A stretch of DNA of 64,000 bases from UHGV virus genome UHGV-1493261. The stretch is one strand, 5' to 3'. The translations under genes and the position numbers were made by a program. Below the pieces are notes generated by a model. That model saw only the letters and a program-made list of their open reading frames with translations. It made no database searches and had not been told where the DNA came from. Below, one piece after another: positions 1 to 64,000 of the stretch; position 1 is the stretch's first letter, and each line of letters opens with the position of its first letter. Source of the DNA: a virus.

Positions 1-248
1 GTACGAGCTTCTGGAAGGGCTGGAACTCTTGCACGATGATGTCCAGCATACCCTTGTTACAAGTGGGAACGCTGGCCGACAACGTCACAGGTACAGTGCG
101 CACTTCTGGGTTCCAGAGTTCGGAAACAGAAATTATTGGCGTGACAAAGATGCGACAGCTCGTAAACAAGAGCATCGAGCATGCCAACAACAATCTACTG
201 ATCCCGCGCATCAGGGTCACAAAATATCTCCACAGTAAAGGTGCTATT

Positions 249-761
249 ATGTCCAACGTACAATTTAAGAACGAAAACCCTAATTTCGCGGCGTCCGATA
301 AGTGGCGTCTGACTATCGGAGACCTTGTACTCCTAACCCGTAACATCCATGACTTCAGTATACCAGGGGTGTACTCCGAAGGCATCGATGGTCCGTCTCC
401 TGGCGACGTGTTGGTTTCTATCCCATCAGAGCGTTTAACCTATGATCCCGTCGTATTTACTTTCGTTATCGATGAGGAGTGGAAATCATGGTTACAGATC
501 CACCAATGGATCACCAGCAACGTCGGCAAGGATTTGCCTGTCAGCAAGGACATTACCATTGAATTGCTGGATAACCTCAATCGACCGATTGGCCTCACTC
601 TCGTGCTGGAGGAAGCCCGCCCGACTGCTTTGGACAACGTACTGGTGGACGTAGACGCGGCTGTACCTCAGCTGGTGACGACAGTGACCTTCAAGTTCCA
701 ACAGCTGGTTCCACTATCTGGTGGGAAGGCGATTGATTCTAATCCACGAAATGCGGTATAA
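249..761 (+). CDS. tail tube protein-like (gp19 family); start uncertain
   Basis: Track ORF 36..761 is open in-frame to the window edge. Internal ATG 249 is preceded by AAAGG. From M249 (171 aa) the segment TYDPVVFTFVIDEEWKSWLQIHQW resembles T4 gp19 TFDDWTVTVMNDEAHDARQKFVDW as recalled. Length fits gp19. Confidence 0.45.
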   Translation: MSNVQFKNENPNFAASDKWRLTIGDLVLLTRNIHDFSIPGVYSEGIDGPSPGDVLVSIPSERLTYDPVVFTFVIDEEWKSWLQIHQWITSNVGKDLPVSKDITIELLDNLNRPIGLTLVLEEARPTALDNVLVDVDAAVPQLVTTVTFKFQQLVPLSGGKAIDSNPRNAV

Positions 762-791
762 TTCTATGACATTGACAAGCTGGGATATTTT

Positions 792-1244
792 ATGAAAGAA
801 CAACTACAGACAATGGCTACCGAGGACATCATGAACGAACTGGAGCCGCTGATCACAGTGGACCCAGAAGACATGAACCTTGACCAGATCTCGCTGAAAA
901 TCGGGCGCTCTTGGATGGCTGTACAGCGGCATTATCTGCGCGAGGGGCGTTATCTTGAATTTCTCAACGGGCGCTTCCGCCAGATCGATCTCTATCTGCG
1001 CCGCTACTATGCAGGGGAGTTGCCCCCTAACATCTACGCAGAGCGCCCCCTGAAGGTTCGCCCCCTGAAGTCTGACCTGGATACATGGGTCAAAGCAGAC
1101 GATGACTATGTGGAGTTGTCTGTTCTGTTACAAGAACAAAAAGCAAAAGTCAAGTTCATAGAGACTTGTTTGGATCGCCTGAACAAACTGGGATACGAAG
1201 TGAAAAATGCTATTGAGTGGAGAAAATATATTGATGGTGTATAA
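792..1244 (+). CDS. uvsY: UvsY-like recombination mediator
   Basis: 150 aa. YYAGE and C-terminal KSDLDTWVKADDDY...LQEQ...FIETCLDRLNKLGYEVKNAIEWRK align by eye with T4 UvsY (YYSG ... KSEMKTVLSADKD...LQYW...FCSGALDAIKSRGFAIKHIQDMR). GGGA RBS. Confidence 0.55.
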   Translation: MKEQLQTMATEDIMNELEPLITVDPEDMNLDQISLKIGRSWMAVQRHYLREGRYLEFLNGRFRQIDLYLRRYYAGELPPNIYAERPLKVRPLKSDLDTWVKADDDYVELSVLLQEQKAKVKFIETCLDRLNKLGYEVKNAIEWRKYIDGV

Positions 1245-1259
1245 CGAGGATCACACATA

Positions 1260-2006
1260 ATGGCATCTCTCCAGGATCTACGCAAGCTGAATGACTTCGA
1301 AAACCGTCATTACACATTCCAGCAATACGAACTTCCTCATAAGGAACTGGAGTGTGTTACGACGGAGAACGGTCGTCATTACGTTTCACCGTCTGGTGTT
1401 AAACTGACATCCGTCACGACTATGCTGGGACGCACTGGAGATCATGAATGGCTTGAGTCTTGGAGGAAGAAGCTGGGCGCAGAGGCCGCTGACCTTGAGA
1501 CTATGCGCTGTGCTGACCGAGGGGAGAAGCTGCACCTTGCGTGTGAACTGTATCTAAAGAACCGCCCAATGAAAGAAGTGTTGGAAGCGGCTGGCGAATA
1601 CATGTTCATGTTCAAGCAGCTGTTCCCTTACCTGAACAAGATGACAAAGATCTATGCTCAGGAGATCCCATTATATAGCGAGGTGCTTGGTCTTGCAGGT
1701 CGTGTAGACCTTATCGGGGTTTATGAGGGTAAACCTGCTGTCATCGACTTCAAGACATCGAACACCATGAAGACGCGGGGCATGATCGAGGATTACAGTA
1801 TCCAGCTGTGCTTATATTCGGTCATGTTCCAGCAGATGTTCGGCGTCAAGATCACCCGCCTCATCAACGTGATTGCCAACGAGTCTTCCCCTCTACCAAC
1901 CGTCATTGAGTTCAACCGTGATGACATTCTGACTAAGATGTTTGAGCGTGTTCGTCTGTATCATCGCATGGATAAAGAACAAAACGGAGTCTGGCCGGAT
2001 CACTAA
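1260..2006 (+). CDS. RecB-family PD-(D/E)xK nuclease
   Basis: 248 aa. GRVDLIGV ... AVIDFKTS ... QLCLYSVMF (D, ExK-like and QxxxY motifs). GAGGA RBS. Sits between uvsY and uvsW. Confidence 0.5.
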   Translation: MASLQDLRKLNDFENRHYTFQQYELPHKELECVTTENGRHYVSPSGVKLTSVTTMLGRTGDHEWLESWRKKLGAEAADLETMRCADRGEKLHLACELYLKNRPMKEVLEAAGEYMFMFKQLFPYLNKMTKIYAQEIPLYSEVLGLAGRVDLIGVYEGKPAVIDFKTSNTMKTRGMIEDYSIQLCLYSVMFQQMFGVKITRLINVIANESSPLPTVIEFNRDDILTKMFERVRLYHRMDKEQNGVWPDH

Positions 2007-2034
2007 ATACCCCATAATCCTTGGGAGATTTTGT

Positions 2035-3543
2035 ATGGCAGACATTCAGATTGTTAAGGTTAACGAAGTCCGCATGCGTTGCATCGCAGATCTTTCTATC
2101 AGGGAAGAACTTAATGACTACTTCAAATTCGAAGACCCGAACTTCGTTCCCAACCCCTTCTCTAAATGGGACGGGGTTGTCCGCCTATTTACCAAGTCAT
2201 CTGGTCTAATCGATATCGGTCTGCTGTTTGAGGTATTTAAGTTCTGTAAGAACAACGGATACACCATTGAACTGGATCCGGCACTGAAGTACATTCAGGA
2301 CATCCCAGATGAAGAAATCCGTGACTTCATCGACAGTCTGCATCCAAAGATCCGCACCGAAAATCACGAATATATCGATGCCGAGACTCGTGACTACCAG
2401 TACGACACCATTGCCAAGGCTATGCGTCAAACCAGATGCGTCTGTGAACTGGCTACGAGTGCCGGTAAGTCCTTTATTCTGTATGTCATGGCGCGGTACT
2501 ACAGGCGGCGCAGAGAAGCTCTCGAAAGTCCTCTGAAGACGCTTATCGTGGTGCCGTCAATCCACCTAGTCACTCAGCTGTACGACAACTTCGAAGAGTA
2601 TGCGCATGGCAGTGATTGGAAGCCCGTTGTTAACACCCAGCTGATTTTTGAGGGCGCGACAAAGGATATCAGCAAACCAATCGTCATCAGTACATGGCAA
2701 GGCATTCAAGACCAGCCGAAGGAATGGTTCCACCAGTTCGGTGATATCGTGGTGGACGAAGTGCACACCTCCAAGTCTGAGAAACTGTCTTACATCCTAA
2801 ACAACTGCATCTATGCCGACCAGCGCCTGGGGGTTACAGGTACGCTGGCGAACACCAAAGTTGCCGGGCTTCAGGTGGTGGCTCACTTCGGGGCGTACCA
2901 TAAGATCATCACGGCTCGCGACCTTATCAATCTCGGGTACGCCACTGACATCAAAGTGAAGATGATTCAGCTGAAGCACACTCCGGCGGATGCCGTTGGT
3001 CTGGACGGGGATTATTCCAAGGAAATAGAATACCTTATTACACACCAGTCCCGCAACGAACTGATCGCAAAGATGGCGCTGAATCTGAAAGGAAACGTGG
3101 CCATCATGTTCGAGCGTATTGATGGCCACATGATGGTCGTGTATGATATGCTGAGCGCAGTCAAGCCCAACGTGTTTGTCATCAACGGGGAAGTGAAGAT
3201 CGAAGACCGCCGCCACATACAGAAAGCGATGGAGGACGGAGAGGACATCACCCTGTTAGCATCATACGGAACAATGCAGCAGGGTGTGTCAATCAATAAG
3301 CTGCACCACCTTGTACTGGCACACCCGAGCAAGTCATATATCCGCGTCATACAGACATTGGGTCGTCTGATGCGTCAGCACTCCTCTAAGGACGTTGCGT
3401 GGATATGGGACTTAGTTGATGATGCATCGTATAACGCCAGCACGAACCACGCTCTTAGGCACTCTCATGAGCGTTACAAGTTTTACCTGGCAGAGCGCCA
3501 CCCTGTGGAGTTCATGAAGGTGGCGCTGGGTAATCACGATTAA
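2035..3543 (+). CDS. uvsW: UvsW-like SF2 DNA helicase
   Basis: Start moved to ATG 2035 (GGGAGA RBS) inside track ORF 1942..3543. Walker A ATSAGKS, DEVH box, and C-terminal LHHLVLAHPSKSYIRVIQTLGRLMRQHSSKDVAWIWDLVDD nearly matching T4 UvsW LHHVVLAHGVKSKIIVLQTIGRVLRKHGSKTIATVWDLIDD. Confidence 0.85.
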   Translation: MADIQIVKVNEVRMRCIADLSIREELNDYFKFEDPNFVPNPFSKWDGVVRLFTKSSGLIDIGLLFEVFKFCKNNGYTIELDPALKYIQDIPDEEIRDFIDSLHPKIRTENHEYIDAETRDYQYDTIAKAMRQTRCVCELATSAGKSFILYVMARYYRRRREALESPLKTLIVVPSIHLVTQLYDNFEEYAHGSDWKPVVNTQLIFEGATKDISKPIVISTWQGIQDQPKEWFHQFGDIVVDEVHTSKSEKLSYILNNCIYADQRLGVTGTLANTKVAGLQVVAHFGAYHKIITARDLINLGYATDIKVKMIQLKHTPADAVGLDGDYSKEIEYLITHQSRNELIAKMALNLKGNVAIMFERIDGHMMVVYDMLSAVKPNVFVINGEVKIEDRRHIQKAMEDGEDITLLASYGTMQQGVSINKLHHLVLAHPSKSYIRVIQTLGRLMRQHSSKDVAWIWDLVDDASYNASTNHALRHSHERYKFYLAERHPVEFMKVALGNHD

Positions 3544-3911
3544 TCTTGATTCACATAGGCGGGGGTGGCCTCGCCTTCATCAGATACTACGCCGAACAAT
3601 TTGTCCAGAGAAGCCAGACATTGTGAGTTCAGGTGTTCACTGATCGTATCCTTCAGCATTTGTTCACTACCCAATTTGAATGGCAGAACCTTCGCTTCGA
3701 TGCCGTTTTCAAACGTCACAACGCCGACATACAGACCAACTTTCAGGCCTGTCATCAAGCCAAGGGGGACAAATCGCGGTTCCGATGGTAAGTTCTTGTC
3801 TGACGCCAGCTGTGTCAGATAAACTGGGGTGCTTGTGACAAATTGCCCTGCGGTGAGGATGGCGTCTGGCTTACTGCATCCGACCGCATATAATCCTACG
3901 AACTGTTTCAT
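3540..3911 (-). CDS. hypothetical protein
   Basis: 123-aa minus-strand ORF convergent with uvsW. GAGAG RBS about 9 nt upstream of ATG. Protein-like composition, no recognised motif. Confidence 0.4.
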   Translation of the reverse strand: MKQFVGLYAVGCSKPDAILTAGQFVTSTPVYLTQLASDKNLPSEPRFVPLGLMTGLKVGLYVGVVTFENGIEAKVLPFKLGSEQMLKDTISEHLNSQCLASLDKLFGVVSDEGEATPAYVNQD

Positions 3912-4074
3912 ATATTACTCTCGTGTGTTGGTTAACATGACATACATATTATTTCGCGTGCATGTTTAGACCAAATAAATTAATTTTGCTGTTGAATAAA
4001 AACTGCTTTCTTGTTGAACAATGGCGTGGTATTATACGAGTTGTGAGCGTTAGCGAACAACGAGTATTTGTTTT

Positions 4075-4094
4075 ATGAGCGAAGCGAATAGGAT
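4075..4094 (+). repeat. 20-mer ATGAGCGAAGCGAATAGGAT, copy 1
   Basis: Exact 20-nt match to the reverse complement of 49249-49268. Both copies are directly preceded on the + strand by TATTTGTTTTA. Confidence 0.7.
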
Positions 4095-4101
4095 TAATAA
4101 A

Positions 4102-4140
4102 GATTATTATCTTTAATAAAGGTTATTATCTTTAATAAAG
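4102..4140. repeat. AT-rich tandem direct repeat (2 x 19-20 bp, plus partial third copy)
   Basis: TTATTATCTTTAATAAAG at 4104-4121 and again at 4123-4140; partial copy ATTAATAAAG at 4093-4102. In the 360-bp intergenic region upstream of gp45. Confidence 0.7.
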
Positions 4141-4272
4141 TCCATAAATGCCGAAGGCATTTATTATAACGCGTAGCGCAATTTGCCACTTGTTCTATAA
4201 GCAAAACACAGCGATACTAGATTGCGTCAAACATGACTTGAATCCCCCACTATATTTTGAGGATACATACAA

Positions 4273-4941
4273 ATGCAAGAGATCACTCTCTCCGAACGTA
4301 CACTTCAGTTGCTGGCCAACTTTGAGACCATCAACCCATCTATCGTTCTGACACCGGGCAAGATGCTGCGCAGTATTAATGATTCTTCTACTGTGATCGC
4401 CGTGGCGCAGATCGAAGAAGACTTCCCGTTTGAGTTCCCGATTCTGGACCTGACCAAACTTCTGGCCATCCAGCGCCTACCTTCCTTCAAAGGTGCCAAA
4501 GCCGAATTTCATCAGGACTACATCCTGTTGAAAGGTGAAAGCTCTCAACTGCAGTTCTGGCGCTCCGCCAAAGAACTGACTGTGGTCCCGGCCGACACCA
4601 TCGAACTGCCTTCCGTCGACTTTGAAGCGATCATCACTCCAGAGAAGATGAAAGAACTGACCCGCGCCTGTTCTACCCTCGGACACAAGACTGTGCGCCT
4701 GGTTGCTCAGGGTGGCAAAACACGCCTGGTTGCAACCACCACTACCCTAGACAACTCCAACAACTACACTGTTGAGCTGGGCGAAACCGCACTGCCGGAC
4801 TTCGTAATGCCGCTGGATGTTGCCAACCTGAAAATGATCGAAGGCAACTACACTCTGCGTGCATGTGCTGATCTACAGATGGTGAACTTCCAATCATCCG
4901 ACGCGACGATCAATTACTTCGTCGGCGCACAGATTGAGTAA
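4273..4941 (+). CDS. gp45: sliding clamp (gp45-like)
   Basis: 222 aa, GAGGA RBS. N-terminus LSERTLQLLANFETINPSIVL parallels T4 gp45 LSKDTTALLKNFATINSGIML. Immediately followed by the clamp loader genes. Confidence 0.75.
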   Translation: MQEITLSERTLQLLANFETINPSIVLTPGKMLRSINDSSTVIAVAQIEEDFPFEFPILDLTKLLAIQRLPSFKGAKAEFHQDYILLKGESSQLQFWRSAKELTVVPADTIELPSVDFEAIITPEKMKELTRACSTLGHKTVRLVAQGGKTRLVATTTTLDNSNNYTVELGETALPDFVMPLDVANLKMIEGNYTLRACADLQMVNFQSSDATINYFVGAQIE

Positions 4942-4961
4942 TCAATCTCCAGCCTGATGCT

Positions 4962-5000
4962 ATAATGTGTGGGCGGGGCGTTCCCCGCCTATTTGAAATG
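4962..5000 (+). promoter_or_regulatory. TATAAT / GC hairpin / ATTTGAAAT cassette upstream of gp44
   Basis: TGcTATAAT (4962-4967), hairpin GGGCGGGGCGTTCCCCGCC (4972-4990), TATTTGAAAT (4991-5000), then GAGG RBS and ATG 5022. Confidence 0.5.
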
Positions 5001-5021
5001 ATTCTTCTACACGAGGCTGAA

Positions 5022-6011
5022 ATGTCTAATATCACTATCGTTTCCGACCAGTACGCATGGGAAAACAAGTACCGCCCTGACAACCTGGACGAGATTATCA
5101 TCCCTCAAGACGTCCGCGCTAAAATCCATGGCTACATCACCAGCGGCAACGGCAACATCCCGTCTATGCTGTTCTACTCCCCTCAGCCTGGTACTGGCAA
5201 GACTACCTCTGCTCTGGCCGTGTGTAATGAAATCGGCTGTAAGCAACCACTGATGATCAACGCATCCCTGGACAACAGCATCGACGTTATCCGTGACCGC
5301 GTGATTCAGTACTCTACTGGTGTGAGTGTATTCGGTGGCCGCAAAGTCGTTATTCTCGACGAAGTAGAGCGTCTGTCTATGGCGGCACAGGAGTCGCTGA
5401 AGGGTATTGTGGAGAAAGTCTCCAAGAACTGTTCATTCATCCTGACCACCAACGCCAAGCAACGCGTGAACGAACCTCTGCGCTCTCGTTGCCGTGAAAT
5501 CGACTTTATCTGGAACGAGCAGGAAGCACTGGAAGTTCAGAACAAGTTCTGTTTGCGTTGCGTTGAAATCCTCCGCGCCGAAGGTGTTGAGTTCGTTCCC
5601 CAGGTTCTGGCTGCTATCGTTAAGCGCCATTTCCCCGATAATCGCCGCATTATGGGCACCCTGCAGGATAACGTCACCACCTATGGCAAGATTGACGAAC
5701 GCGCCCTGGCTGTGCTGAAAGCAGGCGATATGGGCACGCTGGTCGGTATGCTGAAGACTGAAGATTGGGCTGGTATGAAGCAATGGGTGACTGACAACCA
5801 GAACTACATCACAGAAGACTTCTATTCTCGCTTCTTCCAATTCTGTGTACCACAGGATAAAGAGAAGCCGACGATGGTTAAGAACGAGTCTATCCCAGAT
5901 CTGGTCTGTGTCTGTGGTCAGTCACAAATCGAACATCGTCAGGTGGGTGATGTGTGGCTTCACGCCGTTTATTTCCTGACCAACGTCATGCTCAACATTA
6001 AGTGGAAGTGA
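5022..6011 (+). CDS. gp44: clamp loader large subunit (gp44-like AAA+ ATPase)
   Basis: Start at ATG 5022 (GAGG RBS) inside track ORF 4965..6011. ENKYRPDNLDEIIIPQD vs T4 EQKYRPSTIDECILPAF; Walker A GTGKTT; ILDE Walker B; SRC-like SRCREI. Confidence 0.85.
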   Translation: MSNITIVSDQYAWENKYRPDNLDEIIIPQDVRAKIHGYITSGNGNIPSMLFYSPQPGTGKTTSALAVCNEIGCKQPLMINASLDNSIDVIRDRVIQYSTGVSVFGGRKVVILDEVERLSMAAQESLKGIVEKVSKNCSFILTTNAKQRVNEPLRSRCREIDFIWNEQEALEVQNKFCLRCVEILRAEGVEFVPQVLAAIVKRHFPDNRRIMGTLQDNVTTYGKIDERALAVLKAGDMGTLVGMLKTEDWAGMKQWVTDNQNYITEDFYSRFFQFCVPQDKEKPTMVKNESIPDLVCVCGQSQIEHRQVGDVWLHAVYFLTNVMLNIKWK

Positions 6012-6015
6012 TACG

Positions 6016-6438
6016 ATGGCCGCTCCTGCACTGTTCGATTTCCGCAACGCGCTCATGGAAACGAAGGAAGATATCCTCCGCACGACTGACCCAGAAGTGT
6101 TGAAGGCATTTGACCCGTTCATGATCCGGCGCTGTTTTGCTCAGAGTAAGGACACACTGGTAACGGCAGAGCAGTTGAATAAACTGCACGCCATCACGCC
6201 ATGGATGCAATGGTCATATGCCTTTTACACCATTCCGGCTCGGAAACGCTACGACAAATGGTCTAAGAAAGGTCCGATTGATCCTGACGTGAAGTTACTC
6301 TCAGAGTACTTCTACATCAGCATGGAGAAGGCATCGGAGTACGTCCGTTTCTTGCCGAAGGAAGTTCTGGCCGAGATACGCGAGAAGATGGGACGTACTG
6401 AGCTGAACGCCAAAGCGAAACCGCGCAAGGCTAAGTAG
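6016..6438 (+). CDS. gp62: clamp loader small subunit (gp62-like)
   Basis: 140 aa directly after gp44. ARKRYDKWSK resembles T4 gp62 RGKRYGKWAK. Synteny 45-44-62-regA. Confidence 0.65.
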   Translation: MAAPALFDFRNALMETKEDILRTTDPEVLKAFDPFMIRRCFAQSKDTLVTAEQLNKLHAITPWMQWSYAFYTIPARKRYDKWSKKGPIDPDVKLLSEYFYISMEKASEYVRFLPKEVLAEIREKMGRTELNAKAKPRKAK

Positions 6439-6467
6439 TTCAAACTATTGTAAAAGGGGAATGAGTC

Positions 6468-6932
6468 ATGGCGCGTAATACGCTAGACATATTGAATATT
6501 TCAGCAGTCAACGATGAGGCCAGCATCGTTGATTGTATGGTTGAAGTTCAATTGAACCAAGATCGGCCAGGTATATTCCTGGGGATCAAGGAAACACTGA
6601 GCCGGATTGGGGTAAACACGCGCCAAGAGCCGAATACTCTGTATCAGACTTGCCATATTCTTCATAAGTGTGGTAAGTATTATATCGTCCACTTTAAGCA
6701 TCTATTTATGCTGGACGGGCATTACAACGGATTTAACCGCGAAGATGTCCTGAGGATGAACCGAATCATCAAGCTGCTGGAGCAGTGGAACATGGTGAAG
6801 GTCATTCATCCCGAGCAGGTCACCGAAGCCGCCGATATGTCACGCATTAAAGTGGTTAAACACGATCAGGTTCCTGAATGGAAGCTGGTCCCAAAATACA
6901 TTATCCGGCCCACAAAGGCCAAAAGCGAATAA
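6468..6932 (+). CDS. regA: RegA-like translational repressor
   Basis: LYQTCHILHKCGKYYIVHFKHLFMLDG and EWKLVPKY match T4 RegA LYQSCHILQKKGLYYIVHFKEMLRMDG and EWKLVPKY. AAGGGGAA RBS. Confidence 0.8.
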   Translation: MARNTLDILNISAVNDEASIVDCMVEVQLNQDRPGIFLGIKETLSRIGVNTRQEPNTLYQTCHILHKCGKYYIVHFKHLFMLDGHYNGFNREDVLRMNRIIKLLEQWNMVKVIHPEQVTEAADMSRIKVVKHDQVPEWKLVPKYIIRPTKAKSE

Positions 6933-6948
6933 CTGGAGTCTCTAAATC

Positions 6949-7821
6949 ATGACAACTACATTTTCTAAGAACGTGAATCTGAATCTGGCTTTCGGTAATG
7001 CAAAGGGCGACGTCACATCGCCTGACTTTGGTAAGATCCGCAATCAGGCGAAACTGGTGCTGGAAGAGACCCGCGAACTGCTGGAAGCGGCGTTCTTTGA
7101 CCATGATGTGAAGGTGGAATTCACTGCAACTCCACGAGTCCTGAAAGAACCTGTTGTTGTCGACATCAAAGGCATTATGCGCCAGATCATGGATGCCCAT
7201 GGCGACATCACAACAGTCAACGACGGTGTGGCTCATATTGCTGGTTTCGACGGTGACGAATGCCTACAGCGCGTGTATGCCTCTAACATGAGCAAGTTCG
7301 TCCGCAATGAAGGTGAAGTTGTTCCAGCGCTGGAGTATTACTACAACAAAGGCTTCCCACGCGAAAGTCTACGCATCGAAGGGGAATTCCCTCAGGCATG
7401 CATCAAAGTGGTGGACACCATCACCGTCGACGGCAAAGAATACCCGGCTGGCAAGTTCCTGAAGAACATGGCAACCTTCAAAGAGCCTGACTTCTCTGAT
7501 ATGTTGACCACCGAGCCTAAGCGCCAGATCACCGAAATCATTCTGACGGGCACGGCTACCCCAGGTCGACTCAGTTCTAACGAACATGCTGGTGTTGCCT
7601 ACGCGCCGTTCGATTTTATTGACGAGATCGTAGGATACACCAAGATGGGCTTCCAGGCGTTCTCTGGTGAAACAATCGAGAGTTATATTCCTGTGTTTGT
7701 TTTCAATGAAGACAACTTCCCAACTCTGCCGTTGATCTGGGGTGAATGGAAAGCCAACGTTCGTATCTATGTGTCCAGCCCAGTACAATCATCTATCACC
7801 CAACTGACCCGTATCGATTAA
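6949..7821 (+). CDS. hypothetical protein; possible N-terminal MazG-like NTP pyrophosphohydrolase motif
   Basis: 290 aa, TGGAG RBS. N-terminal KLVLEETRELLEAAFF resembles the MazG EExxELxEA helix. Remainder unassigned. Confidence 0.5.
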   Translation: MTTTFSKNVNLNLAFGNAKGDVTSPDFGKIRNQAKLVLEETRELLEAAFFDHDVKVEFTATPRVLKEPVVVDIKGIMRQIMDAHGDITTVNDGVAHIAGFDGDECLQRVYASNMSKFVRNEGEVVPALEYYYNKGFPRESLRIEGEFPQACIKVVDTITVDGKEYPAGKFLKNMATFKEPDFSDMLTTEPKRQITEIILTGTATPGRLSSNEHAGVAYAPFDFIDEIVGYTKMGFQAFSGETIESYIPVFVFNEDNFPTLPLIWGEWKANVRIYVSSPVQSSITQLTRID

Positions 7822-7843
7822 GATATACAGTTATTCACTAAAC

Positions 7844-7876
7844 AACAGAGGCTATAATGGCCTCTGTTTTCTTATT
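7844..7876 (+). terminator. rho-independent terminator with TATAATG loop
   Basis: ACAGAGGC / loop TATAATG / GCCTCTGT followed by TTTCTTATTCT, after the stop at 7821. Confidence 0.6.
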
Positions 7877-7889
7877 CTGTGAGGATACC

Positions 7890-9086
7890 ATGAAAGACAA
7901 AGCCCTGGACGTCCCGTACTGCGGTGTCCGCGAAGAAAAGATAAAGTCGGCCAAACCGGTTCTCAGTCCGACCCATACCCGCCTGTCTTACGAATGGATG
8001 CGCGATCGTTATCAGATCCACGTCAAGAAGGACGTCCAGCGCCTTCCTGCTCCTTGGACTGATAATCCCATATTACGCCAGGTTAAATTCTGTAACGTCC
8101 GGAGAGAGCACGACAGGCAGTCTCTCAACCTGATCAATAACATTGTCAAGAACGATGCTCTGGGCATGGCAGACAAGATGTTCAACTGCGTGTTGTTCCG
8201 CATGTTCAACCTCTGGGATCCGATCCAGGCTATCGGCGGCGCGATGACGATCAAAGAATTCGCCAAGATCAACCTCGATGCAACCCGCGAACGACTTCAG
8301 AAGTTCGAGGCCGACGGCGGTAAAGTATTCACCAATGCCTTCAACACGGGCGGTCTGAAGCAATGCCTGGCTTTCCCTGAGATGGTTGTCAACCACAAGG
8401 AGCAGCGCTTCGGTGGGATGATGGTGAATCTGATCTGTAAAGACGGTTCAACCCAGAACATGGATTATAAAGAAGCCAAGGCGATAGCCGAAGCAGAGCC
8501 GGACTTCTACACCATCGAAGGTTGGGAACCGTACATGCCAATGCGTGTCATCCGCTCCCTGAAGGCATTCGTCAACAAGTATCCAAATTATTTCCATGAC
8601 CTGCTGCGCCTTGATACGCCTTTGGAAGTATACCAGCGCATGTACGACGACATCGAAGGGCTTGGTCCATTCCTGGCCTATCAGATCTGGGTTGATTTCA
8701 CGTACATTCCTGGATATCCTTTCAGTGAGAACCACTTCACGGTTGCTGGACCAGGCTGTCGCGCAGGGATTGATCTTCTGTTCCTGAACAAAGACGGTAT
8801 GACCCACGAAGAATGCATCTTCTGGTTGCGGGACAATCAGGACGCAGTTTATGGTCCTCTTGGGTATAACAGGGAAGAATTTTGGTCTGAGGAAGAGCCT
8901 TGGGATCGCCATTTAAATATAATGGCAGGAGAAAATATGTTTTGTGAACTTCAGAAATATACCCGTTGTGTAGAGGCCATACAGCAAGGTAAAAAACCGC
9001 GCGGGAAGGTTGGATACGATGGGGAAGGACGACCTAAAGCGACGACATCTGGTTCTAAAAACCTACTAAATTTATTTAAAAAGTAA
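7890..9086 (+). CDS. hypothetical protein (aromatic-rich, about 399 aa)
   Basis: Start at ATG 7890 (GAGGA RBS) downstream of the terminator hairpin at 7844-7876. Track ORF 7857 begins inside that hairpin. No recognised motif. Confidence 0.55.
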   Translation: MKDKALDVPYCGVREEKIKSAKPVLSPTHTRLSYEWMRDRYQIHVKKDVQRLPAPWTDNPILRQVKFCNVRREHDRQSLNLINNIVKNDALGMADKMFNCVLFRMFNLWDPIQAIGGAMTIKEFAKINLDATRERLQKFEADGGKVFTNAFNTGGLKQCLAFPEMVVNHKEQRFGGMMVNLICKDGSTQNMDYKEAKAIAEAEPDFYTIEGWEPYMPMRVIRSLKAFVNKYPNYFHDLLRLDTPLEVYQRMYDDIEGLGPFLAYQIWVDFTYIPGYPFSENHFTVAGPGCRAGIDLLFLNKDGMTHEECIFWLRDNQDAVYGPLGYNREEFWSEEEPWDRHLNIMAGENMFCELQKYTRCVEAIQQGKKPRGKVGYDGEGRPKATTSGSKNLLNLFKK

Positions 9087-9145
9087 CTTACTTTGTGAGT
9101 TAATAAAGTATATTATAACAGGAACTTTCATTTGGAGTTCCTGTT

Positions 9146-10075
9146 ATGTTTTACGAATTATTGATTTCTAAAGGCGGTAAACCGCATTTTATCAAGAAGT
9201 ATTTGAGGATGATTCAATCTTTCAAATATTCTGATGGTGACTACACTGAATTACACCACATCCTTCCCAAGAGCATGTTCCCTGAATATTCTAAAGATAA
9301 GATCAATTTGGCAAGACTTACTGGCAGGCAACATTATCTTGCCCATGTGTGTTTGGCCTTGGCTTTCCCGAATTCTGATATGGTATATGCTGTTATTTTG
9401 ATGAGCCGTGGGGGTAGGTATACACCAACGGGTATAAAATTTAATTCTCACCTTTACGAAAAGTTAAGGAAAGAATTTGGACAAAGAATATCCAAACTCA
9501 CAAAGGGTGTCTCTAAATGCGTCGGGGCAAACAACCCAATGTATGGGAGAAGAGGAAAGAATAATCCCCAATATAGATATAAGAGAACTCCAGAGCAAGT
9601 CAAGAAAATTACCAAAGGATTGATGAAAATCCATGAAAGGATGGCTTCTGATCCTGAATATAAAAGGCGGGTTTTAGAGAAACGCCGCGCCAACATGGAT
9701 TTAGAACAATTTTCTGAACGTGCCAGGAAAGCTAAACTTGGGGAACTTAATCCAAATCATGGCAAAGATATTACCAACACGTTTACCCCTGAACAACGAC
9801 AGAAACAAATAGAAGGTATTAGAAAAGCCCATTTATCAAAAATGCCCTGGGAGAAACCGCGTTGGTCTGATGAAAAGGACATGTATTGGGCGAAAGCTGA
9901 TAAATTCCTTGAAGCAATGAAAACAATGAAAAGAGCGGAAGCCCTCATGCATGTGTACGGAACAAAGGATTTGAAGGCTTTTAATGCGACAAACAGCATT
10001 ATCGAACGTTTCAATAGAGGGTGGGAACCTTTGAAATGTCCTAAATGGACAGAACGATACGGTTCTTCTGAATAA
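9146..10075 (+). CDS. HNH homing endonuclease with NUMOD-like repeats
   Basis: ELHHILPKSMFPEY...NLARLTGRQHYLAHV (HNH motif); NPMYGRRGKNNPQY and NPNHGK repeats. Visibly AT-rich codons compared with flanking genes. Free-standing between conserved genes. Confidence 0.8.
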   Translation: MFYELLISKGGKPHFIKKYLRMIQSFKYSDGDYTELHHILPKSMFPEYSKDKINLARLTGRQHYLAHVCLALAFPNSDMVYAVILMSRGGRYTPTGIKFNSHLYEKLRKEFGQRISKLTKGVSKCVGANNPMYGRRGKNNPQYRYKRTPEQVKKITKGLMKIHERMASDPEYKRRVLEKRRANMDLEQFSERARKAKLGELNPNHGKDITNTFTPEQRQKQIEGIRKAHLSKMPWEKPRWSDEKDMYWAKADKFLEAMKTMKRAEALMHVYGTKDLKAFNATNSIIERFNRGWEPLKCPKWTERYGSSE

Positions 10076-10138
10076 AGATTCCCTTTACTTCGTTCTTCAA
10101 TAACTCAATCCAGCGTATATTGACCTCACTTAAACGAA

Positions 10139-10178
10139 GCGCCCTGGCAAACGGGGCGCACATTTGAACTGAAACAGG
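10139..10178 (+). promoter_or_regulatory. GC hairpin / ATTTGAA cassette
   Basis: Hairpin GCGCCC-loop-GGGCGC (10139-10159) then ACATTTGAACTGAAAC and GGAAGATTACATCATG 10190. Confidence 0.4.
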
Positions 10179-10189
10179 AAGATTACATC

Positions 10190-12208
10190 ATGTCAGATTT
10201 TAAGTCCTTCGCAGTAGCTGTCAACAATAACGTGCTGGCCATGTCAGCAACTGGTCTGTTCATGACCAACATCGATAAAGATGCTCTGTGGGATCTGTAT
10301 CTGTCTTCTTTCCCTGCTGGCACTAACCCGCTTTATCGTGAGCGTACCGAGCACGACTGCACCTGCTGTAAACAATTCATCCGTAACATTGGCGGTGTGG
10401 TCACCATCGACTCCGACCTGAACGTGATCTCTATCTGGGATAACATTCAGCTGGGTAACGAATACGACGTTGTCTCTGCGGCGCTGTCAGCGTATGTTAA
10501 GCAGCACGCAATCGTCGACGTGTACTTCAACGACACCAAGAAAGTTGGTGTTGAGTCGAATCACGAAATGAAAGACGGTATTGTCCGCACCTACAACCAC
10601 TTCCACACCGACCTGCTGGGTAGCTATGTTCTGCGGGCAGATACCATCGCTTCTAAGAAGGGTGAAATCCGCCAGGCGATTGAAGTGTTTGAGCGCGGCC
10701 TGCGCGAACTGTCTCTGGAATCGGCTGAAATCGTCCTGGAACTGATCGATCAGAATTCTCTGTATCGCGGTGAAGAGCACAAAGCGGCAGTGCAGGCGTT
10801 CGTGGTGAACAAGACCATGTACGAACAAACTGCAGAAGAGAAACGCGCTCTGTGGGCTTGGCGCACTGGCTACCGTGCAAACGGTCATACCCCTCACGGC
10901 ATTCGTAATACCGTGATTGGCTCTCTGCTGGTAGACCTCAATGAAGGCCGGGATCTGGAAACCGCCGTGAAGTCCTTTGAAGCCAAAGTCGCTCCGACGA
11001 ACTACAAGCGCCCGACTGCGCTGGTGACAAAGTCGATGATCGAAAACGCGCAGAAAGAAGTCGAAGCGCTGGGTCTGACTGATTCGCTGGGTCGCCGTTA
11101 TGCCGTGTATGACGATCTGACCATCAACAACGTTCTGTTCGCCGATCTGGCAGCGCAGAAGAAGATGGACCCGTTTGCTCAACTGGCGTCTGAAGTGAAG
11201 ACTCCGACCAAGTCCCTGGATAAGGTTGAAGAGATCACCATCGACGACTTCCTGGCCAACGTGTTGCCAAAGGCGCATTCCATGGAAGTGCTGGTTGAGA
11301 ACTCTCACATTGGCAACCTGATGTCTCTGATCGCTCCGGCGAACCCAGATGCACCTAACCTGTTCAAGTGGAACAACGGCTTCAGCTGGTCATACAACGG
11401 TGAAGTGGCAGACTCCATCAAAGAGCGCGTGAAGACCGCTGGTGGCAACGTTGACAGCTTCCTCCGTGTGTCACTGGCTTGGCATAACAACGACGACCTG
11501 GATCTGAGCCTGAACGATCCTCTTCACAACCACGTGTACTTCCGCAACCGTCGTTCGTCAACAGGTGCAACCCTGGACATCGATATGAACGGTATGGATG
11601 GCATTGACCCAAATCGCCGTCCGGTGGAGAACATCTTCTTCAGCGATGAACGCAAGCTACGTGACGGGAATTATGAGTTCTATGTCACCAACTACAACAA
11701 GCGTGAAACCTGTGACGTTGGCTTCGAAATCGAAGTCGAATACAAAGGCCAGACCAAGCGCTTCTCACATCCTGGTCTGGGTAACAAAGATCGCACGTTG
11801 GCTGTTGTGGTTCAGGTTCGCGCTGGTCAGGTAGTAGACATCCGTTCCACCCTGAAAGACGACGAACGCTCTCAGGAAATCTGGGGTATCAAGACTGCTA
11901 CCTTCCAGAAAGTACAGCTGGTCCTGAATTCACCAAACCATTGGGACGGCGAGCAGACGGGCAACAAGCACGTGTTCTTCATCCTGGAAGGTTGCGCCAA
12001 CCCTGTGGGCACCCGTGGCTTCTACAACGAATATCTGAAGCCGGAACTGGATAAACACCGCAAGGTTTTTGAAATGTTAGGTGGTAAGATTAAAGTACAG
12101 CCAAGCACTGAGCAGCTGTCCGGTCTGGGCTTCTCTACCACCCAACGCAACCACGTGTTCGTGAAGGTGAGCGGCTCGTTCAACCGCACTGTGAAAGTTG
12201 TGTTCTAA
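10190..12208 (+). CDS. hypothetical protein (672 aa)
   Basis: Long ORF with strong initiation context GGAAGATTACATCATG and upstream GC hairpin plus ATTTGAA element. No GHKL motifs, so not rIIA-like. Function unknown. Confidence 0.7.
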   Translation: MSDFKSFAVAVNNNVLAMSATGLFMTNIDKDALWDLYLSSFPAGTNPLYRERTEHDCTCCKQFIRNIGGVVTIDSDLNVISIWDNIQLGNEYDVVSAALSAYVKQHAIVDVYFNDTKKVGVESNHEMKDGIVRTYNHFHTDLLGSYVLRADTIASKKGEIRQAIEVFERGLRELSLESAEIVLELIDQNSLYRGEEHKAAVQAFVVNKTMYEQTAEEKRALWAWRTGYRANGHTPHGIRNTVIGSLLVDLNEGRDLETAVKSFEAKVAPTNYKRPTALVTKSMIENAQKEVEALGLTDSLGRRYAVYDDLTINNVLFADLAAQKKMDPFAQLASEVKTPTKSLDKVEEITIDDFLANVLPKAHSMEVLVENSHIGNLMSLIAPANPDAPNLFKWNNGFSWSYNGEVADSIKERVKTAGGNVDSFLRVSLAWHNNDDLDLSLNDPLHNHVYFRNRRSSTGATLDIDMNGMDGIDPNRRPVENIFFSDERKLRDGNYEFYVTNYNKRETCDVGFEIEVEYKGQTKRFSHPGLGNKDRTLAVVVQVRAGQVVDIRSTLKDDERSQEIWGIKTATFQKVQLVLNSPNHWDGEQTGNKHVFFILEGCANPVGTRGFYNEYLKPELDKHRKVFEMLGGKIKVQPSTEQLSGLGFSTTQRNHVFVKVSGSFNRTVKVVF

Positions 12209-12252
12209 ACCTGATTTGAAATTGTGTCCCATTCATCATTGAGGATAGTAAA

Positions 12253-12624
12253 ATGTTTGATAAAGTAACCCGTCTGAAACTGCGCTTCGAGTCTAACAAA
12301 GGTCTGCTGTCTGTTGAGCAGGTCTGGGACCTGAGCCTGACCGCTCTGAACGAAATGGCGAAAAGCCTGAGCCGTCAGGTGAAGGCAGCGGAAACCGATG
12401 AAGAAGATTTCATTGGCACCAAAAGCAACGTTGACTCCGAACTGCAGCTGCGCTTCGACGTTGTCAAGCACATCATCGGCGTTAAGCTGAAAGAACGTGA
12501 CGACAGCAGAGACGCGGCAGAGCGTAAGGCGAACAACCAGGTTATCCTGGAGCTGATCCAGCGTAAGAAACAGCAAGAGCTGGAAAGCAAATCTGTTGAA
12601 GAACTGGAAGCGCTGCTGAAATAA
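12253..12624 (+). CDS. hypothetical coiled-coil protein
   Basis: 123 aa, GAGGA RBS, followed by a rho-independent terminator at 12647-12675. The overlapping minus ORF 12205..13050 looks antisense. Confidence 0.55.
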   Translation: MFDKVTRLKLRFESNKGLLSVEQVWDLSLTALNEMAKSLSRQVKAAETDEEDFIGTKSNVDSELQLRFDVVKHIIGVKLKERDDSRDAAERKANNQVILELIQRKKQQELESKSVEELEALLK

Positions 12625-12646
12625 CCCTGTTGGCCTCGGCCTGAGC

Positions 12647-12675
12647 AACCCCGCCATGTGCGGGGTTTCTTTTGG
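12647..12675 (+). terminator. rho-independent terminator
   Basis: CCCCGC / loop CATGT / GCGGGG then TTTCTTTTGG, after the stop at 12624. Confidence 0.6.
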
Positions 12676-12684
12676 ACAAAGAAT

Positions 12685-13059
12685 ATGAAACCTGTTATAT
12701 GTGATTACTGTGGCCTCCCAGCCGAATTCGTCGGTGGTGATGTTCTCTACCCTCATCGCCCTGACCTCCGTAATCTGAAGTTCTGGGTTTGCACCCCGTG
12801 TGATGCCCGTGTCGGTTGCCATGCCCATGGCGGCGGCAGACAACCTTTGGGAAGGATGGCGAATGCCGCTCTCCGTGCCGAGAAGCAAAATGCCCATAGA
12901 TCGTTTGACCCATTGTGGAAAAGCGGAGAGAGGAGCAGGAGCGACGCTTACAGTTGGCTGGCGCATAAGCTGGGGATAAAGAAGCGTGAGTGTCATATTG
13001 GTTTGTTCGATATCGACATGTGCCGTAAAGTAGTGGAGGTCTGTAAACAAATATCATAG
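12685..13059 (+). CDS. zinc-finger protein (Cys-rich)
   Basis: Start at ATG 12685 inside track ORF 12658. CDYCG...CTPCDARVGCH Cys/His cluster. Weak RBS. Confidence 0.45.
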   Translation: MKPVICDYCGLPAEFVGGDVLYPHRPDLRNLKFWVCTPCDARVGCHAHGGGRQPLGRMANAALRAEKQNAHRSFDPLWKSGERSRSDAYSWLAHKLGIKKRECHIGLFDIDMCRKVVEVCKQIS

Positions 13060-13067
13060 GATAACAC

Positions 13068-13940
13068 ATGACAAATCGTACTGGCATAAAACTCACTCCT
13101 GAAGTCCTGAAGTCACATATCGCTGAGGTGATTTACGAAGACCGCGAAGTCGGCGGTCACCGGGCTATCACTTGTCATTTCAAGATGGATAACGGCTTCG
13201 TCGTTCACGGCACCAAGCCCAGCACATCCATAGACCCGGCCAACTTCGATGAAGCCCTGGGCAAAGAGATTTCCTACAATAACACCTTCGACCAGCTGTG
13301 GCAGCTGGAGGCGTACCGGGCGCTTGTTGAACAAGATCTGTTGGCCAAAGCCACGGAAACGGCAGAGATACAGATCGATCAATACGCTGTTGAACGTAGC
13401 GCCCTCTGTCCGGCCTATCACCTCGGCTTCAATGTGATGGTTCAGGAAGTGATGTTCAAAGCGGAAAATGGTGAGCGCTTCTTGGCATCTTTCGTTTGTG
13501 GGCCGGATGACATGGAACTTGTTGTTGAATCTCACAACGCCAAATCTCGTAAGGCTGTTAGTGATTTCCTGCGCGCCAACTCCAAACTCGATCTCACTTA
13601 TTCGCCATTGGTTCTGCGCATCGCCAAGATTTGTCATGAAGCCAACCGCGCATACTGCAAGTCTATTGGTGACGACTCTCAACTGCCTTGGGAACAATCT
13701 CCGGCCTGGCAGCGTGAGAGCGCTTGCAAAGGTGTTATCTTCCATCTCACTGGTGATCGTAAGCCCAGCGAATCGCATGAGAGATGGATGGCGGAGAAGG
13801 AGTCTGAGGGATGGGTGTATGGCCCAGTCAAAGACCCTCAGACCAAGCAACACCCTTGCATGGTTCCGTATGGAGAACTCCCGGTACAACAACGCTCCAA
13901 AGATTATATTTTCAAATCCATTGTAGACTCCTTTAAATAA
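13068..13940 (+). CDS. RyR-domain protein
   Basis: C-terminal HERWMAEKESEGWVYGPVKDPQTKQHPCMVPYGELPVQQRSKD matches the ryanodine-receptor (RyR) repeat pattern (W..GW.YG...D...K.HP.L.PY..L). N-terminal 200 aa unassigned. Confidence 0.6.
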   Translation: MTNRTGIKLTPEVLKSHIAEVIYEDREVGGHRAITCHFKMDNGFVVHGTKPSTSIDPANFDEALGKEISYNNTFDQLWQLEAYRALVEQDLLAKATETAEIQIDQYAVERSALCPAYHLGFNVMVQEVMFKAENGERFLASFVCGPDDMELVVESHNAKSRKAVSDFLRANSKLDLTYSPLVLRIAKICHEANRAYCKSIGDDSQLPWEQSPAWQRESACKGVIFHLTGDRKPSESHERWMAEKESEGWVYGPVKDPQTKQHPCMVPYGELPVQQRSKDYIFKSIVDSFK

Positions 13941-13974
13941 GCTCTGAATAATATTTCAACCTGTCAATAATATA

Positions 13975-14010
13975 ATGCCCGGTTATATTCAATCGGGCAT
14001 TTTTATTATA
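13975..14010 (+). terminator. rho-independent terminator
   Basis: ATGCCCG / 12-nt loop / CGGGCAT then TTTTATTAT. Preceded by TATAAT at 13971-13976. Confidence 0.55.
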
Positions 14011-14090
14011 TTAATTGGCATCAATACCGCCTGTCGTAATATAATAGTCCCATGTTGAAATAGTTGGGAAATATAACTCACGAGAGCCTG

Positions 14091-14267
14091 ATGACCGACA
14101 ACAAATTAAAACGCGCCGGACTTGATTGTCTTGACAATTCATTCCGCCCCAGTGATGTTCTGGTCGCCCAAATGGAAAACAACCGGGATTTCATTGAAAC
14201 TATGCTGGAGAACGCCGACGCGAACTCCAAACACTCCAAAGCCCAAAAAGGTCAAAACGATGATTGA
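14091..14267 (+). CDS. small hypothetical protein (58 aa)
   Basis: ATG 14091 after GAGAG; charged helical peptide; stop overlaps the start of the vWA gene by 8 nt. Below the 60-aa cut-off from this start. Confidence 0.3.
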   Translation: MTDNKLKRAGLDCLDNSFRPSDVLVAQMENNRDFIETMLENADANSKHSKAQKGQNDD

Positions 14268-16461
14268 GTCATTAACATTTAAGAATGCGGTTGCGACCGT
14301 CGCGCCGTCTAACCATGTAATCGTTGTGGATATCTCCGGTTCCATGTATCGTTCACTTCCAGAAGTCCGTAAGCATCTGAAGGAGAACCTGCCTTCCCTG
14401 GTGAAACCCGAAGATACTGTGAGCATCCTTTACTTTTCATCTCGCGGTGATTTCGGAACGGTATTTGCCGGACGTCAGATCGGTGTCGCATCTGACCTGA
14501 GCGAGCTGAATAAGCTGATCGACCGTTTCCTGCAACCATCCGGCTGTACTGGTTTTGTTGAGCCATTGAAACTGGCGATGGATACTGCGCGCGGCCTGAA
14601 GAAACCCGGCTACGTCAACAACCTGGCATTCATGACCGATGGTTATGACAACTGCTGGCGCTCCAATGAAATCCTGGATACCGCCGAAAAACTTCCTTCC
14701 GCGTTCGACAACGTTACATTCATCGAATACGGCTGGCACTGTAACCGTGAACTGCTGGCGCAGATGGCCGAACGCTCTGGTGCAACCCACGTTTTCGCCG
14801 AAGGTCAGACTGAATATCAGACCGAGCTGGAAAACGTGCTGAAGTCATCAGTGCCGAAGGTGAAAGTTGATGTCCCAGTCATCTACACCCATGCCATCTA
14901 CGTCGAAAACGGTGTGGCAACAGTACTGGCGGTGCAGGACGATGACGCTCACCCGGTCGGTTATGTGAGCATCCCTGAGAGCGTCACCAAGCTGTGGGTT
15001 GTAAACCCTAACATGATCGACCAGATGGATAGCCTGACGGACATCCAGGCGGCATACGTGCTGGCGTTCTACGGCGTACACACTATGGACGCAGATCTGG
15101 TTTGGGCTGCGCTGAAGAAGACGGGCGACGTTCGCTTCATCAAACAGTACAGCAACTGCTTCACCAAGCAGGACTACTCCAACATCAAGAACGATCTGAC
15201 CCAGGCCATCGTTGATGACCAGCTGCGCGGCGTTGACGGTATTGACTATGACCTGGTTCCAGCTGAAGATGCGACCACCGTCGTTGATGTGCTGACGTAC
15301 CTGGCTGAAGCTGGTGTGCCTGTTGCTACCAAGCATCCGATGTTCTCCTATAAGAGTATCGGGCGCGGTACGGTTCAGAAAACCGACGACACCGAAGACA
15401 AGCTGGCAGAACAGATCGCGAATGCTCAGTCCAAAGAAGAGCGTAAAGCCCTGGCTCTCAAGCTGGCAGAACACGAAGAGTGGAACCCGACGTTCGAACC
15501 TACCAACGACCTGGGTGTTGTGCCAATCAGCGATTTGGTCTATAATTCCGAACGCCCGAACATCAGTGTGCGTACAATTCAACACGGTACTGTGGCTGTG
15601 CCTGAATTCGCACAGAAGAAGTTTGGCCTGCCTGAAGAACTGGATACTTTCCAGTGGCGCAACTACACCATCGTCAAAGATGGTATCATCAACGTGAAGA
15701 CCCTGCCGTTCAAGGCTGATATCGAAGTTGTACAGAAGCTGATCGAAATGGGCGTCCACGTGTTTGGTGGTCCGGAAGTGTTCATCTTGAACCTGGAAAG
15801 CGTACCGCTGGTCAACCGCGCCATGGTCAAGAACATCAGTGCTGCTCAGTTCTTTGCGGATAATGTCCGTCTGGAAGCCCTGAAAGGCAAGCAGAAGGTG
15901 CTGAAGTTCTATCGAGACGCCCTGGTTGGTAAGGGTAACGCCAAAGGCCTGGCAGTACAGTACGGCGCTGAGGCGGCCGAGTTCCTGTCCTCCTATGGCA
16001 TCCGCGATTACGGCTTCTCACCGAAGACTGAGACCAAAGAGTCTACCGACTTCTACATGAGCCGTGAGCTGAACGTGAAGATCGCTGGCGCTTCTTCTCT
16101 ACCGTCTATCGCAGCGGTACAGAAGAAGATAGCCGAGAACAAGAAACTCAATGCTGGTGACTTGTTCATCGCCAATGCGCTGAAGGAGTACGAAGCATTC
16201 GTGAAGTCTCCTATGATCACTGCCGTGCCTGAAGCCTTACAGAAACATCTGATCGAAAACTGGATCGACGCTGCTGCCAAGGCGGCCATCACCGAAGTCC
16301 GTGCTCTGAACAAGACGCTGTCTAAAGTGGTGTATGGTATCGTTGCTGGTCATGGCTGGTTCACCGACCTCGACCTGGAAGAGTCCACCATGGAAGTTGA
16401 AGTGGATGGGGTGAAGTACAAGGTCACTGCCGAACTGGCAGAGAAAGAAATCAAAATCTAA
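14260..16461 (+). CDS. vWA-domain protein (MIDAS motif), 733 aa
   Basis: Start at ATG 14260 (AAAGG RBS) inside track ORF 14122. N-terminal VIVVDISGSM...ILYFSSRGD...FMTDG fits a von Willebrand A fold with DxSxS MIDAS. About 500 aa C-terminal unassigned. Confidence 0.7.
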   Translation: MIESLTFKNAVATVAPSNHVIVVDISGSMYRSLPEVRKHLKENLPSLVKPEDTVSILYFSSRGDFGTVFAGRQIGVASDLSELNKLIDRFLQPSGCTGFVEPLKLAMDTARGLKKPGYVNNLAFMTDGYDNCWRSNEILDTAEKLPSAFDNVTFIEYGWHCNRELLAQMAERSGATHVFAEGQTEYQTELENVLKSSVPKVKVDVPVIYTHAIYVENGVATVLAVQDDDAHPVGYVSIPESVTKLWVVNPNMIDQMDSLTDIQAAYVLAFYGVHTMDADLVWAALKKTGDVRFIKQYSNCFTKQDYSNIKNDLTQAIVDDQLRGVDGIDYDLVPAEDATTVVDVLTYLAEAGVPVATKHPMFSYKSIGRGTVQKTDDTEDKLAEQIANAQSKEERKALALKLAEHEEWNPTFEPTNDLGVVPISDLVYNSERPNISVRTIQHGTVAVPEFAQKKFGLPEELDTFQWRNYTIVKDGIINVKTLPFKADIEVVQKLIEMGVHVFGGPEVFILNLESVPLVNRAMVKNISAAQFFADNVRLEALKGKQKVLKFYRDALVGKGNAKGLAVQYGAEAAEFLSSYGIRDYGFSPKTETKESTDFYMSRELNVKIAGASSLPSIAAVQKKIAENKKLNAGDLFIANALKEYEAFVKSPMITAVPEALQKHLIENWIDAAAKAAITEVRALNKTLSKVVYGIVAGHGWFTDLDLEESTMEVEVDGVKYKVTAELAEKEIKI

Positions 16462-16465
16462 TCCA

Positions 16466-16493
16466 ACGGGCGGGTTGCCCCGCCTTTCTTTGG
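16466..16493 (+). terminator. GC hairpin with T-tract between vWA and ACP-like genes
   Basis: GGGCGGG / TTG / CCCCGCC then TTTCTTTGGG. Same hairpin family as the cassettes at 4972 and 17206. Confidence 0.45.
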
Positions 16494-16503
16494 GAGAAGT
16501 AGC

Positions 16504-16830
16504 ATGAGCAGTAAACCAACATATGTTGAAGTCATGCGTCATCTGGCTCAGTACGCCACTGACAATTTGAACTTAGATGCAGATGAGGTGAAATACCCAG
16601 ACGTCAAGAAAATGATTGACGGCGAAGTTGTCATAGACGATGCGTTGGACAAGTTTGCAGGCCTCCGCACCAAGAAAGATCTGGGTGGTGACGAACTCGA
16701 TACCATCGAAATCGTGATGGACCTGGAAGAAGAGTTCAACGTCGAAATCGACGACGGTTGGCTAGGTAGTAAAGGCGATGACCCGACCATGGGTGAACTC
16801 GCTGAACTCGTGGTTGCCCTGCGCAAATAA
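16504..16830 (+). CDS. acyl-carrier-protein-like protein lacking the phosphopantetheine serine
   Basis: DLGGDELDTIEIVMDLEEEFNVEID aligns with E. coli ACP [25 protein letters not shown] but has DELD in place of DSLD. GGGAGA RBS. Terminator at 16837-16866. Confidence 0.6.
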   Translation: MSSKPTYVEVMRHLAQYATDNLNLDADEVKYPDVKKMIDGEVVIDDALDKFAGLRTKKDLGGDELDTIEIVMDLEEEFNVEIDDGWLGSKGDDPTMGELAELVVALRK

Positions 16831-16836
16831 CAGAAG

Positions 16837-16866
16837 TCCCCAACAAACGTTGGGGATTTTTACTTT
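16837..16866 (+). terminator. rho-independent terminator
   Basis: TCCCCAAC / AAAC / GTTGGGGA then TTTTTACTTTT, after the ACP-like gene. Confidence 0.65.
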
Positions 16867-16872
16867 TAGGGG

Positions 16873-16902
16873 GTTTACTTCCTCTAAGGAATGTCCTATT
16901 AT
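16873..16902 (+). promoter_or_regulatory. sigma70/T4-early-like promoter (GTTTAC-N18-TATTAT)
   Basis: GTTTAC at 16873-16878, TATTAT at 16897-16902, upstream of gene 16954. Confidence 0.45.
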
Positions 16903-16953
16903 TCAATAACTGGCGAACGATGGGTTCACCGGGTTGAAAGGTAAGATTATATC

Positions 16954-17193
16954 ATGAAGAACAAAATGGTCGAAACTTCAGTAGAGATTGATCGCAATTG
17001 GGGATTGCTCCGCGCTAAAGGGTTCCGTCGTGTGTATGCGACCAAAGAAGTCTACGCACAGCGCCGTGACGTTATCATCAGCAAGAAAGGCAAAGAGTGG
17101 GTTGCTGAAGAAGTTGATGTCGAGACAGGCATCGTAGGAAAGGTAAAGGCCAAGGCCGTGATCCTCTTCGCTCTTCTGAAGCACATCAGTTAA
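16954..17193 (+). CDS. small basic hypothetical protein
   Basis: 79 aa. Initiation context AAGATTATATCATG. Upstream GTTTAC-N18-TATTAT promoter-like element. Confidence 0.5.
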   Translation: MKNKMVETSVEIDRNWGLLRAKGFRRVYATKEVYAQRRDVIISKKGKEWVAEEVDVETGIVGKVKAKAVILFALLKHIS

Positions 17194-17196
17194 TTC

Positions 17197-17240
17197 TATA
17201 ACTTTGGGCGGGGTATGATTACCCCGTCTATTTGAAATGC
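17197..17240 (+). promoter_or_regulatory. TATAAC / GC hairpin / ATTTGAAAT cassette
   Basis: TATAAC (17197-17202), hairpin GGGCGGGGTATGATTACCCCGTC (17206-17228), TATTTGAAATG (17229-17239), then AGGAACTATACCATG. Confidence 0.5.
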
Positions 17241-17252
17241 AGGAACTATACC

Positions 17253-17759
17253 ATGACCGATCAACAAATTCAAGATTTATTTTACCTCGTCCATGATAAG
17301 TCCCACATCATGCGCCCCGGTACTGTTTCCCCTGCCGTCCGTGATCTGGTGCAAGAATTGCGCGAACCACAGACGACCACACTTTATCGCGGGTTGCCTA
17401 AAGAGGACGTTGCGCGTTTAGAGATGATGTTTGAACGAGGCGACATGTTCCAGACATGGGATTCTTGCCTTAGCTTCAGTGAACTGAAGCATGTGGCCAA
17501 AAAATTTTCTAAATCGTACGGAACCCAAGCTGTTGCCCGCATTTGTTACAAACATCGAAACAGACTCCCGGAGGGGCTTAATGTCTATGGTTCTCTAGAA
17601 AAATTTGTGAACAAAGGCGATGAATCAGAAATGGATATGCTGGACTTGGCGTCCATGGAGAAAGAATGGATATTCTGCCAGCCTCGCGTCATACCAGTTT
17701 CAAGAAAAATGGCAACAGACGGGACGATGGTTTTTACCGTATCACTTGTTACTCTATAA
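17253..17759 (+). CDS. hypothetical protein
   Basis: Start at ATG 17253 with context AGGAACTATACCATG. Track start 17232 is a TTG inside the ATTTGAAAT element. 168 aa. Confidence 0.55.
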   Translation: MTDQQIQDLFYLVHDKSHIMRPGTVSPAVRDLVQELREPQTTTLYRGLPKEDVARLEMMFERGDMFQTWDSCLSFSELKHVAKKFSKSYGTQAVARICYKHRNRLPEGLNVYGSLEKFVNKGDESEMDMLDLASMEKEWIFCQPRVIPVSRKMATDGTMVFTVSLVTL

Positions 17760-17760
17760 C
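17732..17760 (+). promoter_or_regulatory. promoter-like element (TTTTAC-N17-TATAAC)
   Basis: TTTTAC 17732-17737 and TATAAC 17755-17760 with 17-nt spacer, inside the 3' end of gene 17253..17759, 5 nt before hairpin 17765-17786. Confidence 0.4.
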
Positions 17761-17764
17761 CCAC

Positions 17765-17796
17765 GGCGGGGTATGATTACCCCGCCCATTTGAAAC
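17765..17796 (+). promoter_or_regulatory. GC hairpin / ATTTGAAAC cassette
   Basis: Hairpin GGCGGGGTATGATTACCCCGCC (17765-17786) and CATTTGAAAC (17787-17796), then GAGACTATATCATG. Confidence 0.5.
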
Positions 17797-17810
17797 CAAG
17801 AGACTATATC

Positions 17811-18185
17811 ATGAAAAAGTTAATCCTCGCTGTTGCCCTGCTGGGCGCTTCCTTTGCTGCTGTTTCCGCTCCTCCTGTCATTACCGGGGTGTCTACCAAC
17901 GGTGTTTATGCTTTCAAGGCGTATGGTCAAGACCTCGTTCTGTATAAGAACGGGAAGATGATTGAGCGCTGCGTATCAGAAGACGTGAATCGTGGGATCG
18001 ACAATCAGGGTAGCCCATACGTCCTGGACATCTATGCCTGCTCCAACGGGACGAAGTCCTTTGGTGTCAAGACCTTTGGCAACGTCGCCGTCGGCGGCTG
18101 GGGCTTCATGATCGAAACCCGCAACCACCAACCGGTCAAGACCATGCAAGAAGAGTTCTTGATCTCTGTCGGGGGTACGTTATGA
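17811..18185 (+). CDS. exported small protein (signal peptide)
   Basis: Start at ATG 17811 (GAGACTATATCATG). MKKLILAVALLGASFAAVSA then PPV: typical Sec signal peptide with AxA site. Two Cys in mature part. Confidence 0.55.
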   Translation: MKKLILAVALLGASFAAVSAPPVITGVSTNGVYAFKAYGQDLVLYKNGKMIERCVSEDVNRGIDNQGSPYVLDIYACSNGTKSFGVKTFGNVAVGGWGFMIETRNHQPVKTMQEEFLISVGGTL

Positions 18186-18469
18186 CACCATCAGAGAGAA
18201 GTTCTATCAAGGAGATGATCAGAGACAAGGCGTGTGTTGGCCATACTCAGTCAGAGAACATCTTGCGCCTGATGGTAATAAAGAACGATATCGATAACAG
18301 CCGATTCCAAACAGCGTTGTATGGCATGCTGGAGTTTATATCGCGGTCATCTGATCTTGGCACGGTCCGATATCTTGATGATCTAACCAAGCTGTTGAAC
18401 ACGGGCGGGGAAACTTTCGACACCGCTCGTATCCTGATTGACGGTGGACCTGAAGAAGACGAGGTATAA
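18182..18469 (+). CDS. hypothetical protein
   Basis: 95 aa. ATGA start/stop overlap with the upstream gene. Confidence 0.45.
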   Translation: MTPSERSSIKEMIRDKACVGHTQSENILRLMVIKNDIDNSRFQTALYGMLEFISRSSDLGTVRYLDDLTKLLNTGGETFDTARILIDGGPEEDEV

Positions 18470-18470
18470 T

Positions 18471-18629
18471 TTGGATAAAGAATTGGTTTGGGAAATTGTG
18501 AAGGGTGTCCTAGTGATAATTGCGGTGGTTTTCATCTTGGGTGGGAACTTCTTCTATTGGTTATTCCGATCCGACCAGAAACGTCGCGAACGCAAGGAGA
18601 AAGAGAGAAAGGATCGATGGATGCGCTAA
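18471..18629 (+). CDS. small single-pass membrane protein (TTG start, tentative)
   Basis: In-frame TTG 18471 is 8 nt after GACGAGG. Peptide VWEIVKGVLVIIAVVFILGGNFFYWLF followed by a basic tail. Under 60 aa from this start. Confidence 0.3.
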   Translation: MDKELVWEIVKGVLVIIAVVFILGGNFFYWLFRSDQKRRERKEKERKDRWMR

Positions 18630-18661
18630 CTAAGGGATAACCCTATATCCCGAGGTGTGTC

Positions 18662-19111
18662 ATGTTCCTTACATCCTTTATTGACTGGTTGAACATCATT
18701 AACGGCCTGAGGATCCCTGTTGGGAACCTCGGGCTTTCTCGTTCTTCTATGCCGCAAATCGATGCCGACAAACAAGAAGATTTTCACAAATATCTTGAAG
18801 ACAACGGCGTGTCCATAGATGCTGCGCAAGTGCCCATCAAAATGCTTCGTCTTACCCAGAACGAAATCAACAAGATGAAGGTCTGGAAGATTATGAAGCA
18901 GATCAGAAATAAGAAACCTATGGGTCGAGTTTGGGTGTCTTCTGACAATTACGTTGTTGACGGTTCTCACCGATTTGTCGCTGCGTTGAACATGGACGGC
19001 AAACAGCGCATGAAGGTCTACAAAGTTGATTTACCAGCGATGGAATTTGTTAAACTCGCTAAACAGTTTCAGGGTGTGCGATACAGAACGGTCAGCGATA
19101 CCCGTTTCTGA
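18662..19111 (+). CDS. ParB/Srx-like nuclease domain protein
   Basis: VPIKMLRLTQ ... YVVDGSHRFVAALN matches the ParB N-terminal domain (DGxHR) signature. GAGGTG RBS. Confidence 0.5.
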   Translation: MFLTSFIDWLNIINGLRIPVGNLGLSRSSMPQIDADKQEDFHKYLEDNGVSIDAAQVPIKMLRLTQNEINKMKVWKIMKQIRNKKPMGRVWVSSDNYVVDGSHRFVAALNMDGKQRMKVYKVDLPAMEFVKLAKQFQGVRYRTVSDTRF

Positions 19112-19190
19112 ATACGATAGTTTATTGAATCCCTTTACTCATCATGGTGAGCCGCCTATCATTTCATCCAATGAAATAAGGAGAATCACC

Positions 19191-19877
19191 ATGAAACGTT
19201 TAATCCTCGGGGTTGTGCTGGCTGGTCTGGCATTACCCGCCGCTGCCAAGCTGAACTCCACAGGTGATAAACTGTGGTCCGACCTTTCCTATTGTGCTGG
19301 GTTCTCCCAGGCGGTTGCTATCGACAAGTCTGGTTCCATAGAGAACTTCGCTGAACTCTGGAACACAGGCAACGTCTCCACCGCTGTCATCAATGCCGGA
19401 ATTGAGTTCAACCGTTACAAACAGGGAGCCTATAACCTCAAGGGCTACCTCAATGACGACGAATTTAACCGTGGAGGCATGGAGGCTGGCGATTTGATCA
19501 TGACTGGGCGTATGGGCACCCAAGGCCGAATGACCGTAAGACAGTGCCGTTCGCTCCCTTCTCCGGCATTACAGAAGGGTGTGCAGATAGGCCGCCGTCA
19601 CCTGAACCTCATCAACGATGGCAACCAGTGCATCAAAGTATTCGAATACAGCGCTACGCAGACCTCTGATCGCGTCCTGAAGAAGGAATGGCGCACTCGC
19701 GCTCTCGGTCTCAGAGCCTGGCTGGTTGAGAACGATTATTACTTTGAAGACAGGGTTCAGAACGGTCTGAAAGACCTGGCCACGAATCTGAGCGTGAACC
19801 TTGATGATCCTCGCATGTCGCGCGAACTCCAGCAGACTCGTGTTGACTGCGACAATATGATGAAGGAGAACGAGTGA
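19191..19877 (+). CDS. exported protein (signal peptide)
   Basis: Start at ATG 19191 (AAGGAG RBS) inside track ORF 19026. MKRLILGVVLAGLALPAAA then KL signal peptide. Confidence 0.55.
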   Translation: MKRLILGVVLAGLALPAAAKLNSTGDKLWSDLSYCAGFSQAVAIDKSGSIENFAELWNTGNVSTAVINAGIEFNRYKQGAYNLKGYLNDDEFNRGGMEAGDLIMTGRMGTQGRMTVRQCRSLPSPALQKGVQIGRRHLNLINDGNQCIKVFEYSATQTSDRVLKKEWRTRALGLRAWLVENDYYFEDRVQNGLKDLATNLSVNLDDPRMSRELQQTRVDCDNMMKENE

Positions 19878-20203
19878 TGAAATGTAAAATCCTGCTCTTG
19901 TTGGTACTGATAGCCGGGTGTGTAAACGCCGCGCCACCGTCCAAACTGAACACATGTGTGGCATGGATGGAGACGTATCAGCAGTTCCACCCAGATGACA
20001 AAGATACATCTATCCTCTTGTCTGACTTCGAGGGAGAGCTGAAGCGCCTTGATCTGTTCAGTGTTGATCAGATAGAGAATGCGCTGGATCTTCCCATGAT
20101 GCTGACTGCGGCTGACAACAGTTCACAAACGAAGAAAGACCTGATGTATTGCCGGGGGATTGCCCAGGACTTTGTCGGATTTCAAAATAAAGTTTCGGGT
20201 TAA
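19877..20203 (+). CDS. lipoprotein (lipobox LIAGC)
   Basis: ATG 19877 overlaps the upstream stop (TGATG), AAGGAG RBS. MKCKILLLLVLIAGC: signal peptide ending in a lipobox cysteine. Confidence 0.55.
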   Translation: MKCKILLLLVLIAGCVNAAPPSKLNTCVAWMETYQQFHPDDKDTSILLSDFEGELKRLDLFSVDQIENALDLPMMLTAADNSSQTKKDLMYCRGIAQDFVGFQNKVSG

Positions 20204-20243
20204 AATTTTAGCTCTACATTGTGAACTGAAGGAATACACTGTG

Positions 20244-21110
20244 ATGCTCCTGACCAAAACAATCGCTGCAGCGATTATCGAAAAGAATAAGGCTTTTGCC
20301 CCCAACGCAGCCAAAGTTATGTTGGTACACGAAGACGCTCGCGTGATCTTCGCCGAGAAGTTCGAGATGGGCGCGAAGTTCTGGTATGCCGACAACTTAC
20401 GTGAGAGCAAACTTCAGGGTATCATCCACAAACTGACTCTGGTCGCCAAGCGTAATGACCAGGGTGACTGGGTCGGCGTTTCTGACTTCAGTACGAAGAT
20501 CACCCCAAAGGCTCCACTTTCTCGTCAAGAGCGCATTCTGGAAGCCCAGGAAAAGCTGCGTGCGGCTCGGAGTACCCCAAAGGCGAAACCAGATGCAAGC
20601 CCTGTCATCAAGCCAGCGGTTGTTCCTAAGTCCAAATACCTCCCGCCCGTGAGTCAAAAGGCTGTGGAGCAATTGGTTGAGAAGCGCAAGGGTGACGTTG
20701 TGATGAAGTCTGACTCTTCAGTGGAGCCGTTCAAGCCGGATCCAGCAGAAGTACAGGCGCTGGCAGAAAAGGTAAAGAATTCACAATTCATTTCCCTGCG
20801 TGAACTTGAACCGCCTACTCGCCGTCGTATCGCCAACGAGCTGTTTGTGTCGTTCAGGTCGGATGGCAAGATCGTCCTGTGCAAAGCCCTGCGCGATGCA
20901 ATCCCTTGGACAACTCTGAACATGATGGTCACTCGCGACTTCAAGCGTTTTGGTATCATGCAAGGCAAGGACTACAACGTGAACCAGAGTGGGACTTATG
21001 TTAATCGCGCCATGTGTGACAAACTGACCTTCCCAGAAGATACTGGAACGATCCGTGTCGTTCTGAATTGGGACGACAAGCTGAACATGTATGTTGGCGA
21101 TTTCCAATAA
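20244..21110 (+). CDS. hypothetical protein
   Basis: Start at ATG 20244 (AAGGAA RBS) inside track ORF 20160. 288 aa, Pro/Lys-rich linker in the middle. Confidence 0.5.
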   Translation: MLLTKTIAAAIIEKNKAFAPNAAKVMLVHEDARVIFAEKFEMGAKFWYADNLRESKLQGIIHKLTLVAKRNDQGDWVGVSDFSTKITPKAPLSRQERILEAQEKLRAARSTPKAKPDASPVIKPAVVPKSKYLPPVSQKAVEQLVEKRKGDVVMKSDSSVEPFKPDPAEVQALAEKVKNSQFISLRELEPPTRRRIANELFVSFRSDGKIVLCKALRDAIPWTTLNMMVTRDFKRFGIMQGKDYNVNQSGTYVNRAMCDKLTFPEDTGTIRVVLNWDDKLNMYVGDFQ

Positions 21111-21121
21111 TCAATAACCTC

Positions 21122-21160
21122 GGGCGGCTTATCATAAAGCTGCCCTTTCATTTGAGTGAC
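21122..21160 (+). promoter_or_regulatory. GC hairpin / ATTTGAG cassette
   Basis: Hairpin GGGCGGCTTATCATAAAGCTGCCC (21122-21145) and TTCATTTGAGTG, then ACTATATCATG 21167. Confidence 0.4.
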
Positions 21161-21166
21161 TATATC

Positions 21167-21829
21167 ATGGAAAAACTTTATTCTATTATCGTCGGTCCTG
21201 ATCCTGACGGATTATTCTTCGCCCCGTTGTCTTATATTGCCCACGCCCGTATCGGCAGCCATTACGCATATTGCACACGTGGCCACGACGGTTCCAATAT
21301 CCTCCATTATAGCCGCCTGAACGATTTCCTGGCACTTCAACCAGAAGATGTTGTGCTGGCGCGTCGCGTGTTCATCGACTTCAACGCTATGCACAACAAC
21401 GAAATTGACGCTCGCTATCATGCCATGCGTTCTATGGAAGGGGGAGACTGCATTTATCGTATCGACCATTTTAGTGAGTTTACCCAATCTATTGATTGGT
21501 TCGTTTCAGAAAAGACGTTGGGTGAAAGAATCGTCACAACTCCGTGGGCACATGCGGAACAACTTCGTGTGTCTACCGATGCGTACAAAGAAGTCGACAA
21601 TCTGTGCAACAAGTTCCGCATCTCTGTGACCTGTAATCAAGACCCGGGCGAAGAGATACAATGGACAGCCGAGTCTCCTCATTTCAGTGGCCTGGTGATG
21701 ACGGCCGAAACCCGTTCCCGTGCTGTTGTCCAGTTAGTACTCTGGGCGTTCTACCAGCGCACCCCGTTCTCATACATGGGACAGAAAGAGATTGATGAAC
21801 TCCTGAAGTCTCACGCGGTGGAGGTGTGA
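21167..21829 (+). CDS. hypothetical protein
   Basis: Start at ATG 21167 with context GACTATATCATG, preceded by a GC hairpin and ATTTGAG element. 220 aa. Confidence 0.5.
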   Translation: MEKLYSIIVGPDPDGLFFAPLSYIAHARIGSHYAYCTRGHDGSNILHYSRLNDFLALQPEDVVLARRVFIDFNAMHNNEIDARYHAMRSMEGGDCIYRIDHFSEFTQSIDWFVSEKTLGERIVTTPWAHAEQLRVSTDAYKEVDNLCNKFRISVTCNQDPGEEIQWTAESPHFSGLVMTAETRSRAVVQLVLWAFYQRTPFSYMGQKEIDELLKSHAVEV

Positions 21830-21830
21830 T

Positions 21831-22268
21831 ATGGCTGGCGTATGGTGTGATGTCTTGCTGGTTCGTTACAGCGTAAATGGGAGCACGCAAGTGTGTTCTG
21901 CTTTCTATCCGGTCCCGTTCTCTTCCGGTGGCCTGACGGTTCAGCGAGTTCTTGATATTGAGGCAGATCTGAACACGAAGCCATATATCGGTGATACACA
22001 AGTGTTGGGATACGATCTTCTGAACGAAATGTTGATCGATGAAGATCGTGTAGAAACCATTGTTAGCCGTCAAGAAATGGAGGTCTTGATGAAACCGGAA
22101 GGCACCGAAAAGACTGAAGTTCAAACGATGTCTGTGCCTGTCGCGCCAACACAGGAACGCCTTGATGCCATTGCTGGATTATTCACGTATGGATTTTGTG
22201 ATGATCGCATGGCTCGTGGTATCTATGCCGCCGCACTGGGCGTTGAGAAACAAACGGAGCAAATATGA
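21831..22268 (+). CDS. hypothetical protein
   Basis: 145 aa, GGAGG RBS. Confidence 0.45.
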   Translation: MAGVWCDVLLVRYSVNGSTQVCSAFYPVPFSSGGLTVQRVLDIEADLNTKPYIGDTQVLGYDLLNEMLIDEDRVETIVSRQEMEVLMKPEGTEKTEVQTMSVPVAPTQERLDAIAGLFTYGFCDDRMARGIYAAALGVEKQTEQI

Positions 22269-22534
22269 GCACAAAGACTGTAATCGTGTGGGGAGTCGGT
22301 ATGGGGCGTTGTTGTCCTCACAAGACGATCACATTCACACAGGATGACCGTGTAGAAATCTCTCGCATCGAGACAGCCGAAGCACCTGTTGGGGATTCAA
22401 TGATCAGAACTCCGGTGTCCCGTGTGCAGGTATTGCGCCCAGTAGTTGAGGTCATTTGCGAAGATTGCGGACAGCGCGGCACCATGATGTTGGAAGAGAA
22501 TTCTGATGAAGAAATCGTGGTGAAAGGCTATTAA
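22265..22534 (+). CDS. small Cys-containing hypothetical protein
   Basis: 89 aa. ATGA overlap with the upstream gene. CC...CEDC pattern suggests a possible zinc ribbon. Confidence 0.4.
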   Translation: MSTKTVIVWGVGMGRCCPHKTITFTQDDRVEISRIETAEAPVGDSMIRTPVSRVQVLRPVVEVICEDCGQRGTMMLEENSDEEIVVKGY

Positions 22535-22624
22535 TTCCGCTTTATTCAATATGTTTTGTTAGTTAAACTGTAGTCCTCTTGTAGTGAACATGAAAGTAAA
22601 CATTAACCCAACGGAGAAATCCAG

Positions 22625-22903
22625 ATGAATCGTACTGAATTTGTTGCCCACATTGCTTCGACCCAGAATATCACCAAAGGCGAAGCGGAGAAAGTGGTGG
22701 CATCCTTTATCGACGGTGTTAAAACTGCAGTTGCTGCAGGCGCATCTGTACAGCTGGTCGGCTTCGGTGCGTTCGAAGTGAAACACCAAGAAGCGCGTGA
22801 AGGTCGCAACCCTCTGAACGGCCAGACCATTCAGATCGCGGCGAAAAACGTTGTGAAATTCAAAGTGGGCGAAGGTCTGAAGAACGCTGCCAACGGCAAG
22901 TAA
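22625..22903 (+). CDS. HU/IHF-family DNA-binding protein
   Basis: 92 aa. ITKGEAEKVV...VQLVGFGAFEVKHQEAREGRNPLNGQTIQIAAKNVVKFKVGEGLK closely parallels E. coli HU ([45 protein letters not shown]). Terminator at 22953-22985. Confidence 0.85.
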   Translation: MNRTEFVAHIASTQNITKGEAEKVVASFIDGVKTAVAAGASVQLVGFGAFEVKHQEAREGRNPLNGQTIQIAAKNVVKFKVGEGLKNAANGK

Positions 22904-22952
22904 TTCTATCTGACGCGCGGCCAGGCTCTGCAATCAGGGCATGGCAAAAGAG

Positions 22953-22985
22953 AAAGCCGGAGTACAATGCTCCGGCTTTTTCGTT
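22953..22985 (+). terminator. rho-independent terminator
   Basis: GCCGGAG / TACAATG / CTCCGGC then TTTTTCGTT, after the HU-like gene. Confidence 0.65.
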
Positions 22986-23031
22986 CTTGGGGATCGGGTA
23001 AACTATAGGCAAATCCCATAGGAGGAAGAAA

Positions 23032-24750
23032 GTGACAGCATTCAACCAATATACCAAGGCGCTTGACGGCGTCGGACCAGTCAGCATAGACCGCATCAAG
23101 TCTCTTGCCACTGAGTTCTTCCCGTATGACACCGCCAACCCCGGCCAGATGGAATGCATCGTTGAAGCCATTGATGCCCTTGTGAATAAGAAATTCAAAC
23201 ACGTGATCATCGAGGCTCCGACTGGTGTAGGTAAATCCCTCATCGGCACTACCATCCATAACGTGCTTCGCCATTTGGTTCTTGAGCACAACCCGTATGG
23301 TCAGTTCCGCACGTCTATCACGACGCCGACCAAAGGTTTACAGGATCAGTATGCAGCAGAGAAAGCCGTGGCGATAGACATCCTGAAGGGCAAGAAGAAC
23401 TACCGTTGCCACATCAGTCCCGACCTATACTACAACGCCATTCAGTGCCGTATGGCATGCCGTGATGGCCACTGTAGTAAGAATCGTTGCCCATATGTTC
23501 AGGCGCGTCGACAGTGGACCGACGTCTCCTCCTTGCGCTGCACCAACGCCGCCATGATGGTGGAGATGTGCACGACGATCTGTATGAAGCCGGAAAACCG
23601 CGCCGATATGCTGATCCTTGACGAGTGTCATAAGATGCCCTCTACGCTCCTAGAGCATACTATCATGGAATACAACACAAAGGCTGTGGAAGGGCTGCTT
23701 ACGATCCCCGAGGGAGTGCCTATCGTGGAGACCATCAAGGATATCATCATCCGCACAGAGAACTATGAATTGGGCAAGCTGTATTCCCTGTCTGGTGAGA
23801 TGCATGCGATATTTGATGAACTGCACGGCAAGGTTGAAGCCCTGTTGGAAACTCTTGAGGAACTGGTAGAGGACGAGCGCCTGACTGAAGCCCAGGTGAT
23901 GAAGCTGTCTGATATTATTGATACTCTTCACAACCTCAGCGACTACTGTGGTATCATGGGGCAGACCAACGCCAGCACTTTCATCGTACAGGAGAAGGAC
24001 AAGGGTATGATTCAGTTCAAGCCTGTCATCGCCTCTGATGTATCCCAGTTCGGTCTGTTCCGCAAGGGTGACTACCACGTCCACATGTCGGCGACCATTT
24101 GTGGGATTGACTCGTACGCCCGGTCACTGGGTATCCGTGAGGGTGAGTACCACAAGATACAGATCGGCAACCCTATCCCGATTGAGAACCGGAAAGTCAA
24201 CTACATGCCCATCATGAAGATGACGGCGAACATGGGTGACTACGAGATGAAGAAGCTGGCTGAATACGTGGATGAGATTATCGCGTTCCACCCTGGACAG
24301 TCTGGCATCATTCACACAGTCAGTTATGACCGCGCCCTGGCTCTACAGAAGTTCAGTAAGTACCGGAATATGATTCACGTTCCTCGTACTCGTAAGGCTC
24401 TGATGGACATCATGGAACACGCGTTCAGGACGAAGACGCCTTGTGTCATCGCCAGTCCGGCCATGGAAGAGGGGTATGACTTCAAAGGCGATTATAGTCG
24501 ATTTCAGATCTTGATCAAGGTGCCATACGATTACCTTGGTGATCCTCTGGTGGCCCACGTCAACAGTGTGGACCCATCGGCGTACTTCAGGATGGCGGTA
24601 CTGCGTATCGTTCAGATGTGTGGGCGTTCTGTCAGGGGCGTGAATGACTGGGCTGCGACATACATCCTTGATTCTTCTTTTGAATCACTGATGATGCGCA
24701 ACCCAGAGTTCTTCCCCGCTTGGTTCACTGATGCCGTGTTTGAGGTTTAG
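23032..24750 (+). CDS. DinG/XPD-like Fe-S helicase
   Basis: GTG start after AGGAGGAA. Walker A EAPTGVGKS, DECH box (LILDECH), four-Cys cluster (C...C...C...C) between motifs. Confidence 0.7.
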   Translation: MTAFNQYTKALDGVGPVSIDRIKSLATEFFPYDTANPGQMECIVEAIDALVNKKFKHVIIEAPTGVGKSLIGTTIHNVLRHLVLEHNPYGQFRTSITTPTKGLQDQYAAEKAVAIDILKGKKNYRCHISPDLYYNAIQCRMACRDGHCSKNRCPYVQARRQWTDVSSLRCTNAAMMVEMCTTICMKPENRADMLILDECHKMPSTLLEHTIMEYNTKAVEGLLTIPEGVPIVETIKDIIIRTENYELGKLYSLSGEMHAIFDELHGKVEALLETLEELVEDERLTEAQVMKLSDIIDTLHNLSDYCGIMGQTNASTFIVQEKDKGMIQFKPVIASDVSQFGLFRKGDYHVHMSATICGIDSYARSLGIREGEYHKIQIGNPIPIENRKVNYMPIMKMTANMGDYEMKKLAEYVDEIIAFHPGQSGIIHTVSYDRALALQKFSKYRNMIHVPRTRKALMDIMEHAFRTKTPCVIASPAMEEGYDFKGDYSRFQILIKVPYDYLGDPLVAHVNSVDPSAYFRMAVLRIVQMCGRSVRGVNDWAATYILDSSFESLMMRNPEFFPAWFTDAVFEV

Positions 24751-25514
24751 TAACCCGCAACGAAGGACAGATGGCACTTGACATTCGGTTCCAACGACGT
24801 CACAGAAACCGTCATATTGTCCGTATCTTGGCTGAAGTCAATGGTGGCGAGAGGTTTGGTCTGAATATGGTTATAGACACTGTAGATCAGATCCTCGCCA
24901 CGATACCCTACCTTCCCATCGGTGTCTTGCCAATGACCCAGTGTCTCATCGTAGACATGCACTCTGAACTCGATCATATGGAAGAGTGCCTTGGGGATGT
25001 CCTTGAGTACGCTGGTGCCAACCACGGGAATCTCTATACTGGAATCATTGGAGTTCCCTTCATAGACCGAAGCCCATGCAAAGGTAGGATCACCCCCAGC
25101 AACAGGGGTTCGCTTCCAGTATTGGAATTCTGGGTTGCCCGAAGCGTTCTTCTGAAGTAGAATGACCTCACCACCTTTGAAGTTCGAGGTATCGATGTCG
25201 CCTCGCTGAAGTTCATCTGCTGGAGATCCAATAAATTTCCAACCTTCGCGATCCAGTAAAGACTTATAATAGTCGGTGAACACGTTGCTGTCTTCTGCAT
25301 CGTTGATGGCATCTTTGAGACCTTGGCCTGTCACCATCTCGTTGAGCTTCAACCACATGTTCTTGACAGCAGACGCTGCTGCGACTTGTCCAGCAGTCCC
25401 ACCTGCAGCATAATCATAGATGATATCTTCTGACTTGATAGCATCATAGATAGAGAGGAGCAATTGCTCAATCTGCGGGGCGGTGAGACTGAAACGATAT
25501 GCGCGGGGTGCCAT
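24747..25514 (-). CDS. late-expressed virion structural protein (unassigned)
   Basis: Start at minus ATG 25514 (AGAGGA RBS) inside track ORF ending 25673. Exact TATAAATA late promoter 35 nt upstream on the - strand. 256 aa, Gly/Ser/Thr-rich. Confidence 0.55.
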   Translation of the reverse strand: MAPRAYRFSLTAPQIEQLLLSIYDAIKSEDIIYDYAAGGTAGQVAAASAVKNMWLKLNEMVTGQGLKDAINDAEDSNVFTDYYKSLLDREGWKFIGSPADELQRGDIDTSNFKGGEVILLQKNASGNPEFQYWKRTPVAGGDPTFAWASVYEGNSNDSSIEIPVVGTSVLKDIPKALFHMIEFRVHVYDETLGHWQDTDGKVGYRGEDLIYSVYNHIQTKPLATIDFSQDTDNMTVSVTSLEPNVKCHLSFVAGY

Positions 25515-25549
25515 AGTTTCATTCCTCTTTCTATAAAACCAGTTTGGGA

Positions 25550-25557
25550 TATTTATA
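25550..25557 (-). promoter_or_regulatory. T4-type late promoter TATAAATA
   Basis: Exact TATAAATA on the - strand, 35 nt upstream of the ATG at 25514. Confidence 0.6.
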
Positions 25558-25559
25558 TC

Positions 25560-26087
25560 ATGATAGAAATTTATTCTGACGGGGGTTCTAACCCGAAGAC
25601 CAACCAGGCCGCAGGCTGGGCATTTGTCATCAGGCCAATAACGGGTATGCAATGGAAGGTGTTCTTCGGCCATCTACCTCCCCCGTCCACCAACAATATC
25701 GCCGAGTTGTTGGGCGTGACCAACGCATTGAAGCTACTGTGGGCATTCTCAGGAAAGGGTGAGCGCAGAATACCAAAGGCAACAATTTGGTCTGACAGCC
25801 AATACACCATCAAGAGTGTCACCGAATGGCGAACGAAGTGGGAGTATCAGGGGTTCCCAGAAAAGAACGTTGAACTCATCAAAGATCTGTTCAGAATCTA
25901 TGATCTCGTTTGTTCAATCTGTGAAGTTGAACTAAAATGGGTTAAGGGTCATGCGGGGCACGAAGGCAACGAACTTGCCGATGACTGGGCCACAGCAGCC
26001 AAAAACGACAGCAACTTCCTGATTGAGAATGACAATATCTCGGTGAAGAAGGTTGTTGGATCTTTTGATGAATTTATCGGTATCTGA
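25560..26087 (+). CDS. RNase HI-type ribonuclease H
   Basis: Start at ATG 25560 inside track ORF 25464. IEIYSDGG...WSDSQY...WVKGHAGHEGNELADDWA match E. coli RnhA motifs (TDGS, TDSQY, VKGHAGHPENERCDELA). Confidence 0.85.
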   Translation: MIEIYSDGGSNPKTNQAAGWAFVIRPITGMQWKVFFGHLPPPSTNNIAELLGVTNALKLLWAFSGKGERRIPKATIWSDSQYTIKSVTEWRTKWEYQGFPEKNVELIKDLFRIYDLVCSICEVELKWVKGHAGHEGNELADDWATAAKNDSNFLIENDNISVKKVVGSFDEFIGI

Positions 26088-26098
26088 GGGCTATCATA

Positions 26099-26890
26099 AT
26101 GGGAATGAACTTCGTGGACAGAGGGGAGAATGTCGTCAAATATTTCACAGACGAAGATAACGAGCGTGTCATCAGCATCCTGCGTGATTGGATCCCTGCT
26201 CGTAAGAAGGCTCTGGCTGAAGGCACCAGGCTTCCAAAGATCCCCAACTATGTTGCTCTACAGGTCCAGCGCATCATCACCAAGATGAGCACCCGCTACA
26301 ACTATCGCGACTATCCCTTCCGTGAAGACATGGTCTCTGAAGCAATAGTCAACATATTGCGCTACCTCCACACATTTGACGTCGAACACATTGGAAAGAA
26401 AGGGAAGATCAACTTCTTCTCTTGGGTGACCATGTGTGCTGATCGATCATTTGCTCGTAAACTGAACATCGAAGAAGAGCACACGTACATTAAATTGCGC
26501 TCATTTGAAGAGGCGGGTGGGTTCGCAGGCCTGGCAGACGACCCCGACTTCCAACAAGAGATCTTTGTTGACGCGACAGGGATTGGTATGGACTTCCGTG
26601 AGCGTATCGGCAACTTTGAGAACAAAAAGGACGCTCAAAGACAGAAGGAGCGAGAGAAGGTGGAGGCAGCTCGTCTCGCAGAATCGAATAAAAAGATTGC
26701 GAAAGGCATACTTCAATACATGGCGCAGGCTAAGAATACGGTAACAGCGCAGGCCGAAGACAATTCAGATCAGGACTTTGGCAAAACCCAATTCAATCTG
26801 GAAGATGATATCTGTGCGATGGAACCAGATTGGGAAGCCCTCAAACAAAGATTAGAAGAACGGGAGAAAAAGAATAATGGCGATTGCTAA
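26099..26890 (+). CDS. gp55: late sigma factor (gp55-like), tentative
   Basis: 263 aa immediately upstream of gp47/gp46, as in T4. Weak resemblance to the gp55 core (F..Y...M...LH.FD spacing). Exact TATAAATA late promoters in the window make a gp55-type factor plausible. Confidence 0.45.
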   Translation: MGMNFVDRGENVVKYFTDEDNERVISILRDWIPARKKALAEGTRLPKIPNYVALQVQRIITKMSTRYNYRDYPFREDMVSEAIVNILRYLHTFDVEHIGKKGKINFFSWVTMCADRSFARKLNIEEEHTYIKLRSFEEAGGFAGLADDPDFQQEIFVDATGIGMDFRERIGNFENKKDAQRQKEREKVEAARLAESNKKIAKGILQYMAQAKNTVTAQAEDNSDQDFGKTQFNLEDDICAMEPDWEALKQRLEEREKKNNGDC

Positions 26891-27992
26891 AATCGGCGAT
26901 CTGCATATCGGGAGCCGTAATGGTTCCCGTTACGTTCGCGACTTCATCAAGAACTACCTCATCAATTATTTCATCCCTGAACTTGCCGACTCTGATATCA
27001 AAGAGGTCTGGCAGTTCGGTGATACGTTTGATGTCCGCAAATTCATGTACGGTCGTGACAAAGACTGGCTGAAGGATGAACTCACCCCTGCGTTGAAAGC
27101 GGCTGGTATCAAGTGGAATGGCATCGTGGGCAACCATGACATCACCCTGGAAGAGTCCAACCGCATCAACTGGCCATCCTACCTGAACGAACTCGACCCG
27201 GATGTGTACTGCTATTACAGCGAACCGACCGAAGTGATGATCGAGGGTGTCAAGACTCTGCTGCTGCCTTGGATCAACAAGGAGAACTATGATGCGTCTA
27301 TTAAAGCGATACAGGATACAGACGCCGAGTACTGTTTTGCGCATCTGGAGCTGGCGGGGTTCAAAATGTACCAGTCTTCTACTTGTGATCACGGTCAGAT
27401 CGACGTTGCGCTGCTTTCCAAGTTTACCAGGGTCGACACGGGGCATTTCCATACCCGTTCGATGGAAGGTAACATTCAATATATTGGGACTCCGTATCAC
27501 CTGAACTGGGAAGACTACAAAGACGGGACCAATCGTGGCTTCTATGTAGACGACATGCGTGGTGGTGAGATCTTTATCCCGAACGCCGAGCACCAGACGC
27601 TGTTCCGCTATGTGGAATATGATTACACCAAGTTGTCCTCTGATGAAGAAGGTAATTGGATCGACCCGGAATGGTTGAACACAGGCTTGGGTATTGAAGG
27701 GCAAATCGTTAAGGTTATTGTACAGAACCGTGACAATGCTAAGCATTATGAAAAGTTCTGTGATGCCATGAAGCGATGCAAGTGTATTGACTACAACTTC
27801 ATCGACCGGACGATTACTGTTGCTGCCGAGAAGGTTGAGGTCACCGAAGAGATGGTGGCGACCGATGCGGTGGAAGTCCTGAAGAAGGATATCCGCGCCG
27901 GGAACAACATTCAGCGCCCCGACAACGTCTGTAAACTGGCAGAGCACTTCTATAATGCTGCCCAACAACGCCTGAACAAACTGGATGCATAA
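26877..27992 (+). CDS. gp47: Mre11-like nuclease (gp47-like, SbcD family)
   Basis: Metallophosphatase motifs GDLHIG, GDTFD, GNHD. GGAGAA RBS. Followed directly by the Rad50-like gene. Confidence 0.85.
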   Translation: MAIAKIGDLHIGSRNGSRYVRDFIKNYLINYFIPELADSDIKEVWQFGDTFDVRKFMYGRDKDWLKDELTPALKAAGIKWNGIVGNHDITLEESNRINWPSYLNELDPDVYCYYSEPTEVMIEGVKTLLLPWINKENYDASIKAIQDTDAEYCFAHLELAGFKMYQSSTCDHGQIDVALLSKFTRVDTGHFHTRSMEGNIQYIGTPYHLNWEDYKDGTNRGFYVDDMRGGEIFIPNAEHQTLFRYVEYDYTKLSSDEEGNWIDPEWLNTGLGIEGQIVKVIVQNRDNAKHYEKFCDAMKRCKCIDYNFIDRTITVAAEKVEVTEEMVATDAVEVLKKDIRAGNNIQRPDNVCKLAEHFYNAAQQRLNKLDA

Positions 27993-30330
27993 CATGACTC
28001 AGAGCACAGATATCTTGACCAAATTTGGTAATCTTTTGAAGGAAGCCGACGCCCCGGTCGAGGTTGAAGTCCCATTTGAAGTGCGTAACGTTGTTACACA
28101 CAAACTGACCTTCCGCAAAGGCCGCGCCAAGAACTTCCGCTCCATCGGCAATCAGTTCATGGAGATTGATTATCAGCGCAACCCGGCCACCCTTGTCACT
28201 TCTGATGACAACGGCGCGGGTAAATCCACTATGCTGGTATGGCTGCTGTTTTTCGTACTGTACAACGACACGTACAGTAAGAAGGAGAAGAAGGCAGGCC
28301 TGGTTAACTCACAAAGCCGCAAGGAATGTGTGGGTGAGGTGGAGTTTGCCTGCCGTGGTAGCGAATGGAAGGTTCGCCGTGGCATTAAACCTGACTTTGT
28401 TGAAGTCTACCAGATGGTGGACGGCAAGTGGTTGAAGATCGATAACGAAGCAGCCAAGGCCGACATGAACAAGTACATCGTGAACCTCATCGGTGTAGAC
28501 CAGAAGATGTTTGAGAACTCTCTGGTGCTGGGTAAAGAGAAGTTCATTCCGTTTACGGAGATGTACACTGCCGACCGTCGCGCCATGGTGGAGACAATTT
28601 GGGACTTGGGCTTCTTCAGCCTGATGAACGAAGATGTCAAGGCCGCCATCAAAAAGGCAAATGCAACGCTGGACTCCATATCTAACGAATGCGCACTGAA
28701 GGTTATTGACCACACCAACAAGAAGACGCAGCTTCAGCAGATCGAGCAATCCAACGCCCTGATCCAACAGCAGTCGGCCGATATCCTTGTACAGCAACAG
28801 GAAGCCCTGAATTCCCTGGATGCTGACATCGCTTCCCAGAACGAAGAGCGCACCCGCCTCACTGCGGTTGAGTTAGAAGCCACCCAGGAAATGAAGACGG
28901 TAGAAAACCGCCTGCATGATGAATCCATGGTGGAGATCGAGGCTGTCAAGAAAGACTTTGATACCAAGATCCAGGCGGTGAAGGACGCCGCGCAGGACAA
29001 GGCTGACGATTATGAGCGCATCGAAGTGTCTACTGCGGAGCATGATCTTCAGGTCTTGCGTGACCGCGCCTTTACAGTGGCCGAACGCAAGAACACCCTG
29101 CTGACCGAGCGCAACACAAACCTGGACGCTCTGAACGCTGCTATTCAGCGCCGCCAGCAGGGTGAGAACTTCCGCATCAAGTTCCAGACCGAAATGGATG
29201 GCCACCAGTCGGCCATCAAGCGCTTCCACGACATGGGGACTTGCCCAACATGTACCCAACTGGTGTCTGATGACACCAAGGCGCGGATTGAGAGTGAGTA
29301 CAATCCTCAGATCCAGGAACTACAGTCGAAGTTAGATCAACTGGACAAAGTTACCGCCGATATCAATGTCCTGATCGATGACCACAAAGCCCAGGACGAC
29401 AAGTTGGTTGCTGACATTGCTGTGTTGGATGCTGAACTGGATGCAATGCGCAAGCAGGCCGACGAAATCGTTGACAACATCAAGCAGCTGCGCCGTGATA
29501 TTCAAGGTTTTCATGATGCCGCCACGATTGAGTGTAATTCGCTGAACCGTGAATGCCAACAGAAGATCCTTGACATCCGTAAGGCACTGAACGTTCGTTT
29601 TGAAGACATCACTGCGTCACTACAACAAACGCGAGAGAATGCCGTCAGCGGGATTAAAGCCGTCGATGATAAGATCGCCGAGCTGAAAGCCCGTCGTGCT
29701 CCTCTCGTGGCGTCTATTGCCGATCTGGAGCGTAAACTGGCTGTACAGCCAACACCTACCACCGACCTAGAGAACTCTATCGCTGCGTTGGAGGGTGAAC
29801 TGGAGGATCTATACCAGCGCCGCGAGGATGCCGACCAGGAACTCCAGGACTTACAGCACCTGCTGTTCTTCTTGAAAGATGACCAGACCAAGGCGCGTAT
29901 CATCGCCCTGTATCTGCCATTCCTCAATAGCAAGATCAACGAGTATCTTGAAGCCCTCAACATGTTCTTGGACATCGTTGTTGACGATACCTTTGAGATC
30001 ACCATGAGCGCAGCAGGCCGCAAAGGACAGAGTATCTTCTCCCTGTCTACTGGTCAGCGCAGTCGTCTGAACCTGGCTGTGACATTAGCCCTGCGCGATG
30101 TGGCTAACCTCAAGGCGTCTGTACAATGTAACCTGTTCGTGCTGGACGAGATCCTTGAGAACATGAGCGAGCGCGGGGTGCAGGAATCGGTTGAGATGTT
30201 GAAGCATAAGTTCGGCGGGAACAACCTGTTTGTCATCAGCCAGCGTGAGCAGGAGTTCCAGGAATACTTCCAACACAATATTCGCTATGGCCTGCGCAAC
30301 GGCCTGACCGAAGTTATCAAGAAGGATTGA
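27985..30330 (+). CDS. gp46: Rad50-like ATPase (gp46-like, SbcC family)
   Basis: Walker A DDNGAGKST, long coiled coils, CPTC zinc hook, signature LSTGQRSRLNLA, Walker B FVLDE. Alternative start at ATG 27994. Confidence 0.85.
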   Translation: MHNMTQSTDILTKFGNLLKEADAPVEVEVPFEVRNVVTHKLTFRKGRAKNFRSIGNQFMEIDYQRNPATLVTSDDNGAGKSTMLVWLLFFVLYNDTYSKKEKKAGLVNSQSRKECVGEVEFACRGSEWKVRRGIKPDFVEVYQMVDGKWLKIDNEAAKADMNKYIVNLIGVDQKMFENSLVLGKEKFIPFTEMYTADRRAMVETIWDLGFFSLMNEDVKAAIKKANATLDSISNECALKVIDHTNKKTQLQQIEQSNALIQQQSADILVQQQEALNSLDADIASQNEERTRLTAVELEATQEMKTVENRLHDESMVEIEAVKKDFDTKIQAVKDAAQDKADDYERIEVSTAEHDLQVLRDRAFTVAERKNTLLTERNTNLDALNAAIQRRQQGENFRIKFQTEMDGHQSAIKRFHDMGTCPTCTQLVSDDTKARIESEYNPQIQELQSKLDQLDKVTADINVLIDDHKAQDDKLVADIAVLDAELDAMRKQADEIVDNIKQLRRDIQGFHDAATIECNSLNRECQQKILDIRKALNVRFEDITASLQQTRENAVSGIKAVDDKIAELKARRAPLVASIADLERKLAVQPTPTTDLENSIAALEGELEDLYQRREDADQELQDLQHLLFFLKDDQTKARIIALYLPFLNSKINEYLEALNMFLDIVVDDTFEITMSAAGRKGQSIFSLSTGQRSRLNLAVTLALRDVANLKASVQCNLFVLDEILENMSERGVQESVEMLKHKFGGNNLFVISQREQEFQEYFQHNIRYGLRNGLTEVIKKD

Positions 30331-30332
30331 TC

Positions 30333-30497
30333 ATGAACTACGAACAAATTAAACTCGCAATCCTGGTCTTTGCATGCATCATTGACATCGTTGCGTTTTC
30401 TCGTGAAGTCGAAAGGAAAAACTACCTGAAAGCACTGGGGTATCTCGGGTTCTCTGTCTGGTTCTGTTATCTACTTGCAGGTCAAATCCTGAAATGA
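30333..30497 (+). CDS. small membrane peptide (54 aa)
   Basis: ATG 30333 just after the gp46 stop. MNYEQIKLAILVFACIIDIVAF...LGFSVWFCYLLAGQILK: two hydrophobic segments. Stop overlaps the next ATG as ATGA. Not in track (under 60 aa). Confidence 0.4.
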   Translation: MNYEQIKLAILVFACIIDIVAFSREVERKNYLKALGYLGFSVWFCYLLAGQILK

Positions 30498-30823
30498 AAG
30501 TCGTCCACTTCAAGAAGGAGCCATATGACGTCTACATTGGTCGGCCTGGTAAATGGGGGAACCCGTTTGAGGTCAAAGACCATGGACGAGGCGTCTGTAT
30601 CGAACTGTTTGAGGACGACCTGTATGTGCGCCTGATTGAAGGGGATATCACTGAGGATGAACTCCTTGATCTTGACGGGAAGGTATTGGGGTGCTGGTGT
30701 AAGCCGCGCCCCTGTCACGGAGATGTTTACGTCAAAGTCATTGGTCGTATTAAACTATTCCGCAAGCTGGGTAAATCCTTTACCGAACACCTGAGACAAA
30801 CGTATGTCAGAAAACAAAGATGA
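30494..30823 (+). CDS. DUF4326-like protein
   Basis: GRPGKWGNPF ... LGCWCKPRPCHGD matches the DUF4326 signature (WGNPF ... CWC.P..CHGD). Confidence 0.55.
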   Translation: MKVVHFKKEPYDVYIGRPGKWGNPFEVKDHGRGVCIELFEDDLYVRLIEGDITEDELLDLDGKVLGCWCKPRPCHGDVYVKVIGRIKLFRKLGKSFTEHLRQTYVRKQR

Positions 30824-31088
30824 AATTCAGGAATCCTGTGACATTGCTGTGGAGATATGGAATCGCAGGAATCCTCATTACCAAGTGACCGTCACTCTGA
30901 ATCGTTATCTTGAGCAGGGCGGCCTGATTGTGGTTGATGCTGTACTCGCTTTCAACAAGTACCAAGATATGCAGATCCTGGACGGCAACTTTACCGTCGC
31001 GACCAAGACGGCATGGGATGACCCTCTACAGTTCGTCTATGGCTGGCTGGAGTGTATCGAGGAATCCTACCACCTCATCTACGAATGA
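30804..31088 (+). CDS. hypothetical protein
   Basis: 94 aa. Overlaps the upstream gene by 20 nt. Terminator at 31095-31129. Confidence 0.45.
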   Translation: MSENKDEIQESCDIAVEIWNRRNPHYQVTVTLNRYLEQGGLIVVDAVLAFNKYQDMQILDGNFTVATKTAWDDPLQFVYGWLECIEESYHLIYE

Positions 31089-31094
31089 GGCTGA

Positions 31095-31129
31095 AGGGCA
31101 CTAAATATCACGTGCCCTTTATCTTTTAA
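31095..31129 (+). terminator. rho-independent terminator
   Basis: AGGGCAC / 10-nt loop / GTGCCCT then TTATCTTTT. Confidence 0.55.
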
Positions 31130-31184
31130 CCCCTGTCAGGAGGCTCAATCGAGCTGCAAGTCGACAAACATAAGGAACGCCATC

Positions 31185-31799
31185 ATGACGATGACAACGT
31201 TGAAGGCCATGGCCTTGTCCGTGACCTTTACCATTGCCAGCGGGAATGTGCACGCTTCCCAAAATACAAGTCAATGTGGTTATAATTTCTCCGAGCAACA
31301 ACTTAATACGATGGCAACCGCCTATCACGTAGGCAAGACACAAGATCTTGGCTACACTCTGGCCGCCATATCTTGGCGAGAGAGCCGCGCTGGTGAAGAT
31401 GTAGTGTCAATGCGATACGGCCTCAAGGCGGCCAACATGGGAGCCTTTCAGAACAAGGTGAAGACAGTTGGTGATCGCGAAGGTTGTAAGAATCGCAAGT
31501 GCTATGCCAATGTCGCCATAAAGTTGCTGACCGACCAAGAATATGCCGCGCAAGCCGCCCTCGATGAGATGCAGTTCTGGCTGACCTATCACAATCAGAA
31601 TATCCGCAAATCCCTCTCCTCTTACAATGCTGGCTTCGCCCGTAATCCTGCATCGAACGCTTATGCTGCCGACGTCGTGAAGAAAGCTAAATATCTTCAG
31701 AAATGTGTGTCTTTCGAAGGCCGGACCATCTCCGAGGTAGATCCTCAGGTGATCGCCATGAACAAGCACACAATAGAGAAACTGAAGAGGACAAGATAA
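31185..31799 (+). CDS. exported protein, possible lytic transglycosylase-like
   Basis: Signal peptide MTMTTLKAMALSVTFTIASGNVHA. ISWRESRAG ... GAFQ ... SYNAG loosely resemble SLT motifs (ES...GA.GLMQ, AYNAG). AAGGAA RBS. Confidence 0.45.
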   Translation: MTMTTLKAMALSVTFTIASGNVHASQNTSQCGYNFSEQQLNTMATAYHVGKTQDLGYTLAAISWRESRAGEDVVSMRYGLKAANMGAFQNKVKTVGDREGCKNRKCYANVAIKLLTDQEYAAQAALDEMQFWLTYHNQNIRKSLSSYNAGFARNPASNAYAADVVKKAKYLQKCVSFEGRTISEVDPQVIAMNKHTIEKLKRTR

Positions 31800-32437
31800 T
31801 GAACATCACTCCATCTCAGGCCGGATATGAACATATCTTGGTCTTCATTGCTCTACAGGGTGCGAAGGAAGGCATCATCGTATCCGAGTACTCAGGCACG
31901 GTTCGCCTTGCTGATTATGTCGCACCGGAGGCATTTATCAAGAAGTGTATTGACGCATGGTGCCTCTATGCCCTCAGCACATACCCTGCTCCTCCTGATG
32001 GCGAGCTGTTGTTTACTGTACCGACTCCAGCTGCTGGCGATACGGACGCGATCTTTGCCGATATGCTGGCCAAGGGGTATCTGGTGTATGACCTCACCCA
32101 CGATGTCTACTCCTTTACTTCGCTGAACACCGTGTTTGGATTCACCATCACATCTGAAGCCAACATCCCTGACTGGGGTATCTTGGCATGGGGTGTTGAC
32201 GGCCTGGGTGCAACCTACGCATCTTCTGACGTCGGTGCAGTTCTGATTGATGAGGGTGTCACCATGGAGCAGTACCTTGCCCAGTTCCCTCAGCACAATA
32301 TCACAGGCAGCGACATCATTTTGGTCCAGCCTGGCGCTATCGCTCTCCCCCGTTTGGTGGGTGGATGGAATCCTCGGCTGAAGGACATCATCGCAGGTAT
32401 TCGATCCCACATTCCGGTTGTGAATCCGACGCCGTAA
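31799..32437 (+). CDS. hypothetical protein
   Basis: Start at ATG 31799 (GAGGA RBS, TAATG overlap) inside track ORF 31703. 212 aa. Confidence 0.5.
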   Translation: MNITPSQAGYEHILVFIALQGAKEGIIVSEYSGTVRLADYVAPEAFIKKCIDAWCLYALSTYPAPPDGELLFTVPTPAAGDTDAIFADMLAKGYLVYDLTHDVYSFTSLNTVFGFTITSEANIPDWGILAWGVDGLGATYASSDVGAVLIDEGVTMEQYLAQFPQHNITGSDIILVQPGAIALPRLVGGWNPRLKDIIAGIRSHIPVVNPTP

Positions 32438-32451
32438 AAATAATTCAATAA

Positions 32452-32478
32452 AAGGGGCTTTCGCCCCTTTACTTCTTC
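32452..32478 (+). terminator. rho-independent terminator
   Basis: AAGGGGC / TTTC / GCCCCTT then TACTTCTTC. Confidence 0.6.
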
Positions 32479-32544
32479 AATATCCTTCCCTATACTTCAT
32501 TCCATAAGCAGTACGACACCAACTTGAAAAGCAGGAACTATATC

Positions 32545-32862
32545 ATGACACAACTCAAGAACTTCACAGCCGATGACATGTTTGCCTTCCAGGGTGCTGA
32601 GCACTTTGCTGACGGCTCCGTACCTCGCATCTACTACTTCTCCGACGAAGAGATGGAAGCGTTCTTCGACCTGATGGAAAAGGACTACGAACCAGGCGAC
32701 TTCGTTTATATCATCCATCACGCTGAAGGACTGACCTTGGGTTGGACGGCCAACAACGAACCAGAAGAAGTAAACTTCCCTGAAGGTATCATGTCAGAGC
32801 GCGTCGAATATCTACTGGAAGCCCTGGACCCCACACCCTCCCGCTCTGGGCGATGTCTGTAG
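32545..32862 (+). CDS. hypothetical acidic protein
   Basis: Start at ATG 32545 with context AGGAACTATATCATG. 5' leader homologous to that of gene 46262. Confidence 0.5.
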   Translation: MTQLKNFTADDMFAFQGAEHFADGSVPRIYYFSDEEMEAFFDLMEKDYEPGDFVYIIHHAEGLTLGWTANNEPEEVNFPEGIMSERVEYLLEALDPTPSRSGRCL

Positions 32863-32954
32863 CCCAAGTTCAAAAATAAGATAAGGGGGCTGACGCTCCC
32901 TTTTGGTTTCGCTAATTAGAAGAAACCGCCGTTAATTCAGTCAGGAGATATAAA

Positions 32955-35669
32955 ATGTCAAAGCTAAGTTTCCTCCAGTTCATGCAGGAAAGAGATCAGT
33001 TGGACGAAGCGTTCAACTCCGCTCCGTATGAGCTGACTATGGGTAAGAAGAACGCAGGCGATGTGTTCTTCACCTTCGTCGACGAAGATGAAAAGGAATA
33101 CCGTATTCAGTTCTATACCCCTCAGGGGCTGGGCAAGAGCGTTCGTCAGGTTTTCATCGGTCAGAAGCGCGGCTCCGTCTATCCTGACGCCATCGCTCGC
33201 TTCAAGAACCCAATGCGCGTTATCGCTTCCATGATCGAAGCGACCAAACAATTCATGGCGACTCCTCTGGGCAAGACCATCGATGGCTTTGCTGTCAACT
33301 TCTCGAAGAAAGCGCTGGATCGCGGTATGACCCTAATTCCTAAGATCATCCGCCAGTCCGGCCTGAAACAAAAACTGAATGTCATGGACCTGACCTACGC
33401 GCCTGTCCCTGACCGTGGTTATGTGTGGCTGGTCCGCAAGGGTAAAGATCCGGCTCAGGTATTCGACGGTCCGAAGATGCAGGGTATCACCTGGGATGAT
33501 CCAGACAAGGTCGGCGACGTTCCGGTTCAGAATAATACTTCGGATGTGGGAGTTGGGGCTGGTTCTTCTGAAATCGAAGTCAACCGCGAGTGGTACAACA
33601 GCTCGGACACTGGTCTGGAGTTGAAGAGCGGGCGAGACCCGATTCGTGGAAACTACGTCCGCCTGATAAGCGGTTCGAAAGAAGTAGCCGCATTCTATGG
33701 TTATGATTTTGACAAATATCCAGACGGGACTGAGGTATCTTGGAATATGAAGCGCGGCTTCACCAACCAAGACTTGGTCGGTGCGTCCATGACCAAACAG
33801 AAGAAAGGCATGTACGATCAGTACACTTTCAAGAAAGGTGCTCAGATAATTCTGGTGGTGGACGTTGACACCAGCAATGACACCAGCAATGACACCAGCA
33901 ATGACAACGGTTGGAAACTCACAAAAGCCGATGCCACTCAACCAATGTTAGTATGGGCGGGGAAAGAAAAAGGTCGCTTAGTCACGGCAAATATCGCTCC
34001 CCACTACAATGAGCCGGGCGTGTATGTTGGCGCATACATGAATGAGAAACCTGTGCGTGGGCAAAGTGCTGATTTCATTGCTCGTCAGTTGAAATTACCA
34101 CAAGTCCCTATCAGTATCCTGAATGATTTCACCACGGCGTCCACAAAATTTTGGAAAGGTTCTCAGCAGAAGTCCGCGCCAGCTGACTCTAACACCACAA
34201 TCGGGGCAACCAGTATCGATCAATTGCGTGACAGCGGTTTCATCGCTCGTGTTCTGGGTATCATTGATGCCAACATTGACCAGAAAGCAAGCCATCTCCC
34301 AGGGGAAAGCATTAAGAAGATCGGACAGGCACGTTATCAAACTAAAGGTGGTCTGGTGATCATCGTCAGCTTCGATTCAGTCGATGGCAAGAATCTGACC
34401 TACAACGTGTTCTCTGAAATCGAAACTCAGCCTGGTGTCATCTCTGGCGATGCTCGTCTGGTGGCAAACAAAATCATGGAAACGATCACACACGTGGCCA
34501 AACATCAGTACACTGGCAAATGGGAAATTAGCGCAGTGCCAACAAGCGCTCCATACCCTATCAAAGCCATTCGCCGTTCTCGGGGCTGGGGTTATGTGGA
34601 AACCGCAAACTGGACTCTGAAAGTGTCCGACGCTGTCCTGAATCGTGTGAAGCCAGGGAACACTGCTCTGCTGGAACTCATCAAAGAACCTCCTCGTGGC
34701 AAGCACCTGCTGGTAATCATCCCAGAGAAGGGCGACAAGACCCTGATGCTGAAAGATCGTATTAGCGGGGCCATCTATGGTTCTATCGACCTGAATGCCC
34801 AGGGTGCTGATATGGTCAACTCTGGAACCCTGAAGATGCCACGCAACGCCATGGTGTTTGGCGAGACTGTCAACGGTATGTCTATCACTTGGTCTGGAAT
34901 CAATTTCCCGAAAACTGGGAAGTATGATGGTGCTGTATTGACCACGAATGTGACCTATTACTACGACAAAGGAAAAGTCGCGTTCACACCGATGATCTCC
35001 CAGAAAGGGCGGCTGCTGAACAATCCGAAGACATATGAACTTCCTTTGAATAAAGACATTGTTCAGGCATTGATCGATGAAATTTCTTCTAAAATGGAAA
35101 TGATATCTCGGAATATGCAAACTCTGAAAAGCACGTCGCATAATCCGAAACAAGTATTTTTGGACGACATTTCTGTTGACAACAACGGTTCAGTCCTTTG
35201 GCGCGGGTACGACATGGCGGATCGCCGCACTAATGATTTTATGTTGGGTATCCTGTCCAAAGAAACCGAGAGACTGGAGAAAGAGTCGAGTACTGCGAAG
35301 AAGACTGGTGCCGACCTTGCGGCATACGCCGACTCCATCCGCGACAACGCACCAAAAGGTCGCGACCTGGATTGGCAGATCTATGCAAGCCGTGATGGTC
35401 AGACTCTGAACGTGGACTGGGATATCACCTTCCGCCGCAACACAACTGAAGGGGCATATCGCGAGTTCAAAGCTCAGATTGACCGCGCCAACCAGTACCT
35501 GCAGACTCTGTACCGGGATGCGAAGTCCAAGGGTTACAACCCGACTGAACCAAACCTGATGACTCTGGCTAGCGCCCAGCAGTCTGACCAGTGGTCACAA
35601 GACAACGGGGAAAGCGCATACAGCGAGTACGAGCAGTCCCTGGGTGGAAACATGCAGATCAAGATCTGA
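32955..35669 (+). CDS. large hypothetical protein (904 aa) with internal DTSN tandem repeat
   Basis: AGGAGA RBS. No recognised catalytic motif. Perfect 12-nt x3 DNA repeat at 33867-33902 encoding (DTSN)3. Confidence 0.7.
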   Translation: MSKLSFLQFMQERDQLDEAFNSAPYELTMGKKNAGDVFFTFVDEDEKEYRIQFYTPQGLGKSVRQVFIGQKRGSVYPDAIARFKNPMRVIASMIEATKQFMATPLGKTIDGFAVNFSKKALDRGMTLIPKIIRQSGLKQKLNVMDLTYAPVPDRGYVWLVRKGKDPAQVFDGPKMQGITWDDPDKVGDVPVQNNTSDVGVGAGSSEIEVNREWYNSSDTGLELKSGRDPIRGNYVRLISGSKEVAAFYGYDFDKYPDGTEVSWNMKRGFTNQDLVGASMTKQKKGMYDQYTFKKGAQIILVVDVDTSNDTSNDTSNDNGWKLTKADATQPMLVWAGKEKGRLVTANIAPHYNEPGVYVGAYMNEKPVRGQSADFIARQLKLPQVPISILNDFTTASTKFWKGSQQKSAPADSNTTIGATSIDQLRDSGFIARVLGIIDANIDQKASHLPGESIKKIGQARYQTKGGLVIIVSFDSVDGKNLTYNVFSEIETQPGVISGDARLVANKIMETITHVAKHQYTGKWEISAVPTSAPYPIKAIRRSRGWGYVETANWTLKVSDAVLNRVKPGNTALLELIKEPPRGKHLLVIIPEKGDKTLMLKDRISGAIYGSIDLNAQGADMVNSGTLKMPRNAMVFGETVNGMSITWSGINFPKTGKYDGAVLTTNVTYYYDKGKVAFTPMISQKGRLLNNPKTYELPLNKDIVQALIDEISSKMEMISRNMQTLKSTSHNPKQVFLDDISVDNNGSVLWRGYDMADRRTNDFMLGILSKETERLEKESSTAKKTGADLAAYADSIRDNAPKGRDLDWQIYASRDGQTLNVDWDITFRRNTTEGAYREFKAQIDRANQYLQTLYRDAKSKGYNPTEPNLMTLASAQQSDQWSQDNGESAYSEYEQSLGGNMQIKI
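33867..33902 (+). repeat. perfect 12-nt x3 in-frame tandem repeat (GACACCAGCAAT)
   Basis: Encodes DTSN-DTSN-DTSN inside the 904-aa ORF. Confidence 0.8.
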
Positions 35670-35676
35670 TCATCGA

Positions 35677-35694
35677 AAGCCCCTTCGGGGGCTT
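35677..35694 (+). terminator. terminator-like hairpin abutting late promoter
   Basis: AAGCCCC / TTCG / GGGGCTT directly followed by ATAAATAA (TATAAATA at 35694-35701). Confidence 0.45.
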
Positions 35695-35701
35695 ATAAAT
35701 A
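35694..35701 (+). promoter_or_regulatory. T4-type late promoter TATAAATA
   Basis: Exact TATAAATA on the + strand, 25 nt upstream of ATG 35726, abutting the terminator hairpin of the 904-aa gene. Confidence 0.5.
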
Positions 35702-35725
35702 ACTGAAATCCCCGAGGAGATTAAG

Positions 35726-36031
35726 ATGAAACCGTTTATCGAATATTTTAAAGAACAAGCCGCTAAACCTCAGACCCATGCTGGTGTCCAGGGTAAGACC
35801 GTATCCATCACCAAGCAAGCTGACGGCACCCAGTGGTGTTCCGGCGCTACCGTGACCCAGATCACTCCTGACAATCAGGCGGATGTCTACAACCTGGAGT
35901 TAACCAACGGCAACACCATCAAGGTGAAGCTGACCCCAGACCAGACTCACGGTATCTCCCAAGGTCAGGAAGTCGTTGCTGTCCATGACGGTTTCGAATT
36001 CTTCTTTGGCAAGCCTGCCGACAAAGACTAA
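35726..36031 (+). CDS. hypothetical protein, probably late-expressed
   Basis: 101 aa, GAGGAG RBS. Exact TATAAATA on the + strand 25 nt upstream. Confidence 0.5.
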   Translation: MKPFIEYFKEQAAKPQTHAGVQGKTVSITKQADGTQWCSGATVTQITPDNQADVYNLELTNGNTIKVKLTPDQTHGISQGQEVVAVHDGFEFFFGKPADKD

Positions 36032-36061
36032 GTGAAACCATCAAGATGACTCTTGATCATA

Positions 36062-36093
36062 ATCCCCCTAAATACAGGGGGATTTCTTTTTCT
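36062..36093 (+). terminator. rho-independent terminator
   Basis: ATCCCCC / loop / GGGGGAT then TTCTTTTTCTG, between stop 36031 and ATG 36106. Confidence 0.6.
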
Positions 36094-36105
36094 GAGGACA
36101 ACATC

Positions 36106-36459
36106 ATGGTCAATGCGAGTATTTTCATCAACCGTGGACTGCTTGCTATAGCCCACTCTCATGCCTTGCACTTCGTTACAACGTCCTATGCCAAGCACAA
36201 GGCACTCGGGGAGTTCTACGGGGATCTAGAGGACTTGCTGGACACGTTTACCGAAGCATACATCGGTGCAGGTGGTCAGTATGTTCCATCATTCGAGAAT
36301 ATCAAATTGTACAACCCAGACCCTATCTCCTATATTAACAGTGTGGTGATAGACGTCGATGGCATCTACAAGCAGTGTGACTCCCACCTTCAGAGCACTC
36401 TTGACGATATCAAGACACTGTGCTATCAGACGATCTACAAACTGAAGCAGCTGTCGTAA
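36106..36459 (+). CDS. hypothetical protein, possible ferritin/Dps-like helical fold
   Basis: Start at ATG 36106 (GAGGACAACATCATG) downstream of the terminator at 36062-36093. HSHALHFVTTSYAKHKALGEFYGDLEDLLDTFTEAYIGAGG loosely resembles Dps helix A/B. Confidence 0.45.
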   Translation: MVNASIFINRGLLAIAHSHALHFVTTSYAKHKALGEFYGDLEDLLDTFTEAYIGAGGQYVPSFENIKLYNPDPISYINSVVIDVDGIYKQCDSHLQSTLDDIKTLCYQTIYKLKQLS

Positions 36460-36516
36460 GTCAATACGAAATAAAGGCATATAATTTTGCTCATTATTCA
36501 CCAAAAGGAAAGGACA

Positions 36517-37128
36517 ATGAGCAAAATCTTTATCCCGTCACACCGCGAAGGATGTGAAATCGCGGCCAACTACCTGCGCGGTCGCATGAACTGCGGCGCT
36601 GTCTTCATCGAGCCAAATTCGTTTGACAACAAAGAATCACCTGATGCCATCGGGTTCCGTTCCGGCGGTTGCTCTATCCTGATGGAAGTGAAGGTGTCTC
36701 GCTCTGATTTCCTTACCGACAAGAAGAAGCCTCATCGCATGGATCCGACGACGGGCATGGGCGCATACCGCTTTTATGTCTGCCCTCAGGACGTGATCAG
36801 GGTTGAAGACCTACCACCGAAGTGGGGGCTGTTCTACTTCACACCCCGCAAGTCCCTGATGCCAGTTCATGTGCCAGACATGCGGTACTCTTTATTGTCA
36901 TCACCAGATCATTATCAGAAGTACCTTGATGAACAGATCAAGAGAGGAAGAACCGTTACTCGGCATATGCGCAGCTACATGGAACTCCTCGAAGGCTTCG
37001 CCCACTTTGAGCGCAACACTGCCGGGGAGCAGAATATCCTGTATGGGGCTTGGCGCCAACTGTGTATAGCTCAAAGTCGTGGTGTAGACTATACTGTGAC
37101 CGAAGTGTTCCAGAGGCCGAAGATCTAA
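36517..37128 (+). CDS. hypothetical protein, possible PD-(D/E)xK nuclease
   Basis: Start at ATG 36517 (AAGGAAAGGA RBS). PDAIGFRSGGCSILMEVKVS gives a D...E.K arrangement. Stop overlaps the HNH gene start (TAATG). Confidence 0.45.
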   Translation: MSKIFIPSHREGCEIAANYLRGRMNCGAVFIEPNSFDNKESPDAIGFRSGGCSILMEVKVSRSDFLTDKKKPHRMDPTTGMGAYRFYVCPQDVIRVEDLPPKWGLFYFTPRKSLMPVHVPDMRYSLLSSPDHYQKYLDEQIKRGRTVTRHMRSYMELLEGFAHFERNTAGEQNILYGAWRQLCIAQSRGVDYTVTEVFQRPKI

Positions 37129-37784
37129 TGAACTATCAAAAAATTCATGACGCTATAATAACCAGAGCCAGGGATAGAATTTTAACTGGTTACAAGGAAA
37201 AACACCACGTCATCCCTCTATCTCTTGGTGGTGAAGACAGGAACTACAATAAAGTTTCTCTCACAGCATCTGAACATTATATTATTCATCTTCTGTTGGC
37301 AAAAATTCACGGCGGGGTAATGGTCAGCGCATTTAAAAAGATGCGCCACTTGACCTCTAATCCTCCAAACAATAAAGAATTTGCCGCCAGGAGGGAATTG
37401 TTGTGTACGACAGCCGGAGAGAAAGCGAAAGATCCACAAAAACGGAAAAATCATTCTCTGAAAATGAAGGGTAGAAACCATACAGAATCTACCAAATTGT
37501 CAATATCTAATTCCATGACTGGGGAGAATAACCCAATGAAGGGGATACCTGCATGGAGGAATCCGACCAACATCAGCCGAGGAACCCATAAAAATTGGTT
37601 GGCGGCTGGAGAAATTTATGACTTGTACATCACAGGGAAATTTTTAAGAGTTATCGACCTCTTCAATGCTTGCAAATTGCCGACATCATACGGAACGGTT
37701 TCCACCATAAAAACAAAATTGGAATTGGGTTGGAAACCAAGGAAAGACGCGGATTGGTTGCAATTCTATGAGGAACACAAATGA
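37128..37784 (+). CDS. HNH homing endonuclease
   Basis: Start at ATG 37128 inside track ORF 37050. HHVIPLSLGG...N...SEHYIIHLL (HNH); GENNPMKG NUMOD-like. AT-rich codons. Inserted immediately upstream of the primase gene. Confidence 0.75.
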   Translation: MNYQKIHDAIITRARDRILTGYKEKHHVIPLSLGGEDRNYNKVSLTASEHYIIHLLLAKIHGGVMVSAFKKMRHLTSNPPNNKEFAARRELLCTTAGEKAKDPQKRKNHSLKMKGRNHTESTKLSISNSMTGENNPMKGIPAWRNPTNISRGTHKNWLAAGEIYDLYITGKFLRVIDLFNACKLPTSYGTVSTIKTKLELGWKPRKDADWLQFYEEHK

Positions 37785-38839
37785 AATTTCTCGACGAACA
37801 ATTCATAAATTACGTTGCTCCCAGACTCGATAAATTCAAGTGGGAACGTGTTGGGTCTGTCGCAAATTTTAGATGCCCGCTTTGTGGAGATTCTCTCAAA
37901 AGTGCTAATAAGCGACGCGGTTATTTTTTCTTCGATCGAGATAATGATTGCTTTCGGTTCAAATGTCATAATTGCCATAACATGAATGGCTGGTCATTTG
38001 AGTTCTGGCTGAAGAAGTTCGACGAACGCCTCTCAACAGAGTACAACATGGAGAAGTTCCGTCTGCTGGGTGATACTTCGGGCAGACCACTTCCTTCCCT
38101 GAAGCCGTTGCCAAAGCTGACACAGACCGCCCGTATTGGCTCAGTGGCGGCAAAACGCGACGAGAGCCTCCTCGGCAATATGCTACGACTTGATCTGCTA
38201 CCGCCTGACCATAAGGCTCGACAGTACGTACAGTGGCGTGGACTGCCGGATAGCACTTTGTCCCTCCTGTATTACACACAGCACTTCCGCCAGGATCTAC
38301 TCCAGTTCGAAACGAACCCTGAGAAGCAGCTGAAAATTCCCGATGACGAGCGCCTGGTAATCCCATTCTGGACTCAGGATGGTCGCATGAAGATCGTTCA
38401 GGGGCGTGCATTCGACAAGAATGCGACACTGCGCTACGCAACAGTCAAGCCCAAGGATGAAGACACTAAGGTCTATGGTGAAGACCGGGTGAACATTCAC
38501 AAAACCAAGCTGGTTGTGGAAGGTCCGATTGACAGCCTGTTCCTACCCAACTGTCTTGCATCGGCCGACGCTGATCTACTGAGCGTGAAGGGTGACATTT
38601 ATATCCCTGATAATCAGTACCGGAACCCGCAGGTATGTGATGGCATTCAGAAGATGATAGATAAAGGTGTCAAGGTCGTCCTCTTCCCGCCGAATATTCC
38701 GTGGAAGGACATCAATGATATGGTCATGCCTTCGAAGGGTAACATGGCCATACGAGACCTCCTGAAGCTGATCGCCCAGAACGTCTACCAGGGGATGGCT
38801 GCATCACTGCAATTTGCTGAACTGAGGAAAGTGAGATGA
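37781..38839 (+). CDS. gp61: DNA primase (gp61-like)
   Basis: FRCPLCGDS zinc ribbon; LVIPFW, KVYGEDRV, VEGPIDSLF match T4 gp61 (RCPVCGDS, LVIPIYN, KIYGVERV, LEGPIDSLF). GAGGAA RBS. Confidence 0.85.
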   Translation: MKFLDEQFINYVAPRLDKFKWERVGSVANFRCPLCGDSLKSANKRRGYFFFDRDNDCFRFKCHNCHNMNGWSFEFWLKKFDERLSTEYNMEKFRLLGDTSGRPLPSLKPLPKLTQTARIGSVAAKRDESLLGNMLRLDLLPPDHKARQYVQWRGLPDSTLSLLYYTQHFRQDLLQFETNPEKQLKIPDDERLVIPFWTQDGRMKIVQGRAFDKNATLRYATVKPKDEDTKVYGEDRVNIHKTKLVVEGPIDSLFLPNCLASADADLLSVKGDIYIPDNQYRNPQVCDGIQKMIDKGVKVVLFPPNIPWKDINDMVMPSKGNMAIRDLLKLIAQNVYQGMAASLQFAELRKVR

Positions 38840-39042
38840 CATTAGAAGAACTGAACAAACTGGACGACGGGGAGATCGTGCGGGGGTACTTGAAATCTCG
38901 TGAGGGGTATGTCCTATCTGGGGAAGAGTCTCCGAGTTTCATCCACGGCTGGAAGAATGGTCAGGTGGACTTCCATGGGGTTCCCATCAGTGCTGAGCAG
39001 GCCGAATTGGCTCGCGAGTTTGTAAGATTTCGCCCGAACTAA
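38836..39042 (+). CDS. hypothetical protein
   Basis: 68 aa. ATGA overlap with primase. Terminator at 39071-39095. Confidence 0.4.
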   Translation: MTLEELNKLDDGEIVRGYLKSREGYVLSGEESPSFIHGWKNGQVDFHGVPISAEQAELAREFVRFRPN

Positions 39043-39070
39043 AACTTTTTACTTCACATTACTTCCCTCC

Positions 39071-39095
39071 AGGCCTCGTCGAATGAGGCCTTTTA
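39071..39095 (+). terminator. rho-independent terminator
   Basis: AGGCCTC / GTCGAAT / GAGGCCT then TTTTAAAAT. Confidence 0.6.
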
Positions 39096-39133
39096 AAATA
39101 CTTCAAAAATATTTTAAAAAATTATTGAAAAGA

Positions 39134-39166
39134 CTTTACTATTCAATAATAGCGCACTATTATAAT
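39134..39166 (+). promoter_or_regulatory. sigma70/T4-early-like promoter (CTTTAC-N18-TATTATAAT) with A/T-rich UP region
   Basis: AAAATATTTTAAAAAATTATTGAAAAG then CTTTAC (39134-39139) and TATTATAAT (39158-39166), followed by GC hairpin 39175-39191. Confidence 0.5.
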
Positions 39167-39235
39167 TCACATAGGGCGGTAACACACCGCCGAATGAAAG
39201 TGAAACGCACCAACTACATTATGAGGAATTACATC

Positions 39236-39724
39236 ATGGCTACTACCAAAACTCTGATCACCAACGGCACCATCTCTTTCGAACTGAACACCGAAGTTGC
39301 TAAAGTTGAAATGTTCCGCATAGCTCAGGCAGCTGGCTTCACTGGTGGCAAAACTTCCTTCATGAACCTACTGAACGGTAAAGTGAAAGCGACTAACGGC
39401 TTCACCCTGGTAGAGCAGGTTGTGGTTGATAAAGCTGTGGTTGCTAAGACTGCCGACAAAGTTGGTATGCTGAAAAGCCTGGGCCACGACATCCGCATTG
39501 TCGAAGCAAACACCGAAACTTACGGCACCATCGTAGTCGGTAAAGGTCGCATCCAGCTGAACCCGCTGAACAACGGTTCCTTCTCTGTGATGGTCTTCCC
39601 TAAGAAGGGCTACGACAACACCGACATCGTGAAAGCTGCTGGTGGCGAAGCAAAAGCTCAGTACGTCAAAATGGGTAAACTGAGCGCCGACGCAGTTGAA
39701 GCTCTGGTGAGCAAACTGGCGTAA
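39236..39724 (+). CDS. hypothetical protein with strong expression signals
   Basis: Start at ATG 39236 with context GAGGAATTACATCATG. Upstream CTTTAC-N18-TATTAT promoter, A/T-rich UP region and GC hairpin. 162 aa, Ala/Gly/Val/Lys-rich. Confidence 0.55.
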   Translation: MATTKTLITNGTISFELNTEVAKVEMFRIAQAAGFTGGKTSFMNLLNGKVKATNGFTLVEQVVVDKAVVAKTADKVGMLKSLGHDIRIVEANTETYGTIVVGKGRIQLNPLNNGSFSVMVFPKKGYDNTDIVKAAGGEAKAQYVKMGKLSADAVEALVSKLA

Positions 39725-39732
39725 CCGGTGAC

Positions 39733-39765
39733 GGGGGAGGTGACTCCCCTCCTTTCAGGTTTTTG
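39733..39765 (+). terminator. rho-independent terminator (GGGGGAGG-GTGA-CTCCCC hairpin)
   Basis: Hairpin immediately after stop 39724, then CCTTTCAGGTTTTTGG. Near-identical hairpin at 62672-62689. Confidence 0.55.
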
Positions 39766-39778
39766 GTAGGAGACCATC

Positions 39779-39967
39779 ATGTCACAAGCAATTATCCACC
39801 CCTCTTCAGGCGCTCTCTGGGTAGCCAGCCGCATTCCTAACAAAGTCTTCCCTCAGTTCCAAGAGGAGCTAGAGCAAGCGATGTTGTCCGTGTTGGAAAA
39901 ATACGGATACGACACTGAAGTTCGTGCTTCCTTTGGTGAAATCATGCCCGTGGTGGTGACCCGATGA
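39779..39967 (+). CDS. small hypothetical protein
   Basis: 62 aa, GGAGA RBS, follows the terminator at 39733-39765. Confidence 0.35.
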   Translation: MSQAIIHPSSGALWVASRIPNKVFPQFQEELEQAMLSVLEKYGYDTEVRASFGEIMPVVVTR

Positions 39968-40164
39968 AACTGACTCTAGATCAGTTGGCCAGAGCCTCTT
40001 GCGCCCATCTCAAAGAAGTGACGGGTAAAGTATGGACACCATCCGTAATCACTTCTGCTGGGATGATCATGCTAACATCTGAGTCTTCCGTTCTGACTCT
40101 GTTTTATAGGGAACGAGAAGGTAGTTGGGCAGCTCGGCCTAGTGACAAAACCAAAGAAGAGTGA
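39964..40164 (+). CDS. small hypothetical protein
   Basis: 66 aa. ATGA overlap with the upstream ORF. Confidence 0.35.
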   Translation: MKLTLDQLARASCAHLKEVTGKVWTPSVITSAGMIMLTSESSVLTLFYREREGSWAARPSDKTKEE

Positions 40165-40275
40165 ATCCGCTGTTGGTGCTTATAACGCCATGAAGCGTGA
40201 CTTTGGTCCGATGATAGCCAAGTACAACACCATGCTGGAATCTATGTAGTCTCAACCCCTATGAGAGGAAACAAA

Positions 40276-40578
40276 ATGTTACACGGCAGCGAACAATCAA
40301 CCAAGATCGCAAAAGATGCAGCTCAGCAATTGGAAGCCCATACCTCCAAGGAATGGAAGGTCGTGGGTAACTCATTCTCTCAAATCACTCTGATGAACGG
40401 GAACGTCTACGTCGACCACCTGATTTCTACTGGTGCTTGGCGAGCAGGGATTCAGGATTTCTGGATCGAAGACCTCGCTGGCGAGTACCTGAGTTCTCCG
40501 ATTGAGGCTTATGACAGCCTGAAAGTCGCTGTCAAAGAACATCTGAAAGAACTTCAAGAAGTTTCAGACAGTCTGTAG
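40276..40578 (+). CDS. hypothetical protein
   Basis: Start at ATG 40276 (GAGGAA RBS) inside track ORF 40261. 100 aa. Confidence 0.45.
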   Translation: MLHGSEQSTKIAKDAAQQLEAHTSKEWKVVGNSFSQITLMNGNVYVDHLISTGAWRAGIQDFWIEDLAGEYLSSPIEAYDSLKVAVKEHLKELQEVSDSL

Positions 40579-40643
40579 TACCGCAATTCCTCAAGTTCAC
40601 TTTCACTTTAAATACCTCTGCATTCATTGTGGAGGTATTTCTT

Positions 40644-41438
40644 ATGGCCATTCTAAAACTTGGCAACCGTGGCACTGAAGTGAAGGCACTTCAGAATAGC
40701 CTCAACAAAATCGGCTTCACCCTCGTCGCTGATGGTATCTTTGGCAAGGCAACAGAGAACGCTGTCAAGACTGTTCAGGCGGGTGCGGGGCTTGTCATTG
40801 ATGGTATCGTGGGTCCAAAGACCTCCTATGCTATTCGCAACGCCGGAGACGCCCATCAGGATCATCTAACTGAGTCAGACCTGATTGATGCTGCTAACGA
40901 TCTGGGTGTTGACCTCGCCTCTGTCAAGGCGGTGAATCAGGTTGAGTCACGCGGTACGGGCTTCACCAAGTCAGGTAAGATCAAGACATTGTTTGAGCGC
41001 CACATCATGTATAAGAAGCTGACGGCGAAGTTCGGGCAGGCTCGGGCGAATGCCATGGGACATATGTACCCGACGTTGGTCAGCCCTTCCGCAGGCGGGT
41101 ACACGGGTGGCGACGCGGAGTTGGATCGACTTCATGCAGCGATCAACATCGACGAGGATTGTGCGTACGAGAGTGCCTCATACGGCCTCTTTCAGATCAT
41201 GGGCTTCAACTGCCAGGTCTGTGGGTATGCCAACGCCAAGGAGATGTTCAACGACTTCCTGACAGGCGAACGCGCTCATTTGATGGCATTCGTGAAGTTC
41301 ATCAAGGCTGACGCCAAGCTCTGGCAGGCTCTGAAGGACAAGAACTGGGCTGAGTTTGCGCGGCGCTATAATGGTCCGGCATATGCCAAGAACCAGTACG
41401 ACACGAAGCTCGCTGCTGCATACCGCAGCTTCAGTTAA
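40644..41438 (+). CDS. endolysin: peptidoglycan-binding domain plus N-acetylmuramidase-like domain
   Basis: Start at ATG 40644 (GGAGG RBS). N-terminal LKLGNRGTEVKALQNSLNKIGF...DGIFGKATENAVK...DGIVGPKT (PG_binding_1 repeat). C-terminal VNQVESRGTGF ... YGLFQIMGFN muramidase-like motif. Terminator at 41443-41470. Confidence 0.7.
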   Translation: MAILKLGNRGTEVKALQNSLNKIGFTLVADGIFGKATENAVKTVQAGAGLVIDGIVGPKTSYAIRNAGDAHQDHLTESDLIDAANDLGVDLASVKAVNQVESRGTGFTKSGKIKTLFERHIMYKKLTAKFGQARANAMGHMYPTLVSPSAGGYTGGDAELDRLHAAINIDEDCAYESASYGLFQIMGFNCQVCGYANAKEMFNDFLTGERAHLMAFVKFIKADAKLWQALKDKNWAEFARRYNGPAYAKNQYDTKLAAAYRSFS

Positions 41439-41442
41439 CTCA

Positions 41443-41470
41443 AAGGCCGGAAACGGCCTTTTCTTTATCC
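41443..41470 (+). terminator. rho-independent terminator
   Basis: AAGGCCG / GAAA / CGGCCTT then TTCTTTATCC, after the endolysin gene. Confidence 0.65.
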
Positions 41471-41539
41471 AATCCTCAGGTATGCTGGGTTGTCACCTTA
41501 ATTAGAGGTGATGACACCCTGAGATATAGGAAGGTTCCC

Positions 41540-42382
41540 ATGCAATCTGCCACCAAAGTTGTAAGTAAGAAGCCAGCGGGCAAGACCAAGTCAGCACGTA
41601 AGAAGGAGACAATCCAGAAAGAAGATGACTGGATGAAGTTCTCTAAAGGTGACTTCAGAATCGCTCCGTTCAATGGCCTCTCAGAAAATCAGAACCTCGC
41701 GTATCAATCTGCTCTTGAAGAAAACCTCACCATCGCAATCGGTCCGGCAGGCACAGGTAAATCGTACTGTGGTGCCTCAGCCGCCGCCAAGCTCCTGATC
41801 GATAAAGTAGTCAGCAAGATCGTCATCACGCGCTCTCCGCTACCAACAGGCCAGACTGCAGGCTTCCGCCCTGGCGACACATACGAAAAGCTGATGCCAT
41901 ATCTGATGCCCCTGATTCAGACGCTGAAGAAGGTGCTGAAGACTGACACAGGTAGCGACGGTTTCTTCAACTATCTGTGGGAGAAGCGGATCATTGAGAT
42001 CCAGGATCTGGAGACCATCAAGGGGATGACCTTCGACGACACCTTCCTGATCATTGAAGAAGCGCAGGAATGTGATATGGAGCAACTGAAGAACCTACTG
42101 ACCCGCGCATCCGACTCGACTTACATCTTTGTCAACGGTGACATCAAACAGTCTAACAAGCGCCTGCGTGAAAGCGCCCTGGAAAAGTACGTCAGTTCCT
42201 TCCGCGACTTCAACACCAAGCTGGAGGCCGGAACCCTGAAGATCGATGGTGTTGGCGTCGGTGATGAGTACCCTGAATGGGTTCAACCGTTCAGTATCAT
42301 CGAGTTCGACAAGTCTGACCGCAACGGGCGCGGCGACTTCACCCGCCTGATGCTGGAAGTCAACGATCTGTACGACATTTAA
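41540..42382 (+). CDS. phoH: PhoH-like ATPase
   Basis: Walker A GPAGTGKS, PhoH-like GFRPGD...EKL, IIEEAQ Walker B-like. Confidence 0.8.
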   Translation: MQSATKVVSKKPAGKTKSARKKETIQKEDDWMKFSKGDFRIAPFNGLSENQNLAYQSALEENLTIAIGPAGTGKSYCGASAAAKLLIDKVVSKIVITRSPLPTGQTAGFRPGDTYEKLMPYLMPLIQTLKKVLKTDTGSDGFFNYLWEKRIIEIQDLETIKGMTFDDTFLIIEEAQECDMEQLKNLLTRASDSTYIFVNGDIKQSNKRLRESALEKYVSSFRDFNTKLEAGTLKIDGVGVGDEYPEWVQPFSIIEFDKSDRNGRGDFTRLMLEVNDLYDI

Positions 42383-42465
42383 GTAACTCGCCAACCCTCC
42401 CCGCCGCCTTCAATCTACGAGGGCGGCGTATAATAAAACCTGCGTAAACAAACCCGAGGAACACC

Positions 42466-44748
42466 ATGATTAACGTTATAAAACGTGACGGATCTTCTGT
42501 CCCATTTGATATTGAGAAACTACACGCAGTCGTAGACCGCGCATGTGATGGCTTGCCTGGTGTATCAATGTCAGAGGTGATCGCTGCATCGAAGATTCAG
42601 TTCACCGACAACATGAGAACAGATCGCATTCAGGATATCCTCATCCAGGCTGCAGCTTCACTGATCTCTGTAGAGAAACCCAACTACCAGTATGTGGCCG
42701 CTCGCCTGAAGTCATATGATCTGCGCAAGGCTGTCTATGGCCAGTACAAGCCGCCTCACCTGCTGGATATCTTCGTCAAGAACATCAAACAGCGCGTGTA
42801 TGATCGTGAGTTCCTTGATCTCTACACGACCGAAGAGTTCAACGAACTGAACGATGTTATCAACCACAAACGTGACAAGAACTTCACCTGGGCGGCCATG
42901 GGTCAGCTGACAGAGAAGTATCTGCTGCGTGACCGTTCCAAGAAGGACAGCAAGATCTTCTACGAAACCCCTCAGGTCATGTACATGGGCATCGCCATGG
43001 CGTTGTTCTCTAACTGGGACAGAGACAGCCGCCTGGAAATGGTTAAGAAGTTCTATGAATATGCCAGCACAGGCAAGTTCAGTCTTCCAACCCCGATTAT
43101 GGCAGGCGTTCGTACTCCTACCCGTCAGTTCAGTTCCTGCGTGTTAATCAAGACTGATGACACCCTGAACTCTATCAACGCAACAGCCAAGACCATCGTT
43201 GACTATGTGTCCAAACGTGCGGGTATCGGCTTCGACGTCGGGGCTATCCGTGGGATTGGTAGTCCTATTCGCGGCGGAGAAATGGTTCACACAGGCCTGA
43301 TCCCGTTCATCAAGTACCTCACTGGCGCACTGAAGTCGTGCTCTCAGGGCGGCATTCGTGGTGGTGCGGCAACAGCATACATCCCTCTGTGGCATTACCA
43401 GTTCGATGACGTCGTTGTTCTGAAGAACAACCGTGGTACTGAAGAAAACCGCGAACGCCGTATCGACTATGGCATTCAGATCAACCGCGTGATGTTTGAG
43501 CGCCTGGTTGCCAAGCAGCCTCTGTATCTGTTCGACCCGAAAGACAACCGCGAAATGTATGAAGCATACTTCGCTGACGTTGACAAGTTCCGTACTCTGT
43601 ATGAGAACATGATCAAGGCCGCTGATGCTGGTTTGGTTCGTGCTAAAAAGTTGCAGGCAGAAGAGGTGTTCCAGATGCTGTTAGACCAGCGTTCAGACAC
43701 AGGCCGCATCTACATCGCATTTGTCGATCACATGAATGAATACAGTCCATTCAACCTAGACACGATTTATTCTTCAAATCTTTGTTTAGAAATCGCCCTG
43801 CCGACCCGTGAGTTTGAGCAGTACAACGATGAAAACGGGCGCGTGGCTCTGTGCACCCTGGCTTCCTTCAACCTGACAGCGTTCGAAGATCCTACGGAAA
43901 TGGAAGACGTGGCGTTCGTGTTGGTGTCTGCGCTGGACATGCTGTTGGAATATCAGGACTATCCAGCGATTCAGGCTCGTAAAGCTGTTGAAGACTATCG
44001 TCCTCTGGGTGTTGGTATCGTGAACGTGGCTCACTTCCTGGCCAAGAACTTCACGGGTTATGGCTCACCAGCTGGTCTTGAAATGCTGGATGCGTGGATG
44101 GCACACCTGCACTTCTATCTGGTCAAGGCGTCCAACCGTCTGGCTATGAAGTTCGGTGCTTGCAAACGCAGAACCATCCACAATAATGGGCAGGTCACCG
44201 CCGACCTTCAGCCGCTTCCACTTGATATCCTACCAAATGGCAAGAAGCCGGAAGGGATGGCATACGGGCTGGATTGGGATGAGTTGAAGGATAATCTGAA
44301 GACCTATGGTATCCGCAACGCCACTCTGCTGGCAGTAGCCCCTACCGAAAGCTCCTCACAGGTCCTCAACGCAACGAACGGTATTGAGCCACCGAAGGGC
44401 TTGGTGAGCATCAAGGGTAGCAAGGACGGCACTTATAAGCAGGTCGTCCCGGACGTTGAGACCCTTGGACCGATGTATGACCTCAAGTGGGACCTGGACT
44501 GTATTGAGTACCTGAAGACCGCTGCTGTCATCCAGCGCTGGGTTGACCAGTCCATCAGTACCAACACGTGGTATGACCCAGAGAAGTACCCTGACAGCAA
44601 GATCCCTCGCGCCAAGATGATGCAGGATATCCTGTCGTTCTATATGTGGGGTGGCAAGACTCTGTATTACAACACAAACAAGGACGCCAAGGAAGACGAA
44701 GAGCTGAAGCAGGCTGAGGAAACTCAGTGCGATAGCTGTGTTGTATAA
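42466..44748 (+). CDS. nrdA: ribonucleotide reductase large subunit (class Ia NrdA)
   Basis: 760 aa. N-terminal ATP-cone (VIKRDGS...FD..K), active-site region NLCLEI and C-terminal Cys pair CDSC. Length and layout as E. coli NrdA. Confidence 0.9.
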   Translation: MINVIKRDGSSVPFDIEKLHAVVDRACDGLPGVSMSEVIAASKIQFTDNMRTDRIQDILIQAAASLISVEKPNYQYVAARLKSYDLRKAVYGQYKPPHLLDIFVKNIKQRVYDREFLDLYTTEEFNELNDVINHKRDKNFTWAAMGQLTEKYLLRDRSKKDSKIFYETPQVMYMGIAMALFSNWDRDSRLEMVKKFYEYASTGKFSLPTPIMAGVRTPTRQFSSCVLIKTDDTLNSINATAKTIVDYVSKRAGIGFDVGAIRGIGSPIRGGEMVHTGLIPFIKYLTGALKSCSQGGIRGGAATAYIPLWHYQFDDVVVLKNNRGTEENRERRIDYGIQINRVMFERLVAKQPLYLFDPKDNREMYEAYFADVDKFRTLYENMIKAADAGLVRAKKLQAEEVFQMLLDQRSDTGRIYIAFVDHMNEYSPFNLDTIYSSNLCLEIALPTREFEQYNDENGRVALCTLASFNLTAFEDPTEMEDVAFVLVSALDMLLEYQDYPAIQARKAVEDYRPLGVGIVNVAHFLAKNFTGYGSPAGLEMLDAWMAHLHFYLVKASNRLAMKFGACKRRTIHNNGQVTADLQPLPLDILPNGKKPEGMAYGLDWDELKDNLKTYGIRNATLLAVAPTESSSQVLNATNGIEPPKGLVSIKGSKDGTYKQVVPDVETLGPMYDLKWDLDCIEYLKTAAVIQRWVDQSISTNTWYDPEKYPDSKIPRAKMMQDILSFYMWGGKTLYYNTNKDAKEDEELKQAEETQCDSCVV

Positions 44749-44780
44749 ATTGGTCTAAACCTACTACCGTTATATCATCA

Positions 44781-44806
44781 GGGGTGAGAGATCACCCCTT
44801 ATTAAT
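44781..44806 (+). terminator. terminator-like hairpin after nrdA
   Basis: GGGGTGA / GAGA / TCACCCC then TTATTAATC. Confidence 0.45.
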
Positions 44807-44818
44807 CAGGAAAGAAAC

Positions 44819-45922
44819 ATGAGCGAACAGAAACAATTCTCCGTATTCGACCCAAGCTCGGACAACACTGGTCTACCGTTCTTCGGTGACCCAGTGAGCA
44901 TCCAGCGTTACGATGTCGTGGCCTGGCCATTCGTACAGAAGTGGTATGAGAAAGGTCTCAGTCAATTCTGGCGTCCTGAAGAGGTGGACATCACCAAGGA
45001 CAAGGCAGACTTCGCTACTCTGAACGAAGCAGAGAAACATGTCTACTTCAGCAACCTGAAGCGCCAGACCATGCTGGACTCTATCCAGGGTGCGGCTCCG
45101 TTCGAGGCGTTTGGTCCATGGGCGTCTACCCCTGAAATGCAGTTTGCTGTCCTTGAATGGACGCGCCAGGAAGCCATTCACTCTTTATCGTACACCCACA
45201 TTTTGCGCAATACTGTGAACGATCCAGGTATCGTGTTTGACCACGTACTGGATGTTGTGGAGATCGTGGACTGTGCTCACCAGATCAGTGTGTACTACGA
45301 TGACATGGTACAGTACAGTGGCATGCGTATGGCCGGACGCATCTTCACCCGAGAAGATCTGATGAATGCCAAACGCGCATTCTGGCGTGCTCTGTTTGCT
45401 GCCAACACACTGGAAGGCATCCGCTTCTACGTGTCCTTTGCATGCTCTTGGGCATTCACACAGTTCCAGAAGAAGATGGAAGGCAATGCCAAAATCATTC
45501 GACAGATCGCCCGTGATGAGCAGGATCACCTGATCCTGACCCAGACGCTGCTAAACCGCCTGCCTGGTATGGACCCCGACTTTGCAATCATCCGTGAGGA
45601 ACTGCGTGGTGAGATGACCCAGATGTTCCTGGACGTGGTCCATCAGGAGAAGGAGTGGGCGAACTACCTATTCAAAGACGGTTCCATCCTGGGGCTGAAC
45701 GCCAAGATCCTTCATCAGATGGTAGACTGGCTGGCAACCCACCGGATGGGCGCTATCGGGCACCCATATCCCGGTGAACCTCGCAAGGAGAACCCAGTCC
45801 CATGGATTAATGACTGGCTAGATAATAAGGCAATGCAGTACGCGTTGCAGGAAGCGGAAGCTCCTGATTATCTGATGGGTGTACTGACTGGTTCGGTATC
45901 CGATGGCCTCAAATTCGCTTAA
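44819..45922 (+). CDS. nrdB: ribonucleotide reductase small subunit (NrdB)
   Basis: 367 aa. Iron-ligand helices (EAIHS..Y, EGIRFY, DEQDH), as in class Ia R2. Confidence 0.9.
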   Translation: MSEQKQFSVFDPSSDNTGLPFFGDPVSIQRYDVVAWPFVQKWYEKGLSQFWRPEEVDITKDKADFATLNEAEKHVYFSNLKRQTMLDSIQGAAPFEAFGPWASTPEMQFAVLEWTRQEAIHSLSYTHILRNTVNDPGIVFDHVLDVVEIVDCAHQISVYYDDMVQYSGMRMAGRIFTREDLMNAKRAFWRALFAANTLEGIRFYVSFACSWAFTQFQKKMEGNAKIIRQIARDEQDHLILTQTLLNRLPGMDPDFAIIREELRGEMTQMFLDVVHQEKEWANYLFKDGSILGLNAKILHQMVDWLATHRMGAIGHPYPGEPRKENPVPWINDWLDNKAMQYALQEAEAPDYLMGVLTGSVSDGLKFA

Positions 45923-45931
45923 AGGTGAGAA

Positions 45932-46156
45932 ATGATTACGATCTATTCCAAACAAGGTTGCGCTCAGTGTGTAACAGCCGAAAATCTGTGCAAAATGAAA
46001 GGGCTGGAACACAAGATCCTCAAGCTGGACAAAGATTACCGGCTGGAAGAACTTCAGCAGTTGACGGGTAAGCCGCGCGTGTCGATGCCTGTAATCGTCC
46101 TCGCTGACCAGACCGTGACCGACGTTAATGGACTCGCCGCCAGCCTTAAACGCTGA
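45932..46156 (+). CDS. nrdC: glutaredoxin-like NrdC
   Basis: 74 aa. MITIYSKQGCAQC with CxxC active site. Directly downstream of nrdB. Terminator at 46163-46190. Confidence 0.7.
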   Translation: MITIYSKQGCAQCVTAENLCKMKGLEHKILKLDKDYRLEELQQLTGKPRVSMPVIVLADQTVTDVNGLAASLKR

Positions 46157-46162
46157 CAAGCC

Positions 46163-46190
46163 AAAGCCCCTCATTGAGGGGCTTTACTTC
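46163..46190 (+). terminator. rho-independent terminator
   Basis: AGCCCCTC / ATT / GAGGGGCT then TTACTTC, after nrdC. TATAAT at 46191-46196 follows. Confidence 0.6.
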
Positions 46191-46261
46191 TATAATCCCT
46201 GCGCTTATACTTCCCAGTAATTCATTGGCATTCGCCACAAATTGAAAGCGGGAACTATATC

Positions 46262-46723
46262 ATGACAAACAAAGTACTCACCAACCCACTGCACAACTTC
46301 GGTTACATTCAACTCCCTCTGGTGATCGACACCCTGTACGCCGACGACAAAGAAGAGATCTGCTGGTCACCCACCGCACTGATTGAACGCGAAATCTTCA
46401 AGTCTGTTGTTGATGTCATGTTCCGTATCGGTCGCAATGGACCTCTGGTCTACCTCGGCAAGGTGACTGAGTTGAAGACAAGCCACAACGAACGCTTCCT
46501 TCGTATCGATACAACGGGGTGCTCTCAGCAGGACTTCAACACACTACGTAACTATGTACTGATCAACCGTCCGGTCAGCCAGCACCGCCCGTACCTGACG
46601 TCAATGCACATCGACAATTTCATCACCGACGTGCACCTCCGCGCCGAAACCCTTCATGAAGAGGAAACAGGCCGAGCTATCGACACAGTCTTAAATATGG
46701 TTGTGATCACCCTGGCGGAGTAG
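46262..46723 (+). CDS. hypothetical protein
   Basis: 153 aa. Initiation context GGGAACTATATCATG. Confidence 0.5.
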   Translation: MTNKVLTNPLHNFGYIQLPLVIDTLYADDKEEICWSPTALIEREIFKSVVDVMFRIGRNGPLVYLGKVTELKTSHNERFLRIDTTGCSQQDFNTLRNYVLINRPVSQHRPYLTSMHIDNFITDVHLRAETLHEEETGRAIDTVLNMVVITLAE

Positions 46724-46728
46724 TCCTC

Positions 46729-47079
46729 ATGCAAGATTACAAAGAGCTGAGCATGCAGCTGGCAGTCCCCATACCCGACAAAGATTTATACCAGAACCTG
46801 CATCATCTGATGTCTGAAGGACACATGCTGTCATTGCAGTCTGAGGATGGAACTCAGATCGGTTATGCCACCAGTTGCGTGGTCTACGACAAACCAGGAG
46901 ACGAAGAGCGCGGACAGGTCAGTGTGGGTTCCAGATTTGTGTTGAACAAGAAGCTGGAGGGATCAGTGGTTGACGTCAGGCCGATGATTATCCTCTACCA
47001 CTTCAACGGTAAAGAGATGTTCAGGTTATTGAGCCACTTCATGTTAGTCGTGGCTCCGGCATTCAGGACGAAATTCTAA
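46729..47079 (+). CDS. hypothetical protein
   Basis: 116 aa, GGAG RBS. Converges on the gp25-like gene. Confidence 0.45.
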   Translation: MQDYKELSMQLAVPIPDKDLYQNLHHLMSEGHMLSLQSEDGTQIGYATSCVVYDKPGDEERGQVSVGSRFVLNKKLEGSVVDVRPMIILYHFNGKEMFRLLSHFMLVVAPAFRTKF

Positions 47080-47456
47080 TTCGTCCTTTTCAACCACACG
47101 GTGTCTGTTATTGGATCTGGATTGTTGACCACATAGAATGTGATGGTAACGCCCAGAGAATGGTAATCCTCTGACAGACTCACCGTGACTTCTTCTACCT
47201 CTGCTCTGGGTTCATACAGGGCGATAGCGTCCTCTACTTTGTTCCTCACGTCTACCTGGATAGTCGGTGTCGTGTTTTCGCCCAGCAGCCCATAAAGCCC
47301 CGCGCCGATCCCAGGATAAGTAGGCCAATCCCCAACCGAAGACATGACGATATTCCGCACGGATTGTAAGACAGCATACACACCTGATTTCATGGTGACA
47401 TCTTTGGTCACCGGATGCATGCCGAACTTCAGATCGACATCTTTATACTCTTTCAT
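47076..47456 (-). CDS. gp25: baseplate wedge protein (gp25-like, GPW family)
   Basis: 126 aa. GDWPTYPGIGAGLYGLLGENTTP...ALYEPRAEVEEV...FYVVNNPDPI parallels T4 gp25 (GSRPFDPEFGCDLSDQLFENMTP...RNYEPRIDKLAV...FSVIDNPDDI). GAGAGGA RBS. Confidence 0.75.
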   Translation of the reverse strand: MKEYKDVDLKFGMHPVTKDVTMKSGVYAVLQSVRNIVMSSVGDWPTYPGIGAGLYGLLGENTTPTIQVDVRNKVEDAIALYEPRAEVEEVTVSLSEDYHSLGVTITFYVVNNPDPITDTVWLKRTN

Positions 47457-47529
47457 TTCGCGATCCTCTCAGGATGCCTATAAGGAGCAGAGAGACGTGC
47501 TGCCCCTCTGCCACCAAACTTATACCAAC

Positions 47530-49140
47530 TTACTCTTTGGTGCCGAAATTACCACCATTGTCTTTTAATTCTGCCTTGATGTCAATCTCACCCGGACCCG
47601 TAGGGGATGCAGGGGTTGCACCTGACAGAGAAGAAGCGCGACCAGCACCTTCGGCATATATGATGTTACCATTGATCGTCTGAGCGACAGTCAGTTTGTC
47701 AGCGATTATCTCAGTCGTTAGAATCTTAGGAACCTTCAATGTCCCGCCGACCTCCAGAGTCTCGCAGATAATGCGCAGAATATTCTGCGCTTGCATTTCC
47801 GCTAGGTCACTGAATTTCATCAGCGCTGTGCCCGCAACCACATTTGAGTAGTTGTTGGAATGCAAATGATAGACCTCACCTGTCTTGCGCTGAACTTCAG
47901 TTCCTTTGACCGTCAGGTTGTGGTCCCCGCCGACATAATAACGCTTGTTGAACATCGTCAGGTCATAGTGGTCTTTGACGGACTTGTTGACCACATCACC
48001 ATCCGGCAACATTTGCTTGTAAGACCCAGACTTATGCATCCAATGAAGACGTTCACCACCAGGGGTGTCATCCACTTCCATAATATGCCCAGCTCGGGAC
48101 ACCATGACGTTATTGTACGGGTATTTGGAGCCACCCGCAGCCGGAACTATGGTCTCTCCAGTGTTGTCAATATCCCGCACTCGCCCAGTGGGAGCCGGAG
48201 TCGGTTGTTCCTTTGGAGTACGATCTGGGATAGGTTCTGACCATTTACCATTCTGCTGAGCAGGCAAGGCTGTGGCTGTGTTAGCAGGACCAGGCCAACG
48301 ATACCCCAAGACCGAAGAACGTCTGAAACGACTGACCTTCACTGAATCGGATTGGTTGCCACCAATACACCAGACATAGTTTTCATCGAACTTCTGTACA
48401 AACGCCACGTGTCCAAATGTAGGGTTGTTACCACGCCGGAAGACTACGATAGCACCATATTGTGGTGCTGACAGTGGAGTGCCCCATGTAAGGTAAGATC
48501 GGGCAAGAGCGGAGCGTGTAGACGTGTATCCAGCCTGTATCATAACCCAACCCACGAACGCCGCACACCACGACACTTCATCTTCAGAAGCACCAAGGGA
48601 GGTTGTCTTGTGATATTCTATAATGCGCGGGTTGTTGTTGAACTTTCCGGCATACTCCTTGATACCCAATTCGCCACGAGCGATTGTCATCCACTTCTCT
48701 GGATCATACCCACCAACAGGTGGTTGTGGATCTGGTTGTGGTTCGTCTTCTTGTTTCACAGGAACGTCAGTGACAGCGTTGTACGCCTGACGTTCTACAG
48801 ATTGAACGACCTGCCCGAGAGCCAGCGGGTTTGTGTCGGCGCCATCAGTAGGGCTTGAACCAGTCCAAGTCCAGGTGATGCGTAAATTCTGGTATGCTTC
48901 GTCAAGGGCGAACCCCATAACCTCAGTGCCAGGAATGATACCCGTTGGAGACCAACCTAAACCAGCAGAGGAGGCATTTGAAGCAGGCATCAGTACCTTC
49001 GCCCATGGGAGTTTGTCTGTAGGCAGGAGGACGGGATCGTCGGTGTGTACGCCATATATGCGGACGGCGACGCGCCCGTTTTGGTCTGGATCGTTGACAT
49101 CTTCAACGGTGCCGTAAAACCATCTCATATTGTCTAACAT
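47530..49140 (-). CDS. gp5: baseplate hub / tail-associated lysozyme-like protein (gp5-like)
   Basis: 536 aa. N-terminal OB-like FYGTVEDVNDPDQNGRVAVRIYGVH; central peptidase/lysozyme-like block (EYAGKFNNNPRIIEYH...SWCAAFVGWV...GHVAFV); C-terminal repetitive region. CATAAATA 35 nt upstream of ATG on the - strand. Confidence 0.75.
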   Translation of the reverse strand: MLDNMRWFYGTVEDVNDPDQNGRVAVRIYGVHTDDPVLLPTDKLPWAKVLMPASNASSAGLGWSPTGIIPGTEVMGFALDEAYQNLRITWTWTGSSPTDGADTNPLALGQVVQSVERQAYNAVTDVPVKQEDEPQPDPQPPVGGYDPEKWMTIARGELGIKEYAGKFNNNPRIIEYHKTTSLGASEDEVSWCAAFVGWVMIQAGYTSTRSALARSYLTWGTPLSAPQYGAIVVFRRGNNPTFGHVAFVQKFDENYVWCIGGNQSDSVKVSRFRRSSVLGYRWPGPANTATALPAQQNGKWSEPIPDRTPKEQPTPAPTGRVRDIDNTGETIVPAAGGSKYPYNNVMVSRAGHIMEVDDTPGGERLHWMHKSGSYKQMLPDGDVVNKSVKDHYDLTMFNKRYYVGGDHNLTVKGTEVQRKTGEVYHLHSNNYSNVVAGTALMKFSDLAEMQAQNILRIICETLEVGGTLKVPKILTTEIIADKLTVAQTINGNIIYAEGAGRASSLSGATPASPTGPGEIDIKAELKDNGGNFGTKE

Positions 49141-49174
49141 ATTGAGTTCCGGTTGTCAAACAAGGATTTGAAGG

Positions 49175-49182
49175 TATTTATG
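49175..49182 (-). promoter_or_regulatory. late promoter-like CATAAATA
   Basis: 7/8 match to TATAAATA on the - strand, again exactly 35 nt upstream of the gp5-like ATG at 49140. Confidence 0.45.
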
Positions 49183-49248
49183 CGCAGCTGATTTTGCCTT
49201 ATATACTATAGGAAGCTCTGCTTCCGTTCATTTTATTTGTTTTATTCG

Positions 49249-49268
49249 ATCCTATTCGCTTCGCTCAT
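49249..49268 (-). repeat. 20-mer ATGAGCGAAGCGAATAGGAT, copy 2 (inverted)
   Basis: Reverse complement of 4075-4094, located in the 510-bp intergenic region between the gp5-like and zinc-ribbon genes. Confidence 0.7.
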
Positions 49269-49486
49269 CAAACCGCCCTATGCGGGCAGCACCATTCCAA
49301 TGCCATGGAGGCATAAGGGCGAGGCAATAACTGTACACCCCAGAACACTCCTTGAAAAATGGTATTTTACTGACAATCTGATTCAAAACAAACAAACACC
49401 AACAAATGACTCGGGAACAAGCCCATTATAGCAATTTCAGGTAAAGAGAGTGCGTGTTAACCGATTTTACAGTTAAGCCAATAAAA

Positions 49487-49504
49487 ATCCCGCCGAAGCG
49501 GGAT
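49487..49504 (-). terminator. rho-independent terminator (minus-strand orientation)
   Basis: ATCCCGC / CGAA / GCGGGAT with A-run 49483-49487 on the + strand, i.e. U-run on the - strand downstream of the minus gene ending 49653. Confidence 0.55.
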
Positions 49505-49652
49505 TACTGTTTCTTAGACAACCTGACCTTGAGGGCTTCGGTTAACAAGTCAAGATGCCATGGCATCGACTCGTTGATTTCAAATATGCTATAGCCGTGT
49601 AACTTCAATTCATCACACATCACGAAGTAGGATAATAAATCAGTTTCAAACA

Positions 49653-50459
49653 TTAAATGAAAATTTCATTAATACTATTGAATTCGATTTTGTGCTCCTT
49701 ACCACATTTCGGACACTTGATCGAACTCTTGTAGTGGATGCGCGGTATTTTGTGGAAGAAGTTCTTCGTAATGCTGTCAATAACATCTGATTCGATGTTA
49801 TCCTTCACCCACTCAACAAACGCTTCTTTCACACGGCGGCGCTCAGTAGCCTCTTCCGGAGTGATTCCGATTTCTTCAGGATTCTCAACCTTCCACACCT
49901 GACCGTCATCATCGTACAGACAGTCGATAAAGGTGGCCAGCATCATCTCAACGCTTGCAGCATCAGACAGTGCCGTAGCGTCCGAGAAGGAAGGTTGGCG
50001 CATCTTGAGGTGATATCCACCTGGCAAGTCAAACGTCTCCCGGAAGCCGTCCTGAGCAATGCATTTGACGTTGTTCAACGGGATAGGTAGAGTCAGTTCC
50101 TGCTCACAGGGAACCATCTGACGCTTTTCTTGACCATCTCCCAGATCGATCGTTTCTTCAATCTGATTATTGCACTTATAACGAATCTTCATCAATTCAC
50201 CGATGGAGATCATGCGCATGCGGATGAACACTTCCTCAACAACGCCGATTGGCAGTTTACTGAAAGGTGCGCCTGCATTTACACACTCGCTAAAGAGACT
50301 CTCCATCATGGCCGCGCGTTCTTCAATCGGCGTTTGCGGATCTGACACCTGAAGTAATAAAGTTTGTTGCCCCGCAGTAAAGGCGCGATATTTGATCACA
50401 GTAGGCCAAAAGTCGCTTTTATATGTCTTTTCTGTTCTGGGCAATGATGGTAAATTCAT
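49653..50459 (-). CDS. hypothetical protein with C-terminal zinc ribbon; possible baseplate hub component by position
   Basis: Start at minus ATG 50459 (GGAGAT RBS) inside track ORF ending 50573. C-terminal CPKCGKEHKIEF. Adjacent to gp5/gp25 on the same strand. Terminator at 49487-49504. Confidence 0.45.
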   Translation of the reverse strand: MNLPSLPRTEKTYKSDFWPTVIKYRAFTAGQQTLLLQVSDPQTPIEERAAMMESLFSECVNAGAPFSKLPIGVVEEVFIRMRMISIGELMKIRYKCNNQIEETIDLGDGQEKRQMVPCEQELTLPIPLNNVKCIAQDGFRETFDLPGGYHLKMRQPSFSDATALSDAASVEMMLATFIDCLYDDDGQVWKVENPEEIGITPEEATERRRVKEAFVEWVKDNIESDVIDSITKNFFHKIPRIHYKSSIKCPKCGKEHKIEFNSINEIFI

Positions 50460-50508
50460 AATGTATCTCCACGGTATATTGTAAGAGTAATTATAACGAG
50501 GAATGAAA

Positions 50509-51033
50509 ATGCGCGGATTTTGTTTTAGTGAAATAGGCAAAGAACTGTCTATACAATATCCCGATCCCAACACAGACTTCTTTATCTTCCTGACCGATTA
50601 TGCCAAGAAAGAGAATATCCTCCATGTGGCAATGAAACACGAAGATTATAAGTTCTGTCGGCTGGGTGTCAAAGACCTGCTGCGTTATGGTCTACAAGTG
50701 GTCATCGTAGACCCATACTACAGCCCTATCGACGATGAAGAAGTTCTACCCGTATATGTTCACCGCAACATCAATACATTGGACAAGCATTATCCAGATT
50801 GTATTGTCATCGGCGAACTCATCTCGTATTATCATCGTGTGCGAAAGCTAGAACAGATTAAAAGTTATTTTCAAGAGGGTGTTGGTCAATATAAGATGAA
50901 TGCCCTTAGTAGTGGATGGATGGTGCTGTCTTCAGCAGGCAGTGCTGACTATATTAAGATGCGTGTCTACCAATACGTTGTGGAGCGCGATTATGAACTG
51001 GAGAAAAGTAATGCAAAACGAAAAACCCGTTGA
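50509..51033 (+). CDS. hypothetical protein
   Basis: ATG 50509 is 6 nt after GAGGAA. Divergent from the minus gene at 50459 across a 49-bp promoter region containing TTATAAC. Confidence 0.45.
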   Translation: MRGFCFSEIGKELSIQYPDPNTDFFIFLTDYAKKENILHVAMKHEDYKFCRLGVKDLLRYGLQVVIVDPYYSPIDDEEVLPVYVHRNINTLDKHYPDCIVIGELISYYHRVRKLEQIKSYFQEGVGQYKMNALSSGWMVLSSAGSADYIKMRVYQYVVERDYELEKSNAKRKTR

Positions 51034-51502
51034 ACGTGCTCCGATTGAGGAAGTACAACAACACGTCCTGGACCTTATGAAACACACAGTTTCTGATGCC
51101 GAAGGTAAAGTGCCGGATGAGTTCATCGGTGCGTTCGATCAGGTGGCTTTCGATACCGAAGGAGTTCCTTTGATCCAGACGATCGCTGGTATGGTTTTGT
51201 TTGAACCAAAAGCAGTAGAAAATGGCGTAATCGTCTACTCAGCCAACATCGGTGTGGACGGTGAGTCCCTGTCTCTCGAAGTTAGCAACATTGCTAAGTA
51301 CCTGATCAAGTGTGGTTATGATCTGCAGGTTGTGTCAGCCCACTACATCGATCCTCAGGGGCAGATCTCCTACGGTGATGAAGCGCGCAAAGTGAAACGC
51401 CACATTGACACTACCGTGATCCTGCAGAGTATCCAACAGATGCAGAAGAACCTGGACCACCCTGGTCTGATCCTGCCTGATAGCAAAATCATCACCCGTT
51501 AA
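51011..51502 (+). CDS. hypothetical protein
   Basis: Start at ATG 51011 (GGAGAA RBS) inside track ORF 50900. 163 aa, acidic. Confidence 0.45.
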   Translation: MQNEKPVERAPIEEVQQHVLDLMKHTVSDAEGKVPDEFIGAFDQVAFDTEGVPLIQTIAGMVLFEPKAVENGVIVYSANIGVDGESLSLEVSNIAKYLIKCGYDLQVVSAHYIDPQGQISYGDEARKVKRHIDTTVILQSIQQMQKNLDHPGLILPDSKIITR

Positions 51503-51553
51503 CCCGGCGTAAATAGCCCATACACCAATGAAACTTCGTTATGGGCTATTTAC

Positions 51554-52144
51554 ATGAAATATTGCGGAATCGACTACTCCTATGGCTGTCCATCCCTGTG
51601 CTTCTGGGATGATAAAGACCCTCTTGATTTTGATCATCTGCGCTTCTACGCATATTATACTGTGGAGAAGTACTGCACTCAGATTCGTCAGAACATCCTT
51701 ATCATGAAGCAACCGAAGTGGGAGACCCCAGAAGAACGCTTCTATAACATCTGTAAATGGGCTGAGGCTGTCCTGTTGACTGAGAAGCCGGATGCGATCA
51801 CTCTTGAAGGGTATGCTATGGGCAACTCTAAGAACTCCAACAACATATGCCAGACCGCAGAGAATACCTCTCTGTTGAAGCAAGCCCTGCGCCGTAACAA
51901 TTTCGACTTCCAGATCGTGACGCCATCCCATGTGAAGAAGATGTTCACCGACAAGGGCAACGCGGATAAACACGCCATGATCGCTCACTTCGAGTCACTG
52001 TTCAATGTTAGCATGCGCGGTATAATGGATATGTTGGAAGTTAAGGATCCTAAGCCAATCGATGACCTCGTGGATTCGTTTGCGATAATGGCTTGTGGCT
52101 CTTACTTCATTGAGAATAATCCAGACTTCAACAGAGGTGTATGA
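51554..52144 (+). CDS. RuvC-like Holliday junction resolvase (tentative)
   Basis: N-terminal CGIDYSYG (RuvC GIDPG-like Asp), central ITLEGYA (Glu), C-terminal DDLVDSFAIMA (RuvC DxxDAxA-like). Confidence 0.5.
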   Translation: MKYCGIDYSYGCPSLCFWDDKDPLDFDHLRFYAYYTVEKYCTQIRQNILIMKQPKWETPEERFYNICKWAEAVLLTEKPDAITLEGYAMGNSKNSNNICQTAENTSLLKQALRRNNFDFQIVTPSHVKKMFTDKGNADKHAMIAHFESLFNVSMRGIMDMLEVKDPKPIDDLVDSFAIMACGSYFIENNPDFNRGV

Positions 52145-52455
52145 TGGTCGATTATTGGTTGTTGGCGAACTTCCTGACGTTCGCCTTGTTGTTAGTGGTT
52201 GTCTTGGTCTGGGTGAAGTCGTTCTTCACTCTGGTTCATGCGTATGTGTACCAGATCAACTTCTACACACTGTCCCCACATCGTGACACGAACGTTCGTG
52301 CCGATCAACAGGCCGAGGCTATCCTCTCATATCAGTTCATCCACATGCGCGATAAAATGATCAAGCGTGTAGTGTTTTCTACAGTGATGTTGCTGGTTAT
52401 CATTATGGTACGTTTCGTGCTGACAACCGTGGGGGTGTTCCATGCCGCTGTATGA
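52141..52455 (+). CDS. small membrane protein (two predicted TM helices)
   Basis: ATGA overlap with the upstream stop. LLANFLTFALLLVVVLVWV and VVFSTVMLLVIIMVRFVLTTV hydrophobic segments. Confidence 0.45.
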   Translation: MMVDYWLLANFLTFALLLVVVLVWVKSFFTLVHAYVYQINFYTLSPHRDTNVRADQQAEAILSYQFIHMRDKMIKRVVFSTVMLLVIIMVRFVLTTVGVFHAAV

Positions 52456-52687
52456 TTATCAATGCAAGGGCTGTGGTAACGAGGTGACACTGCGTAAATC
52501 TATTGCAGATCGCCATGAGCCTGAATCCAACCCCTGCACTGAGTGCGGAGGGGAGATTAAAATGATCGTGGGTGCTCCCAAGATTGTCTCTGGGGTGAAG
52601 GGACCACAATCAGCTCCAGACGGCTTCAAGGACGTCTTGCGTACGATAAAGAAGGGTTCGGGTAAGGGGAACACAATCGATGTCTGA
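52442..52687 (+). CDS. FmdB-family zinc-ribbon protein
   Basis: MPLYDYQCKGCG ... CTECGG: CxxC...CxxC zinc ribbon with the FmdB-like MP.Y.Y.C N-terminus. Confidence 0.5.
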   Translation: MPLYDYQCKGCGNEVTLRKSIADRHEPESNPCTECGGEIKMIVGAPKIVSGVKGPQSAPDGFKDVLRTIKKGSGKGNTIDV

Positions 52688-52925
52688 CGAAAAACAGCCA
52701 GCGCTTGTGATGACACCAGAATTATTTTCTGAAATCGTCCTACTACGCGCCGCCCAAACCAAGGATAGTATCCTTGAGACTCTGGCAGCTGTCTGTGAAG
52801 AGAACGACATAGACGAGACCAAAGTCAAAAAGATGATTACAGCACCATTGTTGTCACGACTGACAGCTGAGTGCTCCGATGCGCGCCTGATCAAAGACGC
52901 GCTAAAGTCCAAGAAATTAGTGTAG
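52680..52925 (+). CDS. hypothetical protein
   Basis: 81 aa, overlaps the upstream ORF by 8 nt. Confidence 0.4.
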   Translation: MSDEKQPALVMTPELFSEIVLLRAAQTKDSILETLAAVCEENDIDETKVKKMITAPLLSRLTAECSDARLIKDALKSKKLV

Positions 52926-52932
52926 GTCTATT

Positions 52933-53172
52933 ATGAGCAAAGAATCAATTTACAGCGCAATGAAAGCTGCCGAGTTTCTTCCTGGCGCAATGCGCTGGCG
53001 TGTGGGTAGCCTGAACGAGAATGCTGACCAGACGGATCGTATTCGTTACGTTACCCCTGATGGTCGCTCATATGTCGTTGAGTATCACACGCACGACGAA
53101 GGCAAGAAGACGTTTTCGGACGTGTTCGACATTATTGAAATTGACCCAGCAAATCAAGTGCTTAAAGGTTAA
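52933..53172 (+). CDS. hypothetical protein
   Basis: 79 aa. Followed by the long gp32 leader. Confidence 0.4.
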   Translation: MSKESIYSAMKAAEFLPGAMRWRVGSLNENADQTDRIRYVTPDGRSYVVEYHTHDEGKKTFSDVFDIIEIDPANQVLKG

Positions 53173-53271
53173 TTCAATGTAAAATCGGGGTATAATTACC
53201 CCGCTTTGTAGTAAACTGAAAATACATGCAACAGAATAGCCCTGAGGGGCGGAAATAGAGGAAATTAAGAA

Positions 53272-54288
53272 ATGGGTAATTTATTCGAACGTCTGAAAGC
53301 GTCCCGTGGTCAGCAAACTGAAGCAATGCAGGCGCGTCTTGCACAGCAAGGCCAGAAATCCGGTTTCCAGAAGGATCCTCGCATCTGGAAATGGACTTGG
53401 AACAAAGATGGTATCTCCGAGAACATCATCCGCTTCCTGCCAGTCCCGCTGGTAGATCTCAAGGCACAGGAAGAAGGAACGATCGATAAAGATCAGATCC
53501 TCACCCCTTGTGCCATGATCATGAAGCATCAGTTCCAGGGACCTGGTGGTTGGTACATTGAGAACTCACCTCAGACGTTCGGCAACGACGATCCGGTGCG
53601 CGACCATGACCGTCCGCTGTGGGCGCAGCAGAAAGAAACAAACGACGAAAAGCTGAAGGACATCCTGAAGAAACGTCTGCCCGACACCAAATACTACGCT
53701 AACATCCTGGTGATTAAAGATGTCAACGTACCGGAAAACAACGGCAAGGTCTTCCTGCTGGAATTTGGTAACGCCATCAAGAAAATCCTGGATCAGGCAC
53801 AGAATCCTAAGTTCCCAACCGACCCTAAATTCGATCCGTTCGATCTGTGGGAAGGTGCCAACCTGAACCTGAAGCTCTTTGGCGAGCAGAAGAAGTTTGG
53901 GAACTGGGAAGGTCTGGTGGCAAACTTCAGTAAGGTGGTGTGGGAGAACCCTGCCCCGCTGAGTGATGACGAAGCGTATATGGAAGACGTCTGGTCTCGC
54001 GAGCACAGCCTGTTTGAATTCTTCAATCCGGCTAACTTCAAAGACTACGACACCCTGGAAAAGCGCCTGCGCAAAGTTCTGGCAATCCCTGATGACCAGC
54101 CTCTGGTTGAAGGTGGTGCAGCCACGATGGCTCATGCTCCTAGCACCCAGACTACACATCAGCCAACTGCTCAAGACAGCCTGAAACAGCAACAGGCCGC
54201 GCCGTCGCAGGCTCAGACTCAGTCTCAACCAGATGCCAGAAACACGGCTTCCATTGACGACTTCGAGCGGTATCTCAAGTCTAACTGA
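53272..54288 (+). CDS. gp32: single-stranded DNA-binding protein (gp32-like)
   Basis: IRFLPVP, ANILVIKDVNVPENNGKVFLLEFG and WEGANLNLK parallel T4 gp32 ([40 protein letters not shown]). Acidic C-terminal tail. 100-nt leader with hairpin. Confidence 0.85.
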   Translation: MGNLFERLKASRGQQTEAMQARLAQQGQKSGFQKDPRIWKWTWNKDGISENIIRFLPVPLVDLKAQEEGTIDKDQILTPCAMIMKHQFQGPGGWYIENSPQTFGNDDPVRDHDRPLWAQQKETNDEKLKDILKKRLPDTKYYANILVIKDVNVPENNGKVFLLEFGNAIKKILDQAQNPKFPTDPKFDPFDLWEGANLNLKLFGEQKKFGNWEGLVANFSKVVWENPAPLSDDEAYMEDVWSREHSLFEFFNPANFKDYDTLEKRLRKVLAIPDDQPLVEGGAATMAHAPSTQTTHQPTAQDSLKQQQAAPSQAQTQSQPDARNTASIDDFERYLKSN

Positions 54289-54293
54289 TCAAC

Positions 54294-54320
54294 AAGCCAT
54301 CTTCGGATGGCTTTTTATTT
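54294..54320. terminator. bidirectional rho-independent terminator
   Basis: AAGCCATC / TTCG / GATGGCTT then TTTATTTT, between the convergent gp32 (+) and late gene (-). Confidence 0.65.
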
Positions 54321-55259
54321 TCCCATCACGTCTTTCAATATCCCCAACAGGCTTGTCTTCTCCGTCGCCGTCAGGTTATCGTTGCCCATGATGTCGCGAG
54401 AGATACCCACCGAGATGCGCTCGAAGTCCTGTATACTGATCCCAGCCAGGTTGTTTACAAGTTTGTCAAGCTGTTTGTAAGCCAGGAGAGCCTCTCCTGT
54501 GAAGTTCCCTTCTTTCACCTTGCGATAAAGCTGTCCAGCTTTTGAGGCCGCAGTTTCCCAGTCACCACTGGTAAGAGCGTCAGCAATGCCGAGAGGAAGA
54601 AAATCGCTGGAAAGGCTGCGTGTTTCATATTCTGTCTCCGAAAGCACTTTGTTGTAAGAGAAAGAAATGTTGTACTGGTTGAACTGGTCTGTGGCGCCTT
54701 TATCCAGCTCAATAGAACTGAAATTTATTGGGTGAGCCTCGACGATGTAGACGCGGTGGACCACTTGATCTTCGGTGTCAAGCTGTTCAATGCATATGTC
54801 AGTCACGAAGTCTTCGTAATATCCCATTTTGGTGGTGTGTGGATCAAAGATCAGACTCTTCCACTTGTCCATCACAGACTTCTCATAATAGTCATTGGCT
54901 AATAAGAATGACAAGTCGAGGTCGACGTTGGACTTGTTGTTCGGCATCTTGATGTGATTACCGTTGTTTGTCATTGGAGTGGTGTCGATACCAACCCCTG
55001 GCAATGAGGCAACCATACACATCATCTGAAGGGAACGGGACGTCTGGTTTGTCCCTCCAAAGAAAGCGTTTACAATACGGGCTGACTGCTTAAACAAGTC
55101 ACCAAAAGATGAATTGGTTCTGTACGCCTTTCCGTCATTAGCCAGAGTGGCATTGGAGTCAAAGATCCCTGGTGGTAGAGGGATGGTCACTCTGAAGCGG
55201 TTCTTGCGCGACAAGCCCCGCTGTAATATCTGTGTGATAAAATTGCGATAGTCTTCCAC
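54315..55259 (-). CDS. late structural protein, tail-tube/baseplate-tube-like (gp19/gp48/gp54 family), tentative
   Basis: GTG start 55259 after GGAG. Exact TATAAATA 35 nt upstream on the - strand. N-terminal RKNRFRVTIPLPPGI resembles the tube-protein N-terminus (RPNLFQVEI...ALPAGI in T4 gp19). Confidence 0.5.
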   Translation of the reverse strand: MEDYRNFITQILQRGLSRKNRFRVTIPLPPGIFDSNATLANDGKAYRTNSSFGDLFKQSARIVNAFFGGTNQTSRSLQMMCMVASLPGVGIDTTPMTNNGNHIKMPNNKSNVDLDLSFLLANDYYEKSVMDKWKSLIFDPHTTKMGYYEDFVTDICIEQLDTEDQVVHRVYIVEAHPINFSSIELDKGATDQFNQYNISFSYNKVLSETEYETRSLSSDFLPLGIADALTSGDWETAASKAGQLYRKVKEGNFTGEALLAYKQLDKLVNNLAGISIQDFERISVGISRDIMGNDNLTATEKTSLLGILKDVMGK

Positions 55260-55293
55260 GGTGAGGACTCCACTTAAATAAAATAACTGTTAT

Positions 55294-55301
55294 TATTTAT
55301 A
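55294..55301 (-). promoter_or_regulatory. T4-type late promoter TATAAATA
   Basis: Exact TATAAATA on the - strand, 35 nt upstream of the GTG start at 55259. Confidence 0.6.
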
Positions 55302-55312
55302 GGAGTTGACAA

Positions 55313-56017
55313 ATGGCAAAGAATGCAGCTGGCGAAGAAGATCCGTTGCTGTTTCCGGCCGAGATGGACGCCCCCGAGCTGGTCAAGCGTTACATCCGCA
55401 AGTACCGTCAACACTTCGGTCCAGAGGCGAAGCGTAACATCCGCCGTTCACATGTGTGGTTCATGGAGCGTGTGTCTAAGGACGCCAACCTGAGTCCCAA
55501 CCATATGAAACAGGCATTCGCTGATCATAAACGTCCGGTACAAGGTGTGCGGTATATAGTCGGGCGTATGTTCTATTTCAAATATGATGCTCTGACGAAG
55601 AATGAACTACCCTACTGGGATATGTACCCTCTGGTGTTCTTCTTCAACTTTGTCAAGGGTGATGGTATCACCTTTGGAGAGAAGGGTGTGACATACCTCT
55701 GGGGGCTCAACATGCACTACCTGCCACCGAAGCTCAGGCTGTTGGTGTTTGAGGATCTGATCAAGTTGCGTAACGAACGGGCATACCGCTCAAAGACGCG
55801 TCTGAAGCTCACCTGGGAAGCCCTGAAGCGCTTCGCCAACCATCCGCTGTACAATCACTGTGTGAAGCTGTACCGTGCCGATCAGTTCCGTTCACAGCTT
55901 TACGAGATTGAGCCACAGTACTGGGAGATCGTTCTCTTCATGCGCACTGCCCGCTTCCAGAAACAGAGCCAGATGTCTGTGTGGAAAGATGCACGTCGTA
56001 TGCATAAGAAGAAATAG
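55313..56017 (+). CDS. hypothetical basic protein
   Basis: 234 aa, AGGAG RBS. Divergent from the late gene at 55259. Confidence 0.5.
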   Translation: MAKNAAGEEDPLLFPAEMDAPELVKRYIRKYRQHFGPEAKRNIRRSHVWFMERVSKDANLSPNHMKQAFADHKRPVQGVRYIVGRMFYFKYDALTKNELPYWDMYPLVFFFNFVKGDGITFGEKGVTYLWGLNMHYLPPKLRLLVFEDLIKLRNERAYRSKTRLKLTWEALKRFANHPLYNHCVKLYRADQFRSQLYEIEPQYWEIVLFMRTARFQKQSQMSVWKDARRMHKKK

Positions 56018-56079
56018 TTCTATAACCCGTTCCGAGGGATAATTCGTGAACAGGTAATCCTAAATGATGAGGCTATAAC

Positions 56080-56829
56080 ATGTCACAAATTTATCGTATG
56101 TTCGGGTTAGAGTTTACCCCAGCTCGCCTTGATATGAAACTCCCAAATTTTGAAAAGAGTGGATTCGAAGTCGGTTGTGTTCTGGGTTTCGACCGAAACG
56201 GCAGATCCGTTCGTGAACAAAATATTTTCGATGTTCTGGGTGTGAAACCGGACAGTGAAACAGCAATCCGCTTCGAAGAGGACATCCGTTTTGGTCATTC
56301 CGACCTGTACGATTATGTCCGTGATGTGATCGCTGGTTATGAACACGCTAAAGCACACATGAAGATGGCCACCGATGCATGCCTGAAACTGGCGCATTGT
56401 CTGTACTTCTTTGGTCGTAAACATCAGAATCTCGATATGGTATTCCCATCGGAACTACTTGAACGCTTCTCTGAAACCGAATTCCTGCTGAAGCAAGCCG
56501 ACGGAGTTGCTGTCAAATCTAGTGAAGTATTCAAATACCCGATAAATCTGGTGTCTGGACATCTGCTGGTAGGGCGTGATCAGGTCGACCTGGCGATTCA
56601 TCCGGATATGGAGTATGATCAGAACTCCTGTCGTGCCATCCACAACTACGTAGGTGTCATTCTAGAAAACTTGTACTCAGCCATGGAAGAAGTGATGGCA
56701 GCAGAACAACAGGAAGATGTGATTCGTCGTATCCGCGAAGATATCGAAGGGAAGGTGAAACAGGATGTTCTGGTGGGATATCTACCAGAGCATTTCCCTG
56801 AAGTTCCAAACTTCTATCTGTCCAAATAA
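56080..56829 (+). CDS. hypothetical protein
   Basis: 249 aa. TATAAC immediately before the ATG; GAGG RBS. Confidence 0.5.
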   Translation: MSQIYRMFGLEFTPARLDMKLPNFEKSGFEVGCVLGFDRNGRSVREQNIFDVLGVKPDSETAIRFEEDIRFGHSDLYDYVRDVIAGYEHAKAHMKMATDACLKLAHCLYFFGRKHQNLDMVFPSELLERFSETEFLLKQADGVAVKSSEVFKYPINLVSGHLLVGRDQVDLAIHPDMEYDQNSCRAIHNYVGVILENLYSAMEEVMAAEQQEDVIRRIREDIEGKVKQDVLVGYLPEHFPEVPNFYLSK

Positions 56830-56849
56830 CTCCACTGTGAGAGGTGTGT

Positions 56850-57125
56850 ATGAAACGTTATCTGAAGCTGACGACTGTCCTTGAGTCGATCATAGAATAT
56901 TTCATCATGCAACACCTCCGCGCTGACAACATGCATTTAGACGGTTGCCTGACGTATGACCACAAGATCATTGTCCATTCTGTTGAAGTGGTGGATGATG
57001 ATCTGATGATTGCAAATGTAGAACACTGTCTGTTTGATGAGTCGGTTGATGCGTACTGCCAACCACGGTTCGCAAAAGTCGAGCTAACAAATTGTTGGCC
57101 GCCGGAAATGGTTTTTCTATATTGA
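56850..57125 (+). CDS. hypothetical protein
   Basis: Start at ATG 56850 (GAGAGG RBS) inside track ORF 56844. 91 aa. Confidence 0.4.
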   Translation: MKRYLKLTTVLESIIEYFIMQHLRADNMHLDGCLTYDHKIIVHSVEVVDDDLMIANVEHCLFDESVDAYCQPRFAKVELTNCWPPEMVFLY

Positions 57126-57216
57126 CGTAGAAAGTTAATATTCACGCAAGTTCGCGCTCCGCTTGGTCGCGCACCTTATAACACTAAGGTGTTAACTTTC
57201 TTTTCAATAAAAAGTA

Positions 57217-57244
57217 GTTTACATCTATGAAAATGCAGTATATT
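57217..57244 (+). promoter_or_regulatory. sigma70/T4-early-like promoter (GTTTAC-N16-TATATT)
   Basis: GTTTAC at 57217-57222, TATATT at 57239-57244, A-rich stretch AATAAAAAGTA upstream. About 70 nt upstream of gene 57315. Confidence 0.5.
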
Positions 57245-57314
57245 ATGTTCTCACTACACAGTCAGAACAACAATATGCCGCGGATACGGTCTTAATAACG
57301 AAAGGGTTTTTATT

Positions 57315-58154
57315 ATGTCATATATTCTTCATGTGGATTCTGGAACCAAAATTGAAATTGAAGGCAAAGACGTTGCGGCTATCCAGGCTGAAATCAAAGA
57401 AGCAGGTCTGATCATCGGAAACGTTACCCTGCGCCGTATGGTTGAAGGTGTTCTTCAGGCTGCCAACGGCTTCGAACTGATTGAAGGTCTGAGCGCCGAA
57501 GAGAAGGAAGAAACTCAGCAGGCTCTGGCGCAAGCCCAAGAGCAAGCCCAAGCTGAAGTATCCCTGAAAGTCGCTGAAACCGTTGATGCTGAAGCACCGA
57601 TCTCTGCCGATGCATGTGAAGCCCCAGTAGTGTCCGACGCCCCGGTAGACGCGGTTAAAGATGCAGTCAACGCGGCGCTGGAAGAAGGCAATCAGCCGTC
57701 CGACGCGAAAATCGGTTCCTTAGCGTCTTCTATGCTGAAAGAAGCATCGAAGGGTAAGACCCTGACCCCGCAGGCAGCGCTGGTAGAGCGTAAACGCCGT
57801 CACACCAAACGTGAGGAAATGGTTGACTTGGCTCGCGCTTCTAATCACGGTCCGGTCTTGGCGGCGATTGAAGCTGGTGTTGTCCCCGGTGTGTTCCTGA
57901 GCTATGTGAACCCAGACATGCGTTGGTTCCAGTTCCCGGTCACCGAACTGGCTAACCCTGAAAACCTTCACGCCCGCACCAATACGTATGTCGACGTTGC
58001 GCCTATCGTTTCCGGTGGCTGGGGCTTCAGTCTGTACGTGAACGGCAAGTCCTTCACCAAACGTCAGAAGATCAAAGAGTCTGATGCTGAGTCTCTGGTT
58101 AAGGCGATTAATGAATGGCTTCCACAGGCTCTGGCTGAAGCGAAAGCTGTGTAA
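57315..58154 (+). CDS. hypothetical protein with acidic Ala/Glu-rich linker
   Basis: 279 aa, AAAGGG RBS. Own GTTTAC-N16-TATATT promoter with A-rich upstream region at 57217-57244. Terminator at 58186-58217. Confidence 0.55.
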   Translation: MSYILHVDSGTKIEIEGKDVAAIQAEIKEAGLIIGNVTLRRMVEGVLQAANGFELIEGLSAEEKEETQQALAQAQEQAQAEVSLKVAETVDAEAPISADACEAPVVSDAPVDAVKDAVNAALEEGNQPSDAKIGSLASSMLKEASKGKTLTPQAALVERKRRHTKREEMVDLARASNHGPVLAAIEAGVVPGVFLSYVNPDMRWFQFPVTELANPENLHARTNTYVDVAPIVSGGWGFSLYVNGKSFTKRQKIKESDAESLVKAINEWLPQALAEAKAV

Positions 58155-58185
58155 ATTTAAGTTCAGAAACTGTTCAATAGATGAA

Positions 58186-58217
58186 GGGCTGCTATAATAG
58201 CAGCTCCTTTTGTTTTA
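58186..58217 (+). terminator. rho-independent terminator with ATAAT loop
   Basis: GGGCTGCT / ATAAT / AGCAGCTC then CTTTTGTTTTAT. TATAAT spans the stem-loop junction. Confidence 0.55.
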
Positions 58218-58229
58218 TCGGAGCAGTTT

Positions 58230-58889
58230 ATGTCCTACTCCCTGAAGGGGCTGATGAAGCGCCCCGTCCACACATTCTTTAAACCACCCGTCGTAAAGGG
58301 GATCTACCCAGCACGAGGGCAAATCTACTACGTCAAAGGCTCCAATGGTAGCGGTAAATCCACTGTGCCGTCTCAGCTGGCGGAGAGGGATCCTCAGGCG
58401 TATGTCGTGACCCATAACGGCAAGGTAATGCTGACTGTCTGTCCTTCGTTCAACGTGGTCTGTATCGGTAAATATGACAAGTCGAAGTCCAAGGGGGTTG
58501 ATTCCCTGAAGGACACTGAGCAGATGTTGTTCGCGTTGTCTATTGCTGACCAACCAGAATACTTGAAATATGATGTGATTTTCGAAGGTATCATTCCATC
58601 CACATTATTGAGTTCTTGGATCCCCCGTCTGACACGCCCACCACGTGAATTGGTTGTGCTCTTTATGGACACTCCTCTTGAAACGTGTATCACCCGCGTT
58701 AAATCACGTAACGGCGGTGTGGACTTCAATGAAAGTCTGGTGGTCGAGAAGTGGGAGAGAGTTCATGACCATCGTCAACGACATAAAGACTTGTTCCCTA
58801 CGGTGGCTGCGGGTATGATGAAGTCTCACGGCCTAACAGTAGACCAGGCTGTGATGGCATTCCTCTGTCGTGATTTTGGGAGTATCTGA
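58230..58889 (+). CDS. P-loop NTPase / putative kinase
   Basis: Walker A GSNGSGKST; hydrophobic strand then EG (VIFEG). Immediately upstream of and overlapping the TS-fold gene. Confidence 0.55.
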   Translation: MSYSLKGLMKRPVHTFFKPPVVKGIYPARGQIYYVKGSNGSGKSTVPSQLAERDPQAYVVTHNGKVMLTVCPSFNVVCIGKYDKSKSKGVDSLKDTEQMLFALSIADQPEYLKYDVIFEGIIPSTLLSSWIPRLTRPPRELVVLFMDTPLETCITRVKSRNGGVDFNESLVVEKWERVHDHRQRHKDLFPTVAAGMMKSHGLTVDQAVMAFLCRDFGSI

Positions 58890-59935
58890 TGGAAATCAAA
58901 GCAATAAACAACAATGACATGCTGAAACAGGCTGTCTTGGCTATCCGTGAATTCGGGATCGAATCTGATCCTGGTAATGCTGAAATCAATACTGATAGCA
59001 CCCGCTTCCTTGATGGCGTGACCATAACCGTCGCCGACATCCGTGACCGCTGGCTATCCGTTGAAGGTCGTAACTCATCGGCTATCGCCGCCATCGGCGA
59101 GACCTTCTGGGTTCTGTCCGGGCGCGATGACGTTCGCTTCCTGTCCCGCGTGTTGCCCCGCGCCGCCAACTTTTCCGACAACGGCCACACATGGCGAGCT
59201 GCTTATGGTCCGCGTCTGTACGCTCATGGTCAGCTGGATAGCGTTATCAACCGCCTGCGCAAGAATCCAAACACTCGCCAGGCGTACCTCACCATCTATG
59301 ATCCGGCTCTGGATTCAGATGCTGGTCTGGCGAAGTTCAGTGAGAGTGGCGAAGCAAAGACCAAGGACATGGTGTGTAACCTGGCTCTGTTGTTCGCCAT
59401 CGTTGAAGGTCGCCTGAACCTGACGGTTATCAATCGCTCACAGGATGTTCTGTGGGGTATGAGTTCAATCAACTTCATTGAGTTCTCTATTCTTCAGGAA
59501 GTGATTGCTCGGGTGTTGGATGTTGACGTCGGCCAGTACAAGCTCTTCTCCAACAATCTTCATTACTACAACAATGAAGTCAGCCAGAAGCAGCTGGGCA
59601 AGATCACGAAGGACACCAAAGTAGAAGCTGGGTTCATCAACTCCATGATCCACTTCACGAACGTGACCAACCAGAACCATATCCGCGATCTGTTCACTGG
59701 CGTGCTTGTTCATTGTGACTTCGGTAGCCCTTGGGAAACTGTTGTTGCCTTCCTGAAGGAGTATGATGCGGATCGCGGTCTGATTGTGCAGATGGCATAC
59801 TGCCTGCACTGCAAATTGAATAACAAGCTCATTAACCTGGACCTGATTCAGGATCATGGATTGAACACCGCGCTCACCCATTCTCCGGTTGACCGCAAGA
59901 TCGTTGATCCTAAGTTCCTGGAAGGTGTAGTATGA
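58889..59935 (+). CDS. thymidylate synthase-fold enzyme (TS or pyrimidine hydroxymethylase)
   Basis: NPNTRQAYLTIYDP (TS NPxSRR..xxxWNP-like) and MVCNLALLFAIVEGRLNLTVINRSQDVLWGMSSINFIEFSILQEVIA paralleling TS PPCHALCQFYV...[25 protein letters not shown]. 348 aa, longer than ThyA or T4 gp42. Confidence 0.75.
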   Translation: MEIKAINNNDMLKQAVLAIREFGIESDPGNAEINTDSTRFLDGVTITVADIRDRWLSVEGRNSSAIAAIGETFWVLSGRDDVRFLSRVLPRAANFSDNGHTWRAAYGPRLYAHGQLDSVINRLRKNPNTRQAYLTIYDPALDSDAGLAKFSESGEAKTKDMVCNLALLFAIVEGRLNLTVINRSQDVLWGMSSINFIEFSILQEVIARVLDVDVGQYKLFSNNLHYYNNEVSQKQLGKITKDTKVEAGFINSMIHFTNVTNQNHIRDLFTGVLVHCDFGSPWETVVAFLKEYDADRGLIVQMAYCLHCKLNNKLINLDLIQDHGLNTALTHSPVDRKIVDPKFLEGVV

Positions 59936-60501
59936 TGTACCCAAATCTTGAATTCTTTACGGGGCGCAAGCGTTCCGGTAAGGACTTCTGTTTGGAGTCC
60001 CTCATCAGATATCACCAACTACAGGGTGATATGGACATCCAGCGCCTTTCGTTCTCAGATGAACTGCGCCGGGTTGCCAACTTCATCTATCCATGGCTGC
60101 CAGCGGAGGTAGAGGATGCCGTGAAGGACGTTCCTTACGACCACCCTGATAACCCCAAGGGCTTAACCCCACGGCAGATCTGGCTTCATCTAGGCAGCGA
60201 TACGGGCTTACGTTACGTACAACCCGATCTGTTCCTGGCGTTCTTCAAGCGCTTCCAGCTTCCTCTGGTAGAGCAGAACCCCCACGTCCATTATATCGTG
60301 AGCGATCTGCGTACCCCTCAGGAATATGAATGGGCGCTGAGTACGAAATGTCCTATCACCCGTATTTCAAAGGCCGATCGTGCTGGTATCATAGAGGACG
60401 ATATAGAGGCTTTCATTGACCAAATGAAAGTGGACTACGAATTCCTCAATCCATTTGATGGTTGGGAACCGTTCGTTAAATTCTACGGAGAACGTAAATG
60501 A
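59932..60501 (+). CDS. deoxynucleoside monophosphate kinase (gp1-like)
   Basis: N-terminal FFTGRKRSGKDF matches T4 gp1 FLSGVKRSGKDT. 189 aa. ATGA overlap with the upstream gene. Confidence 0.6.
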   Translation: MMYPNLEFFTGRKRSGKDFCLESLIRYHQLQGDMDIQRLSFSDELRRVANFIYPWLPAEVEDAVKDVPYDHPDNPKGLTPRQIWLHLGSDTGLRYVQPDLFLAFFKRFQLPLVEQNPHVHYIVSDLRTPQEYEWALSTKCPITRISKADRAGIIEDDIEAFIDQMKVDYEFLNPFDGWEPFVKFYGERK

Positions 60502-61052
60502 TCACAGCAGGGCATATCAAAAGCCTGCTCGAACTCCAAAAGGCCACTAACGTGGCCTACTTTGGGGAAGAGTGGAAGAATGTATGGAGTCAGAACGCAG
60601 TTATCAACTCCATCTATCGTGAGTGGGCAGAGTTCCTTGATGAAACCACCCGTGACTGGAAGGTCTATGGCAACGACATCGGGTTTGACCATACGAACGC
60701 AGTTTATGAACTGGTGGACGTGGTACACTTCATGTTGTGCTTCATCCTTGTGGACCGCACCAAAGGTGAGATCGAAGAAGAATTTGAAGTCCTGAGTAAT
60801 CGCGAATTCACCCCATCTGCTTTGGGTGTTGTAGGGCATCGCAATGTTACGTACCGCCTTGGGCAATTCATGAACGATCCTTGCGTTGAGACTCTCATGT
60901 TCTTCCTGTCGTCTGCGTGTTCTTATATGGAGATCGACATTGAGACTTACATACTGGCGCACAAACGCAAGAACGATCGCAATCGTCTGCGTGCTTCTGG
61001 TGGTGCGGATTACGACAAGTCCGCAGAAACCCCTCTGACCCTGGAGTTCTAA
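60498..61052 (+). CDS. dCTPase/dUTPase-like all-alpha NTP pyrophosphatase (gp56-like)
   Basis: YELVDVVHFMLCF matches T4 gp56 FELVDIFHFVLNMF. EWAEFLDE acidic helix typical of MazG-like enzymes. Confidence 0.5.
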   Translation: MITAGHIKSLLELQKATNVAYFGEEWKNVWSQNAVINSIYREWAEFLDETTRDWKVYGNDIGFDHTNAVYELVDVVHFMLCFILVDRTKGEIEEEFEVLSNREFTPSALGVVGHRNVTYRLGQFMNDPCVETLMFFLSSACSYMEIDIETYILAHKRKNDRNRLRASGGADYDKSAETPLTLEF

Positions 61053-61594
61053 TGTTTACAGTCGTCGTTTCATACCATGCGGAGAACGCTGCTCAGGCAT
61101 CCTCCAAATTCGCCGAGCACATCATCGGCGGCGGCCATAATGTATTCCTTACCGAATACAACAGGCCTGTTAAACCGGGCGACGGTCTTTCGGCGACTGT
61201 TACGCATAAGATCGCCAGCGAGCAACCAGAGTCTCTGTTCAGAATGATCGAAGAGTATGCCAGTGGTGGCATCAAGATACCAGATGAACTGGTAGACGTT
61301 TATTTTGAAGGCTCGATCTATTATATCCACGCTATGCCAAAGGATGTAACCATTGAACAGATGATGTATATCCTGAATATAGCACTGAACACTGCGTGCA
61401 TCAACCGCACGAACTACAACAATCTGCGCAATATGTACCTAACCGACCGACATAATGAAGCACCGTCACCTATTGAGACGATGTCCCTGAAGAGCATCCA
61501 AGAGGCGGTTAACATTTTGTCCCAGAAGGTTATGGGTGTAGACTTACTAACGACGATTAACAACAAAGAGGAAGTGAAATGGCCAGTTCATTAA
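61052..61594 (+). CDS. hypothetical protein
   Basis: 180 aa. TAATG overlap with the upstream gene. Overlaps the uvsX start by 16 nt. Confidence 0.45.
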   Translation: MFTVVVSYHAENAAQASSKFAEHIIGGGHNVFLTEYNRPVKPGDGLSATVTHKIASEQPESLFRMIEEYASGGIKIPDELVDVYFEGSIYYIHAMPKDVTIEQMMYILNIALNTACINRTNYNNLRNMYLTDRHNEAPSPIETMSLKSIQEAVNILSQKVMGVDLLTTINNKEEVKWPVH

Positions 61595-62664
61595 TGGACC
61601 GCATGCTGAAGGTTGCTAAGAAACACGATGACCAGGCTTCAGTGCTGTCCCAATCAGACGCTCTGGAACCGTCTATCATCTGTTCTACTGGTATTCCCCT
61701 GATCGACATCGCATGGTCTGGGCGTATTGACGGCGGCCTGATCTCCGGTATCAAGATGATGGTGGGTGATTCCCGTACCTTCAAAACGATGTTCGGTCTG
61801 GTGGACGTCAAGGCGTACATGGACAAGTTCCCTGACGCTATCTGTGTATTTGCTGACTCGGAAAAGGGTGCCAACGCCGATTACTGGACCTCTATGGGCA
61901 TTGACATGGACCGCGTCCTGTACGTACCGATCGACAACGTTGAACAGACCAAGATCCGCTTGCTGCAGATCCTACAGGAAGTCAAGAAAGGCGACCATGT
62001 TATAATCTTCATCGACTCTATCAGCCAACTTCCCTCCACCAAGGAAGTTGAAGATGCGATCAAAGGGAACGACACTCAAGACATGACCCGCGCCCGTGCC
62101 CTCAACAGCTTCTGGCGTGTCATGACTCCCGAAATCAACAGCAAAAATCTCGTGTGTGTTTGGATCAACTCCTATTACGATGAGATCGGCAACCAATATG
62201 CCGAGCCTAACATCAAAGGTGGCAAACAGGGCTTCTTATCCTCCAACTTGATCTGGTTTATCACCCGTTCTCAGGTGAAGGAAGACAAAGATCTGCTGGG
62301 CTGGAACTTCAACATAAGCATCATGAAAGGTCGCCATGTCAAAGAGAAAGCCAAGCTCCCTGTGACGGTACTGTACAACGGTGGTATTGATCGCTGGAGC
62401 GGCCTGCTTGAGATCGCTCGTGCTCTGGGTTATGTTGATATGCCGTCTTCCGGCTGGTATGTGCGTACAGCCAAGGGTGGTTTCGATCCTGAGAAGGAAA
62501 AGAAATATCAGAAGCGTCAGATGGGTGATGATTTCTGGTATCCGCTGCTGGAGAATGTCAACTTCGCCGATGACGTGAAGAAAATGTTCGGTGTTTCTAA
62601 CGGTACTGTTATGCCTGCTAACATGCTGGAGCAAATGGACCATGTTATTAACACAAGCGAATAA
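61579..62664 (+). CDS. uvsX: UvsX-like RecA-family recombinase
   Basis: GDSRTFKT (T4 GPSKSFKS), VIIFIDSISQLPSTKEVEDA (T4 VVVFIDSLGNLASKKETEDA), DMTRARALNSFWR, VKEKAKLP. GAGGAAG RBS. Confidence 0.9.
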   Translation: MASSLMDRMLKVAKKHDDQASVLSQSDALEPSIICSTGIPLIDIAWSGRIDGGLISGIKMMVGDSRTFKTMFGLVDVKAYMDKFPDAICVFADSEKGANADYWTSMGIDMDRVLYVPIDNVEQTKIRLLQILQEVKKGDHVIIFIDSISQLPSTKEVEDAIKGNDTQDMTRARALNSFWRVMTPEINSKNLVCVWINSYYDEIGNQYAEPNIKGGKQGFLSSNLIWFITRSQVKEDKDLLGWNFNISIMKGRHVKEKAKLPVTVLYNGGIDRWSGLLEIARALGYVDMPSSGWYVRTAKGGFDPEKEKKYQKRQMGDDFWYPLLENVNFADDVKKMFGVSNGTVMPANMLEQMDHVINTSE

Positions 62665-62971
62665 CAGTGGAGGGGGAGGAGACTCCCCCAATAACTACAC
62701 AATCATCGACCCTGGTGCTGATCAGCTGGCGATTATCAAGATCACTTCTGGCAAATTCCGTGGAGTTCAATTCCGGTTCGGCAAGGTGGCCATCAACGAA
62801 GTGGACGGCGAACCCCGCCTGTCTTTCGTGACTGATATATTGAAGAAACCATTGCGTCTGATGTTTGTGAATTTGAAAGAAAATGACTTGTTCACTGAGG
62901 TGTCAGGGGATATCCTTGTAGATCTCATGCAGCGTAATGCTCAGGAATATAATAAATTTTTGGTGGGGTAG
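62642..62971 (+). CDS. hypothetical protein (ambiguous; may instead be leader of the helicase gene)
   Basis: ATG 62642 overlaps the uvsX 3' end. Would encode 109 aa with a Gly-rich N-terminus whose codons form the GC hairpin at 62672-62689. Sits where T4 gene 40 lies between uvsX and 41. Confidence 0.25.
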   Translation: MLLTQANNSGGGGDSPNNYTIIDPGADQLAIIKITSGKFRGVQFRFGKVAINEVDGEPRLSFVTDILKKPLRLMFVNLKENDLFTEVSGDILVDLMQRNAQEYNKFLVG

Positions 62972-62977
62972 TGGCCA

Positions 62978-64000
62978 ATGTTACTCGAATCTGTCGTGCT
63001 TTCACAGTTGATTTACAATGAAGATTACCAAAGAAAGATCCTGCCGTACCTGAAAGCCGATTATTTTGACAACGAAGGCGAAAAGGTCATCTTTGGTCTG
63101 ATTGACAGTTATACCTCAGAGTACAATGCCCGCCCGTCTGTCGAAGCACTATCTATAATTCTTGAACGGACAAAGCTGAACGAATATGTGTTTGACCAGG
63201 CGGTATCTGCCCTGGAGAACATCAACGACAACACCTTCAATGAAGAGTGGCTGGCGAAGGAAACCGAGGCTTGGGCGCGGCAAAAGGCCGTACACAACGC
63301 AATCAAGACCGCCGTCAACATCTACGGTGACGAGAAGCGCAAGGACGAGATGAACAACATCCCGACCATGTTGCAGGAAGCCCTGGCGATCCGGTTTGAT
63401 TCATACCTCGGTCACATCTATTGGGAGATGGCGGCAGAGCAGTATGACCACATGAACTCCAACGAGGCCAAGATCCCGTTCGCAGTTGAGATATTCAATA
63501 AGGCGACACGTGGTGGCGTTGGTAAGAAGACACTGAACATCGTAACAGGCGCGATCAACGCAGGTAAGACCACAACGCTGATTGACCTGACCGCAGGGTA
63601 CTCGGAGCAGGGGCTGAACGTCTTTGTCTTCACCCTTGAAGTGGCTGAGAACGTCTGGCGACACCGCCTTGATGCCCGTATCATGCGTCGCGACTTTGAG
63701 TCTTTAGAGAAACTCACAAGGCACGAGTATATTGCAACGATAGAGAAGCTCCGCAGTCGCCAAGATGGTGCGCCCAAGGGTGATATCGTCATCAAGGAAT
63801 ATCCTTCCGGTACTGGACACACAGGTTTATTCCGCCGCGATATCCTTGAGTACATCCAGGCAACTGGTCGTGCTCCCGATGTTATCGTTATTGACTATCT
63901 TGGCGAAGCTGCTTCCTCGCGCCTGCCTGCCCACCTGATGCAGAACACGAACGTCTATTACACGTCTGTGGCTCGTGAGTTTCGTGCGCTGGGATTTGAG
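62978..64000 (+). CDS. gp41: replicative DNA helicase (gp41-like, DnaB family), 3' truncated by window
   Basis: Open to window end (341 codons). GAINAGKTT Walker A, VIDYLG Walker B-like, overall layout matching T4 gp41. Not in the ORF track because no stop is reached. Confidence 0.85.
   Translation, partial: MLLESVVLSQLIYNEDYQRKILPYLKADYFDNEGEKVIFGLIDSYTSEYNARPSVEALSIILERTKLNEYVFDQAVSALENINDNTFNEEWLAKETEAWARQKAVHNAIKTAVNIYGDEKRKDEMNNIPTMLQEALAIRFDSYLGHIYWEMAAEQYDHMNSNEAKIPFAVEIFNKATRGGVGKKTLNIVTGAINAGKTTTLIDLTAGYSEQGLNVFVFTLEVAENVWRHRLDARIMRRDFESLEKLTRHEYIATIEKLRSRQDGAPKGDIVIKEYPSGTGHTGLFRRDILEYIQATGRAPDVIVIDYLGEAASSRLPAHLMQNTNVYYTSVAREFRALGFE

Follow-up and report, generated by a model that had tools for sequence, protein, structure and literature searches.

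Four adjacent plus-strand genes in the phage genome UHGV-1493261 very probably encode the opening part of the ViI-type route by which Ackermannviridae phages hypermodify thymidine, that is, the first steps towards a restriction-resistant hypermodified thymine. By analogy with ViI, the predicted end product is 5-(2-aminoethoxy)methyl-dU (5-NeOmdU). The genes lie in a 64-kb stretch of DNA (hereafter the window) whose source is an Agtrevirus-like Ackermannviridae phage; the system itself is already known, having been published in 2018 and 2021, and the UHGV-1493261 copy is ordinary. The features to which the argument refers are these:

6949–7821, plus strand: MazG-like nucleotide pyrophosphatase, ortholog of ViI orf161
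7857–9086, plus strand: aGPT-Pplase clade 1 homologue (aGPT-Pplase1), ortholog of ViI gp160
58186–58206, plus strand: terminator-like hairpin (terminator scan and sequence reading)
58230–58889, plus strand: ORF1, 219 aa, predicted 5-hydroxymethyl-dU DNA kinase (5-HMUDK), ortholog of ViI gp67
58889–59935, plus strand: ORF2, 348 aa, predicted TS-fold dUMP 5-hydroxymethylase (dUMP hydroxymethyltransferase)
59932–60501, plus strand: ORF3, 189 aa, putative T4 gp1-type dNMP kinase with P-loop GRKRSGKD
60498–61052, plus strand: ORF4, 184 aa, all-alpha NTP pyrophosphohydrolase of the dimeric dUTPase / T4 gp56 family
61052–61594, plus strand: ORF5, 180 aa, ACT-like phage protein
61579–62664, plus strand: uvsX, overlapping ORF5 by 16 nt

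An ORF check of the window recovered ORF1 to ORF4 at exactly the coordinates of the original prediction, which had described four tightly packed plus-strand genes; every motif that it quoted is real, and the status of the four as genes is far beyond chance. Its description of a base-modification or nucleotide module with TS-fold, gp1-like and gp56-like members also holds. Successive junctions from ORF1 to ORF5 read TGATG, ATGA, ATGA and TAATG, and the genes therefore overlap by 1, 4, 4 and 1 nt; the coupling extends past 61052, through the ACT-like gene and on to uvsX. The module is present in 260 phage records (megablast). In Escherichia phage AV101 (OQ973471) the module DNA is 99% identical – the ORF1 and ORF2 proteins are 100% and ORF4 98.9% identical – and the remainder of the window is about 93–98% identical. 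AV101 differs in having a NAMPT/RPPK insert that the window lacks, and there the module genes bear no labels beyond hypothetical protein, putative thymidylate synthase and putative dUTPase.

Salmonella phage ViI (Vi01) carries the corresponding set: gp67, thyA-like, dnk and dUTPase-like genes, together with gp160, gp226, gp243 and gp247 (Lee et al. 2018, PMC5889632; Lee et al. 2021, PMC8989533). The shared order runs from the DNA end protector, further upstream, to 5-HMUDK, TS-like, dnk, NTP-PPase, ACT-like and uvsX, with protein identities to ORF1 to ORF5 of 88, 75, 90, 61 and 56%; the pair of aGPT-Pplase1 and MazG-like genes is conserved too. The two phages nevertheless belong to different groups (ViI to Cvivirinae/Kuttervirus, the window to an Aglimvirinae/Agtrevirus-like phage), and the TS-like, NTP-PPase and ACT-like proteins have noticeably diverged. 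Table 1 of Lee 2018 (PMC5889632) includes the Agtrevirus phages SKML-39 and AG3 among those with a 5-HMUDK, and the family as a whole has kept the modification genes (PMC11721090); our reading of the literature found no enzyme assays or virion DNA analysis for Agtrevirus. What the present analysis establishes is orthology, synteny, active-site residues and fold.

ORF1 matches Pfam family PF18748 with E=1.6e-108 (361.1 bits against a cutoff of 27), its residues 14–208 covering profile positions 1–195 of 196; the Walker A motif GSNGSGKST occupies aa 37–45. Across its full length (219 aa) it is 87.7% identical to ViI gp67 (YP_004327432), in an identical gene order, and gp67 phosphorylates 5-hmdU in DNA in vitro (PMC8989533). 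A P-loop ORF of Yuavirus S218, S218_24, is 30% identical (E=1.4e-14) and sits three genes upstream of the dUMP hydroxymethyltransferase gene of that phage; co-association of 5-HMUDK with dUMP hydroxymethyltransferase has been reported (PMC5889632). ORF1 is accordingly predicted, from family and orthology, to phosphorylate hmU at its 5-hydroxymethyl group once the base has been built into DNA, and to be neither a generic NTPase nor a nucleotide kinase that works like a dNMP kinase. The earlier description of it as a P-loop NTPase has to be given up; the possibility that it is an unrelated ATPase, raised at the same time, was examined and the protein falls within the PF18748 family.

ORF2 has the thymidylate synthase fold (Thymidylat_synt, PF00303: 57.5 bits, E=1.5e-15) and is the sole TS homologue in the window and AV101, both of which were searched. 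Its best PHROG family is phrog_3676 (E=5.7e-181), followed by phrog_5131 (1.8e-57), the family of SPO1-like and M6-like enzymes; the generic TS family phrog_160 matches at 2.9e-25. The protein is longer than ThyA and T4 gp42, as had been remarked, and the phylogenetic placement then proposed (an NJ tree) groups ORF2 with the ViI, SPO1-like and M6-like enzymes and leaves both ThyA and gp42 outside. Identity to the ViI thyA-like orf66 is 74.8%. The Bacillus SPO1-group and M6-like Pseudomonas dUMP hydroxymethylases are 32–33% identical to ORF2 in the catalytic core, and share with it a Cys/Asn/Asp/Asn signature and a C-terminal extension, although they differ in PHROG family (5131 as against 3676).

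The motifs NPNTRQAYLTIYDP, MVCNLALL and RSQDVLWGMSSINFIEFSIL lie at aa 126–139, 161–168 and 183–202 of ORF2. Active-site alignment shows conservation of the catalytic Cys163 and of Glu71, Tyr106, Arg183, Asp186, His225 and Tyr227, with Cys163, Arg183, Asp186, His225 and Tyr227 – the catalytic Cys and the residues that bind phosphate and ribose of dUMP – corresponding to E. coli C146, R166, D169, H207 and Y209. At the base-specifying position, Asn195 corresponds to E. coli Asn177, and Asn occupies this column in 61 of 61 members of the ORF2 family, whereas T4 gp42 (D179) and MilA have Asp. Elsewhere the active site departs from ThyA: Asn164 replaces His147, the Leu143 column holds Asp160 (an Asp common to all aligned hydroxymethylases), nothing aligns with Trp80, and in place of the closing segment with the C-terminal carboxylate there is a helical domain of ~100 aa (about aa 245–348). 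His147, Trp80 and that segment are linked in ThyA to hydride transfer and closure of the active site; to judge from the literature on T4 dCH and ThyA, these losses would lead to hydration instead of reduction.

The AF2 model of ORF2 (pLDDT 94.2) finds its best fold match in MilA (TM 0.73/0.79, Foldseek), C-terminal helical domain included, the alignment extending over ~346 columns with MilA and ~265 with ThyA. MilA is also the best PDB sequence match (7.8e-18, against 1e-8 or worse for ThyA). This CMP 5-hydroxymethylase of mildiomycin biosynthesis (PDB 5b6d, 5jnh) is the solved structure nearest to ORF2 by both sequence and fold and has the C-terminal helical domain in common with it, but it is a bacterial enzyme of secondary metabolism with CMP as substrate and Asp at the base-specifying position. 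ORF2 is predicted to be a uracil-specific hydroxymethylase-type TS-fold enzyme and not ThyA. To our knowledge only SPO1-type enzymes have historically been assayed, and for the ViI-type TS homologue this activity is a prediction.

Were ORF2 a true thymidylate synthase, the module would be a housekeeping supply of dTTP, with ORF1 and/or ORF3 acting as thymidylate/dNMP kinases and ORF4 as a dUTPase. The Pfam and NCBIfam models that ORF2 matches are indeed thymidylate synthase models, many GenBank labels read 'thymidylate synthase', 'thymidylate kinase' or 'dUTP diphosphatase', and T in ViI DNA is mostly unmodified, ~60% being ordinary thymidine of unexplained origin (PMC5889632; PMC11721090). 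However, ORF2 reaches at most 57 bits against the NCBIfam TS equivalogs, all far below cutoffs of 108–427; it lacks the ThyA residues and closing segment named above while carrying the hydroxymethylase-type Asp160; and the structures nearest to it are hydroxymethylases. ORF1, for its part, scores 361 bits against a DNA-base kinase family and matches the thymidylate kinase family phrog_761 weakly (5.6e-7). A housekeeping role is, in our judgment, highly improbable.

ORF3 and ORF4 fall in the PHROG families of T4 gp1 and gp56, respectively. ORF3 matches phrog_139 with E=3.3e-47 (T4 gp1: 1.8e-65), and its motif GRKRSGKDF (aa 11–19) contains GRKRSGKD, which aligns with GVKRSGKD of T4 gp1; in direct comparison with gp1 the BLASTP match (E=0.06) is confined to the N-terminal 33 aa, and phmmer found no PDB match. 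The protein is 90% identical to ViI orf65 'dnk' and probably converts 5-hmdUMP to 5-hmdUDP. ORF4 matches PF08761 dUTPase_2 (36.9 bits against a cutoff of 22.9, E=5.8e-9) and phrog_173 (5.8e-40), and is 61% identical to ViI orf63. Its metal-binding E42-x-x-E45 and E71-x-x-D74, the latter within the motif ELVDVVHFML (aa 71–80), match both acidic pairs of the C. jejuni dUTPase 1w2y in alignment; ORF4 probably hydrolyses dUTP, and possibly also dTTP, to dNMP and PPi. ORF5 matches PF24021 ACT_phage (E=7.4e-79), belongs to phrog_3839 (a family annotated as of unknown function) and is 55.6% identical to ViI orf62, which occupies the same position. Its homologues form only 13 clusters among 5.8 billion proteins, those with a named source all being Ackermannviridae phages, and the N-terminal half of its model (pLDDT 70) is ferredoxin/ACT-like: ORF5 may belong to the module as an accessory or regulatory protein.

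The proposed pathway would begin in the nucleotide pool before replication, where ORF4 would yield monophosphate from dUTP, perhaps also from dTTP, with additional dUMP coming from a phage dCMP deaminase encoded elsewhere. Cys163 of ORF2 would attack C6 of dUMP, and the methylene provided by 5,10-methylene-THF would be hydrated instead of reduced, giving 5-hmdUMP; ORF3 would take this to 5-hmdUDP and host NDP kinase to 5-hmdUTP, and the phage DNA polymerase would place 5-hmdU opposite A. On DNA, after replication, some of the hmU residues would receive the gamma-phosphate of ATP on their 5-hydroxymethyl group from ORF1, and so acquire a leaving group (5-PmdU). A gp247-type aGPT-Pplase2, the serine transferase, would then swap phosphate for serine, and a PLP decarboxylase (gp226 type) would produce 5-(2-aminoethoxy)methyl-dU, both enzymes being encoded outside the window. 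Others have demonstrated the activity of the ViI orthologs gp67 (kinase), gp247 (transferase) and gp226 (decarboxylase), as well as the chemistry of ViI DNA; for UHGV-1493261 we infer the substrates of ORF2, ORF3 and ORF4 and the later steps of gp247 and gp226 type.

Other parts of the pathway are found both within the window and among relatives. The aGPT-Pplase1 gene (7857–9086) matches PF18723 HMUDK_hel (E=9.7e-79), falls in phrog_2396 and is 76% identical to ViI gp160, which is among the hypermodification genes (PMC5889632); its product is a predicted DNA-glycosylase-like helical enzyme with a putative role in thymidine hypermodification. Directly upstream, the MazG-like gene (phrog_2144, E=4.5e-130; 58% identity to ViI orf161; no Pfam or PDB match) may encode a second dNTP-pool-editing enzyme. 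The aGPT-Pplase2 serine:DNA transferase (gp247), the PLP decarboxylase (gp226) and the second kinase (gp243) are absent from the 64-kb window. AV101, however, has orthologs of gp226, gp243 and gp247 with 92, 85 and 90% identity, the gp247-type transferase occurs in all ten of the ten nearest relatives (96–100% identity to the AV101 copy), and the PLP enzyme is found in 344 records. Since the gp247-type and gp226-type genes lie outside the window, we infer their presence in the UHGV-1493261 genome from these relatives.

These genes bear on an older account of ViI-like phages, still found in the AV101 paper, in which the pathway stops as in SPO1, with 5-hmdU replacing T and no hypermodification. 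The pre-replicative genes are of the same kind as those of hmU phages, Agtrevirus genomes have been called HMdU-substituted (PMC10791037), and the post-kinase enzymes do lie outside the window. But the 5-HMUDK gene of the window would be purposeless were hmU final; aGPT-Pplase1 lies inside the window, the transferase and the decarboxylase are conserved in relatives as just described, and 5-hmdU was not found in ViI virion DNA (PMC8989533). An end point at hmU is therefore very unlikely. SPO1 itself ends at hmU and has no 5-HMUDK; M6 offers a different continuation, proceeding to 5-NedU via a radical SAM isomerase, which ViI-like phages lack.

The logic of the module recalls T4, in which a TS-fold hydroxymethylase (gp42) likewise works with a dNMP kinase (gp1) and an all-alpha NTP pyrophosphatase (gp56), the genome position next to uvsX being similar; gp42, at 246 aa, is a short protein that has no C-terminal domain of the ORF2 kind. 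A T-even-like route would make ORF2 a dCMP hydroxymethylase, ORF3 an hm-dCMP kinase and ORF4 a dCTPase, giving DNA with hmC, possibly glycosylated; in its favor are the PHROG families shared by ORF3 and ORF4 with gp1 and gp56, and synteny, since with respect to uvsX and the gp41 helicase ORF2 sits where T4 has gene 42. Nevertheless, this route, the lead analogy of the original prediction, is extremely improbable. The cytosine-specific gp42 and MilA have Asp where ORF2 and its 61 relatives have Asn, pointing to uracil in the window as against cytosine in T4; gp42 also falls outside the ORF2 clade. The neighboring kinase, ORF1, belongs to a family specific for 5-hmdU DNA, and ViI and CBA120 DNA carry modified thymidine, not modified cytosine (PMC5889632; PMC11721090). 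T4 decorates its DNA by glucosyltransferases, the ViI-type route by kinase, transferase and decarboxylase: of the modifying enzymes whose search had been suggested, tblastn found nothing significant for T4 alpha-gt or beta-gt in the window or AV101, whereas aGPT-Pplase1 is present in the window. Hypermodified-thymine phages, offered earlier as the alternative, thus provide the supported reading, and the base, once held to be undecidable from sequence, is largely decidable when orthology is added, the evidence pointing to a uracil-derived 5-hmdU intermediate.

That ORF1 is a small terminase subunit unrelated to nucleotide chemistry, as suggested by its match to phrog_800 'terminase small subunit' (E=3.3e-68) and by the RefSeq label of its orthologs in ViI, SKML-39 and MK-13, is almost certainly wrong. 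ORF1 scores 361 bits against PF18748, and assays showed its ViI ortholog to be a 5-hmdU DNA kinase. ViI and AV101 have another gene, T4 gp16-like, annotated as small terminase beside the large terminase. The helical domain of aGPT-Pplase, moreover, is matched by phrog_800 too (a profile of 511 positions), as SP10-type kinase-Pplase fusions would lead one to expect.

Upstream of ORF1 is a gap of 75 nt containing a hairpin, GGGCTGCTA-TAA-TAGCAGCTC, followed by CTTTTGTTTT, which the terminator scan returned as a putative terminator. The sequence TATAAT spans the loop of this hairpin (58186–58206), and the 75 nt yielded no convincing sigma-70 promoter. ORF1 has a Shine-Dalgarno sequence, GGAG, 7 nt ahead of the ATG at 58230.

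The four genes of the nucleotide module lie exactly where the original prediction placed them (58230-61052, all on the + strand), and all six of the quoted peptide motifs were located in ORF1 to ORF4. The junction sequences across the module (TGATG, ATGA, ATGA and TAATG) indicate that the genes are translationally coupled, and the coupled chain extends past the four genes first reported to include an ACT-like gene and uvsX:

58230-58889, + strand: ORF1, 219 aa, 5-hmdU DNA kinase (5-HMUDK)
58889-59935, + strand: ORF2, 348 aa, TS-fold enzyme
59932-60501, + strand: ORF3, 189 aa, gp1-type kinase
60498-61052, + strand: ORF4, 184 aa, gp56-like NTP pyrophosphatase
61052-61594, + strand: ORF5, 180 aa, ACT-like protein (PF24021)
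61579-62664, + strand: uvsX, continuing the coupled chain past ORF5

The 75-nt gap 5' of ORF1 holds a terminator-like hairpin with a T-run (58186-58206) and a GGAG ribosome-binding site; a promoter scan of this gap revealed no convincing sigma-70 promoter. Megablast with the module returned 260 phage records, nearly all of them from the Ackermannviridae, headed by Escherichia phage AV101 (OQ973471; 99.0% identity, 100% query coverage), a member of the Aglimvirinae described as an Agtrevirus (PMC10791037). The module of phage SKML-39 is 91% identical at the DNA level. Blocks shared with AV101 are 91 to 98% identical with a few indels, and over its first 25 kb the window is only ~95% identical to its best records: the window thus represents an Agtrevirus-like phage that has no record of its own in the collection searched.

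ORF2 was aligned over its active site to E. coli ThyA, T4 gp42, an SPO1-group (Okubovirus) homologue, MilA, the protein of Salmonella phage ViI (whose thymidine hypermodification system has been published) and an M6-like (Yuavirus) 'deoxyuridylate hydroxymethyltransferase'. The catalytic cysteine (Cys163, E. coli C146) is conserved and the nucleotide-binding residues Arg183, Asp186, His225 and Tyr227 are kept. Like the SPO1-like and M6-like enzymes, ORF2 has Asn in place of ThyA His147; in common with all aligned hydroxymethylases, it has Asp in place of Leu143. The Trp80 column is a gap, and a helical extension of ~100 aa takes the place of the ThyA C-terminal segment. Asn195 corresponds to E. 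coli Asn177, a position occupied by Asp in the cytosine-specific enzymes T4 gp42 and MilA. The catalytic Cys and this base-specifying Asn are invariant among 61 aligned homologues, down to 23% identity. By sequence the nearest solved structure is MilA, a CMP hydroxymethylase (7.8e-18, compared to 1e-8 or worse for ThyA), and the AlphaFold model of ORF2 (pLDDT 94.2) superimposes on MilA over ~346 columns that take in the C-terminal domain (TM 0.73/0.79), whereas only ~265 columns align with ThyA structures. In a neighbour-joining tree – the placement proposed originally as a check – ORF2 groups with ViI and other Ackermannviridae, within a larger clade shared with MilA and the SPO1-like and M6-like enzymes; both T4 gp42 and E. 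coli ThyA fall outside. PHROG assignments follow the same lines: phrog_5131, which ranks second for ORF2, ranks first for the SPO1-like and M6-like enzymes, and gp42 and ThyA fall in phrog_160. Together, active-site residues, fold, tree and PHROG membership place ORF2 in the hydroxymethylase branch, with uracil as its base; it is predicted to be a dUMP 5-hydroxymethylase.

Two other readings of ORF2 were weighed. The original prediction left the modified base undecided, leading with a T-even analogy, in which the module makes hydroxymethyl-dCTP, and naming hmU and hypermodified thymine as the alternative. The T-even reading is ruled out by Asn at the specificity residue and by the search for glucosyltransferases, which found no homologue in the window or in AV101; the thymine alternative is upheld by orthology to the ViI-type system. 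A bona fide ThyA is ruled out by the tree, the active-site differences, the fold match to MilA and by scores far under the cutoff of every NCBIfam thymidylate synthase equivalog (the general Pfam family Thymidylat_synt matches at 57.5 bits). ORF2 is the sole TS homologue in both the window and AV101. Its surroundings nevertheless recall T4, where the order (NC_000866 20600-26200) is 42, beta-gt, segA, uvsX, 40, 41: between 58889 and 63000 the window mirrors this with the TS-fold hydroxymethylase followed by uvsX, a small ORF and a gp41-type helicase, so that the hydroxymethylase sits at the position of T4 gene 42, though for a different base.

Homologues of ORF2 form two allele groups, one ~90-100% and the other ~75% identical to the window's protein. 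Escherichia O157 phage FEC14 (MG383452) has a protein of the 94% type, ViI one of the 75% type; PP35 (MG266157) appears in the same list of matches. Judged from these sequences, the groups may cut across subfamily lines, a spread that hints at exchange of the TS-like gene between Ackermannviridae lineages.

The P-loop protein, originally called a P-loop NTPase, does belong to the module, but as a DNA-base kinase of specific, known function. ORF1 falls in PF18748, '5-hmdU DNA kinase' (E=1.6e-108; 361 bits, cutoff 27), while generic P-loop families match at noise level only; phmmer against the PDB gave nothing useful. In ViI the gene order is DNA end protector, three small genes, gp67, thyA-like, dnk, dUTPase-like, orf62, uvsX, and the gene at ORF1's position (YP_004327432, orf00067) is gp67, to which ORF1 is 87.7% identical over its full length. 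Phosphorylation of 5-hmdU in DNA has been shown for ViI gp67, M6 gp54, ViI gp243, PhiW-14 gp37 and SP10 gp186 (Lee et al., PMC8989533). This kinase carries the label 'terminase small subunit' in phrog_800 and in the RefSeq annotation of ViI (NC_015296 38203-38865), SKML-39, MK-13 and RC-2014; elsewhere the gene is called 'thymidylate kinase' or 'hypothetical'. We rejected a small-terminase role for ORF1, the label being an artefact of the phrog_800 annotation: the 511-position profile also matches the helical domain of aGPT-Pplase, and a T4 gp16-like small terminase has an annotated gene of its own, adjoining the large terminase. The terminase and thymidylate kinase labels are a propagating misannotation.

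The remaining gene calls are good. ORF3 and T4 gp1 share phrog_139 (3.3e-47 and 1.8e-65, respectively) and have almost identical P-loops (GRKRSGKD and GVKRSGKD); ORF4 and T4 gp56 share phrog_173, as expected of the gp1-like and gp56-like proteins originally proposed. In both cases kinship is visible through profile families, direct BLASTP being marginal (E=0.06 for ORF3, E=0.08 for ORF4); phmmer found no match to ORF3 in the PDB. ORF4 scores above the Pfam dUTPase_2 cutoff and, aligned to the dimeric dUTPase of C. jejuni, keeps both acidic pairs (E42/E45 and E71/D74). From these relationships we infer the substrates assigned to ORF3 and ORF4.

Further parts of the pathway lie elsewhere in the window:

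6949-7821: MazG-like pyrophosphatase, a candidate pathway enzyme, preceding the aGPT-Pplase1 gene
7857-9086: ortholog of the ViI hypermodification protein gp160, aGPT-Pplase clade 1 (PF18723 9.7e-79, 76% identity)

A phmmer search of the PDB with the MazG-like protein gave nothing useful. Genes for gp247 (serine:DNA transferase), gp226 (PLP decarboxylase) and gp243 (second kinase) are absent from the 64-kb window; AV101 has orthologs of all three (90, 92 and 85% identical to ViI, respectively), a gp247-type gene occurs in all 10 of the window's 10 nearest relatives, and the PLP enzyme is found in 344 phage records. Given this orthology and the pathway genes in the window and its relatives, the published ViI pathway (PMC5889632, PMC8989533) is the best-supported mechanism for the module. 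By analogy, dUMP would come from two sources, dUTP through ORF4 and dCMP through a phage deaminase, and would be converted to 5-hmdUMP by ORF2, raised to 5-hmdUTP by ORF3 and host NDP kinase, and built into DNA; ORF1 would then phosphorylate the hydroxymethyl group on DNA, the phosphate would be swapped for serine, and decarboxylation would yield 5-(2-aminoethoxy)methyl-dU. In ViI and CBA120 this base stands in for about 40% of T (PMC11721090).

The system is already known, and there is no new biology in it: its chemistry and distribution in ViI-like phages, Agtrevirus included, were published in 2018-2021. 5-HMUDK and dUMP hydroxymethyltransferase co-associate, and phages with 5-HMUDK include Agtrevirus SKML-39 and AG3 and Dickeya phage LIMEstone (Lee et al. 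2018, PMC5889632); family-wide conservation of the modification genes is stated in a 2024 review (PMC11721090). The main yield for the window is annotation correction, from 'terminase small subunit', 'thymidylate kinase' or 'hypothetical' to DNA-base kinase, and from 'thymidylate synthase' to predicted dUMP hydroxymethylase. In the Ackermannviridae, hypermodified thymidine protects the DNA from many restriction endonucleases, which bears on phage therapy, biocontrol, and the sequencing and cloning of these phages. Two distant neighbourhoods are suggestive as context. On the unrelated 110-kb JGI contig Ga0376445_000038 (4428-7065) a 46%-identical TS-like homologue lies directly 3' of dUTPase_2 and AAA_28 P-loop genes, with a dCTP deaminase close by: the same three-part logic outside the Ackermannviridae. 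In Ralstonia phage RP13 a distant TS-like homologue adjoins DNA polymerase and has no recognisable kinase beside it.

Identity to the ViI counterparts is only 56-75% for the window's TS-like, NTP-pyrophosphatase and ACT-like proteins, and 76% for its aGPT-Pplase1. The ACT-like ORF5, whose start overlaps the ORF4 stop, belongs to a family of only 13 clusters among 5.8 billion proteins, most of them nameless metagenome clusters and the source-named ones from Ackermannviridae phages. Its model is of medium confidence (pLDDT 70), with an ACT/ferredoxin-like N-terminal half and a helical, poorly predicted C-terminal half; structure matches are weak and ACT/ferredoxin-like only (E about 7e-3), with no functional lead, and phmmer against the PDB gave nothing useful. 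ORF5 is possibly a regulator of the module and might sense a small molecule, e.g. serine or a nucleotide; as a sensor it could set the amount of 5-hmdUTP or the hypermodified fraction of T. That the Aglimvirinae version differs functionally from that of ViI, through such a sensor or through another end base or level of modification, strikes us as very improbable.

Several minor features accompany these genes. In AV101, tblastn with ViI gp226 matches 394 aa at 92% identity (2306-3487, +), yet over 2267-3493 the record shows only a 903-nt CDS (2591-3493, +) and an opposite-strand 294-nt CDS (2267-2560): the decarboxylase gene seems to have been shortened in the deposited annotation by the choice of start codon. 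Directly 3' of the aGPT-Pplase1 gene is a 309-aa homing-endonuclease-like ORF (9146-10075, +; phrog_655 2.1e-60, with the HNH family phrog_12434 also matching), and AV101 has an ORF of the same size. The 3.5-kb insert of NAMPT and ribose-phosphate pyrophosphokinase genes in AV101 (97338-100832), a variable element among Agtrevirus phages (PMC10791037), is missing from the window at 13050-14256, where a 290-aa ORF with Phage_gp49_66 and RyR domains (13068-13940) stands in its place. The window also encodes a 779-aa protein (14122-16461, +) that carries a von Willebrand factor A domain at its N terminus (PF00092 5e-8) and is kept in AV101.
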